Source: Girardia tigrina (lineage: Eukaryota). From it: a DNA stretch of 56,286 nt. The notes under the pieces are model-generated. The model saw nothing but the letters and a program-made list of their open reading frames with translations. It had not been told where the DNA came from and ran no database searches. How positions within the stretch are numbered: the first letter of the stretch is position 1; each line of letters opens with the position of its first letter. A program made the position numbers and the translations under genes. Of this stretch, positions 1 to 56,286 are shown one piece after another. The DNA lies in NCBI GenBank assembly GCA_001938485.1, contig MQRK01216833.1, positions 1 to 56,286 on the forward strand, written 5' to 3'.

Positions 1-9
1 GGGGGGGGT

Positions 10-721
10 TGTGTGTCGAATGCCCATTTTTCCCCTACTGACTCAGGTTGTGTCAGGCCAATCTCATGACATTGGAGCAAGTTGGAGATATTTTTCTGAT
101 AAATATCGTGTCAATAGACAAAATCCCGCACTCTTTTTATCTACCGGACACTAAACAGGAAACTTGTGTCATGTTCTTTTCTACTTTATTCCGGGTATTA
201 AATGGGTGCACCACGTATACAAATATGTGTGTACAAAATGCAAAAGAATTACAATGACAACAGCTAACAAGTAAGCGTGGATAGTCGCTTTATCAAATTA
301 TGTTCATTATATCGCCTCTTCCAAATACAAATCACCAATCGGTTTCAATAAATCTTCGGCTCCCCCAAACAATCAATTCAAATCAGAACCTGAATTTTTT
401 ATAGAATCGACAACAATTCTGACCGAACATTTTAATTGAACATTCAAGATAATTATCCTCGGTCTATTAATCAGTTGTTGTAAGTTATTTCGCTTATCTC
501 TATTCGATCTGATTAGTAATTCAATATCAAATTTTTACCTTCTAAATTCATTCTTTCTTATTTTTTATTTGATTAATGTGTTTATTAATATAAATTATTC
601 GTGACTTAACAAGTCAACTTAACCTTTGTTAAAGTTACGATCCTTTTGATTATTAAATATAAATAAATAATTGCCATAATTCATAATTAAATCGTCATGA
701 TGAGCAATTCGATGTATAACA
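10..721 (+). mobile_element. Putative 3' LTR of an LTR retrotransposon (internal part would lie left of the window)
   Basis: A G-run (1-8, PPT-like) sits just before TG at 10. Imperfect inverted termini: TGTGTGTCGAATGC at the start and GCAATTCGATGTATAACA ending at 721. AATAAA motifs inside. No second LTR or TSD is visible. Confidence 0.4.
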
Positions 722-964
722 TGTGAGGCCTAAAGGTTTAGCATCATGTCGTAATTACTGAAGGGATACCGAATATCGTATTAATTTTGGCTTAAGTTTT
801 GGATAATTTTATAGATTTAAATAAGTAAGATAGAATAAATAATATATCATAAATCTGAACATTCTTTTAGGAAAAAACTTTTATTCGAAAATGATTAAAG
901 AAAAAAAGACTGAAAAAAGAAGAGAAACATAGTACTAATAACATAGCAAATATTTCAGAATCAA

Positions 965-1700
965 ATTCTTTTATTTCACGTCAAATCACAACTTAAGATG
1001 TTTTCATAAACTTTATTCTTCAAGTAACCCAAAACATATTATCAGGGATTCCATTCTGGTAAACATGACGGTCAATCTATTCCACATTCCATTCCACTTT
1101 GGGATCGAATCCAATGATGCGTTTATCAAAGTGTTGGATGATCAACTCAATACATCTTGAATTCGATGAGGTCTTACACCATTTTACATAAACGAATAAT
1201 CCTTAACTTTGTGAGATGCAGATAGATTCAGGATGAATTTATCATTAACATATAGTAATAACCTTTTCAATTGAATACGAGTCTGATGAGATTGTACAAC
1301 AAACGGTTATCCTTTCTTGATGGAATGGTGAAACAATCGCGTGATGTAGATTTTCTGAACCCTAAAATCAATAATTTTGCTTGTTGAGGCAACCTGGAAA
1401 ATGGAAATTATCTTCGTCTGAAAACCAAATGTTATTTAAGTTTCTTTCTCCACTTATTTGATGGTGATCATATTTTTGAGCATGTGAGTCGTTTGGCTGA
1501 TTTTTTTAAATTTTGTTCAGAAGCATCGATCTTTATAAGGGTGATCTTCCAATATCGACGATTCGTGTAATCGTCTTTTCTTGAAATGTTTTTGCAAAGT
1601 TTAATTGTTCTCTTTTGTTCTGTTTTCTTTCGTCTTCATCTCTACTTGAATATCCAAGATTATTTCGAATTCTTTAAATTTATTCTATGCACAACAAAAT
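965..1700 (-). pseudogene. Decayed Tc1/mariner-superfamily (ITm, DD37D/DD41D-like) transposase relic
   Basis: Manual minus-strand translation across stops and frameshifts gives HPYK, NIWFSDEDNFHFPGCLNKQNY*F*GSENLH, FM*NGVRPHRIQDV, HFDKRIIG, GID*PSCLPEWNP and GYLKNKVYEN. These match the family motifs IWFSDEAHFHL, FQQDGARPH and WPPxSPDLNPxDxFLWGYLK. Not in the ORF track. Confidence 0.8.
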
Positions 1701-1944
1701 ATGATTGTTGTTTTATTGATTTTGTGATGAGATCTAATGATAGATACTTGAAAAACGTAAAATAATTTTCAAGATTGTTTATTTCAAAATATATTAATAA
1801 AATCTATAAACAACTCATTAATTTTTGTTTTTTCTAAAATTTATTATGATTATTAATCTATTCAATTCGATGCTTTTTTTATTCTTCTTATTCTTCTTCA
1901 ATAAAGTCTTTAATTCAATTTTATCATCAAAAATAAAACAAATA

Positions 1945-2551
1945 TTAGATTAAGGAATATGTTCCCGCCGTTTTTTGAATTTTTAATCAATTTTTAATCA
2001 ATTTTTAATCAGTTTAATATTTAAATCAAATTTTTGATGTAATGTTATATGTTATTTGAAAGCTATTGTTTTGCTCTAAAAATGGTGTATTTTGTTTTTT
2101 TATTCAGATTAATTTTTGTCGATTTTTAGACCATTGAAATGGAGTGTCAAGTCGACTACCTGGCGTTATTTTGCAACACGACAGTGCACGTCCTCATATT
2201 GCCAGAATGACAAAAGAAGCAATTCAAACACTTGGTTGGGAAGTGTTACCGCATCCTCCGTATTCACCTGACTTGGCTCCATCTGATTTTCATCTTTTCC
2301 GTTCGCTTTCTAACGCTTTGCGTGGTGTTTCGTTCAACAATGATGGAGAACTGCAAGTTTGGTTGGATGAATTCTTCGAGTCAAGACCGGGCGATTTCTA
2401 CCAAAGAGGCATTGAAAAACTCGTTGAACGTTGGGACGAAGTCGTGAACAATGGCGGAGATTATATTTGTGATTAATTTGTAGTAAATTTTTTGTTAAAA
2501 AATAAAATTTTAATTTTTCAAAAAACGTCGGGAACTTATTCCTCAACCCAA
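1945..2551 (+). mobile_element. Internally deleted mariner (DD34D), 607 bp
   Basis: TIRs TTAGATTAAGGAATATGTTCCCGCCGTTTTTT and rc TTGGGTTGAGGAATAAGTTCCCGACGTTTTTT. TA target duplications at 1943-44 and 2552-53. Confidence 0.93.
2139..2476 (+). pseudogene. Mariner transposase: N-terminal MECQVD fused out of frame to the C-terminal catalytic half
   Basis: ATG at 2139. ORF 2144-2476 contains HDSARPH and YSPDLAPSDFHLF, with exactly 34 residues between the 2nd and 3rd catalytic D. The HTH and first D are deleted. Confidence 0.92.
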
Positions 2552-5176
2552 TATTTTTAGATTTTTTACTCGAATATTTTGTGAAAAGTTATATGAGAAT
2601 GATCATCTTCCAACTGGAGATCTTTAAAGACTTACTAATCAGAACATTAGATCACATTTTTAAATTATTTTACTCGAACCTTCACTAATCTAACGAAACA
2701 AAAGTCTTGATTTAAATTTAACAAATTTAGAAATGTTTTGAACTTTAACTTCCTTCAAAATGGATTCTTTTTCGCATCAAAAATGTTTGTTTTTTTAGTT
2801 CCTTATTGAATGTTTATTCGATCAAACCAGATGATTCAAGACTAATGACGAGGGTTAAATGCTTTAAAATGAAGTAATTTGAAACAATTATTGGTAAATT
2901 TTGTAAGACGAAATAATTAAAGATAAATTCCTTTCAAAATATCTCAAAATCGTTGTTTTCCTAAAATTTTCAAAGATATCATCTTAATATACAAGTTGAA
3001 CAACAACAGCTTATAATCAGGCATTCTCAATTTTTTTTACTGAAGACGAAGCCATAATTTCAAGACACTTATCAGCATCGCAGATGAAGGAAAACAGTAA
3101 GCTGATTCTTGTTGGAATCTCTTGAGACAATATAATGGTACTCCACAGACTGCTGAATACGAAATTCTACTGTTGGGATCCGACGAGAGATGACTGAAGG
3201 AAAAATAAATTGCAACTTTGGTAACTTTCAATCATACATTTGGTCTTCCATCTTTGTCTATCATAAAGTTGTCTAAAAAGTAGTCTTTATTATTTACATA
3301 CATCTAATACATAAAGATTAAAGTGCCTGCAAAGAATTGAATTTTAAATTTTAAACTTATTTCATGGTAAAAGGAAAGTGTAAAACTCTTTAATTTTACA
3401 AGACATCTTTGAGAATTGGGAAACGTACCCTAAATCCTGGTTTGGAAAAGATTTTTAAACTCAGCATCTTAAACTGTCCGTCATAAAATTTACACAAAAT
3501 TTATATTTTTATTAGAAATTATTTTTTTAGTTGTATCATAAACTTCATAAGAAACTCAATCTTGAAGAATGACACCCACAAAAATCCTGAAAATAAATTC
3601 TTTTCTTTAAGACAAAATCTAGGATAAAAAATCGGATTAAGAATTTCCTGACTTCTCTGAAGTCATAAAACAGTTCTCTTTAATTTTTTTTTAAACTCAA
3701 ACCTTCAACAATTCCAGCTCGTCAATATTCTAGTTAAATCATCAAATAAAATTCATGGAAAATATTTTTAATGGATAAATTTCTAAAATAAAACTATGAT
3801 AAATCATATCCCCACTTAGAGAACCAACGGTCTTCTTCAAATATCCCAATGGGGCACTAAAATAATTGCAGATTATTATTATGCACTAAATTTGTATTGC
3901 AGTTGAATTTTTTTTTCAAGAAAAACTTTTCCTTATAAAATATTTATTTTTACAAATAATTTTTCCCTCAAGCTACATTGAAAACATAAAATTGTGAAAG
4001 ATTTATGCATTGAAAAAAGTCAGTAAATACCAAAAAATAATGTAATTTGATTATTAATTAGTGAATATTTTCATTTTAATATTTTTTTACAAAACTTAAT
4101 AAATTAGTATATATTTATTTATTTTTATTAATTGATAGAATTTGAAAATATTGAAACTTAAAAATGAAACTTTAATAATGGAATTAATTTAAAAGTGTGA
4201 AAGTAATTATCGCAAAATCAACAATAAATTGGAAATATTCGGTTTTACTTTCGAATAATTTTGGAAGCATTAAGGAGGAACTTTAAAATAAATGGTTCAA
4301 GGTAAAATATATAAACATCTTTTTGAAAAACAGACTTTTTGGATTGACAAAAATCAATGTATAGTTTTTTTAAAATAACATTCCTTTTCTAGAAAAGCAG
4401 AAACTGAAATTTTTCATATATTTTAAAATCTTTTAGTTTCCATAATGACCTATTTAAAGCTAAAAGGTCAAAGGCTTTCACTGAACTAGAAGTTAAACAA
4501 AATCTACGTTGGAGTGGTCAATTCAAAGACGTGGTTATATGTGTTTAGGTCTAATGATCCTGCAACTATGGAATCCATTCTCGAAAATCGAGTACCCGGG
4601 TACTCGATACTTTTTAAAAAAATTTCGATAAATTCAGTACTTAGTTAATTTTGGTCGAGTAACGAGTTTTTATTTCATTTAAAAAGGAAATATTTTTATT
4701 CCATATCACTTCCAATTGGTAAATAAAACATTGTTACAGAAAAACAAAATATCTGCCTCTTTCTTTTCCAATAATTTTCCAATCTTTTAAAAATTGTTTA
4801 AATTTTTAAATAAACATGCATATCAACAAACATTTTATGAAAATGGGAATGTTATTTTTAATTAAGATTACGATGAGCTCAAAAACATTAATATTTTACA
4901 GCATTTCAGAATGATGATGGAGGAAAATTCACAATAGAGAAAGACCAAAAGCTTTTGGAAAGACATAATGCTAAAAAAGGTGACTCAGTTGACAAACTAG
5001 AAAACGCAATGATGACCATTCAAACTGCTTCGATAGTAAGCAAAAAGGTACTTTCGGTATCTTAAACATTTGGAAAAAAAAATTCGAAACTAGTTGAAGA
5101 TAGAAACTGTTTGAGAATATATAAAAATTATAATAATAAAATCTGTTTTTTAATAAAAAATATATATGTGTATATA

Positions 5177-5748
5177 CGAGGGGCGTTCCGAAAGTAAGTG
5201 GAAATACTTATATGCGGATGTGCGCGTGTGTGTGCATCTTACAGATGGACAGATGGCGTGGTGGCGTGATGTACTTAGCAGCCAATAGAAATCGAGCAAA
5301 AGTGGCATTGGTCCTTGTAACATGTGACCAGCATAGAGGAAACCGTCATAAGCAGTGTTTTCAATTTTCTTTAACACATGGAAGACGCAGTACGTTCTCA
5401 GCGTGCCATCATCTTTTTCCTTTGGAAAGAGGATACTCCTGTGTCTGACATTGTGCGCCGCTTATCAATGTGTTTCAAAGAAGAGCCCTGCAAAAGTCTT
5501 CCGTCTACAATTGGGTGCATCAATTCGAAAATGGACGTGAATCCTTGGACGACAAGGACAGGAGTGGACGTCCAGCAACGACGAGCACGGTAGAAAATGT
5601 GGAAAAAGTGTCGGAGACCATCAATGCAAATCGCTGCCTTACCAAGTTTGACAGTGATGAGGATGATGAATGACATTGTATTCCTTCAATAAATACTTTC
5701 TTGTGGTGTCGTCTCCCTTTTTTCCACTTACTTTCGGAACGCCCCTCG
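5177..5748 (+). mobile_element. Internally deleted mariner (irritans/Hsmar2-like TIR), 572 bp
   Basis: Perfect 28-bp TIR CGAGGGGCGTTCCGAAAGTAAGTGGAAA with TA TSDs at 5175-76 and 5749-50. Confidence 0.95.
5378..5673 (+). pseudogene. Mariner transposase N-terminal HTH, frameshifted and truncated
   Basis: MEDAVRSQRAIIFFLWKE.., then a frameshift near 5490 to KSSVYNWVHQFENGRESLDDKDRSGRP (mariner HTH plus RSGRP linker). The catalytic domain is absent. Confidence 0.9.
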
Positions 5749-6682
5749 TATATTAAAGAACTGGCTTAAAAAAGTTTTGTTTGAATGTTGAAAATATTAT
5801 GTTGCTGTTGAGAATTTGAAATTGATCGACTTTTTGAAAGAATTTGAAATATTGTATGGAAATTGTGAATCAAATACAAAATTGACGATATAAATATCAT
5901 TTTTTTGATTTGAGGAATAAATAAATTGGAATTTGGAAAAAAATGGAATGCTTTTCAATGATCTTACTGTGGACCTGTATTGGAATTGTTGTAGATACAA
6001 TTAGTCGTGGATTGAAACGATCGAGTGAAATCAGGACAAAATTAATGATGAGTTGTGAATGTGATTCGGTCATCGTTAGGACCTTATATGTCTATTGTGA
6101 AATTGTCAAAAGTTAATCGATATATGCAAGTTTTCAAAAATTTGGTAAATGGAAACCGATATCAAAACAGGAGTTGATGATCTCTGGGGATGGCTGCCAC
6201 ACTCAACATGCAGCTCTGCGATCAGATATTTTAAACGAGTTTCTATTCCTCAAATATTATTTTTGAATAAAAAATAAATTATAAATGAAAACATTTGCTT
6301 TTATATAAAAAAATATGTTATAATTATATTTTCTACATGTATACTTATATTAAAAATAAAGTAACAAAATATAGGGTTCTTGAATTTTTCATCCCAAAAT
6401 ACCCGAGTATATGGGAAGAGCAAAAAGTAAATACTCGATTTCCCGGTAGCTAAAAACTCGAGTATTTAGATTCTTCAACAGTATAAAAGTCAGATGGATG
6501 GATATATCTGTAGATGTAGTACATGTACAAAAAATTCGTTTTATATTTAACCAGGAAGAATTTGTACTTGACTCAAGTACAAATCTTAATTTTGCTAGAA
6601 AAGTGATCACATTTATAATGAGAAATCATCATAAAGCAATCATCCGCACGCTTTTGTTTCCGCTTTTGTTTCTGCGTTCCTG

Positions 6683-7017
6683 AGTGACCCCGAGATTCAA
6701 TATTAATTTTTAAATTACCTTTAACGAATTTTCTGAACCAATTTAAGACTGTCTGCTGGGTAGTAGCATTGTATCCGAATACACTATTGATGTATCGTAT
6801 GGTTTCTGAGTCTGAGTTTCCAAGTAAGAACTCGTACTTCAAAATACTTCCAATTTCTGTTAATTAGCAATAATTCTAATAAATTTTTTTGATGTGCTCA
6901 ATAGCCAAGATGTATCAAACAAAATAAACTTACCAACAAAATTTTTTGTCATTGTCAAATTAAAACTATTTGAATTTATTAAAATAACGTCTATAAATGT
7001 CGTACTTATCAACCAAA
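6683..7017 (-). mobile_element. Mariner 5' fragment (cecropia-like N-terminus)
   Basis: ILKYEFLLGNSDSETIRYINSVFG..QTVLNWFRKFVKGN matches the mariner HTH (YEFxLG..ETxRxIN..TVxxWFxKF). Probable decayed TIR TTTGGTTGATAAG next to TA at 7018-19. Confidence 0.8.
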
Positions 7018-7889
7018 TATAATCTCTAACAAAATAAATTTACGATAAATGATTAAAATATAAAATAAGATTATTTCCGTAAAGAAAATAAAATCTTAAT
7101 AAAATAAATATTCGACAATTATAATAGTTTAAAACACTTTGATTCTCTTGAAATATTTGTTAATATTTACCAGTTTAACTCAAACTGAATAATTCCCAAT
7201 AACAATGAGGCGATTTGAGAAACATTTAAAGGAAAATAATCTATTCAATTTTGTTTTCTGAATAAAAATTAGGTAAGGAATATAAAATCATTAATAATGC
7301 TAACAACGAAAGACAATCTAAAGTGATTGAAACAAAAAGACAGAGAGAAATTTGTAAACATTAGGAACAGCTGTTGTAGAATTGTAAAATTGACGAAAAC
7401 ATAATCGTCGATCTTATTCTCTTAGGGAAAATTTATTGAGAAAAAAAAATAAAATAAACTTATATAAAATATTTATATTATTTCTACGTAAGAAACGAAT
7501 GACATGTTCTTGCCAAATATAATGTAAATTTGGAAAGGATTTTGAGACAAGTAAAAGGAATAACAAGTCAAAAACAAAAAAGTTTATTTAAAGTAGAAAA
7601 GTTAAAAAAACCTTTTTTTCATAATTATAAAAATTTTTATTAATTTCAATTAATTACCAGACAAACTTAATATTAGTTTTTCAGAGTTTTCAGGGCATCG
7701 CCATAAGTAAATGGACTACCCAGACATATACATATTATAAAGAATCCATTAGAAAACACTTTTTAATCTTTCAATATCTAATTGTACGTTCTTTTGAATG
7801 AAAATAATCACAAACTCAAACTTGATTGATTAATGTTATTAATAGTTTCTTTTGGTATATTTAACCTAATCCTCTTGGTGAGGGGCAAC

Positions 7890-8490
7890 TAGAGGCAGCT
7901 GATGGTGCCTTTTTGGACCGATTTTACAAGATGGAGTTAGCAGTCCATTTGAGACACGGAAATCCACAGACCTTTGCTACTCATTTGATGCGAACCGATC
8001 AACTATTTTGCCTGAACATGTGTTCAAAAATGAAGGACTGGTGTTGAAATTCGTTTAAGGAAGAAAAAAATTGCGAAATTCTTGAATATCAAAAGGGGCT
8101 TTCGTTGAGAAGCCTTCCCGTTAAAATAAAGTATTTTCAAATACAGACATTCAATAGTAATAGTCAAAGAAGCAAATCTAGCGCATTGAATGATGATCAA
8201 TATCCACATTTGTTTCACAGCTCGAAAAGTTCGTTCAGAGGGCTTTAGACTTCCAATTTGAAAGTTGATTCACATTTAACTTTATCTCGGAATTGAACCT
8301 TTTTTCACTATTGTGAGAGGAACTACAACATGGCAACTATATATATATTAAAGAGACTTATTACTCAATTTATGATATCCTCAAGTTTTATTTCAAGATG
8401 TTGAGTAAATAAAAGTATTATATGGCTTAATTTTTAATCCATGAATGTTTAGAGAAGAAGGATGATTAGGATAAAGATTGGGCGTATGTG
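7890..8490 (-). pseudogene. Highly decayed Tc1-like transposase relic
   Basis: Minus strand reads FNGKASQRKPLLIFKN..HF*THV..LVKSVQKGTIS, resembling Tc1 GRxARKKPLL..FW..V..PTVKxGGGS. Many stops. Confidence 0.45.
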
Positions 8491-9010
8491 TATATATTTT
8501 TAAAAATTTAAAAATTTGTTAAAAAAATTTAAATTTAAGAATTTTGCTTTCTAAAGAATTATAGATTTGTAATTTATGCCGGAAAATTCAAAAAGTTAAA
8601 ATTAGTTTAAAATATAAATAAAAAATTAAAATTGATCTTTAAGTTTAAATTTAAACCGTTTGTGCTGAAAGAATTTTAAAATTTAAACTTGTGAGAATTT
8701 AAAATTTAAATTAATCTGTTCAACTTATTGAGAAGGAGTTTCTGTTCCAGTTTTAATCAAATTTTTGAGTCTTTCAAAGATCTGTGCAAATGAATCACTC
8801 TTTAGACGATGTAAAGTTGAATAGTAATTGCGGAACCGAATTTAAATTGTAAACGAAAAATAGAAGTATTATGAATTTCAAATACTTGGGATGGTATAAA
8901 AAATATTTGAAAACAGTAATCTATGAGAAGAACCTGATGAAGGTTAATCTAGATCTGAAACCAAAGGATGATATTAATGTCCTCAAATGGAAATATGCAG
9001 ATTTTATTAA

Positions 9011-11615
9011 CACTATTTCTACCGACACTTCACGTATACCCCTACTGCGGCTGGTCAAATGACCGGTCTTTCACAACTTATATTTTTCAATATTGAATGC
9101 AGACCAATAGCTAGCTTACCAGTATAAAAATATATTTTCTTTTTTTCAAGAGTACATAAACTACATTTTATTATTTTTCGTCGCACTTTTTACAAAATGG
9201 GCTGCTCAACTGTACATTTTCCGCATACGTACTTTTTACATTTTATACAGATTTTATTCGCCATATTATCTCTACAATACCTTATCTGACATGTTTTCCG
9301 TTCACGGGAAAAGGTACTTGTACTTGCGATGGGTATTGGTTATTTTTTTTGCCTATCTCTTGGTGGTACTCGATGGCAAGTTCTTCTGCCAATTGGAATA
9401 GAAATTCCTGTCTTGTAATTTCTCCTCCCGTAGTTTCTTTATATAACACCCATGCATTTATCCCGGCTAAATCCAAAATATTAAAAAAATACTTGCAAAT
9501 GCCATCTCCGTGATTTAAATTTTACCGAATAATTTCAGGCCATTTGGCCAGTCACATCTACGCCCAATTTGGTGCTATTATACAACTGAATTGTCTCCGG
9601 TGTTCGGGTGTCATTTTCTTCAACTTGTACGGAATTGTGCATTGAACTGAGAATTAGAACTTTCTTTCTTGGTTTGGCTTTGTAAACTGTCAACATAATT
9701 ATTTGAGCGATACAGTTTGGTTGAAAAAAGGGCCATGTCGTCGTTTTTCAGTTTTGCCAGTTTTGGTAGTTCTTTTCTATTTGCTCTAATTGTCCCAACA
9801 ATCGTAGTTTTTTTTACTAAAAGTTTTGTTGCTAAAGGTAGGCTTGTAAAAATGTTGTCCGTGGTTATATTTCTTCCAGATTCTACATGCGATTTTGCTA
9901 ATTTCATAGTGACAAACTCTCCAAGAGGAACTTAGGCTTCTCTACTTTCATCTTTCCCAAATATGGAAAGCAGTTTATTATATATTTGATACGTACATCG
10001 GATGCTAACCAGAATTTTAAACCAAATTTGTCCGGTTTATTGGACATGTATTGAGTAAATCTACACCTTGCTTTCGTTTGAAACAATTTTTCGTCAATAG
10101 TAATATATGGCCCTGGTTTATAAAAATTTTGACTGTTATTTTAGCGAATTTATCGGTTTGTAAGCGTTGGCCTCGCGGATTTCTGTCTTCAAATTGAATA
10201 AATCTCATAATCTCAGTAAAGTCATGTCTACTCATAGTACTTGAGAAAAAAAGCGAGCCCCACTTTTTATTCCATAGAAGTGCTATATCTATATTCTTAG
10301 CCTCATATGCGCCGCGTGCATACAAAATTGCAAAAAAATGCATATAACTTTGCAGTAGACAATTCCCATTTATATCCCAACACTCTAAATGCCTCTGTCT
10401 CTGTGCACTTTCTTATAAGTTCGATTACATTTTTATCAATTATCACAGAATAACTTCGCCTTTCATAATATTACGTTTACTATACCCAGTCGGGGCTGAT
10501 GTTTCCCAAAAATATTATGACTAAGTGTTCTTCCAGGATTAGACCCTGTTTTACTTCCTGCCAAACAGTTCCGTCCATCGCAATTTCTCTTAGCTCTTCG
10601 TCATTCTCACTATCGGAACTAACTAAAACTCTCCTTCTCTTTCGTCGTCTACATACGTTCGAAATATTTTCTTCATTCTCATCGGAGTTCGAGTCGGTTT
10701 CAAGTGGAGCATAATTTTCCGTATTGTCGATTTCAATATCCAGAATTTCTTGATCATCTTCAGAACATTATGCATTGATATCATTTATTTTCTCTAATAA
10801 TACATTCGCACTCCTCAAACGTCTTGACATTTTGGGGACAAATATTCAACGGAAAAAATAAAAACCAAAATATGAAAATGTAAATCAATATAGATAAAAA
10901 AATCAATAAAAATCAAATGTGAAACATACAGTGACGTATTATTAGTCTTGTTCACTATTTTGAAAATGACACTTACAACACGTAATACAATATAAAATAT
11001 TATAAAATAATAATAATAAAAGACTGCCAAGTATCCTCTTTGTGACTTTCATGTTTCGATGCACTCTGCTCGTGTTACAAGACTCTACTGATTTGAATTC
11101 GTGAAAAGACGTCAATATATTTTTTTCAGTTATGAGTTCATTTCTTTTCCATCATAGTAGATAAGATTGCGTGAGAAAATTCGAGGAAGTGGACCGTATC
11201 AGATCAATCAAGCAAATAAACACCTCTAGCCCGATAGTCGAGCGAAAACTGCAAACACTTTGAAGTACCGTAAACCATTTTCTGGAAGGCACTTATAGGA
11301 TAAAATCATGCCACAACTACATTACCTTTCATTTGTAACGAATTTATAGTTTTTGCATTGAGACTTAGAGAAAAACTATTACAAAAAAGTATAAATCGTA
11401 CCACCGGTCAAATGACCGGTCGTGGTAGATAAGACAGACTACAAATTTTTCTCAGAAAATAAACAATAAAAAAATAAGTGAATATTGAAAAATGTATCAT
11501 ACATATATATGAGGAAAAGTCATAAAGTTTAAAGGTGATTCGCTTACGTTCAATGTAGGAAGTTCCAATGGAAAATTTGAAAAAGGTCATTTGAACGGTC
11601 CCGGTAGGAATAGTG
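9011..11615 (-). mobile_element. Full-length decayed piggyBac (2.6 kb)
   Basis: TTAA at 9007-10 and 11616-19. TIR CACTATT(T/C)CTACCG. Subterminal palindrome GGTCAAATGACC at 9053 and 11406, with a variant at 11585. Confidence 0.95.
9170..10830 (-). pseudogene. piggyBac transposase (PGBD4-like), multiple frameshifts and stops
   Basis: ATG at 10830 (MSRRLRS..). Motifs DGTVW, STMSRHDFTEIMRF, CRFTQYMSNKPDKFGLKFW, GRNITTDNIFTS, TIVGTIRANRKELP, DLAGINAWVLY, and a C-terminal Cys-rich finger KTCQIRYC..CIKCKKYVCGKC. Confidence 0.95.
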
Positions 11616-11630
11616 TTAAGAGAAAAATGT

Positions 11631-12913
11631 AAGCGCTCAGTATTTTTTTCACACAATTCTCAGTATTTTTTTTATTTAAATTCTCAGTAAAAAGTACAAA
11701 ATCGCTCAGTAAAATAATAAAAAGCTATGTAAAAAAATACAAAATTCTAAGTAAAAAAATATAAAAAGCTAAGTAAAAGTATATAAAAGCTAAGTAAAAA
11801 ATAAAAAAACATTGTAAGTATTTATTATTGTGCAATCTATACCTTTTTAGCTTTTGTTCTTCGCCAATCGGGACATTCTTTGCAGCTGGAGATGATCTAC
11901 CTTTGCCAATTCGAATTGAAATACCAACATGTTTACAGATAAATTTTGGTAACAGTTGGGCAGTCACAAACTCCTTCTTCAGATAAGAATAGAAAATGAA
12001 ATAAATGAAAATAATATGAAAATGAAATATAATATTATTTATAATAATGATAACTATTTTAGCAGTTGATTAAAATGACATTGCAAATAGGGAATTCAGA
12101 ATACCGGATAAAAAAATAAATTATGAAATAGTAAAAAATGTTTTAAAAATTATTTATATATTTAAAGGTTTTTTTGTAAAAATAATTGAGTACAAATCGA
12201 ATAAGTAAATATGTTTCGTCTAATTTTTATTATTGTTTTGATTTTCTAAAATATTTTATTAATAATAAATTATTAAATAATAAAAACATTATTTGGATAT
12301 TTTCAATTCTTTATTTTTGCTAACACAAAACTTAAAATAAATTTCACTAAAGTTTCTCCCTAAATATGCATAGAAATTTATTTAGTAAAAAACCAGCTTA
12401 TTTAATTGTTAATTTAACCCACTTATTTGTGATTTTTCAGAAATAACGAGTGCAAATCTTGTATTTGGATACAAATTTGTAATTGTTAATTTTAATACCG
12501 GTTTTCAAACTTCCTAATACCGGTATTAGCGAAGTTAATACTGGTACTGCAAACCCTAATTGAAAATTAATTTATTGTTTTTTCGGTAGAACAAAGATGA
12601 AATTTATTTTTTTGACATTACTAATTTCCGATTTACTGATCGTTTTATTAAAAATAACATATATATTTTTTTAATATACCGATACTTTTGATTTTTTCAC
12701 TTAGATTTATTTTATTTTACTGAAATATCTATTATTATACATAGCATATTTTTTATTGACTGAGCGACCAATTGTTATACTGAGAATATATTAATTTACT
12801 AAGAGGATGATTATTATACATAGGATTCGTTTATTTTACTGAGCGTTTAAAATAAAATACTAATAAATGTGTGAAAAAAATACTGAACGTTTATGTAAAA
12901 ATACTGAGCGTTT
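11631..12913 (-). mobile_element. Foldback-type MULE/Mutator derivative: long inverted arms built of ~20-bp subrepeats around a SWIM-finger relic
   Basis: CGCTCAGTATTTTTTTCACACA at ~11634 is inverted at ~12868-12889. CT(C/A)AGTAAAA subrepeats run 11635-11800 and inverted 12690-12913. The centre (11841-11980, minus) reads EEGVCDCP/KFICKHVGISIR..PAAKNVPIGE, a CxC..CxH SWIM motif plus tail typical of MULE-associated proteins. Confidence 0.7.
12088..12558. mobile_element. hAT-type MITE nested in the foldback element
   Basis: Termini TAGGG and CCCTA, AATACCGG subterminal motifs, and an 8-bp TSD ATTGCAAA (12080-87) / ATTGAAAA (12559-66), 7/8 identical. Confidence 0.75.
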
Positions 12914-13980
12914 AAATAAATGCATTTTATTAATATGAAATGGTCATACTCTACGTTCTATACTCTAAGTTCTGTTGATAGCATTTTTGGTTTCATTTTT
13001 AATCATCGAAATTTTTAACCATCGAAAATGTCATCGAAATTAAATTCTCTCAACTTGTTTCCTTTGATGCACAATAAACATAGTAATGAGAGTATTTCTT
13101 GTACTATCCTTCATATACTTTTTTGAGAAAAGGATCTTTCTTCTAAACATTTTTTATCATAAGACTGAGAAATATACAGAATTACTTTTACTTTTGGGAA
13201 ATCAGATTGTAAGACATCTTTTGCACTTAATTTGTAAATATGATGGAGAAGATTGTTCAACATTAGTGATACTGACGTTACCTGCCCTAATTCTAATTTT
13301 ACTTAGATAATTAACTAATCTTATCACTGAAATTACGACTACTATCAATATCGTCTGAACGTACTTCAATTCCAAATTTATCCTTGTCCTGTCGTTCCTT
13401 CGGAAGTAAAAGTTTTTTTATTATTCTTATAGGTGAGTTTAGTCACTAATATTTACTGCTGGAGAATTTATGATTGAAATAAAGGATTTTATATGAAATA
13501 TCTCCAGTGCATCTTTATCTAAAGTAGTGATACTGTTCTTCCTGCAGTGTACTTTTCCAACCGTTTGCTTCTTGATTTAGTTTTAAATCGGAAGACAATA
13601 ATCACAGCTTTCATTAGACCTAGAGATTTTTTACGTTGCCGACATAATTTAAAAGGGAACTGCACAATGGTGCCGCTGTCATTAGCAATACATTTTGTTG
13701 CTACATTTAATCTTTTTAGAATCATTTCAAAATTTAATCGCAGTTTTAATATCTCACGATGTTATTTAGTTACCCTGTACCAGTACCACCTGGAGAGCAT
13801 TTCTCTGAGCTGCCACCTCCGGATGGTTCGTCCAGAACAATACATATATAAATATATATAATTATATTATAGTATAAATTCAAATAATTAAATAATAATA
13901 ATTTTAAATAATCTCTAGAAAGGCATTTTATTTCGCGAAAATTCATATTTTTAACACTGACTATTCTCATTTATTTACAG

Positions 13981-15076
13981 ATGAACGAAATTTCGGCACG
14001 ACGTCCTCTTCAGGAGAGAATTAAAATAGTATTCCTCTGCGCACAATTCCAGAATTATGAACATGTAAGAAGACATGTTTTTCATTTTACTACAATCAAG
14101 GCTATGTTTTAGCGATTTCAGCAGACTGGAAGCGTTGAAGATCTCACCAGTTCAAAGGCGACCAGCTACATCTACAACGCCTGGATGTCTCAAACAAGTT
14201 CAAAAGTTGGTCACCGCAGATCCTTCAATGTATGTATCTCGTGGTACAACCGCTTTTGACCTTCCACGAAAGAGCTACCCCCACCTGCTTGTGAAATTTA
14301 GTCTTAAACCCTACCGTCCGCAGCAGGTGCCAATGCTCAGCGATTGAGACTTTGATAGGCGAGAAGATTTTTCCAAAATGATTGTGGAGAGATTCAACAT
14401 TAACCATCACTTAATTAACCATATAATGTGGACAGACGAATTTTTGTTTCATCTATCTGGAGCAGTGTCACAACACAACAATGTTCAGTTGGGTCCAAAG
14501 AATCCAAACTCCCAAGAGCAGATTCTAAACTCTGTCAGGAGAATTATGATGTGGGGTGGAGTAACTTCGGCGGATGTCTTGGGACTTTACTTCTTTGATG
14601 GCCCAATCAATGTTGATGCCTATTTACAGCTGCTGCGAACAATTGTGTGGCCTTAAGCTTCAGTACGCAACTGACTCTACCAACAGTTTCCTCAGCGATG
14701 AATAGGTAGATATGGATCCAATGAAGTGGCCTCCTCATTCGCCTGACTTAATTGTGTGTGATTACTTCCTCTGAGGTTACCTGAAGGAACATGAGTACCG
14801 CACAAGGCCTGCTACCATTGCTGAGGTCAGAGACAAGATCGTGTGTAGCATTAAAGAAATACCACAAGACATTGTCAAAAGAGGATGCCATGCAGCATAT
14901 GAGAGGTTTGAATAGTGCACCGCCTTGCAGGGAAAACATCTGCAAATGTGATTCCATTAAGAATACTCTCTTTATGTTGGCAGATACAGCTGTACCGTTA
15001 ACTTTTTAACATTCTCTTTTATTTTGTCTGATATGTATACAAAATAATTTCCTCCCATTACTTTTGAAACACCCTA
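13981..15076 (+). mobile_element. Decayed ITm (DD37D/DD41D-like) element with 3' TIR
   Basis: ATG at 13981 (MNEISARRPLQERIKIV), then KPYRPQQV, IMWTDEFLFHLSG, MMWGGVT..GLYFFDGPIN and KWPPHSPDLIVCDYFL*GYLK. The 3' end CTTTTGAAACACCCT(A) is followed by TA. The 5' TIR was not found. Confidence 0.88.
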
Positions 15077-15086
15077 TATATAATTA

Positions 15087-15884
15087 CAGGGTTATCATAA
15101 AGTAACTAGAGTTTTAAAACCACTTTAATATTTCGTAGAAATAGTGGAAAACACAAAACAAATTGAAAAATGTATTCAGTTATATTTCGGATTTATNNNN
15201 NNNNNNNNNNNNNNNNNNNNNNNNNNNNNNNNNNNNNNNNNNNNNNNNNNNNNNNNNNNNNNNNNNNNNNNNNNNNNNNNNNNNNNNNNNNNNNNNNNNN
15301 NNNNNNNNNNNNNNNNNNNNNNNNNNNNNNNNNNNNNNNNNNNNNNNNNNNNNNNNNNNNNNNNNNNNNNNNNNNNNNNNNNNNNNNNNNNNNNNNNNNN
15401 NNNNNNNNNNNNNNNNNNNNNNNNNNNNNNNNNNNNNNNNNNNNNNNNNNNNNNNNNNNNNNNNNNNNNNNNNNNNNNNNNNNNNNNNNNNNNNNNNNNN
15501 NNNNNNNNNNNNNNNNNNNNNNNNNNNNNNNNNNNNNNNNNNNNNNNNNNNNNNNNNNNNNNNNNNNNNNNNNNNNNNNNNNNNNNNNNNNNNNNNNNNN
15601 NNNNNNNNNNNNNNNNNNNNNNNNNNNNNNNNNNNNNNNNNNNNNNNNNNNNNNNNNNNNNNNNNNNNNNNNNNNNNNNNNNNNNNNNNNNNNNNNNNNN
15701 NNNNNNNNNNNNNNNNNNNNNNNNNNNNNNNNNNNNNNNNNNNNNNNNNNNNNNNNNNNNNNNNNNNNNNNNACATAAATCCGAAATATAACTGAATACA
15801 TTTTTCAATTTGTTTTGTGTTTTCCACTATTTCTACGAAATATTAAAGTGGTTTTAAAACTCTAGTTACTTTATGATAACCCTG
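15087..15884. mobile_element. Tc1/mariner-type MITE or element with long perfect TIRs; interior is an assembly gap
   Basis: 15087-15196 (CAGGGTTATCATAAAGTAAC..) is the exact reverse complement of ~15775-15884. TA TSDs at 15085-86 and 15885-86. Confidence 0.9.
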
Positions 15885-18800
15885 TATTTTCGACGAATAA
15901 TTCCAAAATAATAATTTTACCTAGCAATTCTGATGATAATAATTTCGCTGAGCAATACTTGAATACAGTAATTTAATTAAACTGTTATAGTTCAACAGAA
16001 TTTTATTAAATAATTTTATATTTAAGGCAGTATATTTGAGAATTTAGAGCATAAATTATTTTCTTCCAAGTTCACTTTTACTTTAATGTAATAATTATAA
16101 AACACCAGGATCGGATTTGGTCCCTAATTGTCTAACCTGCTAAATGCGTCTTATCCCTTTCAAACTTGGGATAATATAATATTTCAAAACATTAACCATA
16201 CAATACTGCATTATTCGAAATAGCGTGCTGCTCCAGGGAGTATCAGATGGTTTATTAGTTTGACTTTGTCTCCACGACTTTGCCGCAGAATTATTCAATG
16301 ATGAGTTGAAGCAAAAATACAGTTTTTGAATACCTTCAGTTGAATTATCAAGAATTTTTAGAGGATACAATACATTTTATGATATTTAAGTAATCGTCAT
16401 TTTAATATTTAAGCTCCTACTCTAATACTAATTTGGTCTGGAGATGGCAAAGAAAAATTCATCAAAATAAGTAACATCAAGAAATTTCGAAAAATTGCGC
16501 TCCGATTATATTTTTCCTTAAACATTTTGTTTATATGTTAATATTATGAAAATATAATAAATATTATGAAATATTATAAAAAATATAATAAAATAATTAT
16601 TAAAAAAATATAATAATATTTAATTTGTAATTGTAGCAAAAAAATAATATCATTTTTTTCAAAAATATTCAATCCAGAAGATTAGAAAAAACAAGATAAA
16701 ATACAAAACATATGAATAATAAACAGATTTGGCAATCAACTCTTCCAACAGAGACAATTTCAACAATTGAAGCACGTACTATTTGCGATAAATAGAGTAA
16801 GAAACAAATAAAGAAGAGATTATCAAATAAAGAATTGATGATTTTTTTTTCATCTGGAAAACGTTTCGTAAGAACTTATAGTTATTTAATTAAACAATTA
16901 AAGTTTTGATTTATTAAATACTGCTAAAATCAACAAAAAGTTTATCAAAACAAATGTTTGATAAAAGAAAGCAGCGTCTAATTTCATAACGTTTATAAAA
17001 TATAATTTACCAAATAAAACGTTTTAAATTTGATTAAAAGAAATTAAGGAGAAAAAAATAATCCGTCTAAATATTTTTAATAATTATTAATAATTATTAT
17101 TTTATTTTTTAAATTTTTTTTAGGAATTTTTTGTTCGTTTACGGTTTTTGATTTTTAAAATAAAATGACATTATTGAAGATAATTTGGATTTTATGAACA
17201 ATCTATTATTTTACGATTAAATGAATTTATCGTTTTGTTATTCCTGAAAATTGAAAACCTTTTTTGTTTTATATGTATAATATCATCTATTTATTGCATG
17301 TTTTTCATTAATATCTTTCTTTTGAAGAAGAGTAATTGAAGCAATAACTACAGAAGATGAAACATGATCTCAATCTTCTATTCTGCTGTTAATGGAAAAT
17401 CTTAGAATAATAGACACTGTTTTTTTTCTGAAAAGAAAAGAAAGGACAAAACATTTTTGAAAAAAAAGCATCAGTGGAGAATGGAAATAAATTAGTATTT
17501 GAAAATTTTCGAAGGAATTTTTCATCCTTTTATAATTTATCATTCAATTGAATGAGATATCTTTTTTTTCTTTTTTTCTTTAGTTATATTATCAAATCTC
17601 ATTTTCTCATGCCAAAAATTATAGAAGAAAGCTTTCTTTTTTTAATTAATATTCGTAGAAAATATTTCAAATGATATTTTTTTCAGTTTTTCTTTTCATG
17701 TTTCTTTAATTGCATTTTTACAGGTTGTGATATTTTAAGGTTTTTTTTCTATTTTTTATAAAAATTATATTTAATAGATGGCGAAAATTTTTTAAAAAAA
17801 TAATATTAAAATTAAAAATTTTATATAACTATTTTTTTCTTTTTTTTGAATTTATATTTTTATTTAAATTATTTGTTTTTTTATCATTTTATTGATTTAA
17901 TTATTATTATATTTTTTAAATAATTAAGAAATTTTCAAAAACTTTCTTCTATTATTTGTTTTATTTATTTTTATCTGGAAATCTTTAAAACGTATTCATC
18001 AAAACAAAGAATAATTGAATGAATATAAAACGAAAACAAATTGAAAAATAAATTAAATATTAAAATAATATAATATTTCTCTTAATCGAATTTAATATCA
18101 GAATATAAATATCCGTTAAAAACAAATTGTGAAATTTATTTTCCAACAAAAAAAAGACAAAAATATTTTCTTCTCAGAAATTTGGTGTGAAATCTACAAA
18201 TATGAAAAAGCTTTTCTTCAACTGTTTGCAAGAAATTTAGAATTTGAAGTTGAAAATTAAAAAAAAGAATTAGTGAATTATTTTTTCTTTTTGTTGAATT
18301 ATTTTTATGTTTTCTTACTAAGGTGGTGTTCTGGGAAAAACGATTGGTGGTTGTTGTTTTATTCCAGAAAATAAGAGGAGGAAAAAGTAATGGTGATTTT
18401 CGAAATAGTATTTAATGACGAATATATTTTCTTAAATGATAAAATCTTTAACAAAAATTTTATTTTTTTATTTCTGCTCATTTGAGATTATTGGGAAAAT
18501 TCGTTAACATGAAGAATTTCAAAGACGTTTTTTTGGTTTCAGAAAGATGATGCTGAAAGAAGATAGACTTGTAGTCTTAGGGAAGGATAAACTATAGAAA
18601 GTCTTTTAGAAGACTGTTGAAAATGAAGGAACGGGTGTTATTAAAAAATAGAAATTTTTATATTTTCGGTTAAAAAATAAGTTAAAGATATTTAAAAGAA
18701 GGAACAACTGCGATTAACATATCTTGAGGTAAAGATTTAACTGAAATTTCAAAAGACTCCGATGAATAAACAACTGGATCTAAAGTCTTACAAAAATGTT

Positions 18801-21800
18801 TTAACATGAAATTGAAATAGAAATTTGACATCCAAAGGAAAATATTAATTAAAGAAAATCTAAGATTTTTTTGTGATAAATCGATAAAATGAGGCAGAAT
18901 TCATGAAGAAAAAATTATTAAAATTGCTGGAGTTTATGTATACAATAATGATAGATATCAATATTCGAGAATAGAGAAAGAAACCGATAAACGAAGACAA
19001 ACCGAATTAATAAACCCCAATGTAAATATTATTATTAATAGTAATATTACAATCATTTTTTTATATTTCATTATTTAATAGTAAAAATATTTAAAGAAAT
19101 AATTATTAATAATTTAATAATAATAATAAAAATTCTATAAAAAATATAAATAAATAATAATTCTAATTAGAAATTATAAAAAATGATTTTTTTGTTTTAA
19201 TAATCATTATTATTTATATTTTTATAATCTTAAGTTATCAATTTTATGGTTCATTAATTTGTACAATAAAAATGGTTGTAAAAAGAAAATTTTTATAATT
19301 GAAAATATTTAATTAAAAACTAAAAAAAATAAGTTTCTACAAGCAACCCGTTTTTTTTCTTAGTTTTCAACAAAAAAAATTGTTTTTTTTTAATAAAATT
19401 GTTTACCAATGAAATACAATTTGAATAATAAAATCTAAATTTTTTTGTGATTTTTCTTATAAAAATTTCAATTGTATGTATGGAGGAATAGTGAGCGATT
19501 TAGAATTTTTCGAATTGAACATATGAAAAGCTAGAGAGTGGAAAGAAGGGAACAACATGTAATTGTGATGTATTATTCGATTTTTTCTTTTTTTGCAACA
19601 AACCAGTCTACACGGCTTAATACGATAATTTTTTCTGGCTTAAAAATTGTTATTTCAAAATGTTGTATTCTTGTAATTTTGCTATTTAAGTTTTTTTTTC
19701 TGCATAAGAAAATTACGATGCCAAAAAATGGTGGAAGAAATTCCAAGAAATAATGAACTGTTCTCATCTAATTTTAGCATTCCATTAGCCATTCAAGTAC
19801 TTTTACATGCGAATCGTTTTCCGAATATTTAGAATTTTATATTTTTTTATTATATATCAATATAAAGACAAGTTATACGCAAAAAATATTTTATATTAAT
19901 ATATTTTTATAATATATATACATATGTAAATATATATGCATATATGTATCAGAAAAAGAAAAATAAATTTTAGAAAAATAAACGAAATTTTTTTCAGTTT
20001 TTTTTATAAAATTTTTAATATTAGAAGAAATTCATAAATTCAAAACACGAACTTTTTTTCTCTATTTAAAAGTTGAAAAAAATGTTTTTTTTTCTTTTAA
20101 ACTTGGCATTATATATATTATTAATTTTCTTATTACTGGTATTATCATTATTATTATTTATTATTATCGATAATAATTTAAAAAATCATTCATATATACA
20201 AAAAAATAATTTAATTATATAGATAAACTAACGATGTCTCAATTTAACTAAAAAGTAATTTATTATCTGACTTGATTTTTAATTACGTTTTTTTTATTCT
20301 AATTATTCTTTTATTCTACAAAAAAACTTTTTCTTCTTAAATACGAGAATAACAACTGTTTTGTTTTTCAAACCACAGCTGTAGCACAAAAATAATTTTT
20401 TTATATTTCTGGAACGTTTTTTTTCTCCTTTTCAGCAGTTAAAATTTTTCGATTAAAACAAAAATAAATAAATAAATCTTAGAATAGGAAAAAGAAAGAT
20501 TATTGGGTAAAAAATGGAAATATTTATTAATATGGATTGATGAAGTTAATATTATTTGGAATTTGATAAATTAAAACAGTATGAGACAATTAATAAACAC
20601 TTTACGCATGAATAATTTTTTTTTAAAAAAAATAAAATAATCAGAAAAAAATATTTATTTTTGTAATTTCTTTTTTTTGCTTTTTGATATATATTTTTTG
20701 GGTTTTTCTTTAAATTTCTTTTGTTTGTAATTAGTTTTTTTAGGTGTTTTCAGAGAATTAGACTAAAACTAGTTTGTGTGTTGCAATAAATTGTTTGGAA
20801 AACATTTTTTTTGGAATTGTCTTTAAATTTATGTTCTGTCCTTTAACAAATCCATAAAAAATCTATTTCCTATGAATAATTTCCTTTTTTAAATATTATT
20901 TTAGACATTTGTGTTATTAGTATTTCTTTATTGATTTTTTTTTAATTTATTTATTTTCTTAATTAATTAATTATTCATGTTTATATATTTTTTTGAAAAG
21001 TAATTTTAATAAAGCTTTTTTAAGAAATTATTTATTGAAAATGTTTTGGAACTTCATTTTCAATCGTCATCAAGTATTGTGTAATGTGTAAGATAATTAA
21101 TAATTAATTAATTAATTAATAAAATGTTAATTATACTGAGATTTTATCTGTAAATATTATTTGTTTAGGATTTTATTGAATATTTATGGCAAAAAGTTTT
21201 TATTTATTTTAATTAAAGATTTTAGGGACCAAAGGAAAAAAATATTGAAAAGCACAAACAAATACTCAAAATACCAGAGTATTTGCAAGAATATATATAT
21301 ATATTGTCAAAGTGCTCTTAATAAAGTTCAAAGGAATTCGTTTAAAAATTTAATTGATATTGGTGTAAAAACTCGTAAATTGGAGAGACAAATCGACATC
21401 TCAAAATCAGGATTAGTGAGCATTCACAATCAAGTCGATTAAGTAAGGTTCTTGATTTTTGGAACCCTTGTAGAAATAGAATCTCTTCTATTTCAAAGGA
21501 TGTGTTTTCTGTTTTACTGAAGGGTTTCAATTCACATTAAGAGTCACAGTTCTGTGAATCATTATTGATAGAACATTATATGTTGTTAATAAACATTCAA
21601 AATGGGCAAACTAAGACCGTCACAATTTTTAAATCCTAAATTAAAATAAGCTTTAAAAAATTGCTATTAATATCCAAAAAAATGTAAAAAAAAATTATAT
21701 TTACGGATAAAATCTCAGAATAATTAGCATTTTATTATTTTGCACATTACATTATAATTGATGAAGATGGAAAATGAAGTTCCAAAACATTTTCAATAAT

Positions 21801-23747
21801 TAATTTCTTAAAAATCTTTAACAAAATTATATTAAAAATTTATATATATATATATATATATATTTAATATTTAATATTTAAAAAATTATCAAACATATTT
21901 TATTTGTTATTAAGAAATTGATATTTAATATTATTTTATTGGAATTGATAAATATTTGGCATTTTTAATAAATAAAGGAATAAATTAAATTGAAAAAAAT
22001 ATTACATTTTTTGAAATTGAATAATGTGAATTTCTATCATTAAATCATTATAAAGTATAAAAATCATATTTTTTATTAATAAATTTCATTTTGGAATCAA
22101 AAAAGGAAACGTTTGAAATTTTATTCTTGGATTAATAATTGTATTTGTTAAAAAATTATAATAATTTATGTTATTAAATGAAAAATAAAAAACAAACCAA
22201 TAAATATCACAAATAAAAATAAATATAAATTTATTATTTTTTTTCATTATTTATTCATAAATTAATCATATTTAATTTTAATTAATAAAAAATTGAAATT
22301 TGTTGAATTATTTTTGCACAAAATATTTGGTTGAAATTTTTAAAATTAACATGATAAGATAAATTGGTTATGATTAAATTAAAAAGGAAAAATTGAAGGA
22401 AATAAACGAAACCGGAAGTTAATTTTCTTGATAAAAGAAGGCATAAAAATAATGTAAAATCAATGTAACCAACTTTCGCAATTTAATAATAGGAAAAGAA
22501 ATGTTTGAAAAAAAAATTTTTTATTGTTTTTTGTTTTGAATTTATCCAAAATCAAGATTCATTTTTTTAATATTAAATCTATACGTCTTATATTTTTTTG
22601 CTTTTCAATACATTGTCAAATATAATAAATAAAAGGAAACAAATTTTTTCCTTAGAAAAATCGGGATAAATTGAGAGTTTGAATTATATAAAGTCCCATA
22701 ACATAAATTGAAAATGAGAAAATTTTGTGAAAAATTTATTACTGCCGCCTGTTTGGTGAGAGATTTTTTTTATATTTTTTAAATATTATTTGGCCGGCAA
22801 AATTGTGATGCGTTTTTTCTTCTTTCTTTCAATAGTAAATGTTGTATCAGTTTCTTATAGATTAAATATGAATAAAGAAAACCGAAAAAAATTAATTTGG
22901 GTTTTTTTCTTGTTTTGTTTTCGCAAAAATATTATCAAATGATTTCTTTTTTCCTATCTCTTATTTTGATTTTTTTTCATATGAAATTCATTTTTTTCGT
23001 CAAAGAAAAATAAAATAAATTTTATTATTAATATAAAATTTAGGACATATTTAATATAAATGTCAGAGATTTTATTTTATTTTATTTTAGATTTATTTTA
23101 AAAAATTTTTACTCATTTGAATTTTTTGTTTTATTGACTAAGAATCAATTATTGATTAATTTCATATGAAAATATTGGGAAATTTATCTTTGAAATTTAT
23201 CCAATTAAAATGGCATCAACTGTTACTTCCCTATTAATTCACTAATAAATTTTTAACTGATTTTTTGAATTTTCTTTTGAATAATCATTGTAGAAGAAAA
23301 ATCTTTTTTCTCTATTAGAATGAATGAAATTTTTCAAAAAAAATTATTTTTTTTTCTAACAATAAATTAAAATTAAAAGAATTTAATATCATAATTGAGA
23401 GTTTGCAGAAGATGTGAAAATTAATTGTAAATTAATAATTTTAATTTAATTTTCCATTTATGCTTTTTTTCTGTTTTTTTCCTCTTTATAATAGTTGAAA
23501 AATTGTTTTAAAATTTGCTTTTTCTTTTGTTTTTGTTGTTATTATTGTTTTGTTTTTCAAAAATTGAAAAATTGAAGTGATATTTTGTAAATAGTGCATG
23601 AAGAATAAAAATAGAAAATAAATCATTTTCATATAAATTTTAGGAATAAATAACCAGTTTTAAAGAATGATGTTAACCACAGTTGAAAAATCAACTTTTT
23701 GATGTTTTTTCAATAAATGAAGATCTAGTGTTCTTTTAACTTTTTAA

Positions 23748-23816
23748 CCCTTTTGAGACTCTCAGTACATATATGTACCACTAAATTAAACAGAATTAAA
23801 AACTATCTCGAAGGGG
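23748..23816. mobile_element. 69-bp piggyBac-like miniature element
   Basis: TTAA-CCCTTTTGAGA..TCTCGAAGGGG-TTAA (TIR 9/11 identical), with internal palindrome GTACATATATGTAC. Confidence 0.7.
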
Positions 23817-24332
23817 TTAATGGGGTTTATCTCAAAAGTAAAAGGTTTCTCATATAATTTCTTTATCATGTTTTATTGCTTTATATTTTAAATATTCAAT
23901 ATTTGATAGAAGACTTTATTTGTACACAATGATTTGAAAAAATCTTATATGTTCATGATCTTTTGATGTAAAGTCATATGGGAATACGTAGAGTGATATT
24001 GACCAACATCTCAACTTAAATAACGTAAATTGTTCAAACATCAAAAAATGATTACTTCGAAAAAAATACATTTCTTTACACTCAATCGACCCTTGAATGA
24101 ATTGGTCACATTCGTTGTACTTAAAGTATATTCTAATGAAGGATGTTATACAAATGTTGTAGAAAGTGGAAATTTTTTATATTAAACTTATATAACTAAA
24201 CATTTGTCGAAAAAAATAACGGACCCATCATAATTTTGCAAATTTGAGATCTCCCCACTTTATTTCTCTCAAAGTACGTTCATAACTAATTAAATAAATT
24301 ATCCTAAGGTATTAAGAGCGGATGCTTTAATA

Positions 24333-25783
24333 AGGTGTGTCCACTAAAAACGTGCACAAGTTTTAAAACCATCATAACTTTTTAATTAGACCTTCAAATT
24401 GACGGAAATCTGAACAAAGACTAGATCATAATAACACAATAACTATTTTATTATATCGACTATTAAGGCCATAAGAGTTAGCAAGCATTATTCTTTGTCT
24501 AAAATTTGCAAATAATGTCCTAAAATATAAATTGTTAAACTGCTTTGCTTTAGTTTTGATTCTGCGAATCAACAGGTCTTCAGAATCAGCAGTCCAACCC
24601 TTTTCATACACCTTCTTCTTTAAATGAGCCCAAAACTTTTCAATTGGGCGTATTTGGGGAGCACAAGGTGGATTCGAATCTGTTTTGACAAATGGAATTT
24701 TGTTGTTCTCTAAGCACTTCAGACTTGCTTTGGCGTAGTGACAAGAAGCAAGATCTGGCCAGAAGATGAAGTGACCAGCTGGGTATTTCTCATTCAGATA
24801 AGGAAGCAAACGCTTCGTTAAGCACTCGGAGATATAAATATCCGAATTAGAAGCTACAGATTTCCGTTTCCTGATGTACAGGTTTGAAATGCCTCGTCTG
24901 GAAACAGTTGCCCAAACCAAAACTTTTACTGTGAATTTCTCTCGAAATTTAAGGCGAATATTATCAGGAACATCACCAAACTTCTTTTGGTCCACATAAT
25001 AACCCGATGTCATTGCTCCGGTGAGTGTAAAATACGATTCATTATCAAGTACAAAGTCGGTTTTGGTCTTTTCCACAACAATTTTAGAGAGATTTTGCAA
25101 CCTGGCTTTCTGGCGAATAATCTGTGTCGAAGTAACCTTTGGGGCTTCTTTACTCTTTCGAAACACTATGTTATTAGTCTTGAGCATCTTATGCATGTAA
25201 GACTTTGAAACATTCATTTCTCTAACTAACTTTCGCACATTTTGTCCAACAGTCAAAGTTGCACGCTGCAGAAGTCTCTTCCTTTTGTCTGACGTCATTT
25301 TAACAGGTTGCCTTCTACCTCCTAATTTTCTTTCAATGCTGCCGGTCTTCTCATAGCGTTGTATTATTGCATATATACCTCTTCTGGAAAAATGAATGCC
25401 AGTAAACTTTGTCACAGTCTCACTTTTACTGTGCGTTTTGAAAAAATTGATTATATCTTCATGTCGTTTTGAAATCATTATAATTGTCTCTAAAATAAAA
25501 CATTCGTGGCGTTTTTGTCGTAGATCCCATCATTTCTTTGATAAGCAAAACTATAGACATAATCTTTATAATAAACACAAAGACATGCTTCCAATATCCT
25601 ATAAGAAATAAAAACCTTCCAATAAATGTATTTGAAGAGATTTCTTTGATTAAACCAAAAATTTTAAATACCTGCTTTATTATTTCTAACCTATTAAAAC
25701 AAATATTTAAATTCCAAATTTACGAAATTAAATAATATTACATTAAAAAGTTATGATGGTTCACTTTTTTAGTGGGCACACCT
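24333..25783 (-). mobile_element. DD37E (ITmD37E-type) transposon, full length
   Basis: TIRs AGGTGTG(T/C)CCACTAAAAA(C/A)GTG..AACCATCATAACTTTTTAAT, with the right copy lacking 12 nt. TA flanks at 24331-32 and 25784-85. Confidence 0.92.
24426..25478 (-). CDS. DD37E transposase, 350 aa, uninterrupted ORF; first catalytic Asp appears to be Asn
   Basis: True ATG and N-terminal HTHs. Motifs FVLDNESYF, FWPDLASCHY and NPPCAPQIRPIEKFWAHLKKKVY, with 37 residues counted between D (WPD) and E (PIE). Confidence 0.92.
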   Translation of the reverse strand: MISKRHEDIINFFKTHSKSETVTKFTGIHFSRRGIYAIIQRYEKTGSIERKLGGRRQPVKMTSDKRKRLLQRATLTVGQNVRKLVREMNVSKSYMHKMLKTNNIVFRKSKEAPKVTSTQIIRQKARLQNLSKIVVEKTKTDFVLDNESYFTLTGAMTSGYYVDQKKFGDVPDNIRLKFREKFTVKVLVWATVSRRGISNLYIRKRKSVASNSDIYISECLTKRLLPYLNEKYPAGHFIFWPDLASCHYAKASLKCLENNKIPFVKTDSNPPCAPQIRPIEKFWAHLKKKVYEKGWTADSEDLLIRRIKTKAKQFNNLYFRTLFANFRQRIMLANSYGLNSRYNKIVIVLL

Positions 25784-26237
25784 TACTTCTAAATTGTTTT
25801 GTTAAGATAACTGATAGAATTATTATTAAAAGATTTATAATCGTAAAACTAGAGTAATCTCCTTGACGAATCTCAGAAGTTCCTTCATCATTCGTCATCA
25901 TTCAAATTAGCGTTATTTCTCGATTTTAATAACAATTATTCAACAAATTTTCTCATTTTTTAATAAAATTTATGATTTTTTTTTAATTTTAAAATATATT
26001 CGTTATAAAATTATTAGATATTCGTTATAAAATTATTTGATTTTTGCGTTTTTAACCTGAAAATTATTTTATTTAAATTTCCTTCAAAATTCAGTTTGTA
26101 ACTGTATTTTTAAATATAATAATATTACAAACGCTTAGTTTATATTTTAATTTATTTTAAAAATATTTCATCAAATTATAAAAGTTAAATTATAAAATTA
26201 ATTCCAACATCTAAAATGTTTTTGAAACTTTAAACAT

Positions 26238-26280
26238 TTTGCGATTAATTTTGATGGATCAATCGTCATCATCAGGCGAA
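26238..26280 (-). ncRNA. Decayed minimal type-I hammerhead ribozyme (Penelope pLTR-like)
   Basis: Minus strand: TTCGC-CTGATGA-T-GACGA-TTGAT-CCATC-AAAA-TTAA-TC-GCAAA. Core G12 is changed to A and stem III is the palindrome ATTAAT. TATATAAAG lies ~20-30 nt upstream. Confidence 0.65.
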
Positions 26281-26789
26281 GCTAAATCAATATAACTGAT
26301 CTTTATATATCGAAGGATTGATAAACTATTCATTTCGTAATCACTAAAACCTCAGAATATTTTCAATAAAGCTGAAGAGGATGGTGTTTGATTGTTGATT
26401 TTTGGATCATGAGTCTTAATCATCAATGATTCACACATCCCCCTTCCTAGTAATTATCAAATTTTGAACATAATATTTTAAAATTACTTAAATCTTCTAT
26501 ACTATTTAAACATTTATGTTAATGTTGAGTCATGTAATACATCTAATATCAATGTCCGTGAATTCGTTTACAGAGATGATGAAATATCTCTCCGGAGTAT
26601 ATGAAAGTAAACGAAGAAAAATTTACAGCCGAAAAATTATCTTTGTTACATTTTATTATAAAATTCTTGAATTTTTCGAAACCCTCAGAAAAGGTATCTT
26701 TAAAACAAATCACAAATCAATAATATTGTTGTAATATGTGTTTTTTTTTCTTTTTTTCTTTCGTTGTCTTTTAAAGATGAGTTATCCTC

Positions 26790-27049
26790 TTAACTTATCC
26801 GCTTGTGGATCTTCTTTGAGAACAGTTAGTATCTCCTCTTCCAAATTGTATGACAGCCGTCCACTGCGTGGCTGATCCTAAAAGACAAAGTTTCCACGAT
26901 TGCATTTTGCTACTCAGTCACAGCATGTTCTGAGGCCAACTGTGAATTCACCAAGGATGCAGTTGATTTCTTTGATTATTGGCAGTTCACCGTCCTCTCT
27001 TCCAGTTGTAATAAATGATTTTTTTAATATCTTCTCAAGAAAACTGCAT
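26790..27049 (-). pseudogene. Mariner transposase N-terminal relic
   Basis: ATG at 27049: MQFS*EDIKKIIYYNWKRG, a frameshift, then IKEINCILGEFTVGLRTCCD*VAKCNRGNF..DQPRSGRL (mariner HTH plus RSGRP-like linker). Not in the ORF track. Confidence 0.8.
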
Positions 27050-27599
27050 TTTCAGTACGAATACTCACTAGAAAAAAGAAAAACATTCGTAATAGATTTA
27101 AACAATGTTTAATTTGATACAAATTAAGTATTTTATTATAAAAGTTCTGTTTAAATTGTGGAAATTTAATATGTATTGTTAATAAAACTACTGAAGAGTA
27201 CATGGTAAAAATTTCATTACCGCGAATGCCTAGAACTAATTTTAGAAACCTTTATACATCGGCAGAACCTTTTGAGCCAAACCTGTAATTCTTTGTCTTT
27301 TTTGCTCCAGTAAATTGCAATCGAAGCTGAATCTTTTTAGTGAATAGTATTATCCCGAATCTGAGTAAAGATTAATAGTTTTCATGTAGAGAATTTTTCT
27401 AGTTTGAATGTGATCGTGGATTTCTGTATTCTAACGGCTGTTATATCAAACAAAGATGTTTATTTTCTCTTTTGTCACAAATTATTGTGTGTTTTTGACT
27501 AAAGAAAATAATTCTTCACCAACTAACTAATTCAGTCGTAGTTGAATATAGCACAAGACGCAGTAAACACTGTTATGCCAATGTAAATTATTATCACTA

Positions 27600-28558
27600 C
27601 TAGAAAAAGACCCGTCATATATGACGGGGAGCGGAATTTTCGACTTTAAAAGTTTCTGTTTTAATTTTTAGATCGTAATTAATTATAATTTATTATTTAT
27701 TGTTTTGAATTCTGTGTTGATTTAACAGTCAGTCAGTTAAATCGGCTCTCTGAGCCTTTCAGCAAAGGAGCTGTAATGACAGAACCATATCTATGTGGAA
27801 TATGCAGAGTTATCTCAACTTTACGTGGATTCACTCACTGTTCCTCCACTATTTCGCATTTATGGTTGTCCATAAATGACGTCACGCAATTTTAGCGGAT
27901 TTTCAACTCCCTCCCCTCGTCAAATTTCGTCACAAAAAGCCTGACTCTTTATTCCCTCGTCACACTTCGTCACATAATTCTTTCACTAAATACTTCAAAT
28001 TTCGATTTGACGTCACATTTCCCAAACCCCCCTCCCCCCACGTCACAAAATTCTGCCCCCCTCCCCCCTCCTGCGTGAAGTCTTTATAAACGGTCCCTTT
28101 ATCAGCATACATATGATCACAGTAAAATTTGAGCTTGACCGACAAACCGTGAATCAGATGATAAAAAATTTTGCAAATTTAAGCTAAATTGATTTTTAGA
28201 AATATAATTAGTAAATAAGTGATAGAAATCGTCAGTTATCAAATAAATTAGTATTTTATTAGTATTTTCACAAAACTTTTCACGAAATTCCCTGTAGGAA
28301 TCATCAAAATCGTCATTATTCGAAATCGGTGTTAATTTAACCGTTTAACGACTTGTACGGTTTTCGATCGATTTCATCGGCTTCCGGGCGTCTTTCGGCA
28401 TAGGTGCTACACCGACAAAATTGTAGTCATGCAGGCTATCCAGATTGACTAAGTCCTTAAATGGATTCACTCTGGTTCCTCCTCAATTTCACATTGAAAA
28501 TTGTGACCGACAAACAAAAAAACAAATAAACACACTTTTTAGACAAATATGATATAGA
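27600..28558 (-). mobile_element. Non-autonomous Helitron
   Basis: The minus strand starts A|TC (28558) and ends CTAG|T (27600). A perfect 18-bp palindrome CCCGTCATATATGACGGG (27611-28) lies 11 nt from the 3' end. TTTG-type microsatellite near the 5' end. No TSD. Confidence 0.9.
27863..28098. mobile_element. PIF/Harbinger-type MITE nested in the Helitron
   Basis: Decayed TIRs GGTTGTCCATAAATGACGTCACGCA and TGCGTGAAGTCTTTATAAACGGTCCC, TTA on both flanks, internal CGTCAC repeats and C-runs. Confidence 0.75.
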
Positions 28559-29484
28559 TAAGCGATTTTGATTTTTAATGTTTATGACTATAAATATTTA
28601 AAATAACATTAATAATAATTTTAAGAAGATAATCTTAATAATAACATCTTATATAAATAAAAATTAATAATTGTAAAAATAGATAACATCTAATTTTAAT
28701 ATATACTTTATATATGTCACTACAATTTTCATCCAAATAAAGTTAAGAGTAAAAACGCTTTAATAAAATTTTAAGCTAAAGAAATATAATTTTCATGATG
28801 AAATATAAAAGAAAACCTAATTATATCATTATACTGAAATTTTTTGTTTTAATTAATTGTAAATTAATGGACAGTATACCTTCGGGATCAGTGGGATTTT
28901 GTCTTGGATTTTCTTGGCGGGCCAGAAAAACTATAGATTCAAAAAACCTATAAATTATTGTTACAGGTAAGACACGTGTTTCCTGCCTTATTTTCGTTTG
29001 AAAGATATATACAGAACTCTTTTTTAGATATTATAATAGAATTAAAGCGAAAATTATCATTTTTAGGAAGTAGAAAGTTGTATAAAAGATTTTCAATTAC
29101 ATTATTATTTTGTTTGGTTAAAATTATGTAAATAAATAAAATATTATTGTATTTTTTTTTGTTTACAATACATAACCATTTTACAAAAATATTTATTTTC
29201 ACTAAAATATTTTTATAAAATTTGGACTGATTATATCAACTTTTAGTGTAAAATTGTTATATATTGTAAGGGTTTAGTTGCACTACAAATTACAATTTAA
29301 AAAGTGATCAATAGTTTATTTTTCAGATATAATTAATTGTTAAAAATGTCACTAAACATTTTAGCTTTCAAACCAGGGCTTCTGAACGAAGTCTATTGAT
29401 TATTGAGGATAGTCGATAAAAATCAGAAAATAATCAATAATAAACTTTATTTTATTGCATATAGTAAAATAATATATAATTTTT

Positions 29485-29969
29485 TGTGATCCTCTCACAC
29501 GGCTTAGAATACAAGAGTGTGAGCTTTCAATGTGTTGGCACGCTTCGGCTTCTTTCAAAGAAATGACCAGTCATATTTCTTCCTTCCGTGATACTGAAGT
29601 CTTTTGACTGTATAAACGCACTTATTATAACGGGGAAATGGGCAGTTAAACACCCCCCTTTTCATTTTATTATCCAACCGAAAACTCAGTACCACACTAG
29701 AGATTACTCCTGGATAGTCCACATCAGTTACACCGACAGACACTGACATATCATGTTCAGCGTTCAAGTTCAAATGTTCAGTGCGTATCTCTGTTTCTAC
29801 TCTTTGTACTGCATATGTGTTTGTATTACGATTAACTTGGATTCGATTATCAATTAATAGATGACGTTGTAGCCATACAACAGTTTTTTAAGTTTCGTGG
29901 CAGTTCTCTCTGGGACATATGAATGAACCACCACCTCTCTGTGTTGTCAGCACCGTGGCCAGAGGCACA
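29485..29969. mobile_element. Putative solo LTR (485 bp)
   Basis: Inverted termini TGTGATCCTCT and AGAGGCACA. Flanks TTTTT / TTCTT (4/5, low complexity). Sharp GC rise relative to the flanks and a TATAAA at 29611. Confidence 0.5.
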
Positions 29970-30184
29970 TTCTTATAAAATAAATAATTTTAAAGTATTA
30001 AGTAGTTAATTAAAAATTATTGGGAGAGTCTCGTGTGAGACATTATTAATTAAAGCGGTAATTCCACAATAAATATCTAATCAAGTGAGTCACTTGAAGT
30101 GACTCGTCAACTTTGTTGAAAGTGTTTGCGTGAAAAATTAATTGCGTAATTAAAAATAAGCTTTGCAGCTAGGATCAGAAGTTC

Positions 30185-30217
30185 CTGATGATGACGGATA
30201 TTCCGTAGAAATAAATT
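30185..30217 (+). ncRNA. Decayed hammerhead-like motif in a Penelope pLTR-like end
   Basis: CTGATGA-T-G-ACGGA-TAT-TCCGT-A-GAAA followed by AATAAA. Stem II is intact apart from its closing pair. Stems I and III are not recoverable. Confidence 0.5.
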
Positions 30218-31234
30218 TAAATAAAATATGTTATTATAAACACTCGTTTCCTACTTTATAAAAATAACTTGCTATTATTTTTTTCAATTTAACAAAAAAA
30301 TAAAGATTCCAAAATAAATATTTTTTGAAAGAAAAATATCGTATCTTATTAAAATAAATGAACAGTTTCAACGCAATTAACAATGAGGTTCAATAAACCT
30401 ACTCTACCCCTTCTTTTCTTTTGAACACTTGAATTCTACTTTTCTCGAGCTCATCAAACTTCAATCTATCTTTTAAAGAGTATCTTTTAGAAACGAATTA
30501 TCACAAATTATTTTGAAGATAAAATATATAATAATTAATTCAATCTTTTATTACTGTATTAATGGATATCAAAAGGAAATAAATATAAATTCAGTGCGTC
30601 CATATACATCTTTGAAACAATTTACTTATTTTACGGAAGTTGAATATTAATGATAATGATTAAAATAGCAAAAATAATGATAAATTTCTTGAATATTAAC
30701 TAATTATATTTTATTAATAAAAATTTAATTAACATTATTTAATTTTTAAAAAATAGTAAAATTCATTTATTAATTAAAGGATATTGATAAAAGTAGTTAA
30801 GTACATTAAAAAAATAAAATAAAAGCAAAAAAGTTTTTTAAAAAAAATTATTGAAACAAAATAATCATTCTGAATTTGAATAAATATTTATTAATTAAAT
30901 TATTGATTTAATTAAGAAAATACTTTAAATTGAAAATTTTCAGATAGAAATATGAATGGATTAAAATTCGAATATTTTTTAATACTTTTAATTTATATTA
31001 TGTTTTTTTAATCTAAATATAGAATAGGAGACAAAAATAATAAGATAATATAAATGATAAAAGTTTGATTAAAAAAATTATAAAATGAGAAAATGAAATA
31101 AAATCTGAAAAATATATTAAAAATATTTTGTTTGTTTTATTATTCGTATAATTTTTTTAACTAAAAATAAAAAATATGTTTATAATTTTATTTACAACAA
31201 ATGTTTTACCTTCCTGAGCTCTTTACTAATACAA

Positions 31235-31628
31235 AAAAATAATTATTATAATTTTATACTTGTCTCTATTTGAATATTGCAGAGTTATTTAAAGAAAATT
31301 GAACTATAAGTAGAAATGACGTGCTAAATTCGAAACAGGGGCCTGAAAAACAGAAATGAGATCCCCTTAAACTATTAGTTCCAAAACGTTGGTGTCAGAA
31401 CTTGTATTTTTATTTTACTTTGAAATATCATTTTCACAGTAGTAATTCATAAGTAATTTTCAATGAAATAAGAATAGGTGCTAATATAGTTTAAAGAAAT
31501 AAAATAATTACCAAAATAAAAATAAATTATTATTACAGTATTACAAAAATAAAAAAATTGTCTTTAAAAAATGTTTAACACCATTTTTCAAAATTTATTT
31601 TACGTGATCAGTTTTACTCAATTGGATA

Positions 31629-31666
<38 letters not shown>

Positions 31667-32340
31667 CCAAAAAAATGTTCGACCAACAGTTATTAATATC
31701 AAATATAGTACAAGTTTAAGTGTTCGGTACCTTTCAGGTTTCCCTAGGGACTCAGCAGTGGATTTGGAGCTCGGGCATTTCATGATGGGCCCAAAAATAT
31801 TTTTCAGACAAATCATCATTTGGCTGAAGTGAAATATTTTTATGTATCTGTAGTATCAAATCAAATCCAAAAAACTTTAAGTTCGATCAATAAATTTGTT
31901 TATTTAAAAATCTCCAAAAATCAAATTGTTTCAATAATTGCAAGAAAATTTAAATGACTTTTCAATATTCGTTTTACAAAAATACAAAAAAAAGCGTGAA
32001 AAACAAATTTTCGTTTTATAAAAATAAATTTGTTGAATCGTATATCGTGATATAAAAAAATTCAATTGTTTTCAAAAAATTTTTCGATCAAAAAAATTCG
32101 AAGCCAAAAAAAATATTGTAATATTATAAAAAAATTATAATAATTTTATACTTGTCTCTATTTGAATCCAAATGAGTAAAATTGAGCACGTAAAATAAAT
32201 TTTGAAAAATGGTGTTAAACATTTTCTAAAGACAATTTTTTGTAATACTGGTTCTTTAAACTATATTAACACCTATTTCAACAAATTTTTTGATCAAAAA
32301 AATTCGAAGCCAAAACAAATTTTGATATTATAAAAAAAAT
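31235..32340. repeat. Complex local direct plus inverted duplication around a (TA)n tract
   Basis: 31475-31627 is inverted (with deletions) at 32166-32277. 31235-31276 is repeated at ~32130-32167, and ~32078-32135 at ~32283-32339. (TA)n at 31634-31663. Confidence 0.8.
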
Positions 32341-33847
32341 TAAGTTATTTTTAATATTATCAACTCTGATCAGGTTCGTTGTGATTGGTCAACCAATCAG
32401 ATCGAGCTATTCCATTCAACCTCAAATATTTCGACACCCAAAGTGGAAACAATAAATCGACTCCTAACGAGTCACCTGTGCACACAATATCATATCTGAA
32501 GTTGATTTACTTCTATTTTTTTAATTTTTTGAAATCTCCATTGTATAATAATTTAAAATATTTTTATATGCAAAATTTCTTCCTCTCTTTTTTTTAACCG
32601 ATAACTGGAGCGACCACTTAATAATAGGTCTTCCAGAGATGTCGAATAAAAGGAAAAAATAAAATACATAACTATAAATATTTCAAATTAGTATAAATAA
32701 ATATTGTTATTATTTATAATATATTATTTAATTTAAATTAAAAAATGAATTATGGTTCATGTCTTCAATCTACAATCTTCATTAAGTACATTAGGTGTTT
32801 AGAAGTGTTTCGGAATCTTTGCAAGAAACTTGTTTATTCAATGCCCACACACATGAAAACTATTTTAATTGGTGCATTTGTGTTATATGGTCATTTATAA
32901 TTTAGTTTAAATATATGAGTGTGAAACTTAGTATACATGTTAATTGGTGACAAAAAGGTCACTACAAAAAACAATGTTTGAATGTCTTAGAAATATATGA
33001 AAAATACTAATAATGTTTCATAATTGAGTTATAATATTGTTTTGTCTTCAAATTTTGATTGTAAATAAAGGTTTTTGTTAGATTTTATAAACACTTGTGG
33101 TTTTTCCCAACCATTTTATCCACAACTGTATATTTTACTGTGAATAATATTTTTTATTCTTATCATAAACTTTTATTGGATGCAAAACTTTTATTTTACT
33201 TTATATCTATCATGATTTTGGTTATATATATTACGTTAGAATACGTTTTTATAGATCTGGTAATACACTTTTCTAAGTTGGAAACGGTTAAATTATTTTG
33301 ACAAAACTAGTAGATATTTGTTTTAAATATTTTATACGGATATTAAGTAATTATACAAAAAAATCTAAATGACTTTATATTGAAGTTCATCATAGCGAGA
33401 AGGAAAATTTTGAAATGCAGACTTAATTTTTTTTTAAAAATGTAACTTATATTTCTTCAGAAATAACTCTTTTGATTCGTTATTATTAAATGTTCACTAA
33501 TGTAACAAAATAATTCGAAGGAACAAAAGCATTCATAACAGATAGCCTCCACTAATAAAAGGAACAGCCAAACAAGTCTCGTTTTAAGAGTTGTTTTGTA
33601 TCTTAAAATCAAATTTTGTATCTTTTAAATCAAATTTTAGAATTTAGCTAAATCAACTTGGAGAAAGATTTTTTTCGAACCAAACTGGATAAAGATTGGA
33701 AAAATAAATCTAAAAAGTATTAGCTATTTGTAGCATAAGTTATTCAACTTCTTCTATTAAGTCGAATAAAGTTAATACAAATAAATGTGTTTGTGGTATT
33801 TATATAATTCTTAATAATAAGTATAATATTGTTAATTATGTTTCCAC

Positions 33848-34636
33848 AAATCTTATTCAGATAGATTATCGATCAATTTCGTTTACTCTCTGCAAAACCT
33901 TTCAGAAGAATATGTTCAAAAAAGGCTTACTAATATATATTACTTCGATCTCTAAAGGTGAAATTGTCTTCATGGACAATATCGGGAACCAGATAACAGG
34001 AATTATGCATAAAACATATAAATCAATATTAAAATTGAGAAAAAATTGAAAGAATTTTGCAGTGATAAATTCTAATTTTATTAGAAAAGATAAAATCTTC
34101 AGAACCCTTTCAACAGTCTTTTAGAAAATTAGTTTGTGGTTAAAAAATATATTAATACAATAAATACTTTTTTGTTTTTATTTTTAAAAATCTGTGGAAC
34201 TAATGTGTATTTTGTAACAGAGTCATTAAAAAATCATATTTAATCTGAAAATGTTTTAGAATCATTTTACTTAAGTCATAAAAAACCTTTAAAAACAAAT
34301 TTTCTCTAACAGATGGCTCGGTTTGAATATAAAAACATTTATATTCAAATAAACTATTTACAAGTATCACAAGTCTTTATAATCTATATACATACAAGGC
34401 ATGAAATAAGACGACGCATTTTGAGATAGAAATCCCATTATCAGATCAATCCACAGCATGTATTAAACGAACACATTATATGGGAGAGACTATGCAATAC
34501 TTTAAAAACATTTTACAAATAAATCAATGAATAAAAATGAATTTATTTCATAACTCGAAAAATTAAAAAAAATACACTATAAATCTTATTCAGATAGATT
34601 ATTGCTCAATTTCGTTTACTCTGTGCAACCTTTCAG
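33848..34636 (+). repeat. ~58-bp imperfect direct repeat pair (33848-33906 and 34581-34636)
   Basis: AAATCTTATTCAGATAGATTAT(C/T)G(A/C)TCAATTTCGTTTACTCT(C/G)TGCAA(AA)CCTTTCAGA occurs twice, ~730 bp apart. Confidence 0.85.
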
Positions 34637-35633
34637 ACTAACGCAAACTATTCAAATGCGTCTTAGTAATTTCTTTTCCTTCCATCTCCAAATAAATATA
34701 TATATCTCCTTAAAAAATCAAAATGTAGCTGCATTTTCTTCGAAATCAAAACATAAAACAGGTGATTTAGACAAAAGTATTATAAATTTATTTATTGACT
34801 AATCAATTTTTATGTTACCAGGTACTCCAAATGTTTTTAACATTTAACAACAGGTTCATAAATATGCCATTTTCATAAGAAGAAAATTTAAGACAAAATT
34901 TACAAAATCCTTAGTATAAAAAACTATGCTGCATGTTGTTTACCTAATATCAACCATGTAACTTAAACTTTATTTTTAATAATGTGTAGGCCAGGGGTTA
35001 CATGTTAAAGATTTTTGAGTATTACTTTAGTAGTTATAATATTGTTTAAGAAATTTGATAAAATTTTTTGAACGGGCAAAATGATTTGTCTACAGTTGCG
35101 CTGGAAGTAGGGGCGAAGGGGCGGCCGCCCCAGTAACTTTATGTGACAGGGGGCGAAGTACATGTTTGACGAAAGTAAGTTCCAGCTGTTTCACGAGCAT
35201 GTAAGTAACTACAATACCATTCTTATCTATCTCATTTCTCTCTCAAACAATAAACAAAATATACTTATTCACATGTCAAATCTGCACGCAGTAGACACCT
35301 ACCCCCTCTATTTCATCTCCTCTCATTTACACACTAATATTTAGACATCCACTCAGCTACTCTCAAAATGATATTCAGCTATTCATTTTCTAATAGGCCC
35401 AACAAGTCGATAAATATTCTAGAACATTTTCTTTTCTCTCTCCATTGTAACTCACATTATGTGAGTCACATATCAAATAACTCCATGTCACACACCCCAT
35501 TCACACACACTCTCATGTAACACATACTCTCCCCTTCACATCCATTCTGGCACACTAGAAATTATTTTGCATTTTTGAACTTCTCGTATCACGTAATTTG
35601 CTAAATCATTTACACGAAATTACAACATATTGA

Positions 35634-38570
35634 ATGAGTAAACAGAAAAGGCTGTTAGATTTATGGGTTAGTTCTAACTTAAAGCGAAAGAAGTGTGAGC
35701 TCGACGTATCTCAAGACTGTAGTGTTAAGGCTAACGAAGACTCTACATCTGATATAAATTGTGTAGTAATTGCTGAAGATGCATTGGATGCTGTACCTGA
35801 ACTCAATTCTCAACAAACATGTAAGATAGTTAGTTCTGATGGACCCAATCAGCCAATGGACTTTATCTTTACTAAACGCGATTTTCCAGGTTGTGGGAAG
35901 CGATCTGCACAATTGTCCTGGTTCAACACTTGGAAGTGGCTGGATTATGATCCAAGCTCGAATACAATGAGATGCTATTTTTGTGTTCATGCGGAAAATA
36001 AACATTTGTTAACGTTTTCAAAACACAAGAAGCTTGCATTCCTACATGACGGCTTCTGCAATTGAAAGAAAGCCACCTAAATGTTTGCTGAGCATTAAAG
36101 CTGCGGACAGCACAAGGAAGCAACTATGAAATTGTCAATGTAGGCTAAGGCATCCGTAATGGAACAACTCAACGCAGAATGTCGTAAAAATCAAGATGAT
36201 GCCAGAATCGCTCTACATGCAATTTTTACCTCTCTACGCTTTTTAGCAAGACAAGGAATTGATGTGCAAGGTCATTTGCTCGACGATGGCAATTTTATGC
36301 AACTGTTCAAGATGCACACGGCGTAGATACCAACACTTGAACATGGATTGAAAGGAAAAACAACTGGATGTCAGACGCATACCAAAATGAGATTCTACAA
36401 ATGTTTGCGCATGAAATCCAGCGTCAATTAGGAAATGAAATTCGACAATGCAAATGGTTCAGCTTGATATCGGACGGCACAACAGATTGTGACGGAAGGG
36501 AACAGTTGTCAATATCTTTCCGACATGTTGATGATAATTTTGTAATTCGCGAAACATTTGTGGGATTTTATTGCCCTTCAGATAATACTAGCGACACTCT
36601 GTCAACTTGTCTTATTGCCACAATGATTCGACTTGGATTGTCTATGGAAGATTTGAGAGGATAGTGCTACGATGAGGGAGCAAATATGACTGGAGTCAAT
36701 CACAGAGAGCAAGCAATTATTAAAAGTCGATAACCTAAAGCAATATTCGTGCATTGCACCAATCATCTCTATTTTGAACATTTAATCACGTCCCGTTTGA
36801 ATTTTTATTGCAATCACATTTAGAGTCATTATGACTCTCAGAAAGTCTTTCATCGTTTGTCATCCTTCTAATTGGTTTTCTTATTTCTGTTTTTAATGAT
36901 GATTATTCGAACAATTTTTTCTAAGTTATTTTTTAAAATATATAACCTCTAAAAAATATTAATTAAAAAATAATATTTTTTACAATTTCTCAATAAATCC
37001 CAAAATAATAAAAATGACATCAAATTATTAAAAATGCATTTAATTTAAATTTTACTAAAAAATATTAAACTTAATTTTAATTGTGAAATATTGTTCGAAT
37101 AGTCAATTAAATTTAAATAAAAAATACCAATTTCCATCTGGGTGGGAGAATCACCATTCTAAATTCAACATATTTAAATCAACATACAACATCCATACAT
37201 TTACACATTCAAACAATTTAAAATTTTCCTCAAAATCACCTTGATCTTGCTTTGCAAGAAACTGTTCGAGAGGTAAAGTCTATTAAAAATATCTGTCACT
37301 TGTTCGTGAGACTGTTAATTTGATCAAAGAATCAGCCAAACGTCAGTCATGCTTTTAGCGCATCTGTAACGACTTGGAAAAGGCGTCTGATGACGACTAT
37401 CGACACAGTAAATTAAGACAATTTGGTCCAACTAGACGGTGTGTTAGTGGAAGAGCTGTTACCTCTGTCTTAAAAAATTATGAAGCTGTGCTAAAGACTA
37501 TTGTTGCCATTAAAGATGATAAAACAAATCGATAGGAGATAAGATGCAAAGCTCGCGGAATTGCGAAAGAAATGAAGGGAATGAACACATATTTGCGCTT
37601 GCTCATTGCCAAAAGCCTATTTTTTCCTTGTAAAGAATTAGTCATATAGTCCAGTCAGATGACAGTTGTAGGCGCTGTGAAAAATGCAACTGTTTTAGCA
37701 AGATACTTACGGGGGCTTCAATCGGAAATTGAATTTGAAAAGTTAGCCAATATGGCTTAAGAAAAGGGAAAAAACTTGACCTGAAGTTGCCACAGAAGAG
37801 CAAAATGTCCAAGCCTCCTTTGAGGTACTTAACTAGTCCTATTAAAAAACTTGTCTTTTCGGTACATTAACACTACACCAATATTAATTTTCAGGCTTGA
37901 ATCGTCAGAATCACCTGCTCTTCCGGCTGTCTTTAATAAATGGGAAGACCAAGAGCGCAAAAACTTTTACGAGGCGATCGATCTACTAGTCAATGAACAT
38001 CGACGTCTTTTTGAACAAGAGGGAATAACAACAATCATGAATATGGAGAACCTTCTCATGACATCAGTTGCGAGAACATCGGTTGAACGTCAGTTGGAAG
38101 ATATTCCTGAGATTTATAAGACGGATTTTGATCGAACTTTACACTAATTTGTGTAAATGTTATGTTTATAAAACTTTATACGGTATTATTATTTCAAACA
38201 TCAGACTCCTCCTCCAGTTGAAGATGCTCCCTGACCTTTTAAAACAAGACCAGTGGATTGAAACTATTTTAGACCTTGCCTCATTTCTCAAAACGCAATC
38301 TGAGGCTTTCTTAAGTCTATTCTCAGATGTTGTAAAATTAATTCGTTTAATCCTTACGGTGCCAGCAACGTCAGCAACATCGGTGCGCTCATTTAGCGAA
38401 TTACGGCGATTAAAAACATGGTCACGATCTACAATGACCTAGAAGAGACTTACTCATCTTGCTATAGCTTACTTCCATCAGGACAAATTAGACAGTTTGG
38501 ATATTTCAATGCTGTGTAACGCATTTGCTAGTAAAACCCGAGAAAGGGAAAAAAACACTTGCGTGCTAAT
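35634..38570 (+). pseudogene. hAT transposase (TTF-type Zn finger, DUF4371-like core, dimerization domain), with stops, an insertion and a probable intron
   Basis: WKWLDY..RCYFC, LRFLARQG..GH..DGNF, FSLISDGTTD..EQLSISFRHV, LRG*CYDEGANMTG, VHCTNH|LDLALQE, GPTR and ILTVPATSATSVRSFSELRRLKTWSRSTMT*KRL. Confidence 0.93.
36766..37238. mobile_element. ~470-bp AT-rich insertion inside the hAT CxxH motif
   Basis: It separates VHCTNH from LDLALQE. Junction sequences AATCATCT (36761) and AATCACCT (37234) could be a TSD. Short inverted ends ATTTTGA and TCAAAAT. Confidence 0.65.
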
Positions 38571-38840
38571 ACAATGTGTACATAGGCTTCATTGCTAACA
38601 TTTTATGAAGAAAACATTTATACACTCTTCTTTTTTTCACAAAAACATGGCTTATAAAGACGGTGGCCCCAGTAACTTTTACAATGTTCCCGCGCTACTG
38701 TTTGTCTAATCACATTTTTTATATCCGAACGTAATTCTTGGTTATTATCATGGTCATCTGACTATATGAACAATATTAAAACAGCTTAAAGCAAATTTTT
38801 GTCAATAAACATTTTTTAACTTTGATTAATTAATTATTAT

Positions 38841-40019
38841 TAAGGCATTAAATTTTACACGGCATTAACTTTTAAAATTCGCAGGTCAATTGTGGTAAAA
38901 GGTGTAAAATTCGCGGCAAGTTCACAACGTCACGTGTTTTCCAAATATTACTTAATACACACGTTCAATTTAGGGAAAATCAATTGATTTTGAGTACAAG
39001 CAAGGTTTTTGACATTCATTTTACCAATTTTCAAAAAAAAGTAAGTAAAACAAAATTTTAATAAACAAGTCTTTTATTTACATTTCTTTTTTTCTTTATG
39101 TTCTCCCAAATAAAATCGTAGGTTGCATTCATTATGTTCCACTTGGTCACGTCAAACATATGATGTGCTCAGAAAAATGTTGGCAGCAGGTTGTCAGAAG
39201 CCAAATGTTCTGCTATCAACTTAAGAGATATAGTTTCTCAATTTTGTGCAGCCATTACGTAAGCTTCAACAGATGGAGATCGTTCCTTCAGATGCTGAAG
39301 TATCCATCCATTCTGCGAGTTACGTTAGTTCATCTGTAGCAAGATGTGCATTTACGTCTGCTCCTTCCTATTGAGTTAGCTTGAATAAATCTCGGGAGCA
39401 TACTTGCGTAGCTCAGTCAAGTTGTCTTTCACAGGAGATGAAACACAGACAAGCTCGGAAATATTCAAACTACTACTCTCGTCCTCATGGCCAAAACTTT
39501 CTGAGTAATCAACGAGATGATCAACATGGTAAATGCGGCCAGAAACCAGCTGTTCTACCTTATTATAACGGGCATCGGTGCAAGAGCATCAAGTTTATCT
39601 TTGTCGCACAAGAAATATCAAAACCTGGCCTTAAATGCTAGACATGCTGTGAAAGCTTTTCTTAAAACTGGCCATTTGTTTGCTGATTGCCGAAAACGAG
39701 TGCTGCCACACTTCCCCAATGAGGTTAAGTATATGTGCAATGCAAGTAACGTGGACTATAATTGATAGTCTATAATTCATTATTAATGAATAATCTTTAC
39801 AGATTTTTAATATTCAATTGGTATTCAATTTAATAGTAATATTATCAAATATGACTATAAATTTTGACCAAAAATTTATACTACAAATTATAATCCGATC
39901 ATCTCAAAATCAGACTGGTCTGAGAAATGAAATCGCGGTATGATTGAGAAATTCGCCGTAGATGCCAAAATTCGTGAAATTTGCGATAGCCGTAATAACT
40001 GCGAAAATTTACAGCCTTA
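38841..40019 (-). mobile_element. Internally deleted hAT element of a second family
   Basis: TIRs TAAGGCATTAAATTTT and rc TAAGGCTGTAAATTTT. TSD ATTATTAT/TTTATTAT (7/8, low complexity). The minus strand of 39530-39760 reads VHVTCIAHILNLIGEVW (CxxH) and APMPVIIR*NSWFLAA (TRWNSW motif). The ORF-track calls here are on the wrong strand. Confidence 0.88.
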
Positions 40020-41800
40020 TTTATTATTTTACAAATACAAAATCCAAGAAGTTTTATAATTCCATGTAATAAACATTTAATAGCAATTTTAATAAAAAAA
40101 TATTATAATAAAAATTATAATAATTAATATTGATACTATACTTAAATTTTTGATTATTTGTAGTCTTTTTATTCTAGTTAAATTAATTTTATTATTAGTA
40201 TTGAAATTAGTAAATTCAATAATATTGCTCCAGCCAAAAAAAAATAAATTTTAACCTGAACAAAATTATAATTAAAGAAATTTGAAAATTAAGATTTATT
40301 AAAGATTTCTGTAAAAATTATAATTTATGTTAAAAATAGAAGTAATAAAAAAATTTTCAAAAAAATGTATTTTTCTTCTAAGGGTTTTAGAATTTAATAA
40401 AAATTGGTTCTCATCCAGTGGTTAAGTTTTTAATAATAATAAATTTTAGTTAATATTAATAAATTTTAGATTTGAAACGGCTGTACTTTCTACATTTTCA
40501 ATGTTTATTAATTATTTGTAGTGTATACTCAATAATGATTCACAGAACTATCTCTCATAATGGGAATCCAAGCCCTTCTATAAAACAGAAATCTTATCCT
40601 TTAAAGCAGAAGAGATTATATTTTAACAACATAACCAATGATAAAGAACCTTACTCGATCGACTCTTTTATGAATACTTACTAATCCAGGTTTCCAGATG
40701 ACATTTTTCTCTTCAATGTACGAGTTGTTACACCAGTGAAAATGAAACTTATAAACCAGTATAGCTTATAATTCACAAATCGTTTTCAATTCGTTTAATT
40801 GGAACATTTGATACTACATATTTTTTTGCAAATTACAAATGCTAAAATCCTTAAGAATATTTGATTATTTGTTTGTGCTCTTCAATATTTTCTTCCTTTC
40901 ATCCTCTTTTAAACCGTGTTTGTGTACATAATTTCTCCAAATTAATCTCAGTGTTCTGATCTATCTGTTTTCTTATGTGCATGTCGTCCCTCAAGCGTTC
41001 TCTAAGTATATTTAAATCATGATCTGCCATTTCGAAATTAGAAGATTAATTCCAAACTTTGTGAACTAAACCCTTTACCATATCCCCTCTATATATTTCC
41101 CTCACAAGATCTCTGTAGTGTTGTGTAAATTACGAGTACACAATTTCCCCTTTCGGACAAAAATGAGAGTTTAGAATATAATGTAGACAAAAGTACCATA
41201 AAAGATGTTAATCTCTTCGTATAAATATTATTCAACAAAATATCTTTAAATAAGTCCGATTTTCTTGTCGAATTTTGTGTCAGTCGATAGAGATTGATTA
41301 GTAAATTGTGATTATGAAAATCGACATTAATTAAATATTTATTGTTTTATATATTCAATTGGTTAATATATTTTTTGCACTTGATTGAATTTATTTGGTG
41401 AAAGAAACTATTTGATTATTGTGATTGTTGAAGAGATTCATCTGAGAAAATTATTGTGCAGTTCGAGAAATACACATTTCCGATAGAAGTTGATACATTT
41501 TTGATTTATTTCTTCTCAGTTACATATAAGTATAAAACATTTTTTATAAAAATAATGGTTGAAATGAATAGAAAACGAAACTATGAAACATTTTATTTTA
41601 ACAAATATTCATTGAAAATCAAGAAATGAGATTTAAAGGTTGATTTTTTTGGAAAAATAAGATGTTTTACGTTTTGTTATTTGTTTAGTAACTTATTTTT
41701 TATTTGTTTTAAACGAAATTTTGATGCGTTTTTAAGACATGTGATAAAAGTTTGTTGTTTAATATTAATATGAAGGGACTTTTAAAAACTTTTGGTACAT

Positions 41801-41808
<8 letters not shown>

Positions 41809-41866
<58 letters not shown>

Positions 41867-41916
41867 NNNNNNNNNNNNNNNNNNNNNNNNNNNNNNNNNN
41901 NNNNNNNNNNNNNNNN

Positions 41917-41949
<33 letters not shown>
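41809..41949. repeat. (TA)n microsatellite spanning a 50-N gap
   Basis: Pure AT dinucleotide run on both sides of the gap. Confidence 0.95.
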
Positions 41950-41953
<4 letters not shown>

Positions 41954-44900
41954 CACAAGCAATTTGTATATTACGGTTATTAACTAAAGAAATAAAAGAA
42001 AATAAATATTTGAACTGTTTTATTAAAAAAAATATTTAACAAAAAGAGAATTTCTTTGAAAACATATTAATATTACCTATACAAATATAATTATCTGTTA
42101 TTTAGTACAATAGATTCAGAATTTGTTACCTAAAGTACATTATAGTATTCATTTATTTTAATTAGTACTTCATTAAAGTTTTATTATTATTATTATTATT
42201 ATTGATAATATTTTGCCAATATTTAATGGAAACAAATATCTCAGTTATTTTTTAAGTATAATTGCTTCCATTTCGTTCAAATAATTTATTTTATAATTAT
42301 ATTATAATGGTTTTCATTTTTTTCATGAATTCTCTCTTTTTCCTAATTTCCACTAATTTCCATTAGAAATTTTTTTTCCAGAAAACTATATTCTACTTCT
42401 TATCACCAAGATCCCTTCACAATCCCTTCACAAATTTAATATAAATTCAATTTAATAATGATTATTAAATGACAAACTTATACAAACTGACATTCAAATA
42501 TACGTGGTTATTAAAACTTAAAGAAGTAAAACATATCCATTATATATATATGACACAATTTTCAACCATTTTTTATGAAATATATAACATTTTTTAGAAA
42601 AAGAAATCTAAAATTTTCCAAAAAAACACTTGTTCTTGATTATCTAGTTTTATATCAAAGAAACCAAATTTGCACCAAGGAATTGGGTTTTTTAGAATAA
42701 AGACAGAGTAAAATTCTTTGTCTTTAGGAGACAAACGAGTCAATAGGATGTGAACAGCAATTAATGACTGGGCGCTTTTTTTCCTTTTACTAACCTCATT
42801 TTCTGGGAGATTACCGAATTTTTATTTAATTTAATATCCGTGTTGAAAGTTTGATTGTAGAAAACTTTTCTCACACTCTTTTTTCAGTGGCTGATTGTTT
42901 TAGTGAGTCTTCTGTCTTAAAAAGATATATTTTTATTATTTCCTGTGCTGAATTTTTCTTTAAATCAATATGGAGTAGAAGGATTGGGAGGTTGAAGTAA
43001 CAAAACTAGTGTAGATGTTGAAACCATTCAAGTTTAATAACGCAATCCTTTATAGATCCTTTGGAGGAGATAAAGAAATTTAACAAAAAAGAAGAAAGAA
43101 TCGTCCAATTTTAAATAGATTACAAAGATAGGGAAATTCAAAAAAATGTTATAAAAACATTTCTAACTACTAAAATTAAACAAAATCGCTAGAAAAACGG
43201 TATTTGTTTATCATTAAAATTGAAATTTTGTAAAATATATAGCGTTTTCAATAAACTATAAAACCTTTCGTTTCTGACACTAAATTATTTATGATAGTAA
43301 ATTTGGAAATAAAAATAAATCTGAAGCTTTACTAATGTCTTTTTCTAAAAATTTTGCACCTTTACAAATCTAAATTCTCTTAACAAATTATATTCTTTAA
43401 AGAACAGTTTGTCTTAAAATTATGAATTTAATTATATAAAAGGCTAAAAATTGTCGTGTGTCAGTGGGTCCGTAAAACATATTGAATAACTTGCCTTCCC
43501 AAAGTTGAATCTGAATATCTTTTCCGTTTCCAGCAATGTCCAATTTGATAGATTTAAATATTTTTGCAAAACATTTTGTTGTCAAGTTCTTCAAATTGAA
43601 TCGAAAAATGAGGGTCAAAATGACGGTATAAATAAACTTGCAAAAAGAACAATCATCTCCAGTATATGGTTTCCTAGAAAATAAGTATAAAAACTTATAT
43701 CTTTAGTTTTATCAATCTAAATAGTTCAAATCTAAAGGTTTTTCAAACAGAAAAAAAATTAAAAAAGAAAAATTCATTATTTTTAGAAAAACCATTTGCT
43801 TGAATAAATCAAGGGGCTTAAATAAATATTTTTAATGTAATATTTTCAAATTACTTAAAAAGAAAGCTCAAAGGTGATATAGATGAAAATGAAAATCAAG
43901 AAAACAATAATATATTGTGTAAAAAGCCCCCGAGCACCCCTAATAAAAGTCATTATTTTTATATTTATCAATTAATTTGTTTAAAAAATTATTACCTGCT
44001 GGCAAAACTATATTATATTTTACAATATTCAGGTTTTTAATGCACGAATACGTACAACTAGACGCCAGTTTTAGAAAAAAAACTTCATAAACCTGTTAAA
44101 TCAAAGTTCACCTCATTAAGGAATATTTTATGTCTTTTAGGTATTATAAAAATAAAGAAAGAAAGAAAGACGGTTTTTATTAAATAATAATAATTTTATA
44201 CAAAAATTTTATAAAAAACACGTATCACCCAAATATATAAATAATCATATAAATAATCATTATATAAATAATCATTAGACAAAGAAGAATAAATAAACAA
44301 ATAAAAGCAATAAAAGAATATTCTGATAATTGAAAAAAAATTTACAACATTAAATGTTTTTACATTAAAAAAAACAAAAAACATATTTTTATTTGATATA
44401 AACAAAAAAATTCAAGTTTTTTTTCATCACTGGATCAGCTATAATTCTATTTTTGTCCTATTTTTTAATAAAAAATAAAACATCATGATTAAAACAGATA
44501 TTCAAAAAATAAAAAAGATAAAAGAATAATATTTTTATCTAGTAAATTTTCTGAACAAAAAAATTCCAAAACAACAGAAATGTTTTAATCCAATTTGTTG
44601 TGATAGAGACTTGATATTAAAACAAAAAAAACAAATTCCAAAACTAATAGATTGAATAATAATTATGGTTTGATAATTTGATATAGCAACAATCGAAAAT
44701 CAGAGAAAATAAATTAATTTCAGAACACTGATATTTTGTTTAAATCAATAAAAAAATAAGACAGNNNNNNNNNNNNNNNNNNNNNNNNNNNNNNNNNNNN
44801 NNNNNNNNNNNNNNNNNNNNNNNNNNNNNNNNNNNNNNNNNNNNNNNNNNNNNNNNNNNNNNNNNNNNNNNNNNNNNNNNNNNNNNNNNNNNNNNNNNNN

Positions 44901-45462
44901 NNNNNNNNNNNNNNNNNNNNNNNNNNNNNNNNNNNNNNNNNNNNNNNNNNNTTTAAAATATCATTCGCAATTCATGAGTCTGAAGATACCGTATGTATAT
45001 AGGGTCTTGAAATAAAAAAAATAAACTCGAATTTAATAATATTTTATTTTCATTGAAAATCAAACAAATAATTTTCTTTTACTTTGTGTCTCTGAAAATT
45101 TTCATTTTAATTCATGTGTCGAATATTTCAGGTTTATTTTCAATTGCTAAAATTGATAAATATTTCCTATCTGATATTGTTGTTATTAGGCAATAAATAA
45201 ATAATATTTTAGTTTATAATTTAACAAAAAAAATACTTTAATATTTATTTTTAAAGAGGATTTTAAAAACAATATGTCAATATTAATATTAATTAATTAA
45301 TTAAATTTGATTTGATTTACGTCAATACTTTATTTATTTCATTTTTTATATGTCAAATATTATTTTTAATTAATTCAAACTAAGCTAGTATTTAATAAGA
45401 AATTTAAAAATAATGGAAAATTTTTATTAAAATCAAGGACGCCATTAAAATCAAATTTTATT

Positions 45463-45505
45463 GTCGCAATATGTTTCGGTGGATTTTTCTCCATCTTCAG
45501 GCTGA
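45463..45505 (-). ncRNA. Hammerhead-like motif in the Penelope pLTR, partly decayed
   Basis: Minus strand: CAGC-CTGAAGA-T-GGAGAAAAATCCACC-GAAA-CATATT-GCG. Both core boxes are intact; the stems are imperfect. Confidence 0.65.
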
Positions 45506-45581
45506 ATTAACAACAATTTCGCTGTCTTATATATAGCAAATTTATGATTATGCAAACATATTGCGTATAACTAATTAAATA

Positions 45582-46717
45582 TTAGGTTGTTCGATGTGAA
45601 ACGGGTCAAAATTAAAGTAAAATGTAAATCGATTTTTTTTAAATAATAACATTTTATTTTTAATCAAAATATCCCCCATGTTGTCAACACACTGTTGCCA
45701 TTTCAATGGTAACACATTTAACCCTTTAGTATAAAACACTGATTCACGAGAGTCAATGAATTGTTGAAAGGTCAAATTCTATGAAACGGGTCAAAATTAA
45801 AGTAAAATGTAAATCGATTTTTTTTAAATAATAACATTTTATTTTTAATCAAAATATCCCCCATGTTGTCAACACACTGTTGCCATTTCAATGGTAACNN
45901 NNNNNNNNNNNNNNNNNNNNNNNNNNNNNNNNNNNNNNNNNNNNNNNNNNNNNNNNNNNNNNNNNNNNNNNNNNNNNNNNNNNNNNNNNNNNNNNNNNNN
46001 NNNNNNNNNNNNNNNNNNNNNNNNNNNNNNNNNNNNNNNNNNNNNNNNNNNNNNNNNNNNNNNNNNNNNNNNNNNNNNNNNNNNNNNNNNNNNNNNNNNN
46101 NNNNNNNNNNNNNNNNNNNNNNNNNNNNNNNNNNNNNNNNNNNNNNNNNNNNNNNNNNNNNNNNNNNNNNNNNNNNNNNNNNNNNNNNNNNNNNNNNNNN
46201 NNNNNNNNNNNNNNNNNNNNNNNNNNNNNNNNNNNNNNNNNNNNNNNNNNNNNNNNNNNNNNNNNNNNNNNNNNNNNNNNNNNNNNNNNNNNNNNNNNNN
46301 NNNNNNNNNNNNNNNNNNNNNNNNNNNNNNNNNNNNNNNNNNNNNNNNNNNNNNNNNNNNNNNNNNNNNNNNNNNNNNNNNNNNNNNNNNNNNNNNNNNN
46401 NNNNNNNNNNNNNNNNNNNNNNNNNNNNNNNNNNNNNNNNNNNNNNNNNNNNNNNNNNNNNNNNNNNNNNNNNNNNNNNNNNNNNNNNNNNNNNNNNNNN
46501 NNNNNNNNNNNNNNNNNNNNNNNNNNNNNNNNNNNNNNNNNNNNNNNNNNNNNNNNNNNNNNNNNNNNNNNNNNNNNNNNNNNNNNNNNNNNNNNNNNNN
46601 NNNNNNNTATCTGTCAAGAAATACCTTATTTATTTTCATACGATAGTTCAAAGTTAAGTTATACGCGATTGAAATGTAAGGTGTGAAGTTTGACCCGTTT
46701 CATATCGAACAACCTAA
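45582..46717 (-). mobile_element. Mariner element, interior mostly gap
   Basis: 29-bp TIR TTAGGTTGTTCGAT(G/A)TGAAACGGGTCAAA, TA TSDs at 45580-81 and 46718-19, and C-terminal FYTKGLNVLPLKWQQCVDNMGD. Confidence 0.93.
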
Positions 46718-47235
46718 TATTTTCAACAAATTGGAAGAGAGACTTGTTTGGACATTAATGGATGGATTAAGTGATTTAATCAATAATGCTTCACAAGTAA
46801 CTCTTTCCCAATATTTTTTTTTAAAATTACTGCACGATACTTTAAAATTAATTGTTTTAACCTCCGATTTACAACCCTTCATATGTCCAGCAATATTACT
46901 CCCATTACCCAATCATCCATGCTGCTGAATCCGTTTACAGAGATGACGAGACGTCTCTCCAATGTATGTAGCGTTGCACCCATTACACGAAAATTGATAA
47001 ACCAGATTGGAACATAAATTCAAAGTAGTACGAGATTTATTGCTGAACATACTTTGAATTTTGTAAGATTTAGAAATGATTTTTAAATTTAAATTTTTAC
47101 AATCGATTGATTTTAAAATAGACAATTTAAATTTTTTGTAGCCTTCTGAATAAGGAACGATTAGCGTATATCCAATATTAGAATTTTCATTAGATAATTT
47201 ATTGGGTTTTAATTCGTCTTTACCCTTATGAGGGG

Positions 47236-47751
47236 TTAATTTAAATTTGCATCTCGCCAGAATAATTTATTATTTTTTAACTTTAAAGGGTAAAATATTT
47301 TAATATTAATATGATTATTAAATATTTTAAAAATAAAAATGATATAGTAAAACAACTATTAAAAAATCAAATATGTATTTAAAAATAAAATATGTTTTTA
47401 ATGTGTTTTTTTAAATATTTTAAAAATTAAAAATGATATAATAAAAGAAAATCATAAAAAAATTAAATATATGTTTAAAAGTAAAAAATATCTTTTTAAT
47501 GTATCTATTAAATATTTTAAAATTAAAAATGATAAGAAAACCATTAAACATTAAATATTTATTTATAAATAAAAATATTTTTACAGGCATAACAATTTAT
47601 ATATTTTAATAGAAGTTATGAAACAATTTTAAATAAATTTTACAACAAATTTTTAGTTTTATGTGAAAATTATTTAATAAATTTGCAAGATTTTAAAAAT
47701 TGAATCGAAAAGAATTTAATAGATTAATTTGTGGCGAGATAATTAAATTAA
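47236..47751. mobile_element. Unclassified TIR element containing three ~93-bp AT-rich tandem units (47318-47585)
   Basis: TTAATTTAA..ATCTCGCCA at 47236-59 is inverted as TGGCGAGATAATTAAATTAA at 47732-51. Units begin TTAAATATTTTAAAA..AAAAATGATA at ~47318, ~47411 and ~47508. Confidence 0.55.
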
Positions 47752-48125
47752 CAGATAAATTTGTTTAAATATATGAATTGTTTTTGATTAATTTTGATGT
47801 TAAAAAAATGAATTCTGATATTGATGTTGCAACAACTTCTCCCAACCCTCATGTTCTTTATTCATTAATTTATCTATCGTCTCATTAGTTAGTTTCTCTA
47901 AAAATGATTTCGAATAGCCATTTTTCTGCAATAGTTATGTTAGATTATCTATGCGTGCATCTGCTTTTTCATATGTTGATGGCCAACTAAGGATTAAAAG
48001 TTATTTTGTTTTTTTTATTGTCATAATTTTATGTATTTGTATATGTATATATATATATTGAGTCTTGTGAACGCAAGTTTAGTATTTCGAAAATATAATT
48101 TGATTAAAGCTTTTTTTATACAACT

Positions 48126-48167
48126 ATTGGACATGTTTCGATGTTTATATACATCATCATCAGCAAT
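48126..48167 (-). ncRNA. Intact minimal type-I hammerhead ribozyme
   Basis: Minus strand: ATTG-CTGATGA-T-GATGT-ATATAA-ACATC-GAAA-CATG-TC-CAAT. 4-bp stem I, 5-bp stem II, full catalytic core, palindromic stem III (ACATGT) and a GUC cleavage triplet. Confidence 0.88.
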
Positions 48168-51100
48168 TTTCTATTGAATTGTTTGAATAATACAATTTTT
48201 CACAATTTTAATAAATATAATTTAGCTTAAAACAAATAAATTAAACATTTTTATTTATGAAAATATTATTGGGTAATAATGACATAGATATATTTTAATT
48301 AAAAATTTTAAGTATTGAAATAACCTTACTTTGCCCATTCTGAATGTTANNNNNNNNNNNNNNNNNNNNNNNNNNNNNNNNNNNNNNNNNNNNNNNNNNN
48401 NNNNNNNNNNNNNNNNNNNNNNNNNNNNNNNNNNNNNNNNNNNNNNNNNNNNNNNNNNNNTATATATATATAAACTTCAGTCGATATTTAATTTTATTGT
48501 ACATTTGAATTTTGATATATAAGAAATTTATAGTTTTATATTTAGTTGCGAGCATTTCTTTTATTTTTTATTAAAATTCAAAAACTAATTTGTGGTTTTA
48601 TTAAAAGTTAAAATTCAAAAACGGTTTTGTAAAAAGTCAGTTTTTGTAAAAACACTAATTAAATTTATTTATTTTTGTTAATGTTTGTATGTGACATAAA
48701 ATTGCATATGTCAATGATTTCCTCAGTGCATGACGTTAAATTTTATTAAATACATAATAGTAAACAACTAATTATAATAAAAAAATTAATTGTGGTTTAA
48801 TATAATTACTGTAATTACCATGATTCATGGAATAGTATCGTATTTCTTTTATTTTTTTGTAGAAAGATTATTTTATAACAATATAAAAGTAAAAAGAAGC
48901 ATTAAAATATTCATATATTATAGTATTTTTAATTATTGTATAGTCACATATAATGTATTAGTTTAAAACATTGTGTAGATTGATGGGATTTTTATCTTGA
49001 AAAATATTTATCAAAAAAATCTCGTCTTCTTTTTATTCCTTCTATATAGATTTGTATAAAGATTTTACTTTTTGATATATATATATATATATATATAATT
49101 GTAAAAATTATCATTGAGATTATTTTAAACCACCAGTAAACCTAGTTCATTGAAAATAAATCTAAGGGGTTCATAACATTTTGCAAGTTTTCCATTAACA
49201 TGTGTACCGGTCGAAAAACTCGATCTTTTTATTTAAAAAAATTCTCACTTGTTTACCATTGGGAAATAAATTTTTCATTGACTTATTTTTATTTTATTTT
49301 TAAAATATTATTTTCTCGTATTATTTCTTTTGTAATTATATTATTTATTAGACAACGTTTGGTTTATATTTTTTTCATGTGTTTCACAAAAAAAGAATTT
49401 CTTTTCTTTTAATTATCACATAATTAGCAGACTTAAAGTAGAAACAAATATATATTTAATATAGAAAACATAAAATGATAAGAAAAAATATCTCAATGCG
49501 GTAAGATAAATAAAATAAAAAAAATCGAAATTAAAATAACGGTAAATTATTATTATTATTGTTATTATTATTATTATTATTTCTAAATAAAAATATTTTA
49601 ATAATTACAAGTATAATAATTAATAATAAAAGTCAATTAATTTTATTTTTCTAGTAAAATTTTTATACGATTTTAATTTAATCAAATTATATATAATTCT
49701 TTTATTCAAAAGAAAATATTTATTAACATTAAATAAACTGTGTGATGTAGAATATTCGTTTTTAGTAAAAGAATTATTGAATCACAGTAAAAACAACTTT
49801 AAAAAAAATATTTTTATCAAAGTATATCAAATAAAAATGTTGAAAGATTTTCACCATTTGACATGTAATTGAAACAAAATATAGTTTCCCAGTTTTCAAA
49901 AAAAATTTTTGTTTGTTTTTACTTCTTTTTAATTAAAAAAATAAATTCTTTTCAATCTCTCTGAGTTGATTAAAAGTTGTAAAAATTATTTAAAATATTT
50001 CAAGTTATAAATATTTATTTTAATAAAACATAACCGTGTTGAAAGAATTTTAAGGAAAATGTGAAAAGATAAAGCATTCTATAGTCTAAAACATGAAAAG
50101 ACTTGGGTCTGTAAAACGAGAGTTCGTGTCACATTTCCTTTGTATATTTTATAATTTTTAAGGTGTTGTAGAAACTTTTTAATTAGGAATACTCATGAAA
50201 ATATGTTCTGTAAGAGATATGTTTTTATATAATACACATATTTTACTTTTTTTTCATTTGAGATGCTTTCGAAATAGAGATATTATAGGGTTAGTTATTA
50301 AGTAATTTGTCATGATAAAGCATACACGTAGTCATACAATTGAAAAATTAAGGACTGTTCCTATGTCCTAATAAAAGAAAAAGAAAATAAATAATAATAG
50401 AAAAAGTAAATAAATAATAGAGAATGAAATGAAAAAGGTACAATGAAAATAGAAAACCTTTCGGAAGAATTAGTAAGAAAATTTTGAAAAATTGATTAAA
50501 AAATAAGAAAACATTAATTCATTCCATTAATTCAGTGGAATCTTCTTGTATGTAACAATGAATCTTTCTGAAGTTTTAGCAAATTTTTAGTTATAAATGT
50601 TCTAATGTAGTTTTTTGAAGTACTTATTCTTCGTAAAGCTTTGGAAATTTATTGAGTTTAATAAATCCATTAAGGTTAAATTAAAAAATTTTAAATTTAC
50701 ACTGATGGATCCGTGATTTAGTATTTATTTATTTCAAATATAAATTTAAAACAATTTATTATATAATTTAATCAACCCACACTGGCTTCATGAGCTAGAA
50801 GAGAAACATATGGATGTCGCAGTCTAGTCTTTTAGTTTAGAAATGAGATAGAGTTTTTTTCAATTTACTTTCCAAACGAAATTTTCTAATGAAAAATAAA
50901 TAAGATTTTAATAGTTCTGTTTTCACAATGCGAATATTTAAATAAAATCTTTCTCCTTAAAATGTTTTTAGAATTATTTCAAAAAAAATTTTATTATTTT
51001 ATGAATTGATAAAATAATAAAATTAAATAAATAGAAATATTTTTTAAAAAGAAACAAAAATAAAAAAAATTTCGAAAAACAATGTTTATTTTTAAAAAGC

Positions 51101-51641
51101 AAATAAAATAAATATCAAATATTTCTATTAAAAAAAATCCCAAAAAATGAAATTCGAATTGAAAAAAAACGGACTTTTATCACTTATTCTTTACATATTA
51201 GCATTGATTACTTATATATTTTATTTCCAAATTTTTTATCCAATCCCAACTCGTTATTCCCTATCTTTGGCAGCTTTTATTTTTTTCATGAATGATTAAT
51301 TTTTTTTCAATAAAAATAAATAATTAATTAATAATTAATTAATTTTTTGAAATAAATAAATGGGTTTTCATTTCTTTTCGAGAAAGAAGAAAAAAATCGT
51401 TAAATTAATAATAATTATAATATAATGTACATTTTTTTATTTCAAAGAAAAAGAAAATTTTTCCTGTTATTTTAAAAAAATACAAAAAATAAATTTTTTT
51501 TCGTTTTTTTGTCTAAATTAAGCTCTGAAATTGAAAAATAATTGAAATCCAAAAAAATAGATAGAGACATACTTAATGTTCGTTGAAAATTTTTGAGATA
51601 TTGTTTTCAAAGATTTTCATATTTCTTAATTTTCAAACCAG

Positions 51642-51695
51642 TTGATGAATTATTACTGGATGAAATTATCAGAGTAAAAATTCGATATGAAAAAG
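51642..51695 (+). other. Candidate 54-nt host exon
   Basis: Acceptor TTCTTAATTTTCAAACCAG| and donor AG|GTAAGT. Length is divisible by 3 and one frame is open (xDELLLDEIIRVKIRYEK). No partner exons identified. Confidence 0.25.
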
Positions 51696-53343
51696 GTAAG
51701 TAATTTTTCTTCTTACATAAAACAATAAGCCAAAAATTAAGAATACAAATTTTTTTCTTTTTTTTATGAGATTTTTTTTGCTTTAATTAAAAATCAAACA
51801 CAAAATTTTACAATCGAGATTTCGTGGATAAAAATAGAAATTTGAATTTTTATTATTTAAGTTTTTTTTGTTGTTTTAAATTAATTTGTTTGAGACAGAT
51901 TGAGAGAGAGAGAACAGACATAGAGAGAGAGAGAAAGAAAATTGAGAGAAAAAATAGAAAAAGAAAGTTTTAAATTACGAATTTTTTTTGTTGATTTGAT
52001 TGAAATTATATTAAATTTTTATGTCAAATATTTTGTTGTAATTAATTTTATTTATCACAAAATTGATCGATTTTTTTCGATATTATTCAATGAAATAAAG
52101 GTCATTATCTAATTAACATTGTTTGAAGATATTCATCTAAATGAATAACTATGCAGAATACATTTATTTATCATTCTTAATTAGACTTTGTGCATTCGAA
52201 TAGATAATCTAACGAATAAAGAGACAAATACAAAAAGTTTCGAGCGAAAAAAAAATCAATTTTTCAAACTTAAAAAAATTAAGTAATTAAAATTACGAAA
52301 ACAAAATAATCATCTAATAATTAATTTTAAAAAATAATTAATTTTTTTCAATTTGGAATTGATTTTCCTTTCTTATAATATTTTGATGATTATTATTTGT
52401 GGAATATTTTTGTTTGAGAAATTATTTCCAAAAAAATTATTTGAGTTATTTCTATATTTAATAAACTAGTACTTTGCTTCGACACCAGTCATATTTGTTG
52501 TTTTCTTTTCTCTTCTCTAACATAGAGTTAATTCTTCGTAATTATAAAAAAAATTTGGCTGGCTATAAATTTTTGTAAGAACTACACATTTTCTCCTAAC
52601 ATTCGTCTAGCTTGTTTGCCTATCTATTAGCACTAGTTTGGTTTTGTTAGTCATTCACTAACGAACGATATTCATCCTCTTATTCCTACACACAAACACT
52701 TTAACTTTTTATTGCTTTATTTTTGTTTCTTGTTTTTCAGTATAATTCATATCTAGAAAAATTCAAATCGATACAGATGAACATACACTCGACTAACAGA
52801 ATGCGTCAATAAAAATGCCTTTAAAAATTTCAATCCTCTCATTTTCTATCAAACAACTAGATTCCCTGTGAGGTTTTTATTTGGCAAGTCGCTTTTGCAA
52901 AGAAATAAAAATTAAGACTGCTATGACTAAGAAACAACAGCACACCAACAAGGACGATAAATGGAACTGTATAAGAGGAGAATTAGAAAAAATCTTCGTG
53001 TATTGCTAATAGTGAAAATAATCATTGAAAAATACATATTTGTTGGAAATTTATATACACACGCACAAACTATTTCCATAAGCGTGTTGAGCAAAATTAT
53101 AAGAACGAAAACAAAAATAAAGTGGTATAAATCACAAAAAAAATTTTGTCACAAAAACTTGAATTCGTTTCTTTTTCTTTATCCAAAAAAAAAATTTTTT
53201 TTGTCAATCTAATTTTAAAGTTAACTTAGACTAATCTAATTTTTATCACAAAAAAATTATTATTTATTTAATTCTTAATTAAAATTAATTTGGCGAATTT
53301 TTTTTCTAAATCTTTTTCGACAAAAAAAATTAATTAATTAATT

Positions 53344-54170
53344 TGTAATCGATAAATTTTTTTCATAATTTATTTTTCTCATAATTTACAAACACGTTTT
53401 ATTTACGATTGAGAAAAAAAATTTTTTTCTTTAAAATTTTCCATCTACAAAATTTTTATTCCAAATTGTTTCACTCGGGAAATTATTTATTTATATTTTT
53501 TCTAAAATAAATCACTATCCAATTTTAATTCCACGACGTCTATTTGACGAGAAAATAAGAGAATTGACACGATGAAAAATAACCATTGAAAATCAACTAC
53601 TCACAGCAATAAGTAATTTAATGAAAAACAGAAAATCAACTTTTATTTTTAATTTCACAAATTTATTAAATATAATTTATTATTTTGTTTTAATTGAAGA
53701 AACAACAAAATTAATATATTTATATCTAAAGATATATTATGCTCTTCCAGAAAAAGAAAATTTTCTTTTTCTTAATTTTTTCTTTCAAAAATTGGTTAAA
53801 ACAATTTCTAATCATTGAATTTTCTGTTCGGATTACCGCCGAACAATATTTCTCTCAGTTCCGGGATCATTTGGTTGCTCATCAGCTCGAGACGACTGTC
53901 GAGCGTGTTGACGACGTGGATCTTCATGTCGACTGTCATCGCCTCAATTCCTCCCAATCTACAATCAATCAATCAACTCAATCTCCATCATAATAATAAC
54001 ATCGATTGTTATCAATTTCTTTCAGTAAACTTTCACGGTCCATTAACTCGATCCACTCATCTTATCACCTTACCGATCGAGTTTATTAACCAACAAAACT
54101 CGATCAGTTCGACCAATAAAAGAGTATAATTATAAAAGTACATTTGTATTTTGTGTATTGTTTATTTATT
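53344..54170 (+). mobile_element. LTR-like non-coding repeat relic
   Basis: Starts TGTAA, has a GC-richer core and AATAAA at 54115. Possible TTACA end at 54177 or at 54956 beyond the HINE. No clean TSD. Confidence 0.3.
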
Positions 54171-54950
54171 TTTTACAAGCTTTTATTACGTTTCATTTGT
54201 TTGTTTGTTTGTTTGTCTGTATGGATCAAATCTTGCGATCGAAATTTCACCCACTTCCCGTTGTGCTGGTGACTTGAAATTTTNNNNNNNNNNNNNNNNN
54301 NNNNNNNNNNNNNNNNNNNNNNNNNNNNNNNNNNNNNNNNNNNNNNNNNNNNNNNNNNNNNNNNNNNNNNNNNNNNNNNNNNNNNNNNNNNNNNNNNNNN
54401 NNNNNNNNNNNNNNNNNNNNNNNNNNNNNNNNNNNNNNNNNNNNNNNNNNNNNNNNNNNNNNNNNNNNNNNNNNNNNNNNNNNNTTCTGCACGCAATTTA
54501 AGACGCGAGATTTTGTTGGTCTGTGTTGAAAATTTAGAATATACCGACAAAATGAGCTCAATGAAGAGTTTAGATTGTCAGTAATGCTAACGGCTTTCAA
54601 TACCACCAAAATAGATACAGAGTGAAACATTTAATAATCAATATAAAAATTGAGTGACGAACTGTCAAAACCAAATAATTATCTAAAAGCGCAAAGAGTG
54701 AAATCAATCATTTGAGAATCAAACGAACTTCATGTAAGTAAATTTAATGGTAAAATTAAACGAATCATAATTAACATCTTTGGATTTTGTGTGCAAAATT
54801 ATTCAGTTCAATAAATTTATATATTTCATATCCATACAAATCACTGCAATCAGGTCTTTTAATATGGGAAGTGGGTGAAATACATACAGATCCGCAAACA
54901 TTTAACAAATTATAAAAGCTTGTGCACCAAAAATTTTTTTGGCGTGATAA
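54171..54950 (+). mobile_element. Helentron-associated (HINE/DINE-1-like) non-autonomous element
   Basis: T-run start, 12-bp subterminal IR ACAAGCTTTTAT (54175-86) / ATAAAAGCTTGT (54912-23), (TTTG)n microsatellite, a second IR TTTCACCCACTTCCC / GGGAAGTGGGTGAAA, and a 3' stem-loop CCAAAAA..TTTTTGG. Confidence 0.65.
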
Positions 54951-55050
54951 TTTACATTGTATTCGGGAAAAGAAAGTCAGAATTAAGAACAATCAAAAAG
55001 AAAAGCCGAAAGAAAAAACAAAGACATTTTCCCTCCCCCTCACAATAAAA

Positions 55051-55975
55051 TTGGGTTGGCCTAAAAGTCATTGCGTTTTTTACTAAAATATTTATTATCA
55101 ACAAATGACATGGATGCACAAATATTTTTACACGATATACTGTCCATTATTTTCAGTCACTTTCTTCCACCTTTCCGGTAGCTTCATTATTCATGATTCA
55201 TAAAAACCTTTGCCTTTGTCAGTAAAAAAGCCGTCTAGGAACGATTTGATGTCATCATCACTGGCGAATGTTTTTTTTCTGTTTAAGCAAATCTGCAGTG
55301 ATCTAAATAAGTGAAAATCCGATGGGGCCAAGTCTGGAGAATACGGTGGGTGCGGCAAAACCTCCCAACCCAGTGATAAGAGTTTCTGGCGAGTGGTCAA
55401 ACTTGTATGCGTTATTACAACTCCTTTTCGATTTGCCAATTCAGGACGTTCCTGTTGAATTGAATGAGCCAATTTCTCCAGCCGACCACAATATCTGTCT
55501 GAATTGATGGTTTCATTCCTCGGAAAGAGTTCAAAAAACACAATTCCTTTAAAATCCCACCAGATGGAAAGCATAACCTTCTTTTGGTGAATTTCTGCTT
55601 TTGGAATAGATTTGGCAGGCTCACCACGTTTTGTCCATGATCGTCGGCGTTCCGCATTAGATTTGATCAGTGCTGTTATTTTGTCGCCATCAAATTCAAC
55701 TGGTCGACCGGAGCGTGGCGCATAATTTTTCAGAACGAAATTTAGAAAACCAGTATTGACATTATCGAAGTTTTAAGGAGTCACTAGCATATACAAAACA
55801 TATCTTCTTATGAGCATGCACAGCGGTTTTCCCTTTGCGAAAATAATGCAACAAAACATGACGAATATGCTCATTTTGATTTTCCATTTTGAATTGACGG
55901 TAAAGTAATAAACTAAAACAAAATCAATTAATATTTTGTATAAACAGAGTCTGAAAATTAAGGTTTCAGAATATA
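55051..55975 (-). mobile_element. Mariner (mellifera-like), internally deleted, 5' end interrupted
   Basis: TIR TTGGGTTGGCCTAAAAGTCATTGCG at 55051. ATG at 55887 (MENQNEHIRHVLLHYFRKGK..PRSGRP), then KVMLSIWWDFKG and YSPDLAPSDFHLF. The first-D region and the HDNARP motif are deleted. Confidence 0.93.
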
Positions 55976-56286
55976 CAGTGCGTTCAGAAAGTCACTGTGC
56001 ATCTTTCACTGTCTGGTTTATTTTTAGATAATCAGCGTTGTAGCAGACTTTTTAAATGCAAATTTCTATGAAATCGAACTATGAAATAGATTCGTGAGCA
56101 AAAAACATACCTACACACTTTGACCTTGACACTGAGCGTTTTAAATTTTTTAAAAAATGTCATTTTGATATTAGGTGTACAAGTATGAAATGCGGATTTC
56201 AGAAAACGGATTGTGCACAATGCAAAAAGTAAGTCAATGGTTAGGCAATGATGTCATAATATTGAGTAATTATGTAGTGTCTCATA
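55976..56286. mobile_element. One end of a Tc1/mariner-type element inserted in the mariner 5' region; runs off the window
   Basis: TA followed by CAGTGCGTTCAGAAAGTCACTGTGCA, a CAG-start TIR-like sequence, exactly where mariner similarity stops. The partner TIR is not in the window. Confidence 0.6.

Follow-up and report, generated by a model that had tools for sequence, protein, structure and literature searches.

The minimal hammerhead ribozyme at 48126–48167 on the minus strand of the window, by which we mean the whole 56-kb stretch analyzed here, very probably belongs to the pLTR and tail of a young, protein-coding Penelope-like element (PLE) family, in a copy that is truncated at its 5' end and inserted in (TA)n. 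The parent element is a new family of a kind already known (PMC4209133, PMC11167929, PMC3846280). Taken alone, the locus matters little, since it is one of roughly 11,000 core matches and belongs to a kind described in 2014. What the family adds is a start codon that probably lies inside the ribozyme itself and a nuclease gene that very probably serves as the target of another retrotransposon.

The ribozyme and its coding flanks

The features of the segment are as follows.

48461–48472, no strand: (TA)n past the N stretch, likely the far flank of the target or else where an inverted copy ends
48295–48348, minus: final 17 codons and stop codon of the PLE open reading frame (ORF), the GIY-YIG C-terminus, from the match to protein P0002
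48168–48294, minus: AT-rich untranslated spacer between ORF stop and ribozyme, about 80% identical between subfamilies
48126–48167, minus: whole hammerhead motif, from the sequence, as the sole descriptor match in the window, and from genomic copies
48167–48164 with 48129–48126, minus: stem I, 4 bp (AUUG with CAAU), from the sequence
48163–48157, minus: core CUGAUGA, from the sequence
48156, minus: extra U, unpaired between positions 9 and 10.1, from the sequence
48155–48151 with 48144–48140, minus: stem II, 5 bp with a 6-nt loop, from the sequence
48139–48136, minus: GAAA, from the sequence
48136–48131, minus: palindrome ACAUGU (stem III), from the sequence
48130, minus: C17, which puts the predicted cut at 48130/48129
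48132–48134, minus: likely PLE start AUG inside the stem III palindrome, from frame continuity in copies
48084–48134, minus: first 17 codons, to the short pLTR end, where 26 of 74 distinct copy ends stop
48057–48083, minus: optional PLE tail of about 27 nt (codons 18–26), present here and at 37 of the 74 copy ends
48046–48056, no strand: (TA)n at the 3' end of the element, likely the target site, from the sequence

Read from its sequence, 48167–48126 is a type I minimal hammerhead in which G48155 and C48140 form the G10.1–C11.1 pair. The core, stems I and II, the extra U and the ACAUGU stem III all stand as first described, and the position of C17 upholds the minus-strand cut that had been predicted between 48130 and 48129. 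The original prediction had also proposed a search with hammerhead models, and the outcome was divided. Our own descriptor, applied to both strands of the window, matched once, at this locus, while of 100 sequences simulated from the window with an order-2 Markov model, 3 held at least one match. Rfam returned no match over the whole window at gathering thresholds, and at E ≤ 10 on 451 bases it gave seven weak matches, none of them a hammerhead; this null result is no evidence against a minimal motif. Similarly, the global fold of the surrounding 101 nt was no stabler than that of shuffled sequences (z = 0.33). The argument that the motif is real comes from genome-wide evidence, namely the excess of the pattern over its control and the covariation of its stems.

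Coding sequence lies on both sides of the ribozyme, so the claim that none was visible nearby was wrong. Upstream, the minus-strand translation of 48348–48298 is identical at all 17 positions to residues 520–536 of P0002, its C-terminus. Downstream, an AUG within stem III (48134–48132, minus strand) opens 26 codons before (TA)n, and from comparison of sequences it is likely to be the start of the PLE ORF. In other copies the frame that begins at this AUG stays open for about 240 codons into the PLE N-terminus (L148), stays open across an N stretch up to the DKG motif (L145), or reaches the N-terminus with one stop (L130). The N-terminus is in register with those of full-length relatives, its residue 35 corresponding, for example, to residue 29 of P0014. 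The predicted cut site falls in codon 2, and the whole ribozyme lies upstream in 17 of the 40 copies that extend into the ORF.

The 3' end of the element occurs in two forms about 27 nt apart, both of which appear as loose ends running into (TA)n in public contigs. The 74 distinct copy ends, a sample biased by the choice of query, comprised 37 long, 26 short, 4 that ran on and 7 others. As had been noted before, (TA)n borders the segment; it does so at both 48046–48056 and 48461–48472. Three consecutive AUGs, out of frame with the main one, lie in the core and stem II (48160–48116, minus strand). They open an overlapping upstream ORF of 14 codons, a frame that is also seen in L027 and could dampen translation.

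A Penelope-like family and its copies

Several lines of evidence connect the ribozyme to a reverse transcriptase (RT) and a nuclease. The public protein P0002 (536 aa) carries both in one chain and is 93% identical to our L054 query. It matches Pfam RVT_1 (E 2e-11), and its nuclease motifs are VYKFNCHGC..YIGET..EH..DH. The Pfam GIY-YIG model came out slightly under its cutoff (E 0.001; score 19.7 against 22.6). Copies of the segment read on into VYKFNCHGC..YIGET, FDKGNG occurs in several loci, an RT with YVDD is linked to the endonuclease on one strand in L044, and the endonuclease is linked to the ribozyme in L012, L050 and L051. No single genomic locus with the whole intact ORF was seen; the linkage comes from overlapping loci together with P0002. 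The family thus has the layout of an endonuclease-bearing PLE, with a single ORF in which the RT precedes a C-terminal GIY-YIG endonuclease, and its pLTR has an ORF start inside, an optional tail and inverted, 5'-truncated copies. All of the sequence features of PLE minimal hammerheads that we examined are present (a CUGANGA/GAAA/NUH type I core, the extra nucleotide, the palindrome, covariation and location in a pLTR). The linked RT and endonuclease loci, the P0002 match and the ORF start therefore bear out the earlier view that the hammerhead marks a Penelope-like pLTR.

Within the PLEs, motifs rather than an RT tree place the element with Penelope/Poseidon, as judged from CCHH, DKG and a linker that appears to be without a zinc finger. 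According to the available text of PMC8557442, Penelope/Poseidon elements are without a CX2-5CxxC zinc finger in the RT–endonuclease linker, and Neptune and Nematis have it; by eye, the P0002 linker contains two isolated Cys and no CxxC. We also considered the Hydra clade, which is described as having (TA)n targets, no CCHH, DKT for DKG and a CxCX5C linker (PMC8557442). Here CCHH and DKG are present and CxCX5C is absent, which puts the element outside that clade as defined; only the (TA)n target is common to both. Elsewhere in the window are three older, broken Penelope-like nuclease fragments that are 42 to 52% identical to P0002 (47200–46715 and 41099–40464, minus; 21232–21633, plus). The first of them lies on the same strand as the ribozyme about 900 bp away, and its pLTR would run toward the N stretch at 45899–46607.

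A count of genomic copies, one of the checks first suggested, gave 11,083 matches to a pattern that combines the core and the palindrome, whereas the reversed control gave 3. Among 29 next-best genomic copies, 23 retain the core and both stems. Compensatory changes, on which the original prediction had staked itself, are present in stems I and II. In 36 distinct variants from fetched loci, the 10.2–11.2 pair is AU in 26, CG in 5, GC in 2 and unpaired in 3, and the 2.1–1.1 pair is GC in 23, AU in 5 and unpaired in 8. Most of these differences separate a few families from one another and do not count as independent events, and the G10.1–C11.1 pair and CAUG were imposed by the pattern. In a common subfamily (L016, L048, L131, L162, L166 and L168), stem II is a hairpin of a U-run and an A-run, a compensatory change from G-C to U-A. 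The genome also holds at least five other hammerhead families with different stems and ACAUGU, a palindrome that the pattern imposed (L153, L158, L159, L175, L176 and L018:390-511). Dimers across families are conceivable.

The motif at 48126–48167 is also intact, which is what one would expect if it had been domesticated to cleave a minus-strand transcript of the host here. We find that explanation scarcely credible: 18 of the 29 copies just mentioned are identical to it, so that intactness reflects youth and not selection, and inspection by eye of the window ORFs of at least 85 aa revealed no host gene near the site, although short exons could escape.

The segment 48060–48349 is a dispersed repeat with 496 candidates, and among the best 40, which were scored, the 39 others are 93 to 97% identical. 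All 29 of the other fetched copies have a common left end, placed at a TA-rich junction or just short of it; such a junction was seen at nearly all of the 27 copies inspected. Ungapped copies run rightward into the GIY-YIG frame, with 5' end points that vary; from the sequences, this combination of varied 5' ends and extension into the nuclease looks as it does in truncated retrocopies. The spacer upstream of the ribozyme occurs in several forms that are about 80% identical, while the ORF is about 97% identical.

The segment had first been taken for a solo, noncoding mini-element, a reading close to that of a nonautonomous retrozyme, in which tandem hammerhead monomers arise by way of circular RNA. 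Non-LTR retrozymes are noncoding tandem repeats with a type I hammerhead in each unit and have been proposed to derive from pLTRs (preprint 10.64898/2026.07.22.740005, in the portion available), and the ribozyme end is indeed far commoner than the ORF, with thousands of pattern matches against 276 candidates just past the tail. Nevertheless, either reading is very improbable given that the locus has no tandem array, that ORF sequence flanks the unit on both sides, and that the copies extend into the nuclease with the varied 5' ends of truncated retrocopies. With coding sequence on both sides and no array, the locus lies outside the definition of a non-LTR retrozyme. Instead, it is the 3' end of a member of a coding PLE family, truncated on its 5' side.

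Previous work on related systems provides a basis for comparison. Like the minimal hammerheads described for metazoan PLEs in the available parts of PMC4209133, the present motif is of type I with a helix I of 4 to 5 bp, has an unpaired nucleotide between 9 and 10.1 along with G10.1–C11.1, and has a palindrome made up of 15.2–16.2 and loop 3. In addition, both sets run to thousands of copies, mostly single and derived from truncated PLEs, and include opposite-strand pairs 100 to 700 bp apart (PMC4209133). The differences are that stem II has 5 bp here and 7 to 8 bp in Schistosoma (PMC4209133), and that the start codon lies inside stem III here, a feature that the same parts of that paper do not mention for minimal hammerheads. 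The Poseidon element of Anolis carolinensis, PAc, resembles the present element in its RT with a C-terminal GIY-YIG, in a hammerhead overlapping the beginning of the ORF and cleaving within coding sequence, in two 3' ends that define an optional tail, and in AT-rich targets (PMC11167929, sections available). However, the ORF of PAc begins at stem II and is cut 26 nt farther on, whereas here the AUG is in stem III and the cut in codon 2 (PMC11167929). In Pen2a_Av of Adineta vaga and related Penelope elements, the pLTR holds the first 12 aa, or 22 with the tail, compared with 17 and 26 here (PMC3846280, excerpts). Inverted 5' pLTRs are common in A. vaga as in the present family, but the A. vaga elements are low in copy number, (PMC3846280), while fragments of the present family number in the hundreds to thousands and mostly lie in (TA)n.

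Cleavage, insertion and the start codon

It had been proposed that this copy might still cut a minus-strand transcript, with minimal hammerheads generally needing to dimerize through the stem III palindrome. That such ribozymes require a partner or a helper agrees with the available text of PMC4209133, where a single minimal hammerhead showed no cleavage and dimers cleaved weakly; dimeric cleavage of PLE hammerheads is also the topic of Lunse et al. (RNA Biol), as summarized in part of PMC6765202. In our models, stem III of the monomer consists of 2 bp and a 2-nt loop and is rejected by the energy model. This rejection, together with the inactivity of single minimal hammerheads (PMC4209133) and the dependence of the Anolis Poseidon ribozyme on its protein (PMC11167929), suggests that a lone copy is most likely silent, and cleavage of a minus-strand transcript by it is unlikely. 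The dimer route gains no support from folding energies either, since the predicted minimum for the dimer lies at −18.4 kcal/mol, below the −10.2 kcal/mol of the double hammerhead formed through ACAUGU. Most likely, the lone copy is an inert fragment, open at most to cleavage in trans.

Whether the locus holds a lone copy depends on 48350–48460, a run of 111 Ns that hides the 5' junction of the visible copy. The original prediction had placed a second, same-strand ribozyme there, which would make the locus a self-cleaving tandem dimer. Partial tandems of PLEs exist (PMC8557442, in part), and the 84 nt or more that separate a ribozyme start from the end of the element would be enough for a minimal second end; yet the 111 Ns, if that is their true length, must also accommodate the remainder of the visible copy. 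Among fetched loci, same-strand pairs were seen at 3, two of which mix families or subfamilies, and inverted pairs at 7, whose motifs form no double hammerhead within one strand. At one locus (L028), a copy is simply truncated and has TA at either side. From these counts and from L028, the N stretch more likely hides an inverted copy or a plain truncation than a tandem copy, and we consider the tandem dimer improbable.

The visible copy extends 72 nt past the predicted cut site, which points to a template RNA that was likely uncut at the ribozyme; other copies of the family retain the tail past the cut as well and likewise probably came from uncut RNA. This would fit the behavior of PAc, whose ribozyme cuts only with the element's protein and is dispensable for insertion, with unprocessed RNA as the main substrate and reverse transcription starting at two sites inside the ORF start (PMC11167929, in the available sections). 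By analogy, the element's protein would nick AT-rich DNA, and reverse transcription would start inside the ORF start of a tandem-type transcript left uncut at the present ribozyme (PMC11167929), with an early halt in synthesis producing the 5' truncation. In full elements, cleavage would need either a ribozyme dimer or help from the element's protein. At the upstream pLTR it would sever the AUG from the ORF; at the downstream pLTR the RNA would lose its priming region. In one run declared as RNA (X5), contigs span the ribozyme and the ORF start, with DNA carry-over possible and neither ends nor strand visible; X9 placed none, and no intron-like joints were seen in the public contigs that cover these features.

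In the text available from PMC8557442, PLE hammerheads are said to have a role that is still unclear. Because a cut in codon 2 at the upstream pLTR would remove the AUG, we suggest, tentatively and as something we hold to be rather unlikely, that the stem III palindrome doubles as a start codon so that cleavage acts as a built-in translational off switch. Initiation by ribosomes within the palindrome would compete with folding of the ribozyme; the element's protein, by aiding RNA folding, would then promote a cut that strips the AUG and stops further translation. A sister family (L175) has a similar N-terminus behind the same palindrome. Among 21 5'-truncated copies of the ORF start (40 rows minus the 17 extending past the ribozyme and 2 at contig starts), 6 begin within −3 to +6 of the AUG (post hoc binomial p ≈ 0.005), but none of the 21 begins at the exact cut (+5). 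Furthermore, four of the six near-AUG copies include 4 to 8 nt of sequence 5' of the cut, and stalling of reverse transcriptase at stem II would explain the near-AUG starts as well. In a search that excluded most subscription journals, Repbase and supplements, we found no paper describing the AUG overlap in its present form. Having its AUG in stem III, this young family would make it simple to test whether translation of the element is under the control of cleavage.

A LINE in the nuclease gene and other residents of the window

At other loci the nuclease gene of this PLE family is itself interrupted. A LINE is joined to it at the YIG codons in 4 of the first 30 loci. When the query contained no PLE bases, 17 of 30 LINE ends lay at the YIG site (16 of 29 excluding the query's own locus), and with exact patterns applied genome-wide, 336 of 901 LINE 3' ends were at this site, alongside 985 empty targets. 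Both junctions are visible at seven loci (L012, L069, L076, L078, L082, L088 and L109), with inserts of 145, 231, 254, 383, 538, 610 and 1037 nt and short target duplications. The different lengths and the duplications point to independent insertions, though some of the 336 joined ends may have been spread by the PLE after one insertion. On this sequence evidence, an APE-type zinc-finger LINE very probably targets the nuclease gene of the present family. If so, one transposon would disable another, a case for which genome-wide counts now exist. Joined LINE ends also occur at L006, L007, L021 and others. Several insertions outside the target lie in sequence resembling it, and the same motif has been struck in diverged PLE families (L076/L107 and L095).

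The protein P0122, 96% identical to the LINE, has an APE-type endonuclease (PF14529), an RT and C-terminal C2H2-like fingers. The motifs of the LINE, which we take to be RTE-like, and its target, the Penelope nuclease gene, set it apart from target-specific elements of the Tx1 type, in which the pairing of Tx1L with Tx1D is a known non-LTR case. Like the present LINE, Tx1-clade and other target-specific non-LTR elements use one site of another mobile element (PMC4640811, in part). In the available text of that source, transposons are among the targets of target-specific non-LTR elements, including the Tx1 clade, and the main target-specific groups are only the early-branched, Tx1 and R1 groups (PMC4640811). 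A search with the same exclusions as above found no paper on a LINE that targets Penelope.

The remainder of the window is populated by remnants of other elements. Among its ORFs of at least 85 aa, those recognized by eye were transposon pieces only, at 24429–25529 (minus), 35634–38439 (plus), 2138–2473 (plus), 55194–55772 (minus) and 9623–10767 (minus); by eye, we presume them to be a Tc1-like transposase frame (367 codons), a hAT-like element, mariner fragments and a piggyBac-like fragment. A stretch at 29546–29689 (minus) weakly resembles the final zinc finger of P0122 (E 4e-4) and, from its sequence, is possibly an old LINE 3' end. Finally, an AT-rich tandem repeat with a 96-bp unit in 2.3 copies occupies 47316–47534.
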